DNA of 63,848 nt, the filler included, from Alphaproteobacteria bacterium (lineage in GTDB: Bacteria > Pseudomonadota > Alphaproteobacteria > Caedimonadales > UBA9215), in assembly GCA_024280495.1 (NCBI GenBank). It is 5 parts of 5 records of this genome, joined end to end, with 100 filler letters (N's around TTAATTAATTAA, not from the genome) between each part and the next. Parts side by side here need not be neighbours in the genome. Positions count along the whole stretch, not along the records: positions 61,320 to 63,848 come from JAJRPZ010000034.1; 4 more parts are not named here. The stretch is one strand, 5' to 3'. The notes under the pieces were generated by a model, which made no database searches, had not been told where the DNA came from, and saw nothing but the letters and a program-made list of their open reading frames with translations. A program made the position numbers and the translations under genes. Of the stretch, positions 1-63,848 are shown piece after piece (position 1 is the first letter of the stretch; every line of letters begins with the position of its first letter).

Positions 1-77
1 ATGAAGGCGATCGCTTTGCTATCCGTGAAGGTGGTCGTACCGTTGGTGCGGGTGTTATCACGAAAGTTATTAAATAG
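1..77 (+). CDS. tuf: Elongation factor Tu, 3' end only
   Basis: Frame from nt 3 reads EGDRFAIREGGRTVGAGVITKVIK*, the EF-Tu C-terminus; lies upstream of rpsJ. Confidence 0.95.
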   Translation, partial: EGDRFAIREGGRTVGAGVITKVIK

Positions 78-190
78 GACCTATTCTTAATTGAATGGGT
101 ATAAAAGACAAAAATAATTAAATAGATATTGAACTTATGGGTGACTGCGTGGTATATCATGACCATGCAGTTCATTTAATGGATACAATT

Positions 191-499
191 ATGGAAAACC
201 AAAGCATTAGAATTCGCTTGAAGGCCTTTGATCATAAACTTTTAGATCAATCTACAAGTGAAATCGTACATACTGCCCGTCGTACGGGTGCCGATGTGCG
301 TGGCCCTGTGCCGCTGCCCATGAGAAAAACGATTTACACAGTGAACCGTTCTCCTCACATCGATAAGAAATCTCGTGAGCAATTTGAGATTAGAACTCAT
401 AAACGCTTGTTAGATATACAGAACTGGACACCACAAACCGTAGATGCGCTGATGAAGCTGGATCTATCGGCTGGTGTTGATATTGAAATCAAATTGTAG
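191..499 (+). CDS. rpsJ: 30S ribosomal protein S10
   Basis: [30 protein letters not shown]; likely start MENQ at 191 rather than 137. Confidence 0.97.
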
Positions 500-510
500 G
501 TAATAAAATT

Positions 511-1260
511 ATGCGTACAGGCCTTATAGGTAAAAAATTAGGAATGACACGTGTTCTCACTGATTCTGGTGAGCACATCTCTGTCACATTGGTGCAGGTT
601 AAAGACTGCCAGGTCGTGGATACACGTACAGCCGATAAAGACGGCTATACAGCGATTCAACTTGGTACCGGTCCCGTGAAGGCAAGCCGCCTTGCTAAAC
701 CACAGAAAGGTTTTTTTGCTAAGCAGAAAATCGATCCAAAACATAAACTTGTTGAATTTCGTGTCACAGAAGACGCTCTTTTGAAAGTGGGGGACCGTTT
801 GTCCGTTGACCATTTTGTAAAGGGTCAACTCATTGACGTTGCGGCGACATCTATCGGTAAAGGTTTTGCCGGTGTGATGAAACGTCACAACTTTGCGGGT
901 CTTCGTGCTTCTCACGGTGTGTCTATTTCTCACCGTAGCGGTGGTTCGACAGGACAATGTCAAGATCCTGGTAAGGTTTTTAAAGGCAAAAAAATGGCTG
1001 GGCAAATGGGTAACAAACGCGTTACCACACAAAACCTTGAAGTCGTCGGCACGGATCTTGATGATCAGTTGCTTGTGATTAAGGGGGCTGTTCCCGGTGC
1101 AAAGGGTGCTTATGTTGAAATTCGCGATGCCATTAAAAAGCAACGCAAAGTTGACCTTCCTTTTCCTGCGTCTCTTTTGAAAGATGCAAAGAAAGCCGTG
1201 AAGGTTGACGCGACAGAAGAAAACCCAGCTGCAGAAACTGCAACAGATAAGGCTGAGTAA
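511..1260 (+). CDS. rplC: 50S ribosomal protein L3
   Basis: [35 protein letters not shown]. Confidence 0.98.
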
Positions 1261-1264
1261 CGTC

Positions 1265-1885
1265 ATGAAAACTGAAATTAAAACATTAGAAAACAAAAAG
1301 GTCGGTGAGCTTACGCTCCCCAAAAGCATTTTTGGATGTGATGTGCGCAAAGATCTTATTGCGCGTGTCATTAACTGGCAATTGGCCAAAAGAAGAAGCG
1401 GTACTGCTAGCACGAAACGCATCCAAGATGTTCAAGGAACATCTAAGAAGCCTCATGCGCAAAAAGGTACTGGTAATGCGCGTCAAGGTAGTTTGCGTTC
1501 TCCACAAATGCGTGGTGGTGCAACAATGCATGGGCCTTTACCCCGTAGTTTTGCTTATTCTTTGCAAAAGAAAGTACGTGCCCTTGGGTTAAAATCTGCT
1601 TTTTCTGCGAAATTGGCTGAAAATAAAGTTGTTGTTCTTGAAGACTTTGCTTGCAAAGAAATCAAAACAAAAGACATGTCCGCAAAGCTTGATAAGCTAG
1701 GCCTGTCAAATGCTTTGTTCATTGATGCTGATGACGTGAATCTTGAATTTGTACGTTCCATCTCAAACATCGTTAATATTGATGTTATGCCATCTCGGGG
1801 TGCCAATGTTTATGACATTATGCGTCACGACACACTTGTGTTGAGCAAGTCTGCCGTTGAAAAATTGGAGGCTCGCTTAGTATGA
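1265..1885 (+). CDS. rplD: 50S ribosomal protein L4
   Basis: KKPHAQKGTGNARQGS, RGGATMHGP; ATG at 1265 just after the rplC stop. Confidence 0.97.
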   Translation: MKTEIKTLENKKVGELTLPKSIFGCDVRKDLIARVINWQLAKRRSGTASTKRIQDVQGTSKKPHAQKGTGNARQGSLRSPQMRGGATMHGPLPRSFAYSLQKKVRALGLKSAFSAKLAENKVVVLEDFACKEIKTKDMSAKLDKLGLSNALFIDADDVNLEFVRSISNIVNIDVMPSRGANVYDIMRHDTLVLSKSAVEKLEARLV

Positions 1886-2211
1886 CCAATCGTAAAGTAA
1901 TTAAAAGTAAGAACCATATCAGTGATGAACGTGCCTATGATATTATCAAGGCTCCTATTGTGACTGAAAAGGCAACATTGCTTTCTCAATATCGTCAATT
2001 TGTGTTTGAAACATCTAAGGATGCAAACAAAATTGAGATTAAAGAGGCAATTGAAAAGATTTTCAAAGTTAAAGTTGATGCCGTGAATACTTTGAACCGT
2101 AAAGGTAAAGAGAAACGTTTTCGCGGTCGTTTGGGCCATCGTCCAGATCGCAAATTTGCAACAGTTACTTTGGCTGAAGGTCATACAATTGATACAGGAG
2201 CGGGGCTTTAA
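1882..2211 (+). CDS. rplW: 50S ribosomal protein L23
   Basis: [29 protein letters not shown] overlap with rplD. Confidence 0.97.
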
Positions 2212-2213
2212 TC

Positions 2214-3041
2214 ATGGCATTAAAAGAATATAAACCCAATACACCTGGTCAACGTGGTCTTGTTCTCGTTGATCGTTCAGAGCTTTGGAAGGGATCCCCT
2301 ATCAAGTCTTTGACTGAAGGTCTTAAGCGTACGGGTGGTCGTAACAATACTGGTCGTATGACAAACCGTAATATCGGTGGTGGTCATAAAAAGCGTTATC
2401 GTTTGATTGACTTTAAGCGTCAAAAAGATGATATGGTGGCGATCGTGGAGCGTATTGAATATGATCCTAATCGTACAGCCTTTATTGCTTTGATTCGTTA
2501 TGCTGATGAGACTTTGTCTTACATTATTGCGCCTCAACGTTTAGAAGTTGGTGACAAGGTTATGTCTGGTTCTAAGGCTGATATTAAGCCTGGTAATACT
2601 CTGGAACTACGTCAAATTCCCGTTGGAACCATTGTTCACAACCTTGAAATGAAGCCTGCTAAAGGCGCTCAAATTGCTCGTTCTGGTGGTACTTATGGTC
2701 AAATTATTGGTCGTGACACTGGTTTTGTGATGGTGCGTTTGTCCTCTGGTGAGCAACGTCGTTTCTTCGGTGATTGTCGTGCAACAATTGGGGCTGTTTC
2801 TAATCCTGATCAAAAAAATACCAACTTGGGTAAAGCTGGTCGTAATCGTTGGTTAGGACGTCGTCCACATGTTCGTGGTGTTGTTATGAACCCTGTTGAT
2901 CACCCTCATGGTGGTGGTGAAGGTAAAACGTCTGGTGGACGTCATCCTGTATCACCCACTGGTGTGCCAACGAAGGGTTACAAAACACGTAATAAAAAGA
3001 AACAGTCTAGCAAGTATATTGTTAAACGTCGTTCGAAATAA
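2214..3041 (+). CDS. rplB: 50S ribosomal protein L2
   Basis: [34 protein letters not shown]. Confidence 0.99.
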
Positions 3042-3062
3042 TTAAGGTTAGAGGAGAGTATT

Positions 3063-3341
3063 TTGGCTCGCTCAGTTTGGAAAGGTCCTTTTGTAGACGG
3101 ATATTTGCTTAAGAAAGCAGAAGTAAGTCATGAAAGTGGCCGTAAGAATGTCATTAAGACATGGTCAAGAAGGTCAACCATTTTGCCACAATTCGTGGGA
3201 ATTACATTTGGTGTTCATAATGGGCATAAATTTATTCCTGTACTTGTGACTGAAGAAATGATCGGTCAAAAATTAGGTGAATTTGCACCAACGCGGACTT
3301 ATTATGGTCACGGTGCTGATAAAAAAGCGAAGAAAAGGTAG
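3063..3341 (+). CDS. rpsS: 30S ribosomal protein S19
   Basis: [22 protein letters not shown] start after a GAGGAG RBS. Confidence 0.98.
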
Positions 3342-3346
3342 AAACC

Positions 3347-3727
3347 ATGGGTAAGAAATCGATGCCACGTCGTTTGGCAGATAACGAAGCTATGGCGAAG
3401 CACCAAGGTCTTCGCGTTAGTCCACAAAAATTAAATCTTGTTGCTGGTTTGATCCGTAATAAGCACGTTTCTGATGCGCTCAATGATCTTGAGTTCTCTC
3501 ACAAGCGTATTTCAAGTGATGTATACAAGGCACTGTTGTCAGCCATTTCTAACGCTGAAAACAACCATGGTCTTGATATTGATAACTTGTTTGTTAAAGA
3601 GGCTTATGTTGGTAAGGGAATGGTTATGAAACGTATGCGAGCTCGTGCTCGTGGACGTAGTGCCAAAATCTTGAAGCCACACAGCAATTTGACAATTATC
3701 GTTCAAGAAATAAAGGGAGTCGCGTAA
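3347..3727 (+). CDS. rplV: 50S ribosomal protein L22
   Basis: [28 protein letters not shown]. Confidence 0.97.
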
Positions 3728-4398
3728 TGGGACAAAAAGTAAATCCAATTGGTTTGCGTCTTGGTATCGTTCGTGACTGGGATTCGCGTTGGTTTGAAAC
3801 AAAAAACTATGCGAAATTTTTGATCGAAGATGTTAAGATCCGTAATTTTGTAAAAAAGAATTATGCTAAGGCTGGTGTTGCACGCGTTATTATTGAACGT
3901 CCTGCAAAAAAAGCCGTTGTTAATGTTCATTGTTCACGTCCTGGTGTCTTGATTGGTAAAAAAGGCGCTGATATTGATATTCTAAAAAAGAAACTTTCAA
4001 AGCTTGTTGGCAATGAAGTTAGTTTGAATATTATTGAAGTACGTAAGGCTGATCTTGATGCAAACTTGGTAGCTCAACAAGTCGCCCAACAAATCGAAGG
4101 TCGCGTAAGTTATCGTCGTGCCATGAAAAAATGCATGCAAAACACTATGCGTTCCAATGCTGAAGGTGTTCGAATTCTTGTTTCTGGCCGTTTGGCTGGG
4201 GCTGAGATTGCTCGTAATGAGCAATATCGTGAAGGTCGTGTGCCTTTGCATACCTTTCGTGCGGATGTTGATTATGGAACGGCTGAGGCCTTGACAACGT
4301 ATGGTATTATTGGTGTAAAAGTTTGGATCTTCCGTGGTGAAGTTACGGGCAAGAAAGACTTGCAGACTCAAGCACCTGTTGCGCCGAAAACGGCTTAA
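3727..4398 (+). CDS. rpsC: 30S ribosomal protein S3
   Basis: [37 protein letters not shown]. Confidence 0.99.
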
Positions 4399-4418
4399 TT
4401 ATTATTTAGGAATGTACA

Positions 4419-4838
4419 ATGTTATTACCTAAAAGAACAAAACATAACAAGCAACACAAAGGGCGTATCCACGGTGTTGCTAAGGGCGGAACAGCTCTGA
4501 ATTTTGGTAGCTATGGCATGAAAGCCTTGCAACCAGAAAGAATTTCAGCGCGTCAAATCGAATCTGCACGTCGTGCAATTACACGTCACTTGCGTCGAGC
4601 AGGCCGTGTTTGGATTCGTATTTTTCCAGATGTTCCTGTATCATCCAAACCTGCCGAAGTACGTATGGGTAAGGGTAAGGGATCAACAGACTACTGGGCT
4701 TGCCGTGTTAAGCCTGGTCGCATCATGTTTGAACTCGATGGTGTTTCAGAGCAACTTGCAAAAGAAGCTTTTGAGCGTGCGGCTGCAAAGCTTCCCATTA
4801 AGGTTAAATTTGTTTCACGTCTAGCAGCAGAGAGTTAA
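4419..4838 (+). CDS. rplP: 50S ribosomal protein L16
   Basis: [24 protein letters not shown]. Confidence 0.99.
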
Positions 4839-4842
4839 AATC

Positions 4843-5037
4843 ATGAAGATGGAAGAGCTGAAAAAGAAAAGTGAAAGCGAATTGAAGGATTTACTCTTGC
4901 AAAATAAGCGAGAAAGTCTTAATCTACGCATTCAGAAGGTAAATGGTCAACTGGAGTCTTCCGCACAAGTGCGTAAAACTCGTAGGCTTGTGGCGCGCAT
5001 CAAAACATTGATGTCCCAACAACAAGCCCAGGCTTAG
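4843..5037 (+). CDS. rpmC: 50S ribosomal protein L29
   Basis: 64 aa, LNLRIQK...VRKTRRLVARIKT; position in operon. Confidence 0.95.
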   Translation: MKMEELKKKSESELKDLLLQNKRESLNLRIQKVNGQLESSAQVRKTRRLVARIKTLMSQQQAQA

Positions 5038-5046
5038 GAGTAAGAA

Positions 5047-5289
5047 ATGCCACGTAGAACATTACAAGGTAAAGTCGTTAGTAATAAATGTGATAAGACA
5101 GTAACAGTATCTGTTGCCCGTCGTTTTATGCACCCTATGTATAAAAAGTTTATTACTAAATCGAAAAAGTATGCAGCGCATGACGAAAACAATCAGTACC
5201 AAGAAGGTGATGAAGTGAGTATTCGTGAATGTCGTCCAATTTCCAAAAGCAAATGCTGGGAAGTTATTGCTAAAACTGAAAAAGCATAG
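5047..5289 (+). CDS. rpsQ: 30S ribosomal protein S17
   Basis: [29 protein letters not shown]. Confidence 0.97.
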
Positions 5290-5299
5290 GTTGTAGAAG

Positions 5300-5668
5300 A
5301 TGATCCGCGAACAATCAAGATTAGAAGTCGCTGATAACTCTGGTGCTCGTAAAGTCGAGTGTATCCGAGTTCTTGGTGGATCACGTAAACGGACCGCTCG
5401 GGTTGGTGACGTGATTGTTGTTGCAGTTAAGGAAGCGATTCCTGACCGTCGTATTAAAAAAGGTGAAGTGCACAAGGCAGTTGTCGTGCGTACGAAAAAA
5501 GGTATTCGTCGTAATGACGGGACTGAAATCCGTTTTGATACGAATGCTGCTGTTATTTTAAATGCTAACTTAGAGCCAGTTGGAACACGTATTTTCGGTC
5601 CAGTTGTTCGCGAGCTTCGCTCAAAGAACTTCATGAAAATTGTTTCACTTGCCCCAGAGGTACTGTAA
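5300..5668 (+). CDS. rplN: 50S ribosomal protein L14
   Basis: [28 protein letters not shown]. Confidence 0.99.
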
Positions 5669-5991
5669 TGCGTAATAATTTACATGTAAAAAAGGGTGAT
5701 ACTGTTGCAGTTATCACTGGTAAAGATAAAGGCGCACGCGGCGAAATTACGGCGGTAAATCGTGAAAAGCAACGTGTTTTCGTTAAAGGTGTTAATCTTC
5801 GTACTCTCCACAAAAAACAGTCTCCGGGCAGTGAAGGTGGTATAGTGAAGGAAGAACGTTCGATTCACGTATCAAACGTTATGCATATTGATCCAAAATC
5901 AGATGCACCAACACGTGTAAAAAAACAAATTCAAAAGGACGGCAAAAAAGTACGTGTTGCAGTAAAGTCCGGCGAAGTATTAGATAAGTAG
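5668..5991 (+). CDS. rplX: 50S ribosomal protein L24
   Basis: [21 protein letters not shown]. Confidence 0.98.
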
Positions 5992-6002
5992 GTAGTAGTA
6001 TC

Positions 6003-6548
6003 ATGGCCCGTCTTCATGAACAATATCAGTCAACCATCCGTTCTGAACTCACTAAAAAGTTCAACTACAAAAACCCTATGATGGTTCCCAAGCTTGAGAA
6101 AATCGTTCTCAATATGGGTTTGGGTGACGCAATCAATGATCGTAAGGTTGTTGAAAAAGCCGTTGAAGAATTGTCGGCAATTGCTGGTCAAAAAGCAGTT
6201 CCAACGATTTCCAAAAAATCTATTGCGGGATTTAAGCTCCGTGAAGATATGGCTATTGGTGCAAAGGTTACTTTGCGTGGAACTCGTATGTATGAATTTC
6301 TCGATCGTCTTGTGACAATCGCAATGCCACGTATTCGTGACTTTAGAGGAATTTCACCGAAAAGTTTTGATGGTCGTGGAAATTATTCCATGGGTATTAA
6401 AGAGCATCTCATTTTTCCAGAAATCGACTATGATAAGGTTGATAAAATGCGAGGAATGGATATTGTGTTTGTAACAACTGCGAACACGAACGAAGAGGCA
6501 AAAGAATTGCTTAGCGCGTTCAACATGCCCTTCATCAAGCAAAATTAG
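6003..6548 (+). CDS. rplE: 50S ribosomal protein L5
   Basis: [26 protein letters not shown]. Confidence 0.99.
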
Positions 6549-6556
6549 AGGAAACT

Positions 6557-6862
6557 ATGGCAAAACTAAGTGCAGTCGAAAAAAATCTGTCTCGTCGCAA
6601 GAAAGTTGCAAAGTACTCGAATCGTCGTGCAGCCCTAAAAGCGATCATCATGAATCGCTCTTTACCAGCTGAGGAAAGATTCCAGGCAACTTTGAAGCTG
6701 GCGGAACTTCCAAGCAACAGTGCAAAGGTTCGTATTCGTAACCGTTGTGCAATCACAGGTCGTCCTCGTGGATATTACCGTAAATTTGATATGTCTCGTA
6801 TCGCACTTCGCGAACTAGCATCAAGCGGTCTTCTCCCCGGTGTGACAAAAGCAAGCTGGTAA
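6557..6862 (+). CDS. rpsN: 30S ribosomal protein S14 (long, zinc-independent type)
   Basis: [23 protein letters not shown]; 101 aa with a single Cys. Confidence 0.98.
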
Positions 6863-6876
6863 TAGGAATTTAAAAA

Positions 6877-7275
6877 ATGAGTATGACCGATCCAATCGCA
6901 GATCTGCTGACGCGTATCCGTAACGCAGCATCTGCAGGACATGGACACTTCGTTGCCCCTTCTTCAAAGGCAAAAGAAGCCGTTCTTAACGTTTTAAAAT
7001 CCGAGGGATATATCCGTGGATTTAAAACTGAACCAACATCAACTGGACAAAATGACGTTCGTGTTGAGATAAAGTTTGGTGATGGGAAATCAGCTTTCTC
7101 TGAAATTAAACGTATTTCAACGCCAGGTCGTCGTGTCTATAGTTCTTGCGGCGATATGCCTCAAGTGCACGGTGGTTTGGGTATTTACATCGTTTCTACC
7201 TCTAAGGGTGTGATGGCTGATTATGAAGCCCGCCTACAGAATGTTGGTGGCGAAATTATTTGTAGGGTATTCTAA
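6877..7275 (+). CDS. rpsH: 30S ribosomal protein S8
   Basis: DPIADLLTRIRNA, STPGRRVY, STSKGVM. Confidence 0.98.
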   Translation: MSMTDPIADLLTRIRNAASAGHGHFVAPSSKAKEAVLNVLKSEGYIRGFKTEPTSTGQNDVRVEIKFGDGKSAFSEIKRISTPGRRVYSSCGDMPQVHGGLGIYIVSTSKGVMADYEARLQNVGGEIICRVF

Positions 7276-7277
7276 TC

Positions 7278-7811
7278 ATGTCACGTGTTGGTAAAAATCC
7301 AGTGAGTATCCCCCAAGGTGTTGAATGCTCTGTTGCAAACAATACTTTTAATGCTAAGGGAAAGTTGGGAAGTCTTGTTCTTCCTCTGTCAAAAGAAATT
7401 AAGGTTGCCATTAACGACGGTAAAATTGTTGTGACGCCTCTTTCAAATTCAAAAGCAGCACGTATGATGTGGGGAACCACTCAACGTCTTGTTTCGAATG
7501 TTGTTGTTGGTGTAAATGAAGGTTTTGCAAAACGTCTTGAAATTAATGGTGTTGGTTATCGTGCGCAAATGCAAGGTACCAAACTCGTGTTGAACCTTGG
7601 TTTTTCCCATGACGTTATAGTTGAGGTTCCTTCTGATATCAAAGTTGTTTGTGAAAAGCCAACTTTGCTTGTGATCAGTGGTGCTAATCGCCAAAAAGTT
7701 GGTGAGTTTGCAGCGAACATTCGTGGCTATCGTCCTCCCGAGCCTTATAAAGGCAAGGGTGTTAAATACGAAGGTGAATTCATTCTCCGTAAAGAAGGTA
7801 AGAAGAAGTAA
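7278..7811 (+). CDS. rplF: 50S ribosomal protein L6
   Basis: MSRVGKNP, GVGYRA, RPPEPYKGKGVKY. Confidence 0.99.
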   Translation: MSRVGKNPVSIPQGVECSVANNTFNAKGKLGSLVLPLSKEIKVAINDGKIVVTPLSNSKAARMMWGTTQRLVSNVVVGVNEGFAKRLEINGVGYRAQMQGTKLVLNLGFSHDVIVEVPSDIKVVCEKPTLLVISGANRQKVGEFAANIRGYRPPEPYKGKGVKYEGEFILRKEGKKK

Positions 7812-7814
7812 ATC

Positions 7815-8174
7815 ATGCTTACATCAAAAAATAAATTACAACGACGCTCTACTCGTAGTCGTTTCAAGCTTGCAGCCCGCCGTAACGGTTTGCCTCGCTT
7901 GTCCGTATTTCGTTCTAATAATCATATTTATGCTCAAATTATTGATGATGGGAAACGCACGACTCTTGCGGCTGCATCCTCGATGGATAAAGCAATGGCA
8001 AAAGCTAAATCAACGGCTAATGTTGAAGCAGCTAAAGCTGTTGGTAAGATGATTGCAGAACGTGCCGTATCAAAAGGTATTGATACTGTTGTCTTTGATC
8101 GTGGCGGACGTGTTTTCCATGGCCGTGTTAAAGCAATTGCAGATGCAGCTCGTGAAGCTGGACTCAAGTTTTAA
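7815..8174 (+). CDS. rplR: 50S ribosomal protein L18
   Basis: [32 protein letters not shown]. Confidence 0.98.
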
Positions 8175-8188
8175 AGGATAGAAGAAAA

Positions 8189-8755
8189 ATGGCTCGTCAA
8201 AATAAAAGACCAGAACAAGATTCTGAAATCATTGAAAAGCTCGTTCACGTTGGTCGTGTTGCAAAAGTTGTTAAGGGTGGTCGTCGCTTCTCTTTCACTG
8301 CCCTTGTTGTGGTAGGTGACGGTAAAGGTAAAATTGGTTATGCCTCTGGTAAAGCCCGTGAAGTTCCTGATGCCGTGCGTAAAGCTACTGAAAAAGCAAG
8401 AAAGTCAATGGTTCGCATCCCCCTACGTGAGGGACGCACCCTTCACCATGATATAACATCCCGCGCAGGAGCAGCTCGTGTTGTTATGCGTCCAGCGCCT
8501 GTTGGTACAGGAATTATTGCTGGTGGTGCTATGCGTGCCGTGTTTGAAGCTTTGGGGCTCTCTGACGTTGTGAGTAAGTCTCTTGGTAGTAATAATCGTA
8601 ATAACCTTGTTCGTGCAACAATGAATGGTCTAGTGGCTCTTCAATCTCCACGGGACATTGCTATGAAACGCTCTAAGAAAGTGGGTGAGATCATCAGTCG
8701 TCGTGATGCAGGCATGAAAAATGCTGAAATTAAAGGAGTAGAGGACAATGAGTAA
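8189..8755 (+). CDS. rpsE: 30S ribosomal protein S5
   Basis: [30 protein letters not shown]. Confidence 0.99.
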
Positions 8756-8942
8756 GACTAAGAAAACAGTTACGGTTAAACAAACCCGTAGTGCTATTCG
8801 TCGTCCAAAGGATCAAGGTCAAACATTGCTTGGTCTTGGTTTGAATAAAATTGGCCGTGTTCGTGTTCTTGAAGACACTCCGTCTATTCGTGGTATGATC
8901 AACAAGGTTTCGCACCTTGTTGAAGTTATTGAAACGAAATAA
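8748..8942 (+). CDS. rpmD: 50S ribosomal protein L30
   Basis: [26 protein letters not shown]. Confidence 0.97.
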
Positions 8943-8968
8943 AGACACTTAAGTAAATAGGTATCGTT

Positions 8969-9466
8969 ATGAAAATTAATGAAATTAAAGACAACCAAGG
9001 TGCTCGCCTTAAATCAAAACGACTTGGTCGTGGTGAAGGGTCTGGCGTTGGTAAAACTTGTGGTCGCGGTGTGAAAGGGCAAAAAGCTCGTTCTGGTGTT
9101 GCTATTAATGGTTTTGAGGGTGGTCAAACACCTATGTATATGCGTATGCCAAAACGCGGTTTTAACAACAAGAAGTTTAAAACTGTTTTTGGTGAAGTGA
9201 GTCTGAGTGACTTGCAAACGGCTGTGGATGCTAAAAAAATTGATGCAAAAAAAGAAGTTGATATCGCAGTTTTGCGTGAAGCAGGTCTTGTGCGTCAGTC
9301 TCACCACAATGTCAAAATTCTTGGCAACGGTGACTTGAAATCTGCATTGACACTGATAGTATCTAAGGCAACAAAATCTGCCGTTGCTGCTATTGAGGGA
9401 GCTAAAGGTTCCGTTAAGCAATTGCATGATATTGTTGCCGTTGAAGAACCGCCTGCATCTGCTTAG
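8969..9466 (+). CDS. rplO: 50S ribosomal protein L15
   Basis: RLGRGEGSGVGKTCGRG, GFEGGQTP, PKRGF. Confidence 0.98.
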   Translation: MKINEIKDNQGARLKSKRLGRGEGSGVGKTCGRGVKGQKARSGVAINGFEGGQTPMYMRMPKRGFNNKKFKTVFGEVSLSDLQTAVDAKKIDAKKEVDIAVLREAGLVRQSHHNVKILGNGDLKSALTLIVSKATKSAVAAIEGAKGSVKQLHDIVAVEEPPASA

Positions 9467-9541
9467 TTTTATTTGTGTGGGGGGAAACTTTCACGCTTAT
9501 TAACAGTGAGTTTGTAAAATAAAAAATAAAAGGGAATTGTC

Positions 9542-10882
9542 ATGTCATCTGCGGCCGAGCAGCTTGCTGCTAATTTTAATTGGTCAACATTTTCTAAGGC
9601 AGACGATCTAAAAAAGCGGCTTTGGTTTACCTTGGCCGCTCTTCTTGTATTTCGCCTTGGAGCTTATTTGCCCCTTCCTGGTATCGATGCTGAATTAATG
9701 AGCGCTATTACGCAACGTAATTCAAGTGGTGTTCTTGGTTTGCTGGATAAATTTTCTGGGGGAGCCCTTGGAAATATGGCGATTTTCGCCTTGGGTGTTA
9801 TGCCTTATATCTCTGCTAGCATTATTGTTCAATTAATGACGGCCGTTGTGCCTCAACTGGAATCATTGAAAAAAGAAGGAGAATCGGGTCGTAAGAAAAT
9901 CAATCAATATACCCGTTATGGAACGGTTCTTTTGGCTTTGGTTCAGTCCTTTGGTATTACCGTTGGCCTTGAAAGCATGCAAGGAAGTCCAGTCATTGAT
10001 CCAGGTTTCTTATTTCGTATTTCGTCGATTCTTAGCTTAACAGGCGGAACATTATTCCTAATGTGGCTTGGTGAACAAATTACCTCCCGTGGTGTTGGTA
10101 ATGGTATTTCTTTGATTATTTTTGCTGGTATTGTTTCTGGTATGCCGTCTGCGTTAGGTCAATTATTTGACCTTGGGCGCACGGGACAGATTTCAACATT
10201 TTTGATCTTTATGATCATGGTGGTTATTGCTGCTACGTTGATATTCATTGTCTTTGTCGAGCGTGCGCAGCGTCGTGTTCATATTACCTATCCAAAACGC
10301 GTTGTAGGTAATCGTCAATTTGGTGGCGATAATACTCACATGCCTTTGAAATTGAACACAGCTGGTGTTATTCCTCCAATTTTCGCAAGCGCCATGTTAA
10401 TGATTCCGCAAACAATTGCTGGTTTTGCAACGGACGTTGATCCCGACAGTATTTTGTCCTCTTTCATTGTTTATTTGCAATATGGCCAACCCTTGTATCT
10501 TGCAATTTTTGTATTCATGATTGTTTTCTTTGCATTTTTCTACACGTCCGTTGTCTTTAATCCAACGGAAAAAGCAGAAGAACTTAAGAAATCTGGTGCC
10601 ATTGTTCCTGGTTATCGCCCAGGCGAGCATACGGCAACATATCTTGATTATATATTGACTCGTTTGACTGTTGTTGGTGCCATGTATTTGTCTGCCATTT
10701 GTGCGTTCCCAATTGTGTTGATGAATAATTATTCTATTCCTCTTTACCTTGGAGGAACAAGCTTGCTCATCGTTGTGAGTGTGGCCATTGATACGGTGAC
10801 ACAAATCCAGTCTCATTTGATTGCCCACCAGTACAAAGGTCTCACAGGACGTACCCGTCCTAAGAAAGGCAAGCGCAGATAG
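9542..10882 (+). CDS. secY: Preprotein translocase subunit SecY
   Basis: ALGVMPYISASII, WLGEQITSRGVGNGISLIIF, GGTSLLIVV; multiple TM segments. Confidence 0.99.
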   Translation: MSSAAEQLAANFNWSTFSKADDLKKRLWFTLAALLVFRLGAYLPLPGIDAELMSAITQRNSSGVLGLLDKFSGGALGNMAIFALGVMPYISASIIVQLMTAVVPQLESLKKEGESGRKKINQYTRYGTVLLALVQSFGITVGLESMQGSPVIDPGFLFRISSILSLTGGTLFLMWLGEQITSRGVGNGISLIIFAGIVSGMPSALGQLFDLGRTGQISTFLIFMIMVVIAATLIFIVFVERAQRRVHITYPKRVVGNRQFGGDNTHMPLKLNTAGVIPPIFASAMLMIPQTIAGFATDVDPDSILSSFIVYLQYGQPLYLAIFVFMIVFFAFFYTSVVFNPTEKAEELKKSGAIVPGYRPGEHTATYLDYILTRLTVVGAMYLSAICAFPIVLMNNYSIPLYLGGTSLLIVVSVAIDTVTQIQSHLIAHQYKGLTGRTRPKKGKRR

Positions 10883-10884
10883 AT

Positions 10885-11565
10885 ATGGTGGATTCAGTTA
10901 TGAATAACTCTTTTCAAAATATTATTCTTTTCGGTGCCCCTGGTGCTGGAAAGGGGACGCAGGCCAAGCGTCTTCTGGCTGAAAATGGGTATGTTCAGCT
11001 CAGTACAGGGGATCTCGTGCGGGCTGAAATTGCCACTGGATCTACTGTTGGTCAGGAAATTGAAAAAGCCGTTGCTGCTGGTAAGTTTCCTTCTGATGAG
11101 GTTATTTTAGGATTGGTTCGTAAATTTTACGAAACCCTTGATCCAAAATGCAATGGTGTCATTTTCGATGGCTTCCCCAGGACTGAAAATCAAGCACGCT
11201 TTTTAGAAAGCATGCTTGCAGATATGGGAAGTCGTGTTCACCATGTTATTATTTTGGAAGTGGACGTTGAGGTTGTTAAAAAAAGAATCTTAGGCCGTTT
11301 TTCATGTGATTCTTGTGGGGCTATTTATAATGATTTTTATCACATTCCTAAAAATAAAAAGATTTGTGATGATTGCTCTGGCACTTCTTTCACCCGTCGT
11401 ACTGATGATACAGCAGAAGCCATTGATAAACGCCTGGAGACCTTTTTAGAGGTTACACGCCCTGTGTTAGGTTTTTATGAAGGTAAGGCTAAGATTGATG
11501 TGGTTGATGGTGCAGAGCCACCTGAAAAGGTGTTTGAAGTCATAAGGAAGATATTACTTTCGTAA
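10885..11565 (+). CDS. adk: Adenylate kinase (zinc-lid type)
   Basis: GAPGAGKGTQA P-loop, LSTGD, DGFPRT; CDSC...CDDC lid; start may be 10900. Confidence 0.97.
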   Translation: MVDSVMNNSFQNIILFGAPGAGKGTQAKRLLAENGYVQLSTGDLVRAEIATGSTVGQEIEKAVAAGKFPSDEVILGLVRKFYETLDPKCNGVIFDGFPRTENQARFLESMLADMGSRVHHVIILEVDVEVVKKRILGRFSCDSCGAIYNDFYHIPKNKKICDDCSGTSFTRRTDDTAEAIDKRLETFLEVTRPVLGFYEGKAKIDVVDGAEPPEKVFEVIRKILLS

Positions 11566-11654
11566 AAGTTCGTTGAAAAAAGAGTAAAAAAGCTTATTTT
11601 AAAGCATTTTTAGAATTGTAGAAAAAAAGAAAACCGATGTTTTGTTATTTTGGG

Positions 11655-11684
11655 CTTGACTTTTACCCCAAATATTCTTAATTA
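11655..11684 (+). promoter_or_regulatory. Candidate sigma70 promoter of the alpha operon
   Basis: CTTGACT-N17-TAATTA in the AT-rich adk-rpsM spacer; a -10 lacking the last T is common in Alphaproteobacteria. Confidence 0.45.
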
Positions 11685-11719
11685 TCGTCAATAATTATTG
11701 TTTATTAAAGGAGATAAGA

Positions 11720-12088
11720 GTGGCTCGTATAGCAGGTGTTAACATTCCAAGCCAAAAACGCGTAGAAATTGGCTTGAGCTATATTTTTGGGATTGGACCA
11801 CATAAGGCCAAGCTCATTTGTGCTCACGTTGGGATCGAAGATAAACGTCGCGTTAATCAATTGAGTGACGACGAAATTCTAAAGATTCGTGAGTACATCG
11901 AAGCAAATTATCGTGTTGAAGGTGATCTGCGCCGTGAAGTATCCATGAACATCAAACGTCTAACTGACCTTGGTTGTTACAAGGGGCTTCGTCACCGTAA
12001 GAAACTTCCAGTTCGTGGACAGCGTACTCATACCAACGCGCGTACACGTCGCGGTAAGGCTGTTGCCATTGCTGGTAAGAAAAAATAA
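11720..12088 (+). CDS. rpsM: 30S ribosomal protein S13
   Basis: [27 protein letters not shown] start, AAGGAG RBS. Confidence 0.99.
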
Positions 12089-12122
12089 TTTTAACTGAAT
12101 TACGTAGAATAGGTTTTTAAGA

Positions 12123-12515
12123 ATGGCAAAAACAGCTCCAACAAAAGTACGTCGCAGAGAACGGAAAAATATTGCAAATGGTGTGGCTCACATCAGTGCA
12201 ACATTTAACAATACTATGATTACCATCACTGATACCCAAGGAAATACAATTTCTTGGTCAACTGCTGGTGCCATGGGTTTTCGTGGTTCTCGTAAATCAA
12301 CACCTTACGCAGCTCAAATGGCTGCTGAGGATGCGGGTCGCAAGGCCATGGAACATGGTTTGAAATCTCTTGATGTCGAAGTGACAGGTCCAGGTACGGG
12401 TCGTGAATCTGCTCTACGTGGTTTACACGCCCTTGGTTTGAATGTGATTTCCATTCGTGATTGTACGCCCGTGCCGCACAATGGTTGTCGCCCACCAAAT
12501 CGTCGTCGCGTTTAA
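12123..12515 (+). CDS. rpsK: 30S ribosomal protein S11
   Basis: [25 protein letters not shown]. Confidence 0.99.
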
Positions 12516-12620
12516 GGAATATCTTTGGGGTCGTTTATGTTTTTTGACATTTTCGGTCTTTATAAATTTTAGATCATGTTACAAATATCGTAACAGTACG
12601 TATATTTTAGGAGCAATTCA

Positions 12621-13637
12621 GTGATTAGAAAAAATTGGCAAGCACTTATTAAGCCTTATAAGCTTAACGTCAAGTCAAAGGACGAAAATAGAAGAGGCAC
12701 AATTATTGCTGAACCTCTTGAGCGTGGATTTGGTATGACTCTTGGGACTGCTTTGCGTCGTGTTATGCTGTCATCCCTTCAAGGTGCGGCTGTGACTGGG
12801 GTTAAAATTGATGGCGTTCAACATGAGTTTTCATCTATTCCAGGTGTTTTGGAAGATGTTGCCGAAATCATTTTGAACTTGAAAAGCTTAGCTATTCGCA
12901 AGAACTCAGATACCCCTCGCAAGGTGAAGCTTTCCGTTTCAAAACCTGGTGTTGTGACTGCTTCTATGTTCGAAGAGACAGGTGATGTTGAATTTTTGGA
13001 TTCTGATTTTGCGATTTGTCACTTGGATACAGATGCCAAGTTGGAAATGGAAATTACCGTTGAAAATGGTAAGGGATATGTACCAGCAGCTCTTTTGAAA
13101 AAAGAAGATTCTCCTATCGGTTATATGGCCGTTGATGCTTTGTTCAGCCCCGTGAAACGAGTTTCCGTTAAAGTTGAAAATGCCCGCGTTGGCCAAAAAA
13201 CAGACTTTGATAAATTATTGCTAGATGTTGAAACAAATGGTGCCGTCAAACCTGATGATGCTGTTGCTTTGGCTGCGCGTATTTTGCAAGATCAATTGGT
13301 TCAGTTCGTGACATTTGATGAACCAAAAGAAGAGATGGTTGAAGAAGAAGAAACTGAATTGCCATTCAATCGTAATTTATTGCGTAAGGTTGAAGAGCTT
13401 GAGCTTTCTGTTCGTTCTGCAAACTGTCTTCAAAATGAGAATATCGCTTATATCGGTGATTTGGTTCAAAAAACAGAATCTGAACTTTTACGTACACCAA
13501 ATTTTGGTAGAAAATCTTTGAATGAAATTCGTGAAGTTCTTATCGAAATGGGTCTAGAGCTTGGCCTGTTGGTTCCAGAATGGCCACCAGAAAATATTGA
13601 AGAGCTTGCTCGTAAGATTGAAGATAATAATTACTAA
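12621..13637 (+). CDS. rpoA: RNA polymerase alpha subunit
   Basis: [41 protein letters not shown]. Confidence 0.99.
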
Positions 13638-13705
13638 GATTGTAGTTATAAAAATTTAAAGGGCCGCATAATGTGGCCGCATTATTAAGACATTAGGAGA
13701 CAATT

Positions 13706-14143
13706 ATGCGCCACGGAATTAGCGGTCGTAAGTTTAATCGCCCAACGGCACACAGAAAATCAATGTTTGCAAACCTTGCTAAATCATTGGTTCAATATGA
13801 GCAAATTAAAACAACGTTGCCAAAAGCAAAGGATTTGCGTCCTATTGTTGAAAAGCTTGTGACATTGGGTAAGAAAAATACATTGCATGCACGTCGTCAA
13901 TTGATTGCTAAAATTGGTGATCGTGAATTGACAACAAAAATTTTAGAAGTATTAGCCACACGTTATGCTGATCGTTCTGGCGGTTATATTCGTATTATGA
14001 AAGCTGGTTATCGTTATGGTGATAATGCGCCAATGGCGATCATTGAATTTGTTGATCGTGATGTTTCTGCAAAGCCTAAAGGTGAAAAACTAGTTTCAGA
14101 AGACGACGTCGCTATGCCAGAAATAGCTCCAGCAACAGTTTAA
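13706..14143 (+). CDS. rplQ: 50S ribosomal protein L17
   Basis: [29 protein letters not shown]. Confidence 0.99.
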
Positions 14144-14168
14144 AGATTTAAACTCATTGTTGAGTTAG

Positions 14169-14198
14169 AAAAGAGAGCTTTAGAAGGCTCTCTTTTTT
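14169..14198 (+). terminator. Rho-independent terminator after rplQ
   Basis: GAGAGCTT-TAGA-AGGCTCTC stem followed by T6 and preceded by an A run. Confidence 0.85.
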
Positions 14199-14301
14199 AT
14201 TGCCCAGAGAAAGGGAAAGTTTTAAAAAAATGGTAGGGGAGTCCTTTAATCGGTGCTATATTTTTTATATCAAATATAGGGTTGATAAACAGGATCAATT
14301 C

Positions 14302-15963
14302 ATGGTCATCAAAGGCTTTTTCTTATTTTTATGCGGACCATTTTTTCTCTTTCTAACTGCTTGTCATAATCAAAAAGAATACAATTACCACGATCCGAAT
14401 CTGGAATATCAAAAAAAAGATTATGATAATTTAACAGAAACTCCTAAAAAGATAATTCAGCCTAAAAAGCGCAAGATCAAAAAAAATCGTCATCAAAAAC
14501 AGCTGATAATTCCAACAGCCTTTCGACAAGAGATCACTTTGTCTGTTTCCGAAGGGGTGTCGATCAAAGAGCTTCTTTTAACTCTTGCTCAACAAATTGG
14601 TGTGGATATTATTATTGATCCTTCTATTAAGGAAGGGACCAGCTTGAATGCTAATAAACGCCCGTTTTATCAGCTTGTTGATGAACTCTGCCGTGCCCAT
14701 GGTCTTCGCTACACTATTACCAATAATTTGATGAGGGTTGAGCGTGATACGCCTTATGTTCAAAATTATAATTTGCAATTTTTGATGATGGCGCGTTCCA
14801 ATCGTAATCGTTTATCCATTGCAACTGATGTATTTACAACCATTGACAGTACGACACGTCAAGATGAGGATAATGGCTCTAATACTTACCTTACTTCAGA
14901 AACAAAATCTGATTTTTGGGGAGAATTAAGTCAAAGCCTCGAGACAATCTTAACTAATTTTGGAACATTAAATGCTGTTGATAATGGTGCCGTGAAATTC
15001 AATATCCATAAACAAGCTGGTATTATTTCCGTCAATACGACTAAACGTCAACAGGATCAAATTGCTAAATACTTAGATCTTCTTCAAGAAAGTGTGGAAC
15101 GCCAGGTTTTAATCGAGGCAAAAATTGTTGAGGTGAATCTTAAAAATCAATTCAAAAGCGGTATTAACTGGAATGCCCTTAAGGGAGACTTTGTGCTTCA
15201 GGCTCCCCTGGGTGATGTGGCAACGGCAGGTCATTTAAATCGTTCTCTCTCGCCAGCGCGTAATGTTTTTACCCTAGGGGGAAGCTCTGAAAAAATTACG
15301 GGGCTATTGAGTATGTTAAACCAATTTGGGACGGTGCGTACCCTTTCTAACCCACGCTTAACGGTGATGAATAACAGTCCTGCTGTTTTGAAAGTCGCGC
15401 GGAATCAAGTGTATTTTAAGCTTAATCAAACACGTGATTATTATCACGATCAGGGGAGAAATGAGCGCACAACTTACACAAGTGATGTGAAAACTGTTCC
15501 CATTGGATTGATGTTGTATGTGCACCCGACCATCAGTAAAAATGGTAAAATTATCATGACTTTGCGCCCCACTATTTCTCAAATAGTTCGCAATGTGAAA
15601 GATCCTGCGGTGAGCCTGAACCCCAACCAAAGTTTTGATTCATTTGTCCCCGAAGTCCAAGTACGTGAGTTAGATACTATTCTGGCCATGAATTCTGGTG
15701 AAATTGTGGTGGTGGGTGGCCTTATGGAGGAGCGATCTGCCAATGAGCAAGATGGTATCCCAACGGCTCAGGATATTCCAGGCATAGGAGGGCTCTTCAA
15801 AGGAAAGTCCCATGATCGCACGGTGACGGAGCTCGTGATATTTTTGCGTGCCACCATTATTGAAAGTGAATATGAGTCAGATATTCAAGAAACGGCTATT
15901 CATCAAGCTGATAAAACCATCTATACCAAACATGTAACTGACCCACGATCTTTCCAGTTTTAG
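14302..15963 (+). CDS. Secretin (type II secretion / type IV pilus, MshL-like), probable lipoprotein
   Basis: RQVLIEAKIVEV, GINWN, LSNPRLTVMNN, VVGGLM, IPGIGGLFKG, ELVIFLRATII; LTAC lipobox (Cys21) if the start is 14302. Confidence 0.9.
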   Translation: MVIKGFFLFLCGPFFLFLTACHNQKEYNYHDPNLEYQKKDYDNLTETPKKIIQPKKRKIKKNRHQKQLIIPTAFRQEITLSVSEGVSIKELLLTLAQQIGVDIIIDPSIKEGTSLNANKRPFYQLVDELCRAHGLRYTITNNLMRVERDTPYVQNYNLQFLMMARSNRNRLSIATDVFTTIDSTTRQDEDNGSNTYLTSETKSDFWGELSQSLETILTNFGTLNAVDNGAVKFNIHKQAGIISVNTTKRQQDQIAKYLDLLQESVERQVLIEAKIVEVNLKNQFKSGINWNALKGDFVLQAPLGDVATAGHLNRSLSPARNVFTLGGSSEKITGLLSMLNQFGTVRTLSNPRLTVMNNSPAVLKVARNQVYFKLNQTRDYYHDQGRNERTTYTSDVKTVPIGLMLYVHPTISKNGKIIMTLRPTISQIVRNVKDPAVSLNPNQSFDSFVPEVQVRELDTILAMNSGEIVVVGGLMEERSANEQDGIPTAQDIPGIGGLFKGKSHDRTVTELVIFLRATIIESEYESDIQETAIHQADKTIYTKHVTDPRSFQF

Positions 15964-16024
15964 TTTTTACTTGATTTCTTCATAGTATTCACCTATATAT
16001 ATTATTATTATATGGAATATTATT

Positions 16025-17341
16025 ATGTGTTTGAAAATTTCCACTTTGTTTCTTTTTTTGTTCTTAACTACTGTTAATTTTGTGAGGGGGTCAATTCTTT
16101 CTGAGGATGATAAAGTAGACTTTTCTTATTTGATAGGGTTATCCCCAGAAGAGCAAATGCAAACCCTGGCTTTGCCTTATAAAAGCACTATGAAGCTTAG
16201 TGCAACAGTTTTGGGTCAAGATGTTTTTTCTGGGTCTACTGTTTATCTTGGCCTCAATGATTCTGGTGATTATGTTGCCTTGACCAATGCGCACTGTGTT
16301 ATGCCTTGGTACCGTGGGCGCCAGTGGATTGCCTCTTTGTTCCTTAATATCGATGAAGATGAAGACGTTCAGCGTTTTGCTGTTGTCGATATTGAATTTC
16401 ATCCTCAATGGTTTTCTAGCGGAAAGCAACCCAGATTTGATATAGCAAAACTAAAGTTGTCTCTGGTTGACCATCCAGATGATTCTCATGCAGTTGAAGT
16501 GAATTACAAAATACCTAAGGAGTTTCCAGACATAAGTCTTATTAAACAACCTGAAGAGCCAGAAATTTTAAATCAAGACGCGCCAGAATGTCCAGAATAT
16601 AGTTCTGAGAATATTGATGAATATCGTGAGAAAGTTGATATTTATTGCTCTATTGTTGAAGAACGAAATGATTCTTTAAAATTTTACTCAACGGCCATGG
16701 ACGAATACCTTGATACCTATAATGCCGCCATCAACGATTACTATAAATACAATGATTACCTTTCAGTGAGTGTTGGATATGGCCTCAATGGTGATGTCGC
16801 CCAACATTTCACCTATAATGATGGTGTGAAACGAGCAGTGGTATCGCCTTTAAATATGCTGACTCGTTATGAGGACGGCAAGGTTTATTTTATAGTTTCT
16901 CATCCAATTGGAATGCATAGTGATAAAACGGATATCGCGATACCGCGTGAAGAACCTATAGTGGGAGAACTTGGTATTCGCTATGGAATGAGCGGCGGCG
17001 GAGTTTACTTGAATAAGAAACTTATTGCCATAAATCGAGGAGCGTCCCTTGAGCCCAGCAATAATTTTTTAGGAAAAACTATGCAGAGTTTATCAAGTAT
17101 ATATCAAAATTATTTAGGAAAATATTTAACGGCCCTTGGAGCCCCCATGCCCTTTATGAATCCAGAAGTCGGCCAAGTAGCCGCTCCGTTGCTTTTATCA
17201 GTGCATCAAGACTGGATTAATGCGCCAGTTGAATCTAATGGGCAGTCTTTGAGTTCTTATCTTTACAGCTTTATGCCTGAGGCTCAGACAAGTTCTAGTC
17301 TGGCTATTTTAGGGGTTGCTGCTTTTTGGTATTTGGGATGA
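16025..17341 (+). CDS. Exported trypsin-like (S1) serine protease with internal insertion
   Basis: Signal peptide; LTNAHCV (His), FDIAKLKL (Asp), VSVGYG, GMSGGGVY (Ser); hydrophobic C-terminus. Confidence 0.8.
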   Translation: MCLKISTLFLFLFLTTVNFVRGSILSEDDKVDFSYLIGLSPEEQMQTLALPYKSTMKLSATVLGQDVFSGSTVYLGLNDSGDYVALTNAHCVMPWYRGRQWIASLFLNIDEDEDVQRFAVVDIEFHPQWFSSGKQPRFDIAKLKLSLVDHPDDSHAVEVNYKIPKEFPDISLIKQPEEPEILNQDAPECPEYSSENIDEYREKVDIYCSIVEERNDSLKFYSTAMDEYLDTYNAAINDYYKYNDYLSVSVGYGLNGDVAQHFTYNDGVKRAVVSPLNMLTRYEDGKVYFIVSHPIGMHSDKTDIAIPREEPIVGELGIRYGMSGGGVYLNKKLIAINRGASLEPSNNFLGKTMQSLSSIYQNYLGKYLTALGAPMPFMNPEVGQVAAPLLLSVHQDWINAPVESNGQSLSSYLYSFMPEAQTSSSLAILGVAAFWYLG

Positions 17342-17392
17342 ACATCATAGTAACTTAATTTTTTACTTTGGACTTTTACCATTTAAATAAAT

Positions 17393-18118
17393 TCATGACC
17401 CCTCTTTTTTTAAATGCGCGAGTAGTTTTTTAGCAGGAGGGGGATCATCTGGAAATTTATCATTGAGATATTTTTCGTAAAAGAGGATGTAGGTTCTTAA
17501 TTTTTTGCCGAATAAATTCTTCAATAAATTGTCTTCAATGAGCCCATCCTCTTTCATTTTATAAATAGTCCCCATTAGTTCCATAAAATTAAGATATTTG
17601 AAGAGTATTTCTAAATTATTATTTTTATGTATTTCAATTATATGATCTCCAACTGTGTCTATGCTCAGTTCTTTTATTTTTGAATTTTGTTTATCATTAA
17701 AATTCTCCCCTCTAAGATACCTATTTTTCCCATGCTTTTTTTTTGCTTTTCTATATTCACCCCATAGCATCTGTCTAACCTCAGTTATTTCTTTCGAGGT
17801 CCAACGCTCATCAATTCGTAAAAGAAATTTAGCTTTTGCGGTTTGTCGAATAGGCCTTATTTGTTTATATGCAATTAAGGCAAGTAGAATTGCTCCCGCG
17901 CCAGAAAGAAAATAGAGAAATGCATTTACTTCAGCTACAGCAGATCCGTTTCCATTAGGTTCGTCTTTTATAAAGTTTGCAGGTCCATCTTTTATTAGGT
18001 CTATCCCCCAAGTATTAAAAAAATATATGCATAAAACTCCTAATAAAATTGTAATCCCGAGGACCCAATAAATTATCCAGCGATGTTCTTTACAGCAATT
18101 CCCCACTTTCTTATACAT
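17393..18118 (-). CDS. Hypothetical membrane protein, DUF4760-like
   Basis: Two N-terminal TM segments, then KFLLRIDERW and YLNFMELMG...GLIED; visibly AT-rich. Confidence 0.6.
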   Translation of the reverse strand: MYKKVGNCCKEHRWIIYWVLGITILLGVLCIYFFNTWGIDLIKDGPANFIKDEPNGNGSAVAEVNAFLYFLSGAGAILLALIAYKQIRPIRQTAKAKFLLRIDERWTSKEITEVRQMLWGEYRKAKKKHGKNRYLRGENFNDKQNSKIKELSIDTVGDHIIEIHKNNNLEILFKYLNFMELMGTIYKMKEDGLIEDNLLKNLFGKKLRTYILFYEKYLNDKFPDDPPPAKKLLAHLKKEGS

Positions 18119-18255
18119 AGCATTCTCCTAAAATAAACTAGTCTAACCAATTGAATTTTAACAAAAAGATATTAATTTAAAGTAAATATGCCTTCTATTT
18201 TTGTGCCTCTTTCTTTTTTAGGGGGGAGGGGCTAAACTAATATCTATGAAATTGG

Positions 18256-19113
18256 ATGAGAGAAAAAATGGGTGAAAATAAAAAAGATAAACTAGGACCC
18301 CTTAATATAGGCGTTTTTGGAGCCAATGGACGCATGGGAAAAGCCTTGATTGATGTGGTTGACAATGATATTGGCTGCTCTTTAAGTGCGGCTCTTGTTC
18401 GGGAAGGAAATCCATTGATTGGTGCGCAAGTTTTCTTAGAAGACCAGGAAAAATCGCCTTTATATAGGGCAGATATGGTCAAGGGGTTTGAAAAAACTGA
18501 CGTGTTTGTTGATTTCACCTTGCCAGAAGCCTTGGAAAAACACCTTGAGTACGCGAAAATTTATGAAACGCCACTGGTGATTGGCACCACGGGGTTGAGT
18601 GCTGTGCAACTTCAAGGGATTAAAGATTTGGCAAATCATATTCCCATTGTTTATGACACAAACATGAGCCTTGGTATTACAATTTTAAATACTTTTGTTG
18701 AAAAAATGGCACGTATTTTAGAAGCTCAAGATTTCGACATTGATATTAGTGAAATGCACCATAGTCTTAAAAAAGATATTCCTTCTGGGACGGCTATGAC
18801 TCTGGCTCTGCATGCCGCTAAAGGGCGCGGTGTGGATCTTGATAATGTTGGAACAAATCGCTTTGATGGCACGGCATTGCAATGTAACCACATTTTCAAA
18901 ACTGGTGAAATTGGCCTCAGTGCTAAACGCGGTGGTGGTGTATTTGGCGATCATGAAGTGATTTTTACGTCAGAGGAAGAAATGATAAAACTCTCTCATC
19001 GTGCATTGAGTCGTTCTGTGTTTGCAAAAGGAGCTCTCAGGGCTGCTAAATGGGTGTTTAATCAACCCCCAGGGCTTTATTCCATGAAAGAAGTTCTCGG
19101 TATTTATAGCTAA
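18256..19113 (+). CDS. dapB: 4-hydroxy-tetrahydrodipicolinate reductase
   Basis: GANGRMG, VDFT, VIGTTG, EMHHSLKKDIPSGTA, FAKGALRAA. Confidence 0.97.
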   Translation: MREKMGENKKDKLGPLNIGVFGANGRMGKALIDVVDNDIGCSLSAALVREGNPLIGAQVFLEDQEKSPLYRADMVKGFEKTDVFVDFTLPEALEKHLEYAKIYETPLVIGTTGLSAVQLQGIKDLANHIPIVYDTNMSLGITILNTFVEKMARILEAQDFDIDISEMHHSLKKDIPSGTAMTLALHAAKGRGVDLDNVGTNRFDGTALQCNHIFKTGEIGLSAKRGGGVFGDHEVIFTSEEEMIKLSHRALSRSVFAKGALRAAKWVFNQPPGLYSMKEVLGIYS

Positions 19114-19209
19114 TCATTTTTTTGTTTACACTTTGTTGCTGCGCTCCTTGGCTATAAGTTATAGCCGTCGTCCCTTGCGCCTCTTATAAACAAAAAACGA
19201 ATCAACTAT
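19106..19209. repeat. 104-bp palindromic element resembling Rickettsia palindromic elements (RPE)
   Basis: Imperfect ~23-bp terminal inverted repeats (ATAGCTAATCATTTTTTTGTTTA / TAAACAAAAAACGAATCAACTAT), GC-rich core, central GGCTATAA-G-TTATAGCC palindrome. Confidence 0.7.
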
Positions 19210-19214
19210 GGAGG

Positions 19215-21044
19215 TTACGCGAACTGATTTTTGAATTTCTTAAAAGCACCTTTGAGTGTTTTAGCTATTTTTCTAGGGGCTTTTTTTATACCAGCAACGG
19301 CCCCTGAAAGACTTGGAATTGTTTTATTGATATCAGCTAAAGTTTCAATAGCCGTGCGTACAACACCGTCTAAGCCTTTTCGTTCATTGTTGCGGAATAC
19401 ATAGCCTTGATGGAGAAGATCTGCAATGGTCAAAGAGTTCTCACCATATCCACCAACGATTTCTGGGTTAAAAAATGACTTTCCTGGCTCAATTTTTTGT
19501 TCTGGGTTGCCATAATGTAAGGGAGCTAAGAAAAGAAATGCCGTTCTTTTGACATCTAAAAGCATATTTTTGAAAAAATCTTTGGCATTTTTAAGGGATG
19601 GAGAATAAATGGGGTACTTAATAGACATTTCTATATAGTCTAAGCTAAATCTCAGATTCCGCTGTGCTCTTTCTAGTATAAAATCTCCTGCTGTTCTAGC
19701 GAGACTTCGTTTAATAGCATCTTTAGATAAATCTCCTGCCAGATACCCAAGGGAGACATTTCCAGTTCTACTGCCATATTTTTCGGCCCACTTTTCTCCT
19801 TTGAAGGGGATAAGTGAAATAAGCGCAGTAAGGGTTTTTCCTGGTGTCGCCAGGGGAACAGGGTCAGCTAAAATATTACCGATAACTTGTTGGCGAATAA
19901 TATTATCTTTTCCTATGGTTCTGTGTATGCGCTCCCGTGCTTCTTCCCCAGCAAAAACCCGAGGTGAAGAGAGGAGGTAACCGCGCACGACATTGTCCTC
20001 AGAATTATTGAACTCTTTACCAAGGATTTTAGTTTTTTCAAGCATTTCAGTAATCATAGGAAGGGCAATAGAGGCAAGACCTCCTCCTTGGCTATGACCA
20101 CTAACGGTGATTTTGAGATTGGATTTTTCATCTGCTTCCATATGCTCAATAAGGGCTTTCATAATGATTTTAATATTAGGCATAATGGTGAGCATGCGAT
20201 TGTAATAGCCCCGATGCACTGTGCCACCAAAAGGAGAAGGAATATGACCTGCATCATAGTTGACGGCCCAATCAGGAGACCCTATGTCGTCTTCTCTTGT
20301 TTGGGAACCTCGTAAAATAACAGTCATGTTGTTTGTTTGTTTATTGTAGGCAACAAAACCAGGGGTATCATGGACTGTGTTTCCTTTACCAGTCATACCT
20401 TCAAATTCCCAAATGCCCCACCCATTTTCCGCAAATTGCCCCTTGAGTTTTTTGATGAGCTTATCATAGGAGCCATTAATGGTTCCTCGTTTACCAATGG
20501 CATAGGCTAATTGATTCATGAGAATCACATCATCGGTTATTTTCTCAAAATCTTCATCGACATCAAAAATACCTGGAGCTATTTCAGTGACCACTGATGA
20601 TTTTTTTGAAAGTGAAACAGGTGGCGCTTTATCAATTTCATCATCATTTTGAATGGTGGCATTAATGGTGGATATTATACTTGGGGAAAGGTTTAATTCT
20701 TCTAATTCCTTTGCTGGCATTTCAAGAAAAGGAAGACCTGATTTTCCAGATTTAGCTAATCCTTCTTCATCGTAAGGCGCTATGAGGGCATTGATCACAC
20801 GGCTTTTGAAAAGGTCTTCTTGATAAGTTTCGGCGAGAAATACCTCGGTTTCTTTGGCTCTTGATGAGTCTTCTTGAATCTTATCAAATTCTTTTTGCGA
20901 CATCACGGGGGTTATGTTCATACTGTGTATGACCATTTTTAATCGCGACCTTCCCTGGGCTTCCGTTGTGGAAAATGCTGTAAAAGCCACTCCCGTAAAA
21001 GCAATAAAAAGAATGATGGATATTTTTTCTAATTTTTTTTTCAC
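19215..21044 (-). CDS. Secreted class-3 lipase / phospholipase A1-like alpha/beta hydrolase
   Basis: Signal peptide; VILRGSQT, VHRGYY, ITVSGHSQGGGLA (GxSxG), SPRV, DPVP; GTG start with GAGGT RBS. Confidence 0.85.
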   Translation of the reverse strand: MKKKLEKISIILFIAFTGVAFTAFSTTEAQGRSRLKMVIHSMNITPVMSQKEFDKIQEDSSRAKETEVFLAETYQEDLFKSRVINALIAPYDEEGLAKSGKSGLPFLEMPAKELEELNLSPSIISTINATIQNDDEIDKAPPVSLSKKSSVVTEIAPGIFDVDEDFEKITDDVILMNQLAYAIGKRGTINGSYDKLIKKLKGQFAENGWGIWEFEGMTGKGNTVHDTPGFVAYNKQTNNMTVILRGSQTREDDIGSPDWAVNYDAGHIPSPFGGTVHRGYYNRMLTIMPNIKIIMKALIEHMEADEKSNLKITVSGHSQGGGLASIALPMITEMLEKTKILGKEFNNSEDNVVRGYLLSSPRVFAGEEARERIHRTIGKDNIIRQQVIGNILADPVPLATPGKTLTALISLIPFKGEKWAEKYGSRTGNVSLGYLAGDLSKDAIKRSLARTAGDFILERAQRNLRFSLDYIEMSIKYPIYSPSLKNAKDFFKNMLLDVKRTAFLFLAPLHYGNPEQKIEPGKSFFNPEIVGGYGENSLTIADLLHQGYVFRNNERKGLDGVVRTAIETLADINKTIPSLSGAVAGIKKAPRKIAKTLKGAFKKFKNQFA

Positions 21045-21309
21045 GAATCACCTCATTTATGCTTTAATCATAAGACTTAAAAGTTAACAAAAGATTTACG
21101 CCTCCTAAGATGTTGAGATAACGTGTTTTTTGTTTTTTTAACTTGTAATATAAAAATTTAATTAGTTTGTTAACGTTTTATTATCTTGTTTTGTGCAAAA
21201 TGACATTGTCAGATTAAAATAATTTGATAAAAAGTAGATGGACTTAAACAATGGACCTTGAGGTTAATTTTTATAACAAATTGATTTTTAGAGGTAAAGG
21301 TGACCCCGC

Positions 21310-21737
21310 ATGAGTAAAAAAGAAAAAGAAAAAGAAGTTCTCCACTGCTCGTTTTGTGGCAAAAGCCAACATGAGGTTAAAAAACTCATTGCAGGTCCAA
21401 ACGTCTTTATTTGTGATGAATGTGTTGATCTTTGTATAGATATTATTCGCGAAGAAAATAAAGCTGGTCCTTTAGGAATTGACCCCGATCACATGCCGAC
21501 TCCAAAGGAAATCACAGAGCACCTTGATAATTATGTCATTGGACAATCCGATGCAAAAAAGGTTCTTTCCGTTGCGGTGTATAACCACTATAAACGTGTA
21601 GAGCATATGAAGGGAACGGCAGACGTTGAATTGCAAAAATCTAATATATTGCTTTTGGGTCCGACGGGTTGCGGAAAAACACTTTTGGCTCAAACTCTCG
21701 CTCGTATTTTGAACGTGCCCTTTACCATTGCCGATGC
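21310..21737 (+). CDS. clpX: Clp protease ATPase ClpX, truncated by gap
   Basis: [43 protein letters not shown]. Confidence 0.98.
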
Positions 21738-21837
21738 NNNNNNNNNNNNNNNNNNNNNNNNNNNNNNNNNNNNNNNNNNNNTTAATTAATTAANNNNNNN
21801 NNNNNNNNNNNNNNNNNNNNNNNNNNNNNNNNNNNNN
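21738..21837. other. Artificial contig spacer
   Basis: N44-TTAATTAATTAA-N44 with stops in all six frames. Confidence 0.98.
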
Positions 21838-23132
21838 TCAGAAAAACCAGAAGGGGCATTCACACTTGGTCCTATTTTTGATTCCATAGGTGCTTGTGCA
21901 TTCAGAGCAAAATCTCTGGCCCTTGCCCCAAGTTTGAATGACCGATGACTATAGGTTGGTCTCGAAGATGGTGAAGAGCCCGAAAGGTGGGAAAATGTTT
22001 GATGTCCTTGTGCAAAACCTGAGCCACCTGATCCACCGCCACCTTGCCTTGAAACTTTAAGGGTTGGTTGATGCTCAATTGAGGATTTAAAAGAAGATAA
22101 TGCTGCATCGGCCACCGTTGTAGATGCTCTAAAACCAGAACCCGCCAATGCATTTTTAAGGGCACTCACGATAATGCCACGCACTTTTCCAGGGTCCCTG
22201 AATCGTACCTCGGTCTTGGCAGGGTGAACATTCATATCAACAGCTCGAGGGTCGAGCTCAAGAAATAAACACACCAAAGGAAAACGGTCCCGCGCCAGAT
22301 AATCGGCATAGGCAACTTTCACACCATGGTTAAGGATTTTATCTTTAACAGGGCGACCATTCACAAATAAAAATTGATATTGTGCATTTCCACGGTTCAA
22401 GGTTGGTAAACCCGCAAAACCTTTGAGAACAAAATCTTCTTGTTCCAAATCAATGGCCAAGGCATTGTGGGTGAAATCTTCGCCCATGATAGAGCCAAGA
22501 CGTTTTAAGGGGCCGTTCTCGTCATCGGTTTTTTGGGCAGGATAATGAAAAAATATCCGTTTTTCATCTTTGAGAATAAAAGAAACCGTTGGGTTTGCCA
22601 TGGCTAGTCGTTTTAAGGAATCTTGAATATGAGTAATTTCCGTTTGGGCTGCTTTAAGAAATTTCAAACGGGCTGGGGTTGCGAAAAAAAGATCACTTAC
22701 TTCAACTTTTGTGCCTTTGGGAAGAGATGCTGGTTCCAGATCACGTTGGGTGCCACCTTCGATGGTCAGACACCATGCATTATCCTCACTTTCATGTTTT
22801 GACGTTATCTTAAGGCGTGCAACGGACCCAATGGAGGGAAGTGCTTCACCTCGAAAGCCAAGGGTTTTAATATCAAATAAATCTCCATGGGGAAGTTTTG
22901 ACGTTGCATGGCGTTGCACACACATAAGCAAATCTTCTTGATTCATGCCGTTTCCATTATCCATAATACAAAGATAACTTCGTCCCCCATCGCGCAAAGA
23001 AATTTCGATGGCCGTTGCCCCTGCATCCAAGCTATTTTCAACCAATTCTTTGATGGCTGATGCTGGACGTTCCAAAACCTCACCCGCAGCAATTTGGTTA
23101 ATCAGATTGGGCGGCAATAAACGAATAGACAT
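21838..23132 (-). CDS. mutL: Mismatch repair protein MutL, truncated by gap
   Basis: NQIAAGEVLERPAS, KELVENSLDA, TLGFRGEALPSI, DMNVHPAKTEVRF. Confidence 0.98.
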
Positions 23133-23154
23133 AAAATTTAACCCTTTTACTCTT

Positions 23155-24402
23155 TTAGGAACGTAGGTTTTTCAGGTAAGAGCGCGTTAAAACCTTGCTT
23201 TTTTCCACCCCAGGTTGATCAAAAGCATCAACACCAATAATTTCAGCACATATAATGGTTTCTAACATAAAGTGAATCAACAATTCTCCAAGTTCTTTTT
23301 CTGCCATTTTAGCAAAAAAAATCGCCCGTACGGGACGTTCTTTATGTTCCAAAGCTTCCATGGTAGCGCGGGCTTCAGCAAACAATAAATCCCCCATGGT
23401 ACGATCCTTAAGATACTCTAATTTTGAATCCATAGAGACATACCCATTGGGCGTGAGGTTACGATCTAGCCAAACTTTAGATGTATCCTGCACAAGAAAT
23501 GTATAAATCTTATCATCGGGTCCATCACTATAGAGTTGTAGTTGAGAGTGCTGATCCACGGTACCAAGGGCCACAACGGGTGTCGTCCCTTTTCCTTCTT
23601 TACCAAGGCTTTCTCCCCAAAGTTGACAGTACCAAGCTGCAAAAGATTGCAGGCGATCAAGGTAGGGCATCATAATGGAGATATTACGTCCTTCTGCGTG
23701 GTGCAAGGCCGATGAAATGGCACCTTGAACAGCAGGATGATCAACGGCGCTAGTCTCTTTAAAATTTTTAAAGGCTACCAATGCGGAAGATCTCAAAATT
23801 TTAATATCAACACCTGATAGGGCGGCTGGTAACAAACCAACATTGGAAAAAATAGAAAAACGCCCCCCAATTTTTTTATGATGAGTCAAGGACGTCATGG
23901 CATACTTTTTCGCCAATCGATCCATGGGAGAGTCTTTATCTTCCGTGATGATTTGAAAATGGTTTTTAACGTCCAAACCCTTTTCTTCAACAACTTTCAT
24001 CAAGCACAACGTTTGCATTAAGGTTTCTGCAGTGGAACCAGATTTAGAAATTGCAATGAAAACAGTTTTTTCAAGGTCTAAAACATCCACTAAGTGATGA
24101 ATAGTCAAAGGGTCGACATTATTCAAAAAATGGACGTTTTCTTGGAAAGGATTGGTCGAAAGATCACATAATGTTTTTGCCCCAAGGGACGAGCCCCCCG
24201 TGCCAAGAATAACAAAAGTTGAAAATTTTTCTTTAAGCTCTGCTGCTTTATGTAAAACTTCTTGAAAATGATCTTCATCTTCAAGGACATCAAAAAAGGC
24301 ATACACTCCTTTTAAACTTTTTTCTAAAACGGTATTTACAGATTCTAGATATCTTGAGGTTGATGCAGAAGGAAAATCAAAACTTTTAAAGTCACAAGTC
24401 AT
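23155..24402 (-). CDS. pgi: Glucose-6-phosphate isomerase (short form)
   Basis: GTGGSSLG, ISKSGSTAET, GGRFS, QLWGESLGK, DQHSQLQLY, AFDQPGVE. Confidence 0.95.
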   Translation of the reverse strand: MTCDFKSFDFPSASTSRYLESVNTVLEKSLKGVYAFFDVLEDEDHFQEVLHKAAELKEKFSTFVILGTGGSSLGAKTLCDLSTNPFQENVHFLNNVDPLTIHHLVDVLDLEKTVFIAISKSGSTAETLMQTLCLMKVVEEKGLDVKNHFQIITEDKDSPMDRLAKKYAMTSLTHHKKIGGRFSIFSNVGLLPAALSGVDIKILRSSALVAFKNFKETSAVDHPAVQGAISSALHHAEGRNISIMMPYLDRLQSFAAWYCQLWGESLGKEGKGTTPVVALGTVDQHSQLQLYSDGPDDKIYTFLVQDTSKVWLDRNLTPNGYVSMDSKLEYLKDRTMGDLLFAEARATMEALEHKERPVRAIFFAKMAEKELGELLIHFMLETIICAEIIGVDAFDQPGVEKSKVLTRSYLKNLRS

Positions 24403-24404
24403 TT

Positions 24405-25745
24405 TTAACTTCCTTTTTGTGTGGTAAATTCCGTTTGAAAATTCCCATCAATTACAGGGTTCCCCACCATAAAAGAAAGCGTTTTATTTGGATTGAAAAA
24501 AGTTTTAATAAACCTATTCATTTCTTTTAACGTAATGGAATTAATCATATTAGAGCGATCGTTCATAAAAGTTATAGGAAAATTATAGCGCTGTAAAAAC
24601 ATTATGGTATCAGCAACTGCAATAGTTGAGGAATGCCCTAAAACATAAGAGCCAATGGCAGATTTTTTTGCATCACTTAATTCTTGTTCCGTTACGCCAA
24701 ATTGTGAAAATTTTATAAATTCTCGCTGAATAATAGAAAAAGAATCATTAACTTTTTTATTTTCTGTACCAAATTTTATCACAATAAGCTGTAGTTTTTC
24801 GAGGTTGCTAAGGCCACTGGAAATTGTATAGACAAGACCTGCTTTTTCACGAACTTCCTGTAATAAACGTCCTTTAAATCCCTGACCAAAAATACTTAAA
24901 GCCAGGTTCAATTTCATGAAATCAGGGTGAGTAACGTGTAATCCTTTGTGAATAATAGAAACCTGTGTTTGTGGAAGTTCATGTTTGAAAACATATTTTT
25001 GATTGTCATAAACCACGTCAACAGGAGGGACATTAACAAGATCAACGGTATCGGGCAAATCACCAAAAACGTCATCCACCATTTTCATAACTTCTTTAGA
25101 CGTTAAATTTCCACAAACGCCAACAACCAAATTAGATTTTGCAAAACTTTTTTCAGCAAGACGTTGCATATCACTTCGCGTTATACGATCAATGGATTCC
25201 GATGTATGTTCACGGCCATAAATATGGTTTCCATATAGATGATCCGCCGTCATGCGACTTAATTTATATCCAGGACTTTTATAACTCTCCAGCAAATCTG
25301 CTTTTACCTGTGTTTTTTTTAGGTCAATACGATCCTGATCAAAACGAGGACGATAGAGCACATCCTTTAACAAAGAAACGGCTTGTGCCCTTGTTTCCAG
25401 AGTTGTAGACAGAATCACCATAAAATCATCTTTGGTTACCTGGGTAGAAAGGCGCACACCCAGCTTTGAGACAAGGTTTTTAAAAGCATTGGCATCGAGG
25501 TCCCCTGCCCCTTCTCCTCTCATTGATGCTGTAAAAACAGCTAATCCCTCAAGGCCATTGGGGTCCTGAGCTGAACCTGCATTTTTAAAGATAAATTCCA
25601 TAGATATAATGGGAACTGACTTGTCTGGTGCAAACCAAACAGTAATACCTTTTGGTGTTTTTAATGAATGAATTTCTATGGCTTTTAAGGAAAAAGCAAA
25701 TAAAGAAATCGTAAAGATCGTCAGGAGAGTCAATTTAAATCTCAT
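24405..25745 (-). CDS. M16 peptidase family, non-catalytic subunit
   Basis: AGSAQDPNGLEGLA without HXXEH; RLLQEVREKAGLVY; signal peptide. Confidence 0.9.
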   Translation of the reverse strand: MRFKLTLLTIFTISLFAFSLKAIEIHSLKTPKGITVWFAPDKSVPIISMEFIFKNAGSAQDPNGLEGLAVFTASMRGEGAGDLDANAFKNLVSKLGVRLSTQVTKDDFMVILSTTLETRAQAVSLLKDVLYRPRFDQDRIDLKKTQVKADLLESYKSPGYKLSRMTADHLYGNHIYGREHTSESIDRITRSDMQRLAEKSFAKSNLVVGVCGNLTSKEVMKMVDDVFGDLPDTVDLVNVPPVDVVYDNQKYVFKHELPQTQVSIIHKGLHVTHPDFMKLNLALSIFGQGFKGRLLQEVREKAGLVYTISSGLSNLEKLQLIVIKFGTENKKVNDSFSIIQREFIKFSQFGVTEQELSDAKKSAIGSYVLGHSSTIAVADTIMFLQRYNFPITFMNDRSNMINSITLKEMNRFIKTFFNPNKTLSFMVGNPVIDGNFQTEFTTQKGS

Positions 25746-27331
25746 TTTTCAGTCCTTGTTTTTAAGGGGCCAATTTTTCTTGTGAATTTTTTTTGAGGCA
25801 GCTGTTTTTGAAGTGCTTTGACTTCAGAACTTTTAACTTTTTTCTTTTGTTCGGGCAACAGGTAACCTTTCACCGAGTGTTTAGGTCTCAAATATTTACG
25901 TAAGGCTGTATTAATTTCATCAACATTAATATTATGAACCAATTCTGAGACTGCCTCCGTACGTGCCAAAGGAACTTCAGAGATTAGAGGAGAAATTAAA
26001 TCTCCTGCACCCGCCATAAGGGAATCCTTTACAAAAGCAACACCTGCTAACATCTGGATTTTATAGTCTTTAAGCTGTTGCTCACTTAACCCTAAATCCA
26101 AAATTTTATTCAGTTCTTCTTTAAAAGTTTTTTCAAGTTTTTCAAGGGATACACCCTTTGCAGTTTGCATGTTCAAGAAAATAGGGTCATCATCCATTCT
26201 TAAATAATTAGAAGAAATATTAATAAAAGTAGCAACCTTTAACTCCTCCACAAGTCGGCGATATAAAATGCCCGTAAGAGTATTGGTTAATGCAAAAAAT
26301 CCCACACTAAGAGCCTCTGCTTCCGTGCGATTTTGAGGGGTATAATCTGGGGCTGGCATTAATTCAAAAATATAAGGTAATGCCACCTGATCGGATTTCT
26401 TATTAAGGATAATATCTATTTTTAACTCAGGTTCTTTGACGCGACCACGTCCATGATCGGACCATCCACCGCGCGCTGGAATATCACCGTAATATTTTTC
26501 CATGAGGCGTTTTGCTTCAGGCAAAGTCATATCTCCGCTTAAAATAACAAAGGCATTATTAGGGCCATAGTGTTTTTTGTGAAAAGAGTCAACATCTTCA
26601 GGTGTGTAGGTTTTTATTTCGCTGCGATACCCAATGGGACGAGTTTGATAAGGATGGTGACGGAAAAAAGCTGCTCTCAGGTCGAAATAAAATTGCGTAT
26701 AAGGATTGTTTCCATAACGCATGTTTTCTTCTTCTAGGACAACGGATATTTCTGGTGTCACGTCTTCGGCACGCACGGGAAGGTTACGCATACGTGAGGC
26801 TTCAAGTTTCATAAAATGTTCAATATGTTCCTTTGGGACAATTTCATAATATTGCGTTGTATCATAACCAGTTGAAGCATTAACCATGCCGCCAACGGTT
26901 TCTGCATCGGACATAATCCGTTCTGGATCAGACCCTTTTGGTCCTTTGAACATCAAGTGTTCAGTAAAATGAGCCAGCCCTGATTTTCCAATAGGATCAT
27001 CGGCAGACCCAATACGGTATACAACCATTTGCGAAACAACTGGGGTTCTATGGTGCTCAATAAGAAAAACGCGCAATCCATTTTTAAGGGTGAATTTTTG
27101 GGCATTGTAAAACTTTTCAGAAAACTTTTGTTCATCTCCTTTGTGAGAATATTCCTTCAGAACTGTCTCTTTTTTTTCGCCTCCTTTTTCAAGGGTACTA
27201 ACAATGGCACTAAGAGGCGCCACAGAAAAAAAAGTGATAAAAAGAAAAACCCCTAAAGAAAAATTCTTCTGTTTCCCCTTAAAAGAGAACGCCTGAGAAG
27301 AGAATAGATGTTTTTTTAACATTTGCACCAT
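25742..27331 (-). CDS. M16 zinc peptidase, catalytic subunit
   Basis: TLKNGL, GSADDPIGKSGLAHFTEHLMFKG (HXXEH), NAST, HPYQTRPIG; start uncertain. Confidence 0.92.
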   Translation of the reverse strand: MVQMLKKHLFSSQAFSFKGKQKNFSLGVFLFITFFSVAPLSAIVSTLEKGGEKKETVLKEYSHKGDEQKFSEKFYNAQKFTLKNGLRVFLIEHHRTPVVSQMVVYRIGSADDPIGKSGLAHFTEHLMFKGPKGSDPERIMSDAETVGGMVNASTGYDTTQYYEIVPKEHIEHFMKLEASRMRNLPVRAEDVTPEISVVLEEENMRYGNNPYTQFYFDLRAAFFRHHPYQTRPIGYRSEIKTYTPEDVDSFHKKHYGPNNAFVILSGDMTLPEAKRLMEKYYGDIPARGGWSDHGRGRVKEPELKIDIILNKKSDQVALPYIFELMPAPDYTPQNRTEAEALSVGFFALTNTLTGILYRRLVEELKVATFINISSNYLRMDDDPIFLNMQTAKGVSLEKLEKTFKEELNKILDLGLSEQQLKDYKIQMLAGVAFVKDSLMAGAGDLISPLISEVPLARTEAVSELVHNINVDEINTALRKYLRPKHSVKGYLLPEQKKKVKSSEVKALQKQLPQKKFTRKIGPLKTRTEK

Positions 27332-27351
27332 GGAAATTTCCTAACTGTTTA

Positions 27352-27825
27352 TTAACGGTTATATTTTTCATTTTCAACTTGGGGATCAATAACGTCATCA
27401 TTTTTACGGGTTGACTTATTTTTCCAAAACACGAGATCTTCTCCAACGGATGGAAGGCCTTCTTTTTCAATGGCTGGATTTTCATCTGCAATTTTTGAGC
27501 GTACATCAGGATCTAAATTTGTAGCACCTGCCTCATTAAGAAACGCTTTTTCTCCAGCAGCAACAGGAACAGAAGTGTCACCTACGTTAGATCCAAAAAC
27601 TGCTTTTTTTGCCTTTCGATTCACGATATTGTGGGCAAGATTCTTTGCGTTTTTCAGTGGTGGACGGAGGTTATAATTAGGAGGTGTTGATAAAGGATGA
27701 CGATCAACCACACCAAACTCATCGACCTGTGTCCGTTTGAGACCAAATACTTCCCGTGTTTTATCACAACCAGATATCATTACAATTGCCGATAAAATCG
27801 CTGTCATAGATATAAAATTACGCAT
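27352..27825 (-). CDS. DUF3035-family lipoprotein
   Basis: ISGC lipobox; DEFGVVDRHPLSTPPNYNLRPP; usual position after lspA. Confidence 0.8.
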   Translation of the reverse strand: MRNFISMTAILSAIVMISGCDKTREVFGLKRTQVDEFGVVDRHPLSTPPNYNLRPPLKNAKNLAHNIVNRKAKKAVFGSNVGDTSVPVAAGEKAFLNEAGATNLDPDVRSKIADENPAIEKEGLPSVGEDLVFWKNKSTRKNDDVIDPQVENEKYNR

Positions 27826-28321
27826 TTTTTTCTCCTTTTTGTTCCCATTTAGACTCTAGGAACGATTCAATAAAAATAAAAACCACACCCACACAAATAA
27901 AAGTGTCAGCCAAATTAAAAGCGGGCCAATGATAAAGCTCATAATGAAAATCTATAAAATCCATAACGGCCCCATAACGGATGCGATCAATAATATTGCC
28001 GAGCGCGCCTCCAATAACCATTCCAATGCCCGCAGATAACCAGTGATTTTTTGAACGCCAAAGCCACACAAAAAAGACAAAGCTAATAATGCCAGAAACC
28101 ACCAACAAAACATATGTTCCAACATCACCATAGGAATCAAAAAGGCTAAAACTCACCCCCGTATTCCACGCTAAAGTAAAATTAAAAAAAGATGTCACTT
28201 GAATAAGTTGAGGCGGATTCATGATATCACTGATCATATAAAATTTGGTTGCTTGATCCAAAATCAATGTGACTGCAATAAAAATAAATCCCATAAGGCG
28301 GTTTCGCATTTTTGATTCCAT
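27818..28321 (-). CDS. lspA: Lipoprotein signal peptidase
   Basis: LDQATK, WNTGVSFS, GGALGNIIDR, VMDFID, WPAFNLAD; start 28321 or 28309. Confidence 0.96.
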   Translation of the reverse strand: MESKMRNRLMGFIFIAVTLILDQATKFYMISDIMNPPQLIQVTSFFNFTLAWNTGVSFSLFDSYGDVGTYVLLVVSGIISFVFFVWLWRSKNHWLSAGIGMVIGGALGNIIDRIRYGAVMDFIDFHYELYHWPAFNLADTFICVGVVFIFIESFLESKWEQKGEKNA

Positions 28322-28325
28322 AAAA

Positions 28326-31148
28326 CTAACCCGCACTTTCAACCATTGAATCACAAACTGTTGTGCACCTTGAACATAAAGTTGGATGGGCTCTATGTGA
28401 CCCAACGTCAGGTAATATTTTCCAGCAACGGGCACATTTATCATCGGTTGCTTTAGAAATAACAACGCCTAAATTTTTATCTTGATAAGCATTTTCTGGC
28501 ACTGGTTCTTTATGGATGAAAAATTGGGATACAATAAGAAGCTCTGCAAAATCTTCACCAGCTTCAATATATTTATCAAGTAACCCATCAGGATCATAAA
28601 CATCTATTTTTGCTTGTAAACTTGACCCAATTACGCCATTTTTTCGTGCAAATTCAAGGGCAGACGTCATAACAGAACGCAAGGAGCGCAATACTGCAAT
28701 TTCTAAGTGTGATTTATTATGATCTTTCCAAGCACTATGGTCATCTGGAAAAATAGAAAGCTGTAAGGACTCTTTTTCTGGATAACGACATTGCCAAGCT
28801 TCTTCTGCTGTAAAGGGAATTACAGGAGATAAAAAATGCGCAAGGTATTGAAATACATAGTGCATTGTTGTTAGAGCTGCTTGACGTTTTGGTGCATTCA
28901 AAGGGTCACAGTAAAGGGAATCCTTACGAATATCTAAGTAAAAAGCAGATAAATCAACACTACAAAAAGCATGAAGACGACTATAAAAACTTTGAAAATC
29001 TACGGTATCAACACTTTTATCAAAATGGTTTTTAAGCTCAACTAAGTGGCTCAAAACTGATTTTTCTAAAGTCGGCAACTGATCATAAGGAGTCAATAAT
29101 GTACCATCAAATCCATCTAAGGCCCCTAATAAATAACGTAAAGTATTGCGATAACGGCGATAAATATCTTGTTGATGTTTAAGGATATCTTTCCCCATAC
29201 GCAAATCATCGGTGTAATCACAACTCACGACCCAAAGACGTAAAATTTCAACACCCACTTCATCGGCAATATCCATAGGAGAAACCGTGTTGCCAACGGA
29301 TTTTGACATTTTAAGACCCTTGGCGTCCACGGTAAAGCCATGGGTCACGACGGTTTTAAAGGGAGCATCGCCCCTTGTACCACATCCAACTAATAAAGAT
29401 GATTGGAACCATCCACGGTGCTGATCCGATCCTTCAAGGTACATATCTGCGGGTCGTTGAAGTTCTGGACGACCTTCTAGAACAAAGCCTTGAGTTGCGC
29501 CAGATTCAAACCACACATCCAAAATATCCTGACAGGGCGTATAATCATCAGTATTATGATCGGGAGTCAAAAAACGACTGTGATCCTCGCCAAACCATAC
29601 ATCACAACCTTCAGATTCAAATATATCAAGGATACGTTTATTGACAGCGGGATCTTTCAAAATCTCCCCCGTTTCTTTGTGGGTATAAAGAGTGATGGGA
29701 ACTCCCCACGATCTTTGCCTTGATAAACACCAATCTGGGCGATCCTTGACCATACCATTGATGCGGTTTTCCCCTTGTGCAGGAATCCAGTTTGTTTTTT
29801 TGATCTCGGACAACGCACAATCACGCAAGCTTTTCCCCTGAACTTCATGTTCCATGCGAATAAACCATTGAGGGGTTGTTCTGAAAATCAAAGGAGCTTT
29901 TGAGCGCCAAGAATGAGGATAGCTGTGCTTAATAGTGGATTTATAAACAAGTGCTCCCGCTTTATGCAGAGCCGTTAGCACAACAGGATCAGCTTTAAAA
30001 ACGTGAATACCCGAAAATTCTTTTACAGAATCTGTATAAACCGCATTATCATTAATGGTATCAGCAATTTCGAGATTAAACTTACGACCCAAATCAAAGT
30101 CATCGGGACCATGACCAGGTGCCGTATGCACAAGACCCGTTCCCGTTTCCGTTGTCACATGGTGCCCTTCAATCATGGGCACATCAAAATCATAACCAAG
30201 ATGTTTGAAGGGATGGTTTAAAATGGTATTGGCAAGGTCCGATCCTTTGAAGTGTGCAATGACCTCAAAATCTCTCACGCCAATTTCAGCCAAAATCTTT
30301 TCGTGCAAATTTTTAGCAAGCAAAAACCTGGATCCTATGGAGAATTTTGACTCTTCCTCAACGGATTTAACCTCAATAGTTACATAATCAATATCAGCAC
30401 CATAGGCAACGGCTCGGTTTCCAGGAATTGTCCAAGGAGTCGTCGTCCAAATAACAACTTTTGTGTTTTTAAGGTTTAATAGATCTGTTTTTTGAATATC
30501 AAAAGCAACATAAATAGCAGGTGATTTCTTATCCTGATATTCCATTTCAGCATCAGCTAAGGCTGTTTTCTCAAGGGGAGACCACATGATAGGGCGCACG
30601 CCTTTATAAACAGCACCACTTTCAAGAAAAGTCATAAATTCTTTGGCAATGGCTGCTTCGGATTTAAAATCCATGGTGATATAAGGTTTTTTTGTATCCG
30701 CCAAAATACCCAGGCGGTCAAATTCCCGAGCTTGAATATCCACCCATTTGCGCGCAAAGGAACGGCACTCTTGGCGAAATTCATTAATGGGGACATCTTC
30801 TTTTTTCTTACCTGCTTTGCGATAGGCTTCTTCAACTTTCCATTCAATGGGTAACCCATGGCAGTCCCACCCAGGAACCAGCGGAGCATTTTCCCCCATC
30901 ATGGTGTGAGAACGCACGACGATGTCCTTCAAAATGCCATTCAAGGCGTGGCCAGCATGTAAGTGTCCATTGGCATAAGGGGGGCCCCAATGCAGCAGAA
31001 AAGTCTCTGCTCCTGCACGTGCTTCTCGTATTTTTTTATACAGGTTTTCTTTTTGCCATTTTTCAACCATTAGGGGTTCTTTTTCAGATAAATTTCCACG
31101 CATTGAAAAAGATGTCTGGGGTAAGAAAATCGTGTCTTTATAATTCAT
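28326..31148 (-). CDS. ileS: Isoleucyl-tRNA synthetase
   Basis: GPPYANGHLHAGH, GWDCHGLPIE, WTTTPWT, KMSKS, C-terminal CARCW...CSRC. Confidence 0.99.
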   Translation of the reverse strand: MNYKDTIFLPQTSFSMRGNLSEKEPLMVEKWQKENLYKKIREARAGAETFLLHWGPPYANGHLHAGHALNGILKDIVVRSHTMMGENAPLVPGWDCHGLPIEWKVEEAYRKAGKKKEDVPINEFRQECRSFARKWVDIQAREFDRLGILADTKKPYITMDFKSEAAIAKEFMTFLESGAVYKGVRPIMWSPLEKTALADAEMEYQDKKSPAIYVAFDIQKTDLLNLKNTKVVIWTTTPWTIPGNRAVAYGADIDYVTIEVKSVEEESKFSIGSRFLLAKNLHEKILAEIGVRDFEVIAHFKGSDLANTILNHPFKHLGYDFDVPMIEGHHVTTETGTGLVHTAPGHGPDDFDLGRKFNLEIADTINDNAVYTDSVKEFSGIHVFKADPVVLTALHKAGALVYKSTIKHSYPHSWRSKAPLIFRTTPQWFIRMEHEVQGKSLRDCALSEIKKTNWIPAQGENRINGMVKDRPDWCLSRQRSWGVPITLYTHKETGEILKDPAVNKRILDIFESEGCDVWFGEDHSRFLTPDHNTDDYTPCQDILDVWFESGATQGFVLEGRPELQRPADMYLEGSDQHRGWFQSSLLVGCGTRGDAPFKTVVTHGFTVDAKGLKMSKSVGNTVSPMDIADEVGVEILRLWVVSCDYTDDLRMGKDILKHQQDIYRRYRNTLRYLLGALDGFDGTLLTPYDQLPTLEKSVLSHLVELKNHFDKSVDTVDFQSFYSRLHAFCSVDLSAFYLDIRKDSLYCDPLNAPKRQAALTTMHYVFQYLAHFLSPVIPFTAEEAWQCRYPEKESLQLSIFPDDHSAWKDHNKSHLEIAVLRSLRSVMTSALEFARKNGVIGSSLQAKIDVYDPDGLLDKYIEAGEDFAELLIVSQFFIHKEPVPENAYQDKNLGVVISKATDDKCARCWKILPDVGSHRAHPTLCSRCTTVCDSMVESAG

Positions 31149-31323
31149 AATAGAAAACCTTCTGTGCGGTTTGAAATGGGCTACTTAAAATCATTTCGAA
31201 AAAAACGCCTTTTAAAATACTGAGCATAATATAAACGTTATTCTTTTTATATGCAAAGCATTCTCTTTTAAGTTAAAAATAACAAGTTAGGAAATTTTTA
31301 ACCCATAAATCTTTTTTAGCATC

Positions 31324-31350
31324 AAAAAAAGACCCCATAGAAGAGGTCTC
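31324..31350 (-). terminator. Rho-independent terminator of the IalB-like gene
   Basis: Minus strand GAGACCTC-TTCTAT-GGGGTCTT followed by a T run. Confidence 0.65.
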
Positions 31351-31372
31351 TATAGAAAAAATAAAGTAAAAA

Positions 31373-31879
31373 CTATCGAGTTGCACAGCTCTTTGAAATA
31401 GCTCTATGAGCAGAGAATGCGCCTTTTAAAGAAACTGTATCTTTTGTACGAGTGCCTCTTGCCGACGTGCCGGTAAAAATCATAGAGATTCCTTTTTTTG
31501 TCATATAGTCAACCATAGACGTATCTGTTTTTGCGTCAACAAACCACCCAATCTCACCTTCAGTAAAAAGTTTTTCTGTTTTATTACCTGCTTTTGCAAT
31601 AATGGTTGAGGTTATTTGTGCGCCTTTTTTAAAGCTGTACCCCGCATGAAAACTCACAACGTTTTTACTTTTTTGAGAAGGTCTGTGCGTTACTACGAGA
31701 TAAACATCACCGCGTTTTTTATATTTACCTTCACTTTTTTGAGCCATACTAACCATATAACAAACCCCATCTTTTTTATAGGCGTGCCAATCTCCGTGTT
31801 TTCCCAGACTTTTTGCCGCAGCAAAAGATCCAGTGATGGAAAAAAAAGAAATAAATAAAATATATGAGAAAACACGCAT
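31373..31879 (-). CDS. Invasion-associated locus B (IalB)-like exported protein
   Basis: Signal peptide; GDWHAY..CYMVS, RGDVYLVVTHRP, GTSARGTRTKDTVSLKG, terminal Cys. Confidence 0.75.
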   Translation of the reverse strand: MRVFSYILFISFFSITGSFAAAKSLGKHGDWHAYKKDGVCYMVSMAQKSEGKYKKRGDVYLVVTHRPSQKSKNVVSFHAGYSFKKGAQITSTIIAKAGNKTEKLFTEGEIGWFVDAKTDTSMVDYMTKKGISMIFTGTSARGTRTKDTVSLKGAFSAHRAISKSCATR

Positions 31880-31952
31880 GTAAATAAAACCTAAAAATTG
31901 ATACCTTCAAATTCTACCTAATTTCGAAAAATAACTCAAGGTTTCAACCTCT

Positions 31953-32016
31953 ATAGTGATTTAAAAAAAGTTCCAATCTAGGAGCGAGGGAGTAACGCCT
32001 ATTTCCCCCGAACTAT
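31953..32016. repeat. Possible degenerate RPE-like element
   Basis: ATAGT...ACTAT ends; GGAGCGAGGGAGTAACGCCTAT resembles GGCGCAAGGGACGACGGCTAT of the 19106 element (reverse strand). Confidence 0.4.
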
Positions 32017-32037
32017 TCTTATAAAGTAGTAAATCTA

Positions 32038-35034
32038 TTGACAAAATTAAAACTATATTGTATTTTGTTTTTTTATTTTACCTTACGCCTAGGAGTTAAT
32101 GCTTTGCGAAAAACCATCCTCACTTCCATTTTTTTGCTTTTATTTTCACAAAATTCTTTTTCTACTCATCATGAAAATAGTGAAGAAGATAAAAATCTTT
32201 CTGAAGAATTCCGTTCATCAAAAAAAAGATGTCGCCAAAATGATGATACGCAGCCCCCCAAAAATAAACACGCCACTTGGGAACTTCAGTCTAAATTTTT
32301 CGATATTATTGACTCCTTGTACGCCATGACAAATAAGGAAAGAAAAAAATATGCTTTACAACAAAATGAAGAGTCTGAAAGGCTTTTAATTTGCTTACAC
32401 ACGCGTTTGAAATCTCCGTTACCTATGGATAAAGAGACCCATCAACATTTGCTATTTATGAGAGCTTTTTTAAGCTATTACTTAGATATAAAAACAGAGA
32501 AAGCTGTTTCATATTATCAAGAAGCAGCTCAGTCTGGAGATTTAAAATCTTTATTTAATTTAGTAAAATTATACACAGAAGATTGTTTTTCTCTTTTGGA
32601 TAACGGATCTCCAGACTATAAATCTGCTGGTTTTTTCTGTAAAAAAGAAGCAGTTCAGGGGGATATTAATGCTCAATTTATCTTGGGGGTATTGCATGAA
32701 AACGGGCAATATGGCCTTTTAATAGATGGCTCTCCAGATTATAATTCTGCAGGAAATTACTATAAAAAAGCAGCAGATCAAGGATGTGCCGATTCCCAAT
32801 TTAACTTAGCAGTATTATATAAGCAGGGTTTTTATAAACCATTAAAAGATAATACTCCAGATTATCAATCCGCAGGAAATTGGTTTAAAAAAGCCGCGGG
32901 TCAAGGATATACCGAGTCTCAATTTAACTTAGGGTTATTGCTTAAAAGTGGAAAATACGGTCTCTTAGAAGATGGATCTATCGACCAAAAATCCGCAGGA
33001 GATTGGTTTAAAAAAGCGGCAATTCAAGGAGTTATTAGAGCCCAAGCTAGTTTAGGAATATCGTATGAATTAGGTCTCTATGAGCCTATAGAGGATGACA
33101 ATGGAAATACCTACCCAAATTATGATATTGCTGGGTATTGGTATGAAAAAGCCGCAGAACAAAGACATGCCAATGCTCAATTTAACTTAGGGTTATTGCT
33201 TAAAAGTGGAAAATACGGCCTCTTAGAAGATGGATCTATCGACCAAAAATCCGCAGGAGATTGGTTTAAAAAAGCGGCAATTCAAGGAGTTATTAGAGCC
33301 CAAGCTAATTTAGGAATATCGTATGAATTAGGTCTCTATGAGCCTATAGAGGATGAGAATGGAAATACCCACCCAAATTATGATGCTGCTGGAGAATGGT
33401 ATGAAAAAGCCGCAGAACAAGGGCATGCCAATGCTCAACTTAACTTAGGGTTATTTCTTAAAAGTGGAAAATACGGCCTCTTAGAAGATGGATCTATCGA
33501 CTACAAATCCGCAGGAGATTGGTTTAAAAAAGCGGCAAATCAAGAATCTATAAAAGCTCAAGCTAACTTAGGGCTATTGTTTGAATCAGGTCTCTATGAG
33601 CCTTCATAGGATAGCTATGGAGACACCTACCCAAATTATGATGCTGCTGGAGAATGGTATGAAAAAGCAGCAGATCAAGGAGATATCACCAGTCAACAGA
33701 GTTTGGGACGATTGTTTCAAACAGGCCTTTATAAACCATTAGACAACGGTTCCTCCAACCATAAAATGGCTGGATATTGGTTCAAAAAAGCAGCAAATCA
33801 AGGAAGTCCTACCGCTCAATATACTTTAGCAATTCTATATTTAAATGGTCTCTATGGCCTTTTAGAAAATGGATCAATAGATTATAAATCCGCAGGAAAT
33901 TACTTTAAAAAAGCAGCTGATCAAGAACATAGAAGGGCTCAAAAATATTTAGGAAAAATGTACGAAGAAGGCAAGTACGGTCGTTTGAAAAATGGCCTTC
34001 CAAATTTAGAACGAGCTTCCTTTTATCTAGAAAAAAACGAAGAAAATGAAGGCATTGATTTGCACCTTTTTTATAATCATTCCATAAATATTCAAAGGGA
34101 TTTTGTAGAGTTCTCCCTCCCTAAAAATTCTTTTGAAGAAAATTCTTATGTATTAAATCTGAATTACTTTAACTTGGAAATTCAGAAAATAAAAAACCTA
34201 AAAGAGCAGTTTTCTGATGAATTTTCAGATATAAAAAAAATATTTAGTGTATTAGGAAATGAAATTATTAATGATGAACCTGAGCTTCAAAATTCTTACC
34301 ATTTCCTAATTTCACTTGGGTTATTTGAAGATGACGATGATCGCATTATTTCTCCTGTTCAAAGAGCACTTTTTGCGTATTTATTAGATCTTAAAAATAA
34401 GATTTATAAAGATAATCAATACGAAAATTTCCACACTTATTTATGGACACTCTACACTTGCTCTACTGGTAAATCGAATACCATATTGAACTATTCAACT
34501 CATATAATTCATCCAGACACAATGGATTTAATGACTATAATGAAATCTGAACATTTAAAAAACCTATCAACCATTGATGAGTATATACATACCTATATAT
34601 ATAAACTTACTGGAAATCTGATTGAGAATTCTCTTTCTGACCTTGAACTTCATCATCACTTTCATTGTGAGAATGCAATGATAGACAGCGACTTAACACA
34701 TAATATATCATATCTAAGGCGTGTTTTAGCGGGCAATCTGTTCTTAACTGATCCTCAAAACGTGGATAAATATCCAAATTGTGTGTTTTATTCCCTAGCA
34801 ATAATGGATAAAGAAGCCCTTGTTGACAAATTATATAGCTATTTCACACCTTCATATTTTGTGGATTTTTTCCAAAAAGAATGGAATGAAGTTTTAAATA
34901 ACAAATCCCTTTTTGGGAAAACTTCGCTTTCTAAATATAACTTTAGCAGTACCGAGCTTTTTAATTATGTTGGCTACCAACATGTAGAAGAAATTGAAGA
35001 TAAAGAGGCGAATGATGTTTGTTTTTCTTATTGA
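32038..35034 (+). pseudogene. Sel1-like repeat protein with unknown C-terminal domain, interrupted by in-frame TAG at 33607-33609
   Basis: ORFs 32038..33609 and 33703..35034 share a frame; the AQFNLG...WFKKAA repeat pattern continues through the stop; signal-peptide-like N-terminus (start uncertain). Confidence 0.85.
32920..33693 (+). repeat. Three tandem 258-bp units, each encoding two Sel1 repeats
   Basis: CAA(T/C)TTAACTTAGGGTTATT recurs at 32920, 33178 and 33436; the first two units are nearly identical. Confidence 0.9.
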
Positions 35035-35251
35035 AAAGAAGGCGTTGCAGTAGCTCTTAAAAAAGCAGGTCTTTTAAAAAATACGTAAACGTCCACGGGG
35101 TAAGGGTCATGGCGCACAACTTTAGTTTTCACGGTCTATGATTGATTAGAGAGAGGGACCCTACCTAAATATCTGTTTTTTTAATTCTTTTTGAAAAAAA
35201 TGAATGAATGTGTTATTATCAGCCTCACATCTTGCTTTAAGGGTATTTTTT

Positions 35252-35839
35252 ATGTTCATCCAAACAGAAGAGACTCCAAATCCATTGGTATTAAAATTCG
35301 TTCCAGGAAAGCCTGTGTTGGCTGCTGAGGGAACCATTACATTTTCCAACAAAGAATCTGCGTGGCGTGCGCCTTTGGCAGAATCTCTTTTTTCCATTAT
35401 AGGTGTAGATGAAATTTTCTTCACCCCTAATTTTATTTCCGTGACCAAAACATCCGAATATGACTGGGTTCTCCTTAAGCCTCAAATTCTAGGCCATATT
35501 ATGGAATATTTCATGGAAAATGAAAGTGTTGAAATTCGTTCAGAGCCTGCGGGACAAGGCACTCCACCAAGTGAAAATATTGTTTTGGAAGCTGACCTTG
35601 ATGCCGATACCCTGGAAATTATTTCTGAGATTAAAGAACTCATTGACTCTCGTATTCGTCCAGCAGTCGCACAAGATGGGGGAGACATCACCTTTGAACG
35701 TTTTGCCGATGGTATTGTTTACCTCAAAATGCATGGGGCTTGTTCTGGTTGTCCTAGTTCAAGTGTAACCTTGAAAAATGGTGTCGAGAATATGCTTCGA
35801 CATTATGTACCAGAAGTAAAAGAAGTACTTGCAGTTTAA
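35252..35839 (+). CDS. NifU/Nfu-family Fe-S cluster carrier
   Basis: MFIQTEETPNPLVLKF, IRPAVAQDGGDI, GACSGCPSSSVTLKNG. Confidence 0.95.
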   Translation: MFIQTEETPNPLVLKFVPGKPVLAAEGTITFSNKESAWRAPLAESLFSIIGVDEIFFTPNFISVTKTSEYDWVLLKPQILGHIMEYFMENESVEIRSEPAGQGTPPSENIVLEADLDADTLEIISEIKELIDSRIRPAVAQDGGDITFERFADGIVYLKMHGACSGCPSSSVTLKNGVENMLRHYVPEVKEVLAV

Positions 35840-35876
35840 CTTAACGGCTTGGGACTACGTGAAAAGGGATTTTAAA

Positions 35877-36842
35877 ATGCTAAAACAATCATTATTTTCA
35901 AAAAAAATAAACTTATATGTGAGTCGCGCTATCATCGTGAGCTTACTAGCACTCTGTTGTATTTTATATGCAGTTGTCGCAACAAAAAAATTCAAACTGG
36001 ACGATTTTCTTTTTTCAAAAGCCTCTGCAACTTCTTTCAAAGCAGAACGTCCTCCTACTTTCGTGCAAGTGGCAACAACGAAAGAACTTCTAGCTCTATT
36101 TGACAAACATGGTTATGACCTGGATCTTTCTTTGGCTAAAGGAATAGTTGAAAAAAATCATGGGGAGGTCCCCGCTATTTTCTTGGCATCCCTACCCAAT
36201 GATTTTGCGAAAACCTTGACTATTAAAGAAAAAAAATCACTCTTTCTACGCACTATTTTACCTTTGGTTTTAGAAGCCAACGCCTCAATTGACACAGAAC
36301 GTAAAGAGGTTCTTGATATTCAAAAATCATTGGATCAATTGACGAAAACACAAAAAAAACGCCTCTTTGATTTAGCCAAAAAATATCGTTGCCGCCACTT
36401 TAAGGTAGAAAATATTTCTGATCTATTGCGTAAAATTGACGTAATTCCTGTAGCCATGGCTTTGGCACAAGCCGTCGAAGAAGCTGGGTGGGGACAGTCC
36501 CACGCAGCGCGTCTTAAGAACGCAACCCACGGTGTCACCCTTCCATCTGGTGTAAAAGCTTATGAATCCTTGGCAGTGAGTGTCAATGCTTATATGCGCA
36601 ACTTAAATGCGAACCCAGCCTATAAAAAAATGCGAGATATTAGAGCCTGTTTGCGAGAAAACAATCAAGATCTATGCGGCATTAAAATGATGGATGGATT
36701 ATATCATTATTCAGAATTACGCCACACTTATATCCGTAAAGTTAAAGGACATATTCGTTATAACAAACTAGATCGTTTTGATTCTTATCAACTGGCCTCT
36801 TGTGATTCTGTTTTGGATATGGAAATCCCTCAAAAATCTTAA
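35877..36842 (+). CDS. Bax-like glucosaminidase-domain protein
   Basis: N-terminal TM; KKSLFLRTILP, IPVAMALAQAVEEAGWGQS, YMRNLNANPAY, YSE. Confidence 0.85.
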   Translation: MLKQSLFSKKINLYVSRAIIVSLLALCCILYAVVATKKFKLDDFLFSKASATSFKAERPPTFVQVATTKELLALFDKHGYDLDLSLAKGIVEKNHGEVPAIFLASLPNDFAKTLTIKEKKSLFLRTILPLVLEANASIDTERKEVLDIQKSLDQLTKTQKKRLFDLAKKYRCRHFKVENISDLLRKIDVIPVAMALAQAVEEAGWGQSHAARLKNATHGVTLPSGVKAYESLAVSVNAYMRNLNANPAYKKMRDIRACLRENNQDLCGIKMMDGLYHYSELRHTYIRKVKGHIRYNKLDRFDSYQLASCDSVLDMEIPQKS

Positions 36843-36881
36843 TGGATTTTTCTCTAAAAAGGAGGTGGAGAAAATATTTTT

Positions 36882-37637
36882 TCAAGAGTGCCATGGAAAT
36901 TGAGTAACACGGCACATTGCTTTAAAGTCACGAACGCCTATTTTATTTTTTTCAAAATCCGTCATATTCTGACAAGCTTCAGTTGCGATATCAGAAGGAA
37001 CCTTCAACATATTTTCAATACCAGCAGATAACGCTTGAATTTGAACCCGACAAGCCTCTTCGAGAAAAAGCATATAGAACAAGGCTTCTTCTGAATTTAT
37101 ACCGCAGGTCACGGTGCCATGGTTTTGCAGGATCATTGCTTTATTGTCAGGACCAAGATCTGTCATTAATAAGTCACCTTGACGATCAATGTTTAGATTC
37201 AAAGCATCATAAGTATGATAGGAAAGTCGGTTATAAAAATGCAAAGAAAACTGAGATAAAGGCATAAGACCTTGTTTTTGACAAGAAACTGCAACACCAG
37301 CTGGCGTATGTAAGTGAAATACCGCATTGACATCGGGACGTGCTGCATAGATAGATGAATGGATTACATACCCCGTTGCATTAAAAATTTGTTCTGATCC
37401 CTCGATGATATTACCGTCAAAATCAACCTTAATGAGGGTGTCAGGAGTGACCTCTTCAAAGAGCATTCCCAAAGGATAAATATAATAAGCTTTTTCCCCT
37501 GGGACTCGTGCTGAAAGGTGAGTATAAGTCCTGTCATCCATACCTTTTTTTGCGAAAAGATAGTAACACTTTGCCAATGTTTCCTTTACGGACAAAGCAG
37601 AGATTTTATTGATGGCTTTGCAAATTGCATTAGTCAT
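36882..37637 (-). CDS. Class II aldolase/adducin-family protein
   Basis: YTHLSARVP, GYVIHSSIYAARPD, HLHT, ILQNHG. Confidence 0.92.
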   Translation of the reverse strand: MTNAICKAINKISALSVKETLAKCYYLFAKKGMDDRTYTHLSARVPGEKAYYIYPLGMLFEEVTPDTLIKVDFDGNIIEGSEQIFNATGYVIHSSIYAARPDVNAVFHLHTPAGVAVSCQKQGLMPLSQFSLHFYNRLSYHTYDALNLNIDRQGDLLMTDLGPDNKAMILQNHGTVTCGINSEEALFYMLFLEEACRVQIQALSAGIENMLKVPSDIATEACQNMTDFEKNKIGVRDFKAMCRVTQFPWHS

Positions 37638-37998
37638 TATAATTATTTATTTTTCCATATTACTCAGTTGGCGGACTCATATTTTGAAAAGCAACACCTT
37701 ATCTTCTAAGACTAGCAGTATAAAGAGAAGAGTATTTTATAAAACAATACACTTATTCAAGTTTAGACGAAAGTGCAATAATGAACTATATGAGACCCTA
37801 GGAAAGTTTCTTAAATCCACTACTTTTCTGGAGATAAATGATTTAAAAGTCTTTTCACCTTGTGTGATTAATTCGAATCAGCCTTGGAAAAATTAAAAAA
37901 AACGCTTACACTTAATTTAGTAGCAAGATTTCAATTTATAATTGGCTTTATTGTTCTACTAAAATAAAACAAACCTCTTTTTAAGGCTTAGTTCTATT

Positions 37999-38898
37999 AT
38001 GAATCTCGATAAACTTCGTATATTTCATCATGCTGGTATGGCAAAAAGCTTTACAAATTGCGGCTTGCACTTGAGTCCAAGTGCTATTAGTCGCCATATT
38101 TCTGATTTGGAATACTGGTTAAAGGTAAAATTATTTGTTCGCCACCCAAAGGGAATGACTCTGACACCTGAGGGAGAAAAACTTCTTGAAACCTGCCATA
38201 CTGTTTTTAAAGAATTGGAAGGTATTAAGTCAGCCATTTCCGTTGATACGGAAAAAGCAGAAGGTCTTTTAAAAATAGCAACACCTTCTGGCTGGATTTC
38301 TAATATTGTCATTGCTTTAATTAAGGATTTTCTAAACGATAACAGTAATGTTCGTATCAATATCAAAAGCTTTGATGCAGTGCCTGACTTTACCCGAAGT
38401 GAAGCAGATATCGCATTATTACCTTTTATTCCCGATGATGTTCAGGTAAAAGGAGAACGTTTAACGGATTTAAGTTTAGGACTTTATGCGAGCCTAGATT
38501 ACCTCGAACAATATGGAGCCCCTAAAACCGTTGAAGACCTCAAAAACCACCAGCTTATTTCCTATGGCGATCATGATCATCCACTGATGAATGTTAATTG
38601 GCATTTGGGATTGGGTATGGAAGAAGGTAAAAAACATGTACCTTATATTACCATCAACAATATGTATTGCGCAGCTGAAGCTGGGTACGGAATAGTAACC
38701 TTAGCGAAAGAAAACATCTTATTGCAGAATACTTCTCTTGTGCCTGTTTTGCCCGATTTACAGGGGCCTATCGTTAATTGCTATTGCGTGTATCCAAAAC
38801 GTCTTGAGAAATCTAAAAAAGTACAAGCATTTATTCATTATGTGAAACAAGCACTTCATGAACAGAATTGGAGTGCCAATCTTGACGATAAAGCATAG
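37999..38898 (+). CDS. LysR-family transcriptional regulator
   Basis: DKLRIFHH, LSPSAISRHISDLE, LFVRHPKGMTLTPEGE, substrate-binding domain; divergent from the aldolase. Confidence 0.93.
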   Translation: MNLDKLRIFHHAGMAKSFTNCGLHLSPSAISRHISDLEYWLKVKLFVRHPKGMTLTPEGEKLLETCHTVFKELEGIKSAISVDTEKAEGLLKIATPSGWISNIVIALIKDFLNDNSNVRINIKSFDAVPDFTRSEADIALLPFIPDDVQVKGERLTDLSLGLYASLDYLEQYGAPKTVEDLKNHQLISYGDHDHPLMNVNWHLGLGMEEGKKHVPYITINNMYCAAEAGYGIVTLAKENILLQNTSLVPVLPDLQGPIVNCYCVYPKRLEKSKKVQAFIHYVKQALHEQNWSANLDDKA

Positions 38899-38960
38899 CT
38901 TCCTTAGGGTGAAATTCATGATGTCCAACTGCCCTTGAATCCGCTTTACTTTAGGGTTCA

Positions 38961-39806
38961 TCACGAGGTGGACATAACTTTTTTATCATGACTATTTTTT
39001 TTCAACCGTTTGAAATCAAAATAGGAAAAAGGAATCGTGCAGATGTAAGTCAATACAATAGCACAAGCAAAGAACCAGGGCGCGCTGACAATAAGCGCAA
39101 TGACGATGGCAGCAATAACGAGACTTGCAATGGCCCAGGACCTGGGGATTTTGACGGATTTAAATGAATAAGTGGGAATACGACTGATCATAAGGGCCCC
39201 AGATCCAACCATAAATATGGTGTAAATCCCAGAGGAGATAATCCAATCAATGCCAAAGGCAAAATGAACCATTAGGGGAAAAAGTGCAATAAAGGCAGCA
39301 GAAGGCGCAGGCGTTCCAACGAAAAATCTGTTTTTCCCTGCTACCATAAGGGGTGATTCTTTTATTTTATCTTCTTCAGTATGGGCTTCACGTTGTTCTT
39401 TAATGTACATAGCGTTGAACCGTGCAAGACGCAGAGCCATACAAACGGAATAAAACAGAGTGATTCCCCATCCAAAGCCGCCCAATTCATGGAGGCTGAG
39501 CATATAAATCACAACGGCAGGCCCCACACCGAAACAAATAAAATCAGAAAGAGAGTCAAGTTCGGCACCAAAATCACTGGTGGCTTTTAAAAGACGTGCG
39601 ATGCGGCCATCAATACCGTCAAGAATGGCAGCAATAATAATGGCAAGAACAGCTTCTTCATAACGATCCAACATGGCGAAACGAATGGATGAAAGTCCCG
39701 TGCAAAGCCCCGCAACGGTGGCAAGATTCGGTAGCATATGAGCAAAGGAAAGGTCTTGAAGTTTTTTAGCCGCTTTTGGCGTATTTTCTTTTTTTTCTTC
39801 GCTCAT
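38961..39806 (-). CDS. pssA: CDP-diacylglycerol--serine O-phosphatidyltransferase
   Basis: LPNLAT, DGIDGRIAR...GAELDSLSD, LRLARFN; adjacent to psd. Confidence 0.93.
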   Translation of the reverse strand: MSEEKKENTPKAAKKLQDLSFAHMLPNLATVAGLCTGLSSIRFAMLDRYEEAVLAIIIAAILDGIDGRIARLLKATSDFGAELDSLSDFICFGVGPAVVIYMLSLHELGGFGWGITLFYSVCMALRLARFNAMYIKEQREAHTEEDKIKESPLMVAGKNRFFVGTPAPSAAFIALFPLMVHFAFGIDWIISSGIYTIFMVGSGALMISRIPTYSFKSVKIPRSWAIASLVIAAIVIALIVSAPWFFACAIVLTYICTIPFSYFDFKRLKKNSHDKKVMSTS

Positions 39807-39856
39807 GTTTTTTATCCAGATTACTTGTTGGTTTCATGTTGCAAGTCAACTATGTA

Positions 39857-40549
39857 TCAAATAATTTGACCTTCCAATTGTTTAGCACCTTTTTCAGCCA
39901 TATCTGCAATAACAGTTTCACCGCCAATGGTTTTTTGGCCAACGATAACGTGGGGTACAAGGGATGATGGCAAATAAATATCACAACGACTACCAAAACG
40001 AATAAGGCCAAAACGTTGGCCTGTTCTAACGGCATCTCCTTCACGGATGTCACAACGAATACGCCTTGCAATAAGACCAGCAACTTGTGTAAACCCAATA
40101 ACTTTTTTATGATCTGTTTCAACGACTAAAGCTTGACGTTCGTTGTGAACGCTTGCTTTATCCAATGAAGCATTCAAAAATTTACCAGGGTGATAAATGC
40201 TTTTTGTGATAGTGCCGCCGAGGGGCACACGATTAACATGAACGTTAAAAACATTTAAGAAAATACTGATACGCGTCCAATTTCCTTCAGGTAGTTCCAT
40301 TTCAGGAGGTGTGTCTGCATTCTCAACAATGGCATGTACCACTCCATCAGCGGGACTAACGATCAATCCGTCTTTTTGAGGAACGACACGATCTGGATCC
40401 CGAAAAAAATAAGCACACCACCCAGTCAACACCAATCCAACATAACCAAGAAATGTTGAGAAAGATGCTAAAATAAGGGCAATAACAAGAAAAATTCCAA
40501 TAAAAAGAAAACCTTCTTTATGAATTTTTGGAATAGAAATTTGATACAT
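39857..40549 (-). CDS. psd: Phosphatidylserine decarboxylase proenzyme
   Basis: FFRDPDR, SPADG, ISIFLNVFNVHVNR, IRFGSR cleavage motif. Confidence 0.96.
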   Translation of the reverse strand: MYQISIPKIHKEGFLFIGIFLVIALILASFSTFLGYVGLVLTGWCAYFFRDPDRVVPQKDGLIVSPADGVVHAIVENADTPPEMELPEGNWTRISIFLNVFNVHVNRVPLGGTITKSIYHPGKFLNASLDKASVHNERQALVVETDHKKVIGFTQVAGLIARRIRCDIREGDAVRTGQRFGLIRFGSRCDIYLPSSLVPHVIVGQKTIGGETVIADMAEKGAKQLEGQII

Positions 40550-40772
40550 CGGATAAACGCCTTTTGAAATGATTTTAGAACATGCTACGCTTTTTCAGGT
40601 AATCTGTAAATATAGAGTTCCTTACTGTATAAGTTTAGGTGATATGGGATTACACTTTGACTTTTTTATAAAAATTCTTCAGGATGAGGAAATTAAAATG
40701 GTTTTTTTATAGAAAATTAACCTATTTTAAATAAACTGATTTCAAATCAATGAATTTATATGGAGTTTCTTT

Positions 40773-42233
40773 ATGGACTTTTCTGCGGAATCAATCAAAG
40801 AGACTGCTCAAAAAACGGCATTTGATCTATCTAAAAAACCTACTGCTATTTTGGTTGCCATCGCCATTGCTGTTACTTCCCTCATAGGAACAGGCTTTTA
40901 CCTTGCCACAAAAAATACTGAAGAAAGAGCTCAACCCACATCCGTTCGTGTAGAAGCGTCAAAGGCTCGCCGTGGTTCTCTTGTGCGTCAGCTTACCGTT
41001 GTTGGAACACTTGAATCCGCGAACTCCGTTGTCATGAAAGCTCAAGTCAAAGGATTAATCACCCGCGTTAATATTATTGGTGGTGAAGCCGTCCGCAGGG
41101 GAGATATTCTTTTTGAAATTGACGACCGCACTTATAAAGCCCAGGCAAAAGAAGCTGAAGCCCTTTATAATCTTGCAAAATCTAGTTTTGAACGAGAAGA
41201 AAAATTGGCTGAAAAAAAATTTGGAGCCATAAAAAAGTTTGAAGAGGCGCGTGCTCAGTACCTTAAAACTCAAGCCCAATTTGAGCGTGCTCAAAAAGAC
41301 TTGGCTGACACTAAAATTATTGCTCCCTTTGATGGATTTGTTGGACTTCACCGTATTAGTGTTGGAACACCTATTTCAGCAGATCTTGATCTCGTGACTA
41401 TCACAGATACCGATCCCATGAAGGTTAACTTCAAAATGCCCTCGAAATTTGTACGTTATTTGAGTGTTGATCAAAGGGTAAATATTGATGTTGATAGCTA
41501 TCCAGGGGAAAAATTCGAAGGTCGTATTGAAGCTATTGACGCTTTAGTTGATTCTGGTGCTCAAAGTATCGCCGTTCAAGCCACTATTAACAACAGTAGA
41601 AATCTTTTAAAACCTGGTATGTTCGTTCGTGTAAAAGTCACTGTGGGGTCCAAAGACAATAGTCTTATTGTTCCCGAAGAATCTATTGTAGCAGTAGGTG
41701 ATCAGACGTACGTTTGGAAAATCATAGAACATCCTGAACACCCAGGGCTGTATTTGACATTTCGTGTTGAAGTCCTAACGGGTATTCAAGAAAAAGATCG
41801 TATTGAAATTATGCGTAACCTTAATGATGGAGACCTCGTTATTTCGGTCGGTTATCAAAAAGTTGCTAACGGCACTCCTGTGAGTTTCGACCTAGATAGT
41901 GTTGGCCTTGGCTCTGAAGAAGAAATGATAGAAGATCCCATGGATGAAAAAAAAGAAGGTGCAACGTCAGCACTTACTGAAAAGAAATCTGACACGTCAT
42001 CATTTTGGAGTCGCATAAAAGGTGTTTTTTCTTCGTCCGACTCAGAAAAAATAAAGGAGTCTGTGCCTAAGGAAGACTCTACTAAGGAAACCGTTACTCC
42101 TTCTGCTGATCAAGAAGAAAAAGACTTAGCAGTTCGTCAGAAAGATAACAATCGCAAGCTTGCATACCGTGCGAAAAACCCCTCTAAAAAGGGGCAACAT
42201 AAAAATCTACAAGCGCTTTTAAGCAGAAACTAA
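40773..42233 (+). CDS. RND efflux periplasmic adaptor with long C-terminal tail
   Basis: N-terminal TM, lipoyl halves, IIAPFDG, LKPGMFVRV. Confidence 0.93.
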   Translation: MDFSAESIKETAQKTAFDLSKKPTAILVAIAIAVTSLIGTGFYLATKNTEERAQPTSVRVEASKARRGSLVRQLTVVGTLESANSVVMKAQVKGLITRVNIIGGEAVRRGDILFEIDDRTYKAQAKEAEALYNLAKSSFEREEKLAEKKFGAIKKFEEARAQYLKTQAQFERAQKDLADTKIIAPFDGFVGLHRISVGTPISADLDLVTITDTDPMKVNFKMPSKFVRYLSVDQRVNIDVDSYPGEKFEGRIEAIDALVDSGAQSIAVQATINNSRNLLKPGMFVRVKVTVGSKDNSLIVPEESIVAVGDQTYVWKIIEHPEHPGLYLTFRVEVLTGIQEKDRIEIMRNLNDGDLVISVGYQKVANGTPVSFDLDSVGLGSEEEMIEDPMDEKKEGATSALTEKKSDTSSFWSRIKGVFSSSDSEKIKESVPKEDSTKETVTPSADQEEKDLAVRQKDNNRKLAYRAKNPSKKGQHKNLQALLSRN

Positions 42234-42346
42234 AAAATGTGACAGAAGTGACCTGATAGAAAAATGCACCCTAAAATAGTGGTGACGGCATAATCTTCAG
42301 CATTAAAAATTTGCTTTTATGTTTTAATTTTGGATTGGATATTTGA

Positions 42347-45300
42347 ATGAAACTGACAGAACTTTGTATTAAAAGACCCGTTCTATCGACGGTTATTTCA
42401 TTGATTATTATCGCCCTTGGCTTAGTTGCTTTTGAGCAACTTCAAGTGCGACAATATCCTAAAATTGATTTCCCTAAAATAAGTGTGACGACCCAACTGG
42501 AAGGGGCGAGTCCACTTATTATCGAATCCACCATTACAAAAATTCTCGAAGATGCCCTTTCTGGTATTGAGGGTCTGAAAGACATGAAATCAAAAAGTGC
42601 CACTGGTGATAGCCGCATCACTATGACTTTTGATATTCAAAGGGATATTGATAGTGCCGTAAATGATGTGCGTGATAAAATTGGACGTGTGCGTTCAAGA
42701 CTTCCAGAGGGGGTTGTAGAGCCTCTTATAAAGAAAGCTGATGCCGATGCTGTACCTATTATTCACCTGGCACTAACAAGCTCCCAGCACTCCGTTGAAG
42801 AATTAGCTGATTATGCCTATCGTTTTCTTCAAAGCCAACTTGAATCCCTAAGCGGTGTATCAGGCGTAGATATTTTTGGTGGTGGTGAATATGAAATGAA
42901 AATTATTCTTGATCCAGTCAAAATGGCTAATTTCAATATCACTCCCAATGAGATTTCCAAGGCTATTAAAACTCAAAATATTGAAAAACCAGCTGGTAAT
43001 ATCAAAACAAAAAATGAAGAAATTCTGGTAACTATCAAAGCGCCTTTAGTGACGGAAAAAGACTTTGATAATATCATCTTGGGGGAACGCAAAGGGGCGT
43101 TGTTACGACTGAAGCATATTGGTGAAGCGCGCCTTGTTGCCGCCGATACAAAATCTCGAGTACGCTATAATGACAAACCTGCTATTTCTCTCAGCATCAC
43201 AAAGCAATCAACGGCAAATCCATTAACCATTTCTTCGCAACTCCTCAAAGAACTGCCCAAGATACAACGTCTTCTACCAGGAGGGATGGAGCTTGAAATT
43301 GCCAGTGATAAAACAATCTTTGTCGATCGTTCTATATCAGAAGTGTACTGGACCATCTTGGAAGCAACTCTTTTGGTAATGTTTGTTGTTTTGATTTTTT
43401 TACGTTCTTATCGTGCCGTTTTAATTCCTATTGTTACGATTCCTGTGTCTCTTATTGGAACATTTTTCTTAATGCAAATGATGGGTTTCAGCTTAAATAT
43501 TTTAACTCTTTTGGCTCTTGTTCTAGCCATTGGAATGGTTGTGGATGATGCCATTGTTATGTTGGAAAATATCTATAGATATATAGAAGAGGGAATGGAC
43601 CCTATCCAAGCTTCCTTTAAAGGTGCCAAAGAAATTAGCTTTGCCATCGTTGCAATGACCATTACTCTGGCTGCGGTTTATGCGCCTATTACGATGATCC
43701 CTGGAACAACAGGAAAACTCTTTACGGAATTTGCCATGACCCTTGCGGGAGCTGTGGTTATTTCTGGATTTGTGGCTCTGACACTTTCTCCTATGATGTG
43801 TGGGCGACTTCTAAAGCAACACAAACTAGAATTAGCCAAGAAAAAAGTTAAATTTGATGGAACCTCATCCCTCAAAGATATTTTTGGTTCCATTGATGCT
43901 AAAATTGAAATCTTTCTAAATAAATTAGATGATTCTTATGGTCGTATTTTGGATACTATTATAAAAAAAGACCTTGTCATTAGTGTTCCTGGAACAAATA
44001 AAATTTCTTCAAAGAAAGTTCATATTAAAGGCTCTTTGGTTGTTATATTCTCTGGACTTTTGTTCTTTATCATTTCAGTTTTTGTTTATAAATCCTTGAA
44101 AGACGAATATTTGCCCCGTCAAGACCAAGGGCAATTAACCATGCGTTCACTTCCTTTGACTAACAATGCGAATATTGAATTCGTGGACCGTTATATCAAA
44201 CAAGCAGAGAAAATTTTAAAAGATATTCCTGAAATGAGCCGCCGCCTTTCCATCGTGCAGGCACCGGGTGAATCCAATGCATTGAATCTTCTAGTCCCAT
44301 GGGAAGATAGAACCAGAACCACCAAGGAAATTGCTGAAAGCATTCGATTGAAACTCTATGATATTGCTGGATTAAATGTTTATGCTTATTCCAGTGGTAC
44401 TTCCCTTGGAAGTAGCAAATCTGGTGAAAGCTTTGATCTAGTGATCAGCAGCACGGACGACTTCAAAACATTAAGTAAAAAAGCACAGCGTGCTATGCGC
44501 GTGTTGAATAAATCAGGATATTTTGAACCAAAAACTGTTGAAGCAGATATCGCCAGTGATGCTCAAGAGTATATTGTTACAATTGATCGTGAAAAAGCAG
44601 CGGTTCTTGGTGTAGAAATGGATGCCATCAGAGATGCCCTTGATACCCTAGTGGGAGGTAAACCTATCAGTAAATTTAAAAAAGAAAGCAAACTGTTTTC
44701 GGTCCGTATTGAAGTGGAAGACGAAGTGCGTCAAACCGTTGAAGATTTAACTAATATATTTATCAAAGGAAATTCTGTTAATACTCGAAATAGACGCGTA
44801 GATAAAATGGTTCCCCTTTCCGAGGTCATTACCATTGAAAAGACATCTGCTCCCGTTGAAATTGGCCATATCAAAGGATCACGCGCAGTTACCATCAGTG
44901 CTAAACTCAAGGAAGGTTATGGTCTCAGTGAAGTTCTTAATGCGTCCCGTGATTTGGTTGAAGCCACCATTGGAGATTCTTCAACACAAGTAAGCTTTTC
45001 TGGTGCCAGCCAACAGTTTCTAGAAGAAAGCCAGACCATGGTGAAAATGTTTACTTTGGCGCTGGTTTTCATTTTCATGGTTCTAGCTGCACAATATGAA
45101 AGCTGGCGTGATCCTTGGATCATCATTTTGAGTGTGCCTCTTTCCCTTGCAGGAGCGATTATTTTCCTCAAGATTTTTGGTCAGACTTCAAATATCTACA
45201 GCCAAATTGGTTTCATGACTCTCATTGGCCTGATTACCAAGCATGGTATTTTGATTGTGGACTTTGCCAATGCCCTGAAAGAAGAAGGTCTGTCACGGGT

Positions 45301-45550
45301 GGATGCAGTTATTAAGGCATCACGATTACGTTTGCGTCCTATTATAATGACAACTCTGGCTATGGTTTTTGGCGCTATGCCACTTGCATTTGCTGGTGGT
45401 GCTGGCATGGAAAGCCGTCAACCCATTGGTCTGGTTATTGTGGGGGGAATGTTGATCGGAACTATCTTCACCCTTTTTGTCCTACCCGCAGTTTATACTT
45501 ATGTTAGTACGGAAAAATATAAAAAATTAGTTAAGGACGAACACCTTTAA
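42347..45550 (+). CDS. RND efflux permease (AcrB/HAE1 family)
   Basis: IKRPV, IGMVVDDAIVMLENI, GLITKHGILIVDFA, RLRPIIMTT. Confidence 0.97.
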   Translation: MKLTELCIKRPVLSTVISLIIIALGLVAFEQLQVRQYPKIDFPKISVTTQLEGASPLIIESTITKILEDALSGIEGLKDMKSKSATGDSRITMTFDIQRDIDSAVNDVRDKIGRVRSRLPEGVVEPLIKKADADAVPIIHLALTSSQHSVEELADYAYRFLQSQLESLSGVSGVDIFGGGEYEMKIILDPVKMANFNITPNEISKAIKTQNIEKPAGNIKTKNEEILVTIKAPLVTEKDFDNIILGERKGALLRLKHIGEARLVAADTKSRVRYNDKPAISLSITKQSTANPLTISSQLLKELPKIQRLLPGGMELEIASDKTIFVDRSISEVYWTILEATLLVMFVVLIFLRSYRAVLIPIVTIPVSLIGTFFLMQMMGFSLNILTLLALVLAIGMVVDDAIVMLENIYRYIEEGMDPIQASFKGAKEISFAIVAMTITLAAVYAPITMIPGTTGKLFTEFAMTLAGAVVISGFVALTLSPMMCGRLLKQHKLELAKKKVKFDGTSSLKDIFGSIDAKIEIFLNKLDDSYGRILDTIIKKDLVISVPGTNKISSKKVHIKGSLVVIFSGLLFFIISVFVYKSLKDEYLPRQDQGQLTMRSLPLTNNANIEFVDRYIKQAEKILKDIPEMSRRLSIVQAPGESNALNLLVPWEDRTRTTKEIAESIRLKLYDIAGLNVYAYSSGTSLGSSKSGESFDLVISSTDDFKTLSKKAQRAMRVLNKSGYFEPKTVEADIASDAQEYIVTIDREKAAVLGVEMDAIRDALDTLVGGKPISKFKKESKLFSVRIEVEDEVRQTVEDLTNIFIKGNSVNTRNRRVDKMVPLSEVITIEKTSAPVEIGHIKGSRAVTISAKLKEGYGLSEVLNASRDLVEATIGDSSTQVSFSGASQQFLEESQTMVKMFTLALVFIFMVLAAQYESWRDPWIIILSVPLSLAGAIIFLKIFGQTSNIYSQIGFMTLIGLITKHGILIVDFANALKEEGLSRVDAVIKASRLRLRPIIMTTLAMVFGAMPLAFAGGAGMESRQPIGLVIVGGMLIGTIFTLFVLPAVYTYVSTEKYKKLVKDEHL

Positions 45551-45679
45551 AATGTGATATGGCTACCCTAAAGCTGAGTTATAGCTAAAAGTTGTGTATG
45601 GGTATTTTTGAGAGAGATTTAGTGGTTTATTCTTAGCTGTCCTGAAAAAACAGAATAGGAACACACCACCATGTCACAA

Positions 45680-45779
45680 NNNNNNNNNNNNNNNNNNNNN
45701 NNNNNNNNNNNNNNNNNNNNNNNTTAATTAATTAANNNNNNNNNNNNNNNNNNNNNNNNNNNNNNNNNNNNNNNNNNNN
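45680..45779. other. Artificial contig spacer
   Basis: N44-TTAATTAATTAA-N44. Confidence 0.98.
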
Positions 45780-45780
45780 C

Positions 45781-46578
45781 CTGGCTGCTTGTTTTACACT
45801 TGCCCTTGGGTGCTCCCTCATTGGAGTTTTGCTTGTTTTACGCCGCATGAGTCTCATGGGCGACGCCCTATCTCACTCCATTCTTCCAGGAGTTGCCATT
45901 GGGTATGTTTTTGCAGGACTTTCCCTTCCTATTATGGCTGCTGGAGGGTTTATTGCAGGTCTTTTTGTGGCTTTTATCGCAACCCTTGTCACAAGACATA
46001 CGATTCTAAAAGAGGACGCAAGTTTTGTGGGATTTTATCTTATAGCTCTTTCTTCAGGTGCGGTCATCGTTTCCGTATTTGGCAAAAATGTTGACCTCTT
46101 AAATATTCTTTTTGGACAAGCTCTTGGCATCACAACTGACGCACTTTTTCTCATTGCCACCATCACTACTTTTACCCTTATATTGTTTAGTTTTATTTAC
46201 CGCCCCCTTTTGATTGAGTGTTATGACCCTGTGTTTATGAAATCCCTTGGGGTTAGCGGTGCCTTCTATCATGTCATATTCATGATGCTTGTTGTTTTAA
46301 ATATGATTGCGGCTTTTCAGGCATTGGGGACAATGATGGCCCTTGGTATCATGATGTTACCTGCGGTGGCGGCGCGTTTTTGGGGCCGCGAAGTGGGCAG
46401 TATTTTCATCATTGCATTTATTTTTGCCTTTCTTTCTGGATACATTGGATTGCTTCTCTCACACCACTATGAACTTTCCAGCGGCCCTGCCATAATCCTT
46501 GTGGCGGGTGTGTTTTATATTATTTCCCTACTTATTGGAAAATACGGGAGCATTCGACAAAAGGTTTTTGCTTCATGA
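45781..46578 (+). CDS. Zn/Mn ABC transporter permease, 5'-truncated by gap
   Basis: Frame open from the gap; LRRMSLMGDALSHSILPGVA, DLLNILFG, SGPAIIL. Confidence 0.93.
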   Translation: MAACFTLALGCSLIGVLLVLRRMSLMGDALSHSILPGVAIGYVFAGLSLPIMAAGGFIAGLFVAFIATLVTRHTILKEDASFVGFYLIALSSGAVIVSVFGKNVDLLNILFGQALGITTDALFLIATITTFTLILFSFIYRPLLIECYDPVFMKSLGVSGAFYHVIFMMLVVLNMIAAFQALGTMMALGIMMLPAVAARFWGREVGSIFIIAFIFAFLSGYIGLLLSHHYELSSGPAIILVAGVFYIISLLIGKYGSIRQKVFAS

Positions 46579-47495
46579 TAAGAAAAATAATTATTTCCCT
46601 TTTTTGTGTTTTTATTTTGATTAGCTCCCATGCCCATGGGAAATTGAAAGTGGTTTCAAGTTTTAGCATCCTAGGAGATGTGGTTAAAACAGTTGGCGGT
46701 GATTTTATTGACCATAAATCTATTGTCGGTCCCAATGAAGATACCCATGTTTATAACCCCACCCCCAATGATGGAAGACTAATATCAAAGGCTGATTTAA
46801 TTATTATTAATGGGCTGATGTTCGAGACTTGGTTTAAACGCATGATAGATGCCACTGGATATAAAAAAGACGTAGCCGTTGCTTCAAAAAATATTGAACC
46901 CCATAAAATGATGGCCCCTTATTTTGGTGGGAAGCCCGTGCCAGACCCCCATGTTTGGAGCAATGTACGGCATGTTATGACCTGGGTGAAAAATATTCGT
47001 GAGGCGCTCATTAGAAATGATCCCCAGCATAAAAAAAACTACGAAAATAATGCAACCCTTTATCTAAAAGAACTTAAAGAACTAGATATTTGGATTCGGC
47101 AACAATTTAAAACCATCCCCAAAAAAAAATGTAAAGTGATTACGGCACATGATGCTTTTAATTATTTTGAAAAAGCTTACGGTGTCACTTTTTTATCTCC
47201 CCAAGGCCTTTCTACAACTGATGAACCTTCCGCAGCAGAAATGGTAAAGCTCATTATCCAAATTAAAAAAGAAAATATTAAAACTATTTTTGTTGAAAAC
47301 ATTTCTAACACCCACCTGATTAAACAACTTGCTAGTGAAACGGGTGCAAAAATTGGGGGCGTTTTATATTCCGATGCCCTATCTCCAAAAGGTGAACCTG
47401 GTGAGTCCTATATCAAAATGATGCGTCATAACGTTGAAACTATTGCTCAATCTTTATCTTGTTTTAAATTAAATACACCTAAAAAAGAAAAGTGA
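46575..47495 (+). CDS. Zn/Mn ABC transporter substrate-binding protein
   Basis: VVSSFSIL, DTHVYNPTP, DPHVW, TAHDAFNYF, LYSDAL. Confidence 0.95.
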   Translation: MIRKIIISLFCVFILISSHAHGKLKVVSSFSILGDVVKTVGGDFIDHKSIVGPNEDTHVYNPTPNDGRLISKADLIIINGLMFETWFKRMIDATGYKKDVAVASKNIEPHKMMAPYFGGKPVPDPHVWSNVRHVMTWVKNIREALIRNDPQHKKNYENNATLYLKELKELDIWIRQQFKTIPKKKCKVITAHDAFNYFEKAYGVTFLSPQGLSTTDEPSAAEMVKLIIQIKKENIKTIFVENISNTHLIKQLASETGAKIGGVLYSDALSPKGEPGESYIKMMRHNVETIAQSLSCFKLNTPKKEK

Positions 47496-47499
47496 AAAA

Positions 47500-48105
47500 A
47501 TGCGTTTTATTCTTTTTCTCGCCGCATCTTTTTTAACCTGGGTTAGTGGGTTTTTTATTTTTGTATGGGATGCAGAAACCTTGAGCCAAAAACAAGTTTA
47601 TCAACGAAATGCCACCCAAAAATCAGACGCTATTATTGTCTTAACGGGTGCTCGAAACCGCATCAAAAAAGGTTTGGAACTTCTTGAAAATCAAACGGCT
47701 CCCTGTCTTTTAATATCAGGGGTTTTAACGCACATTTCGAAACCATCATTAATACGTATTTCAGGGTTCAAGGGATCAGTTCCTCTCAAAAAAGTCATTC
47801 TTGATTACAAGTCGACCACCACCGAAGAAAACGCAAAATACTCGACCCTGTGGGTTGATAAATGGATAGAAAAGAAGCCTTTAACTCAGATTCATCTCGT
47901 CACGTCCAGCTATCATATGAGAAGATCCCTTGTGGAATTTCAAAATAAACTTCCAGAAATCAAATTTATCCCCCAAGCAATTTCCCCTTTAAACACAACT
48001 GAAAAACCCTGGGATTCAAGTCAAAAAAATCTTATTTTATATTTAACAGAGTATACAAAGTACTTGGTTGCCTATATAAAAAATATAGTCCCTTCGAGAG
48101 TTTAA
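47500..48105 (+). CDS. YdcF/DUF218-family protein
   Basis: DAIIVLTG, LLISGV, TTEENA, LVTSSYHMRRS, EYTK. Confidence 0.9.
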   Translation: MRFILFLAASFLTWVSGFFIFVWDAETLSQKQVYQRNATQKSDAIIVLTGARNRIKKGLELLENQTAPCLLISGVLTHISKPSLIRISGFKGSVPLKKVILDYKSTTTEENAKYSTLWVDKWIEKKPLTQIHLVTSSYHMRRSLVEFQNKLPEIKFIPQAISPLNTTEKPWDSSQKNLILYLTEYTKYLVAYIKNIVPSRV

Positions 48106-48115
48106 AAAGATAATT

Positions 48116-48850
48116 ATGCGCATTTTACATTTTTTACAATCCCTTATTTTTAATATCCTCTTCTTTGTATGGATGTCTATCATTTCCATTTGGTGCCTTT
48201 TCGCGGGCTATATGAAAGGGTACAAAGGGATTAATCGTGTTGGAGAATGTTCAAGTTCTGGCGTTAAATGGCTTTTACGTCTTATTTTTGGGACCACCGT
48301 AGAATTTCGAAATAAGGGCCTGGTTCCAAAAGGGGGACAGTACATCGTTGCTTGTAAACATCAATCAGCCTGGGAAACAATTTCCCTCCACCGTTTTATC
48401 AAAGACCCAACGGTTGTTATGAAAAAAGAACTCACAAAAGTCCCTATTTTTGGAAGGGTTATCGTTAATGCTGGCTCTATTATTATTGATCGTAAAAAGG
48501 GGAAACAAATGCCACAATTAATTGAGGGTGCACGTAAAAGCCTAGATGACGGTCGCCCTGTATTTATTTTTCCAGAGGGCACCCGTAGCCAAGCTGGTAA
48601 AGTGGGAAAATACCGCTATGGTATTTACGCCCTTTACAAAGAATTAAACGTTCCCGTTTTGCCCATTGCTTTAAACTCTGGCTATGTCTGGCCACGTCGT
48701 GGATTTATGAAAAAAAAAGGGCGGATTATAGTTGAGTACTTACCCCTTATCGAACCTGGTTTAAGTCAAAATGAATTTATGCGACACTTAGAAGATACCA
48801 TTGAAACGGCCTCCCTTGCATTGGCGCCAGATAAATTAACTTCTGAATAA
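48116..48850 (+). CDS. plsC: 1-acyl-sn-glycerol-3-phosphate acyltransferase
   Basis: KHQSAWET, IFPEGTR, PIALNSG. Confidence 0.9.
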   Translation: MRILHFLQSLIFNILFFVWMSIISIWCLFAGYMKGYKGINRVGECSSSGVKWLLRLIFGTTVEFRNKGLVPKGGQYIVACKHQSAWETISLHRFIKDPTVVMKKELTKVPIFGRVIVNAGSIIIDRKKGKQMPQLIEGARKSLDDGRPVFIFPEGTRSQAGKVGKYRYGIYALYKELNVPVLPIALNSGYVWPRRGFMKKKGRIIVEYLPLIEPGLSQNEFMRHLEDTIETASLALAPDKLTSE

Positions 48851-48858
48851 GGTTCCTT

Positions 48859-50130
48859 ATGACACATAAAAGAAAGCTCTCTTTTCTTGCCCTCCTAGCG
48901 GCCATTTTTGCTGTTTATGCCTATGTTTGGTTTTTGGCTGCCCATAAAGTTGAAACGGCTCTTCTTGTAGAGGTTCAACGTTTAGAAGAAAAAAATTATA
49001 CCGTTGATTATGGCAGTATCCATGTTAAAGGATTTCCATTTCAATTGGATGTTGAAATTGATAGTCTCTATATCCAAACGCCTACAACTAATGGCCCCTA
49101 TCCTATTTCTTTTTTAATTCAAGAAACCATTCATGGTTCTGCATCTATTTTTAACCCTCAAAAAATTCACCTTTATGCCTATCCTTCCCTGAAAGGAAGA
49201 AATAAAGCCCCCACGATTTCTGTTTCTTTCACCTCCCCAAAGGACAATGATAGAGAACCAACCCTGGCTGATATGGAAAAGGAAGACATTCTTTTCACTG
49301 CTCAAAGAGTCAAAGCAACCCTAGAACTTTTCTCGTCTGAGGAAGAAATATCAAAAGCCCCTCAAACATTTCCAGAAAAGGCAGCTCCCCCTCAAAACGC
49401 CCGGCCTTATAGCCTTGTGAATGTTCACCTGGGTGACGTCTCTTCCTATCTTTTAACATCTGACACTGCCCTAAAGGCAACAACAATAGACGACCTTATA
49501 CTACAAATAACCTTTCATCCAAAAGATATTTTTCTCAATACCTATGGGCTTGATGTTAGGAATTTGACCTTTCCAAAAAGCTTTTTACCAAACGTGCCCA
49601 AAACCATAAAACAGGTGCGATTTAATTTTTCTATGCACGGTGATATCCAACGTCATTTACCCTTGGATCAAGCCATTCTCAAGTGGTATAAAACCGATGG
49701 ACTTATTGATGTGAAAGAAGCTCTCATTGAATGGGGAAAGGTTAAAATTGTCGGCAACGGCACCCTTGCCCTTGATGGTGCTCTTCAACCCATTATGGCT
49801 TTTGCAATGGATATTTATGGTCTTAATGATATACTGGATATGCTTGATCAATCTGGAGTCATCCCCCCTGCCCTTTCCACTATTTTAAAAATTGCAGTTC
49901 AAAACACTCAAAGTTCTTTCATGGGTATTTTAAAAAAAGAAGACTTTAATAAAGATGGCAGCACAAAAACTGTTTATCATAAAGTTTCCATAACGACCCA
50001 AGATAATGAGCTTATGATTGGGACAATTCCTATTTTTAAATATGCTCCTTTTGACTGGGTTAAAACGGGTCCGCAACCGACCGTTACCCCCTCTAATTCA
50101 TCGGTGGAAAACGCCTCTAACCTCCTATAA
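48859..50130 (+). CDS. DUF2125-like membrane-anchored protein
   Basis: YAYVWF N-terminal TM, GFPFQL, GTLALDGALQP; position after plsC. Confidence 0.7.
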   Translation: MTHKRKLSFLALLAAIFAVYAYVWFLAAHKVETALLVEVQRLEEKNYTVDYGSIHVKGFPFQLDVEIDSLYIQTPTTNGPYPISFLIQETIHGSASIFNPQKIHLYAYPSLKGRNKAPTISVSFTSPKDNDREPTLADMEKEDILFTAQRVKATLELFSSEEEISKAPQTFPEKAAPPQNARPYSLVNVHLGDVSSYLLTSDTALKATTIDDLILQITFHPKDIFLNTYGLDVRNLTFPKSFLPNVPKTIKQVRFNFSMHGDIQRHLPLDQAILKWYKTDGLIDVKEALIEWGKVKIVGNGTLALDGALQPIMAFAMDIYGLNDILDMLDQSGVIPPALSTILKIAVQNTQSSFMGILKKEDFNKDGSTKTVYHKVSITTQDNELMIGTIPIFKYAPFDWVKTGPQPTVTPSNSSVENASNLL

Positions 50131-50147
50131 AAAAGAATTTTAAAGAC

Positions 50148-52544
50148 ATGATACGTAATAAAAGAAAAACCCATTTCCTTCCTGAAAGTTTCCGAACTTT
50201 TTTATGGTCTAGATCTTTTGAAGCCGTTGGGATTTTATTCATATGCCTTTCATTATTTATTTCCCTATCTCTTTTTTCATATGATCCATCGGACTCATCC
50301 CTGAATGTTGTAACGTCTCTCGATAAAATAAATAATTTTTTTGGTCAAAAAGGCGCTTTTTTTTCTGATTTTATGATGCAATACCTTGGTAAGGCCTCCT
50401 ATGTTTTTGCATATTGTATTTTTATTTGGGGTGTTTTATATTTTCAAGGTCGTGCGCTGACAGCCGCCCTAAAACGTAGCATTAGCCTTATTTTTTCAGT
50501 TTTTTTTATGAACTTTTCTTTTTCTACCATGGGAATTTATCTAAAAACACCTCTTGATGGCGTTGTTGGCATAACGATTTTCACCCCCCTTTACAAGACG
50601 CTTAGCTCTTTTAATTTTCAAGCCACTTTCATATTAATCTCTGTTTTTTCTACTTTTATTAGTCTTCTTTTATTCGCCTATGCAACATCACTTACCCTTG
50701 AAAACTGGCGTAATATTGGTTCATATATTTGGAAATGGGTCCTTTTTGTGAGTCGAAAAACCCTGTGGCTCATCCGAAAATGGCATACCTTCTCTTCTCT
50801 CAAACCGAAAGAAGCAGCAACAACAACTCATTCGAATGATCTATCTTATACACGTACACCCTATGATGATATGTTGGACAACAAAAAGGGGCACGTGGCG
50901 CCAAAAGATACGTCTCTCATGCTGCGCTCTGAAATCTTTGATGAAGGAGAAATCGTTGCCGCAGCTCAACATCCAGAACACTCAACAGTAAAGCAGGGCA
51001 CGTCTAGAAAAACACTGTCAAATCCAGAAATTCTTTCTTTGAGTGATGATGCTATTTATACCCTTCCTGATTTATCTCTGCTCCAAGACCCAAGCATGGT
51101 CAAACAAACAAAACTTTCAAGGCAAGAAATCGAAAAAAATATAAATGCTCTTTCCCAAGTTCTCGAGGATTACGGTGTTAAAGGTCAAATCATAGGGGCT
51201 AAACCTGGCCCCGTTGTCACTCTCTATGAATTAGAGCCAGCACCAGGCATTAAATCTTCTAGAATCATTGGTCTTGCCGATGATATTGCACGATCCATGC
51301 ATGCAATTTCTGCCCGTATTGCCGTTGTGCCAGCTCAAAATCTCATTGGCATTGAGCTCCCCAATGACACCCGTCAAACTGTTTACCTCCAGGATATTCT
51401 AGGATCTAAGGATTTTGATGATAGTAACGCCAAACTTAATATGGCCCTTGGTAAAAATATTAGTGGCGTTCCCATTCTAACGGATCTAGCCCGCATGCCC
51501 CATATGATTGTGGCGGGAACAACAGGATCAGGTAAATCCGTTGGGATTAATGCCATGATTATTTCCTTGCTCTATCGACACTCTCCCGAGACCTGTCGTT
51601 TAATACTCATTGATCCAAAAATGCTGGAATTTTCCATGTACAATGATATTCCCCATTTATTAACCCCCGTTGTGACCGAGCCTAATAAGGCTATTTTTGC
51701 CCTCAAATGGGCTGTACGGGAAATGGAAAATAGATATCGCGGCATGTCACATTTGGGTGTGAGAAATATCGAAAATTACAATGCTGCCCTCAAGCAAGCG
51801 AAAAAAGAAGGTCGTGAGATTACCAGAACCGTTCAAACGGGCTTTGATGCAGAAACAGGCCACCCAATTTTCGAAGAACAACCCATCAATATGAAACCTC
51901 TTCCTTATATCGTGATTGTGGTTGATGAGATGGCTGATTTGATGATGGTTGCAGGAAAAGACATTGAAGCCGCAGTGCAGCGTTTGGCCCAAATGGCACG
52001 TGCAGCAGGTATTCATGTGATTATGGCAACTCAACGTCCTTCCGTTGATGTTATCACTGGAACCATTAAGGCCAACTTTCCAACACGTATAAGCTTTCAA
52101 GTAACCTCTAAATTCGACAGCCGAACCATTCTAGGTGAGCAAGGGGCAGAACAACTATTGGGTCGAGGAGATATGCTCTTTATGGAGGCTGGTGGTCGAA
52201 TTCAACGTATCCATGGACCGTTTGTAAGTGATGAAGAAGTTGAGCGCATAGTGAGCTTCCTTAAGACCCAAGGCAAGCCAGACTATGTAAGCAATGTTTG
52301 TGACGAGTCAAGTGATTTTGGTATGGAAACTGGTGGAGGATCCAATAATGATGAAGCCGATGATTTGTATCAAAAAGCAGTCACCATAGTGAGGACCGAC
52401 CGTAAAGCCTCAACGAGCTATGTTCAGCGACGTCTTCAAATTGGATATAATCGCGCGGCACGCATTATTGAGCAAATGGAGGCTGCTGGTGTTATTAGCT
52501 CTGCCAATCATGTGGGAAAACGCGAAGTTCTCTTGGATGAATAA
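50148..52544 (+). CDS. ftsK: DNA translocase FtsK
   Basis: N-terminal TMs, GPVVTLYE, AGTTGSGKS, ATQRPSVDVITG, QRRLQIGYNRAAR. Confidence 0.99.
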   Translation: MIRNKRKTHFLPESFRTFLWSRSFEAVGILFICLSLFISLSLFSYDPSDSSLNVVTSLDKINNFFGQKGAFFSDFMMQYLGKASYVFAYCIFIWGVLYFQGRALTAALKRSISLIFSVFFMNFSFSTMGIYLKTPLDGVVGITIFTPLYKTLSSFNFQATFILISVFSTFISLLLFAYATSLTLENWRNIGSYIWKWVLFVSRKTLWLIRKWHTFSSLKPKEAATTTHSNDLSYTRTPYDDMLDNKKGHVAPKDTSLMLRSEIFDEGEIVAAAQHPEHSTVKQGTSRKTLSNPEILSLSDDAIYTLPDLSLLQDPSMVKQTKLSRQEIEKNINALSQVLEDYGVKGQIIGAKPGPVVTLYELEPAPGIKSSRIIGLADDIARSMHAISARIAVVPAQNLIGIELPNDTRQTVYLQDILGSKDFDDSNAKLNMALGKNISGVPILTDLARMPHMIVAGTTGSGKSVGINAMIISLLYRHSPETCRLILIDPKMLEFSMYNDIPHLLTPVVTEPNKAIFALKWAVREMENRYRGMSHLGVRNIENYNAALKQAKKEGREITRTVQTGFDAETGHPIFEEQPINMKPLPYIVIVVDEMADLMMVAGKDIEAAVQRLAQMARAAGIHVIMATQRPSVDVITGTIKANFPTRISFQVTSKFDSRTILGEQGAEQLLGRGDMLFMEAGGRIQRIHGPFVSDEEVERIVSFLKTQGKPDYVSNVCDESSDFGMETGGGSNNDEADDLYQKAVTIVRTDRKASTSYVQRRLQIGYNRAARIIEQMEAAGVISSANHVGKREVLLDE

Positions 52545-53181
52545 CCATTTTTTTAAAGGATTCAAAATGTTCCCATTTAAAATAAAAACTTTTTTAATTT
52601 TTATTTCTCTTTTTGCCACCATTAATGCCCCCCATATTAAAGCATCGAGCGTGAAACTTTCTCAGATTGAAACCTATCTTAATACCCTACACACTCTACA
52701 AGCTAATTTCGAGCAGTGGGATCAAAATGGGGCCTATACAACAGGTAAACTGTACCTCCAAAAACCAGGAAAAATTCGTCTTAACTATAACCTTCCTTCT
52801 AAGCTTGTAATTTTGGGTGATGGACAAACTCTTTTTTTTATGGAACGTGACACTGGTGATTTATCTCATACTCCCATTGCTAACTCTCCTGCTTCTTTTT
52901 TACTGGCAGAAAAAACAAATTTACACCAAGATTTTACCATTCATAATTTTACTTATAATGCCCAACGTGTTGAAATAACCTTACAGAAAAAGAACAATCC
53001 AGACCTTGGCTCCCTCACCCTTGTTTTTCGTCGAATGCCAACCCTGGACCTTGTTAAATGGATCGTCACTGACCCTCAAGATAAAAATATTATTGTAAAA
53101 TTAAACACCATCAAAAAAGGTACAAAAAAAAGCAGGGCTTTAAGCCCCACCCTTTTTGATTCATCTATTTTATTTGGTTAA
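52537..53181 (+). CDS. lolA: Outer-membrane lipoprotein carrier LolA
   Basis: TLQANFEQ, GKLYLQKPGKIRLNY, WIVTD; follows ftsK; start 52537 or 52567. Confidence 0.88.
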   Translation: MNNHFFKGFKMFPFKIKTFLIFISLFATINAPHIKASSVKLSQIETYLNTLHTLQANFEQWDQNGAYTTGKLYLQKPGKIRLNYNLPSKLVILGDGQTLFFMERDTGDLSHTPIANSPASFLLAEKTNLHQDFTIHNFTYNAQRVEITLQKKNNPDLGSLTLVFRRMPTLDLVKWIVTDPQDKNIIVKLNTIKKGTKKSRALSPTLFDSSILFG

Positions 53182-53201
53182 AAACCTCCTCCCTATAATT
53201 G

Positions 53202-53237
53202 AAAATCCCGAGCTTTTATTTAGCTCGGGATTTTTTT
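53202..53237. terminator. Bidirectional terminator between lolA and the translocase
   Basis: AAAATCCCGAGCT-TTTATTT-AGCTCGGGATTTT(TTT), 13-bp perfect stem between convergent genes. Confidence 0.9.
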
Positions 53238-53273
53238 ACATATAATCAGAATAGATTTAGATAACTATTTTAT

Positions 53274-54818
53274 TTATTTCGCGTTGGACTCCATCTCTTT
53301 GCGACGAGCAGTCAACGCATTGTAACGTTTTGATAAAGCAATCACTCCAAAGACCCAAATCACTACTACAGTGGCAATAAAGTAACCAAGATATGGTGCT
53401 ACTTCCATGGCATCAGATGCAGAAAGAAGGGTAAAGAGCCCAAGGATTGTCCAACCACCAGCAGCCTTACCAAGGCGACCTCCAATCACATCAACAACGG
53501 CCTTACCCTTTGTTTTCAATTCTTGATCCAATGGAATGTAAGCCATTTCTTTTGTTGGATCAAACAGAGCATACTTAGAACCCTTTGTGAGGATGTTTTG
53601 AACCATACCCACAATGACAGCCATATATGTGGCAGAAATTGCCAGACCAAAAAGTTGCGGATTAATAATGTCATTGAATAAAATTAAGCCAAAGAACAAG
53701 GCGCCAGTAATAGCCAATACAATAGGTGTTACAATAGCGCCAGCAAACCAACCAAAGCGGTTAACCACCCCTTTAGTCATAAAGATAATGGCAATTGTTC
53801 CAATACCTGTCCATGTGGAAAACACACCAGTAAAGGCTGCATATCCACTTGGATCACCTGCATATTGAATTGCAATTTGTTTTTTCCAGATAAGTTCGAT
53901 CAGGTTAATGGACATACCATATGAAAGAACCAATAGGGCAACCAAACCAATATAAGGGTTTGAGAAAATGTATTTAAAGCTTTCTCCTACGCCCATTTTA
54001 GGTTTGGATTTTTTTACTTTTTTAGGCTCTGCGGCATCATAATATTTTGGATCAGTTAGAACATTCTTATGCATCCAACGAAAGGCAATCATAGAAAAAA
54101 TACCCATAATAACAACCATACTCATAAGATAATTCAATGAAACTCCCCAAGCATCAACTTCTGCTGGAAGGCTTTCACGAAGTTGTGAAAGATAACTCAT
54201 GGCATTACCAGAAAGAATCAAGGCAGCATTGCCAATCAAAACGAACACGGGGTAAAAACGACCAGCTTCTTTTGACCTTACTATTTCGTTAGCAAATTGC
54301 CAGAACAATAAGGAAACCATGATGCTTCCCCATAATTCAGAAAGAACATAGAATAAGGAATAAGTCCAAACTCCCCAAACGGAAAATAAGAAACGAATAC
54401 GTGGAAAGCTGTCTTGCAAGGCATTAACGGTTTCAAGATTAGGGTGCAACACATCGACGTTTGGGTAAATAATCAAGGCAAAAGCCCCGAAAAATAAAAG
54501 AAAAAAGGACGTTAATATATAAAACAATTTTTCAGATGAAAACATGTTGCTGAGCTTGGCATAAATCACTACAAAGGCAATGGCCGACCCCATGACAAAA
54601 ATACTCTTTAAATAAGGAATTGCTTCAATACCAGCACCAGCAGCGGTTCCAATCAAAGCATCTTTAGTATTACGCAGAACTGTATAGTTAAAAAGGACAC
54701 ACAACATAATAAAAGCGATGGGTAAAAACTTTTTAAGTTCCTCATTGCGAATAGGAAAGAGTGCCTGGCGAAGTTTAGAAAATTCTGGCTCTGTTTTAGG
54801 GGTCGGTTCATTTGACAT
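53274..54818 (-). CDS. ATP/ADP translocase (TLC/NTT nucleotide transporter family)
   Basis: ELKKFLP, FNYTVLRNTKD, FYVLSELWG, FWQFANE, KYALFDPTKEMAYIPLD, KGKAVVDVIGGRLGK. Confidence 0.97.
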   Translation of the reverse strand: MSNEPTPKTEPEFSKLRQALFPIRNEELKKFLPIAFIMLCVLFNYTVLRNTKDALIGTAAGAGIEAIPYLKSIFVMGSAIAFVVIYAKLSNMFSSEKLFYILTSFFLLFFGAFALIIYPNVDVLHPNLETVNALQDSFPRIRFLFSVWGVWTYSLFYVLSELWGSIMVSLLFWQFANEIVRSKEAGRFYPVFVLIGNAALILSGNAMSYLSQLRESLPAEVDAWGVSLNYLMSMVVIMGIFSMIAFRWMHKNVLTDPKYYDAAEPKKVKKSKPKMGVGESFKYIFSNPYIGLVALLVLSYGMSINLIELIWKKQIAIQYAGDPSGYAAFTGVFSTWTGIGTIAIIFMTKGVVNRFGWFAGAIVTPIVLAITGALFFGLILFNDIINPQLFGLAISATYMAVIVGMVQNILTKGSKYALFDPTKEMAYIPLDQELKTKGKAVVDVIGGRLGKAAGGWTILGLFTLLSASDAMEVAPYLGYFIATVVVIWVFGVIALSKRYNALTARRKEMESNAK

Positions 54819-54881
54819 ATTATTTATCCTTATACACACAAATGCTTGTTGCTTAGGTTTATCTTGTATATTTACAGCCGA

Positions 54882-54909
54882 ATAATACTCAAATTTGACA
54901 AAAAGTCAA
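54882..54909 (-). promoter_or_regulatory. Candidate promoter of the translocase, overlapping a TTGAC-N5-GTCAA palindrome
   Basis: Minus strand TTGACT-N16-TATTAT, about 65 nt upstream of the ATG. Confidence 0.4.
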
Positions 54910-55368
54910 TTGAAATCACACAAAATCAACTTAAGAATTTCAGATTAAAGAAAAACATAAAATCTGACACAATAAAAAAAACATACATTAAATATAATTG
55001 TTTAAAAAATTATGCCCTAAAATAGTAAATAAATGATTAATGACATTTTGATTTCGAAGAGGTTGCCCAGGCGAAAAGCCAATTTACGGCTTTATGCGTG
55101 CTGTCTAATTTATATTATTTGTCGAAAAAAAGCTTAGTAAATCTCCTAAACAAAGTCCGATAAAGTCACTTTTTTAATATTTTTTATCTGTTATTTGCCG
55201 TGGGTCAGTCGCCTGCCAACAAGGCTTTTGGCTCTCCCTCAAATAATGTGGACCCTCTAATTCCTCTCAAACCCTTACCTAGAAAGGAATACATCATACC
55301 CCTCCGTGTCTAAGAAGAGGCGCCTAAATAGGCTTTTTTCGTTATAAATTCCGTAGCATCTGCGCTTC

Positions 55369-55468
55369 NNNNNNNNNNNNNNNNNNNNNNNNNNNNNNNN
55401 NNNNNNNNNNNNTTAATTAATTAANNNNNNNNNNNNNNNNNNNNNNNNNNNNNNNNNNNNNNNNNNNN
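55369..55468. other. Artificial contig spacer
   Basis: N44-TTAATTAATTAA-N44. Confidence 0.98.
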
Positions 55469-55741
55469 AAGCTCCATGAGAGCTTGAATTTTTCCATCCT
55501 CAACATCCAGTCCATGCAAAGCATTTAAACAAACAACATCAGGATTAAAATCTTTGATAGTTGAAATCAAAGCCGCAATATTACGGGTCAATTCATATCC
55601 TAGAACATCGTATCCATTTGCCAAAAGAGCCTTTTTCATCCCCTTGGCACTGACCAAGGAAATGGCGGACTCGGCATTCCATCCCCCTTTTAAAAGAAGA
55701 ACTTTTTTAATACTCAAAGTGGGGTTTTTTTTATTTAACAC
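55469..55741 (-). CDS. ddl: D-alanine--D-alanine ligase, truncated by gap
   Basis: LLKGGWNAESAISLVS, NALHG...EDGKIQ; follows murB. Confidence 0.92.
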
Positions 55742-55750
55742 GTCTATAAC

Positions 55751-56773
55751 TCAAGCCGCCTTTTTAAATTTCTTTCTCAGGGAACTACTTTCTAAAAAAT
55801 CGCCAACCTTTTGAATTTCCCAACGCAATTTCACTCCTGAATGATTCAGAACCTTTTCCTTCACCATATCACCTAATTCCTCGAGGTCAGAAGAGGTGGC
55901 ATTATCAAAATTAATCAAAAAATTACAATGTTTTTCGGAAACCATAGCCCCTCCATGTTTCAAACCACGACATCCTGCAGCATCAATAAGTTTCCATGCG
56001 CTCTTTCCTTCTGGATTTGCAAAAGTACTTCCACCTGTGCGTTCTTTTGTGGGCTGAGTTTCTTCACGTTCCCCTAATAATTTCATCATACGCGCCTTAA
56101 TTTCCCCATTTCCTTTATTTTCATTAACCTTGGATATTTTAAAACGCGCGCCAACAAAAATCCAATGCTTTGGAACGCCGCAATGACGATATGAATAATC
56201 CATTTCATTTACCGTCAGATGATGCAAGTTTCCTTTAGGATCTATAACAAAAGCACCCTCAATGATATCCTTAATTTCACGGCCGTAACATCCCGCATTC
56301 ATACGTAACGCACCCCCAATTGTCCCAGGAATGCCTGCTAAAAATTCAAGACCTTCAAATCCTTCATCGGCTGCCAAATTTGCCAATTGCCCATCTAACA
56401 TACCAGCCCCTATATCAATAAAGTCTCCATGGATTGCAACATTGGTAAAACCGCGTCCAAGACGAATCACCACACCTGGGATACCACCATCACGAACCAA
56501 TAAATTAGAGCCAACACCAAGAATTTCAACGGGTATATTAGCAGGCTTATTCTTTAGAAAACTCTGAAGATCGTCAACATCAGCAGGCTTAAAAAGAACC
56601 TGTGCAGGACCGCCAGAACGAAACCACGTGGTTTTCGATAGGTCCGCATTTTCACGATATGTACCGCGCACTTGTGGCAAAAGAGAAATAACATCAGAGG
56701 TTACTGAATTTATTTTTTCAGACCCATTTTGATTTTTAGGGTCTTTCATTAAAAATGCTGGTTTAGGTATCAT
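55751..56773 (-). CDS. murB: UDP-N-acetylenolpyruvoylglucosamine reductase
   Basis: GVGSNLLVRDGG, GIPGTIGGALRMNAG, GSTFANP, SEKHCNF. Confidence 0.98.
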   Translation of the reverse strand: MIPKPAFLMKDPKNQNGSEKINSVTSDVISLLPQVRGTYRENADLSKTTWFRSGGPAQVLFKPADVDDLQSFLKNKPANIPVEILGVGSNLLVRDGGIPGVVIRLGRGFTNVAIHGDFIDIGAGMLDGQLANLAADEGFEGLEFLAGIPGTIGGALRMNAGCYGREIKDIIEGAFVIDPKGNLHHLTVNEMDYSYRHCGVPKHWIFVGARFKISKVNENKGNGEIKARMMKLLGEREETQPTKERTGGSTFANPEGKSAWKLIDAAGCRGLKHGGAMVSEKHCNFLINFDNATSSDLEELGDMVKEKVLNHSGVKLRWEIQKVGDFLESSSLRKKFKKAA

Positions 56774-58310
56774 AGATTTTCCCTGTTCGTTCTAAAATAT
56801 TATGTGCTGTCATTTTCCAATGAGGCGCTTTTATTTTTTCTTTTTCCCCATCCATTGCTTTTACTTTTAAGGTGCCTCCCATTTTTTTAAAAACATCTCG
56901 ACATTTTGTCGTGATATCTCCAGCCCCCATAAAAATACATAAATCACCTTGTTCACCCAATTTTTCTAAAACACCAGGCAAGTCATCAAAAGACTCTAAA
57001 AGGACTATTTTTTTACCCGCATTTGCCCGTCGAATACCAAGGGCACGGGCTAGAGTTTTATGGTTTACTGTTAAACTTGGGGCTTCTCCTGCTGCATAAA
57101 CAGGCATGACAACAACATGATCAGCAGCATCAAAACACATGGTAAATTCTGAAAATAAGTCAGTCAAACGCGAGTAACGGTGAGGTTGTACAACAGCTAT
57201 AATTTTTTGACCTTCTTCAGAAACGTATTTTGCAGCATCAAGAGTTGCCTGAATTTCCGTTGGGTGATGAGCATAATCATCAATAAATAAGAGTCCCTGC
57301 GCTGAACCAACTAATGTGAAACGGCGTTCAACCCCCATGAAATCAGCAATAGCCGCCTTAATCAAATTTAATCCAATGCCCAATTCAAGGGCACAAGTAA
57401 TAACGGCCAAGGCATTCAATATGTTGTGATGCCCCGCCATAGGCAGGTGGAACCCTTTCGTTTTTTTTAAATCTTCACCTTGAAGGTGCAGCATTTTTTG
57501 AGCCCTATCAGAAAAGGTCAATCCAAAAAAATGGCCACCACGTTTATTTTCAATTTGACTTGCCCTGATATCGGCATTCTCATTTTCAATACCATAGGTC
57601 AACAAACGACGATCAGTGATGGAACAAGCCATTTCATAGGTAACCGTATGGTCTGCACATAAAATACCAAGTCCATCAAAGGGAATTTTTTTAATATAGT
57701 TTAGAAAAGCCAGTTTTAAATTTTCAAAGGATCCATAATGTTCTATATGTTCTGGATCAATATTTGTAACAATGGCTATTGTTGCTGGAAGCTTTGCAAA
57801 AGTGCCATCGGATTCATCGGCCTCGACAATGGTCCACCGTCCTGCACCAAGACGCGCATTGGAACCATAGGCATTAATAATTCCACCACTCACAACGGTG
57901 GGGTCCAATCCACCGTGATCCAAAACACAGGCCCCAAGAGAGGTTGTCGTGGTTTTACCGTGGGTTCCTGCAACGGAAATACAAGGGGACTTTCCCATGA
58001 TTTCAGCCAGCATTTCCGCACGTTTCATAACAGGGATTTTTAAAGAACGCGCAGCCTCTAATTCGACATTATCTTCTGCAATAGCAGAGGAAACAACCAC
58101 GAGAGATGCTCCTTCAATATTTTCCACTTTTTGCCCTTTAAAAATAGGAATGCCAAGAACCTTTAAACGGTTCACATTAGCATTAACTGAAAGGTCGCTT
58201 CCCCGTACGAGATACCCCTTTGACATTAGAATTTCGACCATACCACTCATACCGATACCGCCGATACCGATAAAATGAATAACACCCAAATGTTGACTAG
58301 AAATTCTCAT
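56763..58310 (-). CDS. murC: UDP-N-acetylmuramate--L-alanine ligase
   Basis: HFIGIGGIGMSG, GTHGKTTTT, EADESDG, DDYAHHPTE, QPHRYSR. Confidence 0.99.
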   Translation of the reverse strand: MRISSQHLGVIHFIGIGGIGMSGMVEILMSKGYLVRGSDLSVNANVNRLKVLGIPIFKGQKVENIEGASLVVVSSAIAEDNVELEAARSLKIPVMKRAEMLAEIMGKSPCISVAGTHGKTTTTSLGACVLDHGGLDPTVVSGGIINAYGSNARLGAGRWTIVEADESDGTFAKLPATIAIVTNIDPEHIEHYGSFENLKLAFLNYIKKIPFDGLGILCADHTVTYEMACSITDRRLLTYGIENENADIRASQIENKRGGHFFGLTFSDRAQKMLHLQGEDLKKTKGFHLPMAGHHNILNALAVITCALELGIGLNLIKAAIADFMGVERRFTLVGSAQGLLFIDDYAHHPTEIQATLDAAKYVSEEGQKIIAVVQPHRYSRLTDLFSEFTMCFDAADHVVVMPVYAAGEAPSLTVNHKTLARALGIRRANAGKKIVLLESFDDLPGVLEKLGEQGDLCIFMGAGDITTKCRDVFKKMGGTLKVKAMDGEKEKIKAPHWKMTAHNILERTGKIYDT

Positions 58311-58340
58311 AAATAAACGACTCTTTTTACCTTGTTCAAA

Positions 58341-59444
58341 CTACACATTAAAAAGCTTTTGCACCAGCGATTTTATACTGCTTTTTAGGCATTTTTTTTT
58401 AACAAGTTGGGAGGCAACTAAAAGTTTTTTTGGATTAGAAAAAAGGTCCCCCAAAAGAGACGAAAGAGTCTCCGCTGAAAAATCTTTTTCTGATATTTTC
58501 CAGCCCCCAGAAATTTTCGTAATAACATCTGCATTGGCCTCTTGGTGATTGTCAGCAGCATGGGGATAAGGCACCAAAATCGACGGGCGACCCACGGCCA
58601 TAATCTCTGCTAAACTAGAGGCACCAGATCTTGAAATCACAAGATGTGCTTTTTCATAAGCCCTTGCCATATCATTGATAAATGGCTTCATATCAAGACT
58701 TTCAGATTTTAAAAATTTATAGTTTTCTGTCGCAATTTCTTTATCTGCATTTCTAACTTGATGAACAATCTCAAGACAGTTTTGCATGTTAAGGGGCAAC
58801 AAAGAAAGAGCCTTGGGCACCACCGTTGAAAAGACCCTCGCCCCTTGACTTCCCCCAATGATTAAAAGACGAATAGGTGACTCATTCCTTGGAATTTCGT
58901 ATGGTTTTTGACCAACGGATTGGATATCTTTTCGAACGGGCATTCCAACAAAGTCAATTTTGTCTTGAATAGCTTTTATTTTGTTTTCATTTGATGAAAA
59001 AGAAAGGCGAAAAACCTGGTCCGTTGACGTGAAAATCTTTTTAAATGATGGCCCCATCAAACGATTTACCTTTCCAAGAACAGCATTTTGTTCGTGGGCA
59101 AATAAAGGACGCCTCAAAAACCACCCCGCAAGCAAGGTTGGAAAAGTCGGGAAACCACTAAAACCTATAATTTTTTCCGAACGCAAAACCAGGGGGATAG
59201 ATTTTATGAAACTCAAAAAGAGATCCATGAGAAAAGCAATAAAACCAATAAGTCCCTGTTTTTTAGACCCCATGGGCAAAACAATAGGTGTTATAATATT
59301 TTGATGAGGTATCACATATTTCAAACCGCGCTTATCGGTCAAAAAGATAAAAGGGGTTTTCTGCACATGGAGTTCTAGGGCTAAACAAATGGCAGGAAAA
59401 ACATGACCGCCCGTGCCGCCAGCAACAATACAAATAGGTTTCAT
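58341..59444 (-). CDS. murG: Lipid I N-acetylglucosamine transferase MurG
   Basis: GGTGGHVFPA, HEQNA, GGSQGA, SRSGASS, HQEANA. Confidence 0.98.
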   Translation of the reverse strand: MKPICIVAGGTGGHVFPAICLALELHVQKTPFIFLTDKRGLKYVIPHQNIITPIVLPMGSKKQGLIGFIAFLMDLFLSFIKSIPLVLRSEKIIGFSGFPTFPTLLAGWFLRRPLFAHEQNAVLGKVNRLMGPSFKKIFTSTDQVFRLSFSSNENKIKAIQDKIDFVGMPVRKDIQSVGQKPYEIPRNESPIRLLIIGGSQGARVFSTVVPKALSLLPLNMQNCLEIVHQVRNADKEIATENYKFLKSESLDMKPFINDMARAYEKAHLVISRSGASSLAEIMAVGRPSILVPYPHAADNHQEANADVITKISGGWKISEKDFSAETLSSLLGDLFSNPKKLLVASQLVKKKCLKSSIKSLVQKLFNV

Positions 59445-59446
59445 TT

Positions 59447-60634
59447 TTACAATCCCTTCCCCGATACATGTGATGCAACGTCACCGTGTACTTGACGACG
59501 CGTTAAGGCTAAAATAAATCCGCAGGTAATGGCAACGGTTAACATCGAAGACCCTCCAAAACTAATAAAAGGTAACGTCATACCTTTTGTTGGGATTAAA
59601 TCCAATGTTGAAGCTATATTAATAGCGGCTTGAATCCCAAGTTCAAAAACCAAACCAGCAACGGCAACAACGACAAAAAAGTTTTTATCTTGCATGACAC
59701 GAACGAGACTCCGAATCACGAAAAATCCAAAAATTATGACGATAATAATACATAAAAAAGCACCATATTCCTCGGCTGCGACGGGAAAAATAAAATCCGC
59801 ATGGGCATCGGGGAGGTTCTTTTTTATAATACCTTCCCCAGGACCTAAACCAAACAATCCTCCACTTAAAAAAGCCTCAAGGGATTGCGAAATTTGATAT
59901 CGATCTGAAAAGCGATCTTGTGAACTTGGCGTTAAAAATCGATCCACACGGGCTTGCACATGGGGGAAAATAAAATAAGCCGATACCATGCCAATGATAC
60001 CAGTGGCAGACGCAATCAAGATAAGTAACAATGGCAACCCAGCCAAAAAGAATTGGGCAAAGAAAATAGTTGTCATTAGAAAAACCATCCCCATATCAGG
60101 TTGCAGCAACAATAAACCAACGGCAATGGTGTAAAAAATAATGGCGAAGATATTGCCAGGTATATCTGGGTTTCGTTTTTTCTCAGAGAGCATCCACGCA
60201 GTCATAACAACAAGAGCAGGCTTCATAAATTCGGAGGGCTGAATAGAAAAACCAGCCATGGAAATCCAGCGTTTAGCCCCCTTAATTTCATTACCAAAAA
60301 ATGGTGTCAAAACCAATAATAGAAAAGCCCCCGCATACAATAACAATGCCGAACGCTTAACCATCTTGATAGACAACTGTGAAACGCCAATAAGAAGTAC
60401 AAAAAATCCCCCCACATAAACCAAGTGACGTTTTACAAAAAAGAAGGATTCTAAACCAATGCGTTCAGCAACGGGAGGGCTTGCCGCCATGACGAGCAAA
60501 ACACCTATGGCCACAAGAGCAACAATGACGAAAAACAACCAGCGATCAATGGTCCACCACCACTGGGTTAAAATACTATTATCAGTGCGAGAGAAGGCCC
60601 TTCGTCCCCTAAGGGACTTGTCATCAAGAGACAT
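59447..60634 (-). CDS. ftsW: Cell division protein FtsW
   Basis: GAKRWI, QPSEFMK, QPDMG, LPDAHADFIF, PTKGMTLPFISFGGSS. Confidence 0.97.
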   Translation of the reverse strand: MSLDDKSLRGRRAFSRTDNSILTQWWWTIDRWLFFVIVALVAIGVLLVMAASPPVAERIGLESFFFVKRHLVYVGGFFVLLIGVSQLSIKMVKRSALLLYAGAFLLLVLTPFFGNEIKGAKRWISMAGFSIQPSEFMKPALVVMTAWMLSEKKRNPDIPGNIFAIIFYTIAVGLLLLQPDMGMVFLMTTIFFAQFFLAGLPLLLILIASATGIIGMVSAYFIFPHVQARVDRFLTPSSQDRFSDRYQISQSLEAFLSGGLFGLGPGEGIIKKNLPDAHADFIFPVAAEEYGAFLCIIIVIIFGFFVIRSLVRVMQDKNFFVVVAVAGLVFELGIQAAINIASTLDLIPTKGMTLPFISFGGSSMLTVAITCGFILALTRRQVHGDVASHVSGKGL

Positions 60635-61219
60635 TTACACCCTCCCCTATTTCAGACTTAACAATATTTTTGAAAGCATTACCACGGACCTCAAAATCTT
60701 TAAACAAGTCAAAACTGGCACAGGCTGGAGACAAAGCGACAATGGATTTTGAACTAGAATTAAGGGCTACCTGAATAGATTCCCTCACCGCATTTTTAAA
60801 AAAATCATAAACCTCAAATGGCAGGTTGTTTTTATCGGAAAAACTTGAAAAGAAATTTTGTGATTCTCCATAAAGATATAAGGCCGCTATTCTATCTTTA
60901 TATTTCTCCAAACCTGTGAGTCCTGATCTTTTTGCAATTCCTCCCAACAGTAAATGTACTTTTACATCAGGGGGATATCGATTATCTATGGATTCAAGAA
61001 AGCTCAATGTCGACTCAATATTTGTTGCCTTACTATCATTGATAACCAGTAAATTATCACTTTGAAAAATAACCTCTTGTCGATGGGTCAGACCCAGAAA
61101 ACTTTCAAGGCAAGAAAAATTAAAATCATGATTCATGGAACGAAGAACCGCATATGTTGCTGCTATATTTTCATGATTATGACGCCCTTGAAGGGGTAAG
61201 TTTTTTTGAAGAGTTTGAA
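60624..61219 (-). CDS. murD: UDP-MurNAc-L-Ala--D-Glu ligase, 5'-truncated by gap
   Basis: Frame open to the gap (QGRHNHENIAA); GLTHRQE, INDSKATN, LSPACASFD, RGNAF. Confidence 0.95.
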
Positions 61220-61319
61220 NNNNNNNNNNNNNNNNNNNNNNNNNNNNNNNNNNNNNNNNNNNNTTAATTAATTAANNNNNNNNNNNNNNNNNNNNNNNNN
61301 NNNNNNNNNNNNNNNNNNN
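61220..61319. other. Artificial contig spacer
   Basis: N44-TTAATTAATTAA-N44. Confidence 0.98.
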
Positions 61320-61383
61320 ATTGTGTCTCACTATCTCTCCCTCTTATTTTTCTTATTCTTTTTGATCACAAAGACCCTCGTCC

Positions 61384-62004
61384 ATGTTCTTGATTTTTAC
61401 CCTTATGATCATAAGATTAATAATTTCCATGGAAATGCCCATAGCCTCCCATGACCAACAAATGCAAACACCTCCCCTGGGGTTAACTGCCCTCAAAAAA
61501 AATTACAATTCTGACCTTTTTTACTATATTCACACCCTTGATTTTATGAACTTAGGTGATTCAAATGGACAAAAGATGCCTCTTTCTGAATATGACCCTA
61601 AAACCATCCAATCCTGGGTTGATGTTATTGAAAAACTTGAAAACTCTCGAATTTTGTTGCCCTTTTTAATGACATTTTATTATGGATATGCGCCCCAATT
61701 AACGCCCCTTTGCGTTGATTACCTTGAGAGATATTCCACTAAAAACCCAAAGGAAAAATGGCGCTGGCTTGCCCATGCCATAATACTTTCAAGGGATAAA
61801 AAAAAACGAGAACGCTTTTCTAAAGACCTTTCAAAATGGGGAAAAGAATATGATCTCCCCCTCTTTGCAAAGGATGCCTACATCAGGTTCATGAGCAAAA
61901 ACAACAGATTAGAACATGCCCGAAGCCTTGCAAAAAACCTTCTGGAATCAGATCAAAACCTCAGTCCCGAAGAGAGAAACTTCTTAAAGCTTTTGGTGAA
62001 ATAA
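61384..62004 (+). CDS. Hypothetical membrane-anchored helical protein
   Basis: 206-aa ORF, hydrophobic N-terminus; NLGDSNGQKMPLSEYD, FYYG, KWRWLAHA. Confidence 0.7.
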   Translation: MFLIFTLMIIRLIISMEMPIASHDQQMQTPPLGLTALKKNYNSDLFYYIHTLDFMNLGDSNGQKMPLSEYDPKTIQSWVDVIEKLENSRILLPFLMTFYYGYAPQLTPLCVDYLERYSTKNPKEKWRWLAHAIILSRDKKKRERFSKDLSKWGKEYDLPLFAKDAYIRFMSKNNRLEHARSLAKNLLESDQNLSPEERNFLKLLVK

Positions 62005-62043
62005 AGCAAGAGAGAAGTAGTTAATCATTTTTACGTTATGACT

Positions 62044-63848
62044 TTAATGCGCATCATTCCAGTTGGACCCAATGCCCCACTCTACTACCAGTGGTACATC
62101 TAGATGCACGACGGATTGCATGTGTTTTTGAATTTGAGGTGCTATCTCATCTATGATGTCTTCTTTTATTTCGAAAATAAGTTCATCGTGAACTTGCAAA
62201 AGAAGACGTACATTATCGCCAATGAGAAGGCTTTTAGTTACACCATAGGGGCCAACAATGGGACAAAAAGTGTCTGAAGTGATTATTGTTTGTTTCTTTT
62301 TTAAATTTTCTTTTTTTTCTGGCATACCCAATTGAACCCCAGCAGGCATAGTCCCCCCAAATAGGTCCATTTGTGGTTTTTTTGTCTTGGGTTCAGAGGC
62401 ATTAAACTCTAGGGCCGAAGTAGTTGGTAACAAAGTTACTGTGGGCTTTGAACTTTTATTATAATGTTCTAAAATGGGACCAAGGGAGATCATAGCGCGT
62501 TTGATGATATCAGCAGAAGCTCCTTGCAAAGGCGCATTGACAGCCTGACGTTCCGCAAAAGCACGGCGCATGGAACTGTTATCTTGAATACCCTTAATAT
62601 AACATTTTCTTCCCATCATGGTTTCCACATATCCCTGTTCTCGGGCTTTGTGTTTTTCTGATTCCATGAAACGACGAATACCAGGATATTTTTCGAAATA
62701 AGTTTCGATGTGTTGCTTTGCTTTACCCCGTGATATACCCAATTGACGGGCCAAACCAAAGGCACTTATACCATAAATAATACCAAAATTAATGGCTTTG
62801 GCAGATCGCCTGGTCCCCCCATCAACTTCTTCAAGTGGGATGCCAAAAATATCAGAGGCCGTAATGGCGTGAATGTCTTTTCCTTCCTTAAAGGCTGTTT
62901 TCAATGAATCCATGTCAGCCATATGGGCCAAGAGACGCAATTCAATTTGAGAATAGTCGAATGAAACAAGTTTATAACCTTCCTGTGCGATGAAAGCTTT
63001 GCGAATCTCACGTCCTTCATGGGTACGAACGGGAATATTTTGAAGATTGGGATCCGATGAAGATAAACGTCCAGTGGATGTTACTGTTAACCCATAAGTC
63101 GTATGAACACGTTTGGTCTCGGGAGATATTTCATTGAGCAATGCATCGGCATAGGTACTTTTAAGTTTTGCATAATGGCGCCAAGAAAGAACTTTTTCTG
63201 CTATTTCATGACCATTTGCTGCAAGTTTATCGAGGACATCCACCCCCGTTGTATAGGCACCAGTTTTACTTTTCTTGCCACCCTCTATGGCCATATCCTC
63301 AAAAAGAATTTTTCCCAATTGTTTTGGAGACCCTATATTAAAGTCACTTCCCGCAAGCTTGTGAATATCAATGACTAGTTTTTCCAGGTGAGTTTCAAAA
63401 TGAGCACTTAATTTTTGAAGCATTACAGGATCTGCTATAATTCCCTTATGTTCCATGAGTGCCAAAACCTTGACCATAGGAAGATCCAGAGTTTTATAAA
63501 CATCAAAACTTTGAGTGGCGTGAAGATCTGCCCTTAAAAGGTGAAAAAGACGCAACGTATAATCCGCATCTTCCGCTGCATAATCACAAGCCTTATCCAA
63601 AGGTACATAAGAAAAATCAAGATTTTTAGTGGGTAAATCCTTTTCAGAATAGTCTTTCTTAAGGGCCTCCATGACCTCTTTGAATTTCGACATTTCATGG
63701 CCAAATTTTGTCTCAACAAGGCTATCAAGTCCATGGCTATGCTTTGTTCCATCGGCACAATAAGACATCACCATGGTATCCTCGTAGGAGGCGATTTCAA
63801 TGCCATAGCGCAACATCATGCGCATATCATATTTCAAGTTTTGTCCCA
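62044..63848 (-). CDS. polA: DNA polymerase I, C-terminal part (runs off window)
   Basis: YAAEDAD, FNIGSPKQL, TGRLSSSDPNLQNIP, DYSQIELR, AKAINFGIIYG, NAPLQGASADI, LLQVHDEL. Confidence 0.99.
   Translation of the reverse strand, partial: GQNLKYDMRMMLRYGIEIASYEDTMVMSYCADGTKHSHGLDSLVETKFGHEMSKFKEVMEALKKDYSEKDLPTKNLDFSYVPLDKACDYAAEDADYTLRLFHLLRADLHATQSFDVYKTLDLPMVKVLALMEHKGIIADPVMLQKLSAHFETHLEKLVIDIHKLAGSDFNIGSPKQLGKILFEDMAIEGGKKSKTGAYTTGVDVLDKLAANGHEIAEKVLSWRHYAKLKSTYADALLNEISPETKRVHTTYGLTVTSTGRLSSSDPNLQNIPVRTHEGREIRKAFIAQEGYKLVSFDYSQIELRLLAHMADMDSLKTAFKEGKDIHAITASDIFGIPLEEVDGGTRRSAKAINFGIIYGISAFGLARQLGISRGKAKQHIETYFEKYPGIRRFMESEKHKAREQGYVETMMGRKCYIKGIQDNSSMRRAFAERQAVNAPLQGASADIIKRAMISLGPILEHYNKSSKPTVTLLPTTSALEFNASEPKTKKPQMDLFGGTMPAGVQLGMPEKKENLKKKQTIITSDTFCPIVGPYGVTKSLLIGDNVRLLLQVHDELIFEIKEDIIDEIAPQIQKHMQSVVHLDVPLVVEWGIGSNWNDAH

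Follow-up and report, generated by a model that had tools for sequence, protein, structure and literature searches.

Introduction

In the textbook view, which is based on E. coli, DNA polymerase I (Pol I) works without a clamp-binding motif. Lineage-specific loops that add a partner or a property to the Pol A fold are known from T7 gp5, with its thioredoxin-binding thumb loop, and from the inserts of Pol theta; the T7 gp5 loop differs from the one described here in its site (the thumb) and its partner (thioredoxin), and neither T7 gp5 nor Pol theta is known to use a beta-clamp motif.

The clamp-binding consensus is given as QL[SD]LF in PMC11139829 and in a preprint on Mtb (bioRxiv 10.64898/2026.09.19.751633). 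According to PMC11139829, Gln at position 1, Leu/Met at position 4 and Phe/Leu at position 5 are supported, the third position is tolerant, and QLDLF is named as the peptide that binds the clamp most strongly. In B. subtilis MutS the motif is QLSFF, with Phe at position 4 as in QLDFF, and it is reported to bind 1.5-3-fold more weakly (bioRxiv 10.64898/2026.05.27.728225). Clamp motifs are already known in Pol I itself. Mtb Pol I binds the canonical cleft of its clamp through 457-QLSLLDD-463 (Sharma & Nair, bioRxiv 10.64898/2026.09.19.751633), and B. subtilis Pol I has the likely clamp-binding motif QLELF, the peptide of which binds clamps (bioRxiv 10.64898/2026.05.27.728225). For E. coli Pol I and the beta clamp, PMC11139829 lists native PAGE only and no affinity (Table 1, from Lopez de Saro & O'Donnell 2001), and the interaction was not detected according to the Mtb preprint.

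Here we describe a polA fragment from an alphaproteobacterial genome in which the pentapeptide QMDLF lies on an insertion within the polymerase domain. Measured against the sources above, what is new is the site and the dedicated insertion. Like the Pol I of Mycobacteriales, this Pol I carries, in a flexible segment of low complexity, a QL[SD]L-type motif that is confined to its lineage and that E. coli Pol I lacks. As described in the Mtb preprint, the Mycobacteriales motif is located in the EXO2-polymerase linker and comes with no large insertion, whereas the one described here, at residue 492, belongs to the polymerase domain itself and sits on a loop of ~80 residues between helix Q and motif C. 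It further differs in being the full consensus ending in LF, in being accompanied by a second conserved island and in belonging to another lineage, and its binding is predicted. Canonical motifs are also present in the Pol I linkers of Chloroflexi and Clostridiales genomes. QLELF of B. subtilis Pol I is of the same QLxLF class; its third residue is Glu where the motif here has Asp, and that preprint describes no insertion for it. With E. coli the protein pair is the same, as is the proposed setting of Okazaki maturation, in which the clamp slows nick translation and speeds ligation (PMC11139829, PMC6010275), whereas E. coli Pol I has no recognised clamp-binding motif in these sources.

Results

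The window, that is the whole stretch of DNA analysed (63,848 nucleotides), consists of five contigs joined by N runs, and polA lies on the minus strand; the framing of the original prediction was amended in these two respects. The gene sits on the smallest of the five contigs (2529 bp), and its 5' end is cut. The features of the gene that are needed here are as follows.

62044..63846, minus strand: 3' part of polA, 600 codons running off the contig end, coding for the polymerase and 3'-5' exonuclease domains of DNA polymerase I
62491..62511, minus strand: DIIKRAM in helix Q, N-terminal anchor of the loop (helix 425-454 in the AlphaFold2 model)
62215..62475, minus strand: palm insertion, residues 458-544, 87 residues versus 7 in Klenow, between helix Q and the motif-C strand
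62359..62373, minus strand: QMDLF, residues 492-496, match to the beta-clamp-binding consensus QL[SD]LF, on sequence and conservation
62182..62196, minus strand: QVHDE, motif C with the catalytic Asp/Glu, anchoring the loop on its C-terminal side (strand 546-552 in the model)

The fragment matched PF00476 (E 8.1e-149) and PF01612 (E 1.5e-13), the latter showing that the exonuclease domain is partly present, and its closest solved structure was the E. coli Klenow fragment (1d8y_A, E 1.6e-140). Motifs A (DYSQIELR), B (RRSAKAINFGIIYG) and C (QVHDE) identify a family A polymerase domain. The 5'-nuclease part was not found in the 89%-complete assembly because polA is cut by the contig end; full-length relatives (984-1046 aa) have PF02739 and PF01367.

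By split alignment to 1d8y_A, query residues 1-457 correspond to chain residues 95-542 and query residues 545-600 to chain residues 550-605, giving a net insertion of 80 residues (87 versus 7) compared with E. coli Klenow. Translation of 62206-62493 on the minus strand yields 96 residues (MISLGP... to ...GDNVR) flanked by DIIKRA and LLLQVHDE, and the plus-strand bases 62359-62373 are aaataggtccatttg, the reverse complement of which encodes Q-M-D-L-F. The original prediction had claimed a palm-region insertion of ~80 aa in Pol I, with 96 residues between KRA and LLLQVHDE versus about 16 in E. coli (KRA to MIMQVHDE), an S/T/P/K-rich composition and QMDLF at this position. Both counts hold, and the size and the motif were borne out, as was the composition, since S, T, P and K make up 40% of the insert versus 25% of the whole fragment.

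Of 23 genomes of the order, six have the insert. They are the 6/6 genomes of one family (f1), and the 16 further genomes of the order that gave a match lack it. The spacing from DIIKxAM to QVHDE is 96-109 in the six family genomes versus 25 in all 18 other parsable relatives. One member of the insert-bearing family is labelled 'Holosporales bacterium'. When a tree of 37 PolA rows was calculated by IQ-TREE with the insert removed, all 15 insert rows fell on one side of a 100/100 branch. The phylogeny indicates a single, old gain of the insert, in the ancestor of one small-genome family. As an outgroup sample for comparison of the loop served 23 PolAs from unrelated phyla, which were picked by peptide patterns and include no close relatives.

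Among 1.84 billion representative proteins, 1 of 13354 matches extends across the insert, and it represents one cluster only. The insert alone (residues 453-545) gave 57 word-sharing candidates among 5.8 billion clusters, none with E <= 0.01; this search was empty because the insert is too short and divergent, and the search with the wider region succeeded.

That reduced-genome bacteria accumulate odd insertions, and that the contig is short and comes from a metagenome-assembled genome, would speak for a functionless insert, be it a tolerated neutral expansion, what is left of a mobile element or intein, or an assembly error. Against this, independent assemblies yield at least 15 distinct sequences with the insert at the identical site, and the reading frame is intact in all. 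A misassembly, the doubt attached to the original prediction, is excluded by the presence in independent assemblies. No second copy of the insert was detected in the genome (best E 0.07 by blastn and 0.5 by tblastn) and its GC content is close to that of the gene (0.389 versus 0.407), and a repeat or mobile-element origin was rejected on these grounds. No intein-like junction motifs were seen in the insert, and its 87 residues are presumably fewer than in known inteins. With two islands that are more conserved than the polymerase core, as given below, a functionless insert is largely refuted and very improbable.

Sequencing runs were searched as well. There was no RNA run among the matches, and the share of sampled words was 5-10% in three runs only. 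Run X1 gave a 246-nt contig that matches 62050-62292 with 2 differing letters and 1 gap; it covers motif C and enters the insert on its 3' side, and no sequencing-run piece spanning the whole insert was found.

QMDLF fits the pentapeptide pattern of beta-clamp ligands (QL[SD]LF, or Q-aliphatic-x-[LM]-[FL]). As proposed with the original prediction, PolA of the relatives was aligned, and Q[LM][DS][LF]F was kept in 15/15 distinct insert-bearing sequences (QLDLF 10, QMDLF 2, QLDFF 2, QLSLF 1). The mean pairwise identity was 0.87 in the motif, 0.26 in the other 87 insert columns and 0.74 in the flanking polymerase core; the motif is thus kept among orthologues while its flanks drift, as is expected of a clamp ligand. 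Between the deepest member (P0162, QLSLF) and the protein of the window (P0001), 3/5 motif positions are identical versus 2/84 other insert columns.

Q[LM][SD][LF]F occurs once in the 964 stop-to-stop frames of at least 150 aa of this genome, where shuffles expect 1.7 +/- 1.3, and PolA is the sole carrier among these long frames. By chance, one QL[SD]LF-like pentapeptide would be expected in a proteome; the case therefore rests on conservation in one clade, the members of which are related and not independent, and it is the conservation in all 15 insert-bearing relatives that lifts the motif above chance. In the five full-length PolAs of the family, no CBM-like pentapeptide was found elsewhere, except QIELL at about residue 150 in two of them.

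Two more islands were recognised in the insert.

62320..62349, minus strand: MPAGVQLGMP, residues 500-509, second island [LM]PxG[VL]x[LW]G[MF]P, with P, G, G and P invariant in 15/15 sequences
62242..62265, minus strand: CPIVGPYG, residues 528-535, third and weaker island, restricted to a genus-level group

The second island has a mean pairwise identity of 0.82 in the 15 sequences, is unique in the genome and follows the clamp-type motif by 3-23 residues in all 15; it and the motif are both more conserved than the polymerase core. The third island reads CP[IVLM][VI]GPYG in 12/15 sequences; in the other genus both sequences have GP[YF]Y, and P0162 lacks the island.

The second island raises the possibility that the loop docks a partner other than DnaN, such as a replication or repair protein or a Pol I domain, through both motifs or through the second alone, the clamp match being incidental. 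That the second island is about as conserved as the first, always stands at a short distance downstream and is unique in the genome speaks for this reading. However, 10 of the 15 sequences have exactly the optimal clamp peptide QLDLF, and all variants keep Gln at position 1, a hydrophobic residue at position 4 and Phe at position 5. A spacing that varies from 3 to 23 residues would be unusual for one composite epitope, and no candidate partner was identified. Taken with the complex prediction below, the weak support of which counts in its favour, we regard a non-DnaN partner as unlikely.

The AlphaFold2 model of the fragment had a mean pLDDT of 82.8 and a pTM of 0.80. The pLDDT was <50 at residues 466-539 and mostly >80 elsewhere; over residues 470-540 it was 29-44, and the motif was without secondary structure. 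The alignment over the insert is shallow (6 rows), and the low pLDDT is therefore weak evidence of disorder. The insert is predicted to be an intrinsically disordered loop, in line with its first description as a disordered-looking segment, and the motif would be accessible and flexible.

Such a loop may also act in cis and need no protein partner: by regulating the polymerase or touching the DNA, it could change strand displacement, fidelity or cross-talk between domains. Family A polymerases such as Pol theta have functional insertion loops in the thumb and palm. The loop immediately precedes the catalytic motif-C strand, and smaller insertions of 11-24 residues occur at the same loop in Planctomycetota PolAs. 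On the other hand, the loop is predicted to be disordered, without confident packing on the core, and its 11 K/R versus 8 D/E give no strong net positive charge. Only short linear motifs in it are conserved, a pattern that typifies docking to a partner and not a folded or DNA-binding element, and we consider an action in cis improbable.

The cognate DnaN is full length (370 aa, ending in MPMRI), aligns end to end with solved clamps (E 7e-94) and is 61-82% identical within the family; by sequence it looks like an ordinary beta clamp. The complex was predicted from the DnaN alignment and insert residues 36-100 of A1. The ipSAE was 0.42, 0.34 and 0.28 (median 0.34) versus 0.00 for the best control; the mark used was reached by 116/157 solved complexes and 2/215 mismatched pairs, and values <=0.60 were obtained for only 18 of the 157 solved complexes and for both mismatches that passed. 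The runs agreed in at least 36% of contacts, the partner pLDDT was at least 35, and no interface was reported. Since many clamp-peptide complexes have been solved, the pass may reflect likeness to known structures. The modelling of the peptide on DnaN suggested with the original prediction thus gave a signal above the control, and the predicted complex has weak support.

Judged from the sequences, the replicase DnaE of the family appears to use the same kind of clamp motif as PolA in a weaker form. An internal Q[QHS]SLF was present in DnaE of 5/6 family genomes (parsed loci; L064 has no row), and in the genome of the window DnaE reads QQSLFGG versus QMDLFGG in PolA. Pol III alpha (920-QADMF-924 in E. 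coli) resembles this PolA in that its motif is internal and not C-terminal, on a flexible loop of the polymerase, and differs in that it is a family C polymerase whereas PolA is of family A. A copying of the insert from DnaE was rejected, as hhalign aligned just 13 columns around the motif (P 0.083). LPEVSL after the DnaE motif of this genome resembles insert sequence but is not kept in relatives (LPPVVL).

A Y-family polymerase was detected in 0/6 family genomes versus 23/35 other relatives, and PF00136 (B-family polymerase) in 0/6 family genomes. The other 12 of the 35 relatives are also without a detectable Y-family polymerase, yet have no insert, so that no clear selective driver emerges.

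Discussion

The conservation of the motif in 15/15 sequences, the predicted disorder of the loop and the ordinary-looking DnaN support the original proposal that this lineage may have gained a clamp tether on Pol I. We think it probable that the insert is a lineage-specific clamp tether, by which Pol I docks onto DnaN through a QLDLF/QMDLF loop. One point counted against this reading is the position of the helix Q end that anchors the loop, which we take to be the outer face of the palm.

From this evidence we infer the binding to DnaN, its geometry and its functional consequence. On this reading the family ancestor gained an insertion of ~80 residues in the surface loop joining helix Q to the motif-C strand of the palm. 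The canonical motif for binding the beta clamp, which is QLDLF in most members but QMDLF in the window, would be displayed by this predicted disordered loop. The pentapeptide may enter the hydrophobic cleft on one DnaN protomer, where subsite II would take the Gln and subsite I the Leu-Phe. About 30 flexible residues N-terminal and 45 C-terminal of the motif could give the core enough slack to occupy the primer end, with the clamp around the duplex behind. Clamps that remain on DNA at repair gaps and at the ends of Okazaki fragments would then recruit Pol I and hold it there. The consequence might be more processive gap filling, or else curbed nick translation with faster ligation, as reported for E. 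coli's clamp together with Pol I.

More speculatively, the loop could be a two-handed adaptor, in which QLDLF holds the clamp while the second island captures a ligase, a nuclease or a clamp-loader subunit or forms a Gln-less second clamp contact. Pol I would then be a general clamp-riding accessory polymerase that replaces Pol II and Pol IV in gap filling and damage tolerance. The accessory-polymerase part of this reading is drawn from the finding of no Y- or B-family polymerase and from the PolA motif being the best in the proteome, above that of the replicase. We hold this extension of the clamp tether to be rather unlikely, if less so than a partner other than DnaN.

If the loop is a clamp tether, the Pol I of this family would represent an independent gain of a clamp motif that is built differently from those described, as a disordered insertion in the catalytic domain with an optimal consensus peptide. 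Such an independent gain suggests that the coupling of Pol I to the clamp is a solution to which evolution has returned. The second island offers a concrete handle for finding a new partner, and although the organisms are uncultured, recombinant proteins suffice for all tests. For the family itself, the loop may be seen as a natural experiment: in a minimal replisome whose only polymerases are Pol III and Pol I, it would show how the position of the tether and the strength of the motif tune repair and Okazaki maturation.

The polA fragment and its palm insertion

The genome G000 is a metagenome-assembled genome of 1.14 Mb (99 contigs, 89% complete), and the window was composed of its contigs C42, C43, C45, C48 and C57, joined via paired runs of 44 N. 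Since these are five separate contigs, gene neighbourhood across the joints is meaningless. The polA gene lies on C57, the last and smallest of the five (2529 bp). The features are as follows.

Window 21738-21837, 45680-45779, 55369-55468 and 61220-61319: N joints
Window 61320-63848: contig C57
Window 62044-63846, minus strand: polA fragment, a 600-codon open frame running off the contig end
Window 61384-62004, plus strand: 206-codon open frame, convergent with the polA 3' end

The polA frame encodes the exonuclease and polymerase part of DNA polymerase I (PF01612, E 1.5e-13; PF00476, E 8.1e-149). Its closest solved structure was the E. coli Klenow fragment (E 1.6e-140), and motifs A, B and C were all intact. 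The 5'-nuclease part, present in full-length PolA relatives, was sought in the G000 assembly (89% complete) and none was found. About 10 extra exonuclease-domain residues compared with E. coli Klenow near KDYSEKDLPT (residues 66-82, window 63601-63651, minus strand) represent a minor indel.

In the alignment to Klenow chain 1d8y_A, residues 1-457 corresponded to chain residues 95-542 and residues 545-600 to 550-605, leaving 87 residues at a site where E. coli has 7. The original prediction of a PolA palm insertion with a clamp-type motif, QMDLF, was confirmed by this alignment and by the coordinates: window 62206-62493 encodes the 96 residues lying between DIIKRA and LLLQVHDE, and bases 62359-62373 (minus strand) encode QMDLF. 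The noted richness in S/T/P/K was also borne out (40% of the insert versus 25% of the whole fragment). The segment is predicted to be disordered: in an AlphaFold2 model with good overall confidence (27-row alignment, mean pLDDT 82.8, pTM 0.80), helix 425-463 and strand 546-552 flank a stretch, residues 466-539, where pLDDT drops to 29-44.

Smaller insertions in the same loop between helix Q and motif C were observed in five Planctomycetota/Phycisphaerae PolAs (L036, L037, L045, L049 and L053; four with 11 extra residues, the fifth with 24), and a clamp-type motif was absent from all five. The loop evidently tolerates insertions.

Distribution and origin of the insertion

Five other genomes of f1, the family of G000 (four from the genus of G000 and one from another genus), gave a single-piece match to residues 1-600 of the query. 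Outside f1, the match stopped at residue 453-466 in all 34 matching genomes (20 families) and restarted at residue 542-547 in 33 of them. Apart from G024, whose second piece was on another contig, the restart came only a few codons further along the contig that held the first piece. The DIIKxAM-to-QVHDE spacing was 96-109 residues in 6/6 f1 genomes and 25 residues in the 18/18 other relatives parsed by pattern (6 unparsed). Order-wide, 6 of 23 genomes had the insert, all in f1; 16 had flanks-only matches, and in the one genome without a match to this query polA was cut by a contig end.

A profile search using the C-terminal 172 positions against 1.84 billion representative proteins (E <= 0.001) gave 13354 hits. 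Only one, P0002 (PolA of the f1 genome G005), spanned the insert, with 231 bits in one stretch; the runner-up had 114 bits in two stretches covering the flanks only. Residues 420-600, used as the query of a word-indexed search across 5.8 billion clusters, retrieved 16 proteins at E <= 1e-20, of which 12 cover the entire region, one under the source name 'DNA polymerase I [Holosporales bacterium]'. Adding the PolA of the window and two variants derived from genomes to these 12 gives 15 distinct insert-bearing sequences, with near-copies among them. A maximum-likelihood tree built from 37 PolA rows with the insert removed placed all 15 on one side of a 100/100 branch, the deepest being the PolA sequence P0162. 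No second copy of the insert DNA or peptide was found in G000, and its GC content matched that of polA. Taken together, these results exclude misassembly, a repeat element and chance as its source. The insertion is real and has one origin.

Conserved islands in the insertion

Two short islands were kept amid drifting insert sequence.

Mean pairwise identity among the 15 insert-bearing sequences
Island 1, Q[LM][DS][LF]F: 0.87
Island 2, [LM]PxG[VL]x[LW]G[MF]P: 0.82
Other 87 insert columns, no pattern: 0.26
Flanking polymerase core, conserved fold: 0.74

The comparative check proposed with the original prediction came out in its favour: the motif persisted while its surroundings diverged. Island 1 was present in 15/15 sequences, as QLDLF (10), QMDLF (2), QLDFF (2) or QLSLF (1). 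Island 2 lies 3-23 residues downstream, with its P, G, G and P invariant. P0162 shares 2/84 other insert columns with the window's PolA and still keeps both islands, as QLSLF and LPAGVTWGFP. The pattern CP[IVLM][VI]GPYG forms a third island, confined to the genus-level group.

Short conserved islands within an otherwise drifting, disordered loop are the pattern expected where partner proteins dock. The loop adjoins motif C and might instead be a cis-acting regulatory element, but this is quite unlikely given that only short linear motifs are conserved and that the insert is predicted to be disordered and is near-neutral in charge. It is very improbable that the insert is an artefact or functionless, considering the identity of both islands against the rest, its occurrence in all f1 genomes and other database proteins, its single copy and its gene-like GC.

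Island 1 as a predicted clamp-binding motif

PMC11139829 gives QL[SD]LF as the bacterial consensus for clamp binding, with QLDLF the strongest binding peptide in several studies, positions 1, 4 and 5 most important and position 3 tolerant of change. All island 1 variants fit this position rule, and island 1 was read from its sequence as a predicted clamp-binding motif. DnaN of G000 is ordinary (370 aa, C-terminal MPMRI, end-to-end alignment to solved clamps, E 7e-94), and DnaN identity within f1 is 61-82%. Among 964 long frames of G000, Q[LM][SD][LF]F occurred solely in PolA; since the chance expectation is 1.7 +/- 1.3 per proteome, one match is at chance level and the weight of the case lies on conservation.

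Co-folding was performed using the DnaN alignment and insert residues 36-100 of the insert entry A1, with three controls. The ipSAE values were 0.42, 0.34 and 0.28 (median 0.34) versus 0.00 for the best control. The benchmark mark was reached by 116/157 solved complexes and 2/215 mismatched pairs, and the range up to 0.60 held just 18/157 solved complexes plus both mismatches that passed. The runs had at least 36% contact agreement and partner pLDDT of 35 or higher, and the output named no interface. This result lends weak support to DnaN docking, and the pass may merely mirror likeness to solved clamp-peptide complexes, because these are abundant among solved structures. Island 2 leaves room for a partner other than DnaN that recognises the composite motif; we consider such a partner unlikely.

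Replicase motif and polymerase inventory

The replicase DnaE of f1 has a clamp motif of the same class, weaker, at the expected internal site.

C40:1243-4806, plus strand: DnaE of G000, internal clamp motif QQSLFGGGG at residue 955

Of the six f1 loci, the five that could be parsed (L061-L063, L065 and G000; L064 had no row) carry Q[QHS]SLF with a run of Gly after it. Its second position is polar, which puts it at a greater distance from the consensus than island 1 of PolA. Y-family polymerase (PF00817) was detected in 0/6 f1 genomes (G000 89% complete) versus 23/35 other relatives, and B-family polymerase (PF00136) likewise in 0/6. Together with the single DnaE match in G000, Pol I thus seems to be the sole accessory polymerase in f1. 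The 12/35 other relatives without a Y-family polymerase also have no insert, so this absence does not explain the insert gain.

Comparison with known Pol I-clamp cases

E. coli Pol I has no recognised motif, and PMC11139829 lists its clamp interaction by native PAGE only, without affinity. B. subtilis Pol I has a likely motif, QLELF, whose peptide binds clamps, according to the 2026 preprint bioRxiv 10.64898/2026.05.27.728225. Mtb Pol I binds its clamp via QLSLLDD, a motif that bioRxiv 10.64898/2026.09.19.751633 states to occur in Mycobacteriales only. Given these two cases, clamp motifs in Pol I are already known in kind. The present case differs in its lineage, its site inside the polymerase domain, its dedicated disordered insertion of ~80 residues, its full-consensus sequence and its companion motif. 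Among the papers listed by literature searches, none dealt with a clamp motif in the palm loop of Pol I or with PolA of Holosporales.

Canonical clamp-type pentapeptides were also observed in Pol I of unrelated metagenome-assembled genomes (3/22 parsed outgroup PolAs).

L034, aa 312: QLNLF (Chloroflexi)
L048, aa 306: QLSLF (Leptolinea)
L038, aa 439: EEKQLSLFEDNSDD (Clostridiales), between the exonuclease and polymerase domains

The first two map to the linker that joins the 5'-nuclease domain to the exonuclease domain, ~20 residues past FRSLxPRLH; the third is placed much like Mtb QLSLLDD. Pol I clamp motifs may thus be more widespread than the Mtb preprint states.

Proposed mechanism and significance

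The predicted Pol I clamp tether would be of moderate interest for replication specialists and is fully testable with recombinant proteins. The pentapeptide would dock into the cleft of one DnaN protomer, with ~30 residues N-terminal and ~45 residues C-terminal of it serving as a flexible tether to the palm, and this could leave Pol I at the primer end, with the clamp around the duplex at its rear. The loop anchors (helix Q end and motif-C strand start) presumably lie on the outer palm face, as in the Klenow and Taq structures. The likely effect would be that Pol I is recruited to and retained at clamps left on DNA. With E. coli proteins, nick translation by Pol I is reportedly slower and ligation faster when the clamp is present (PMC6010275), and by analogy the same effect may carry over to the insert-bearing Pol I.
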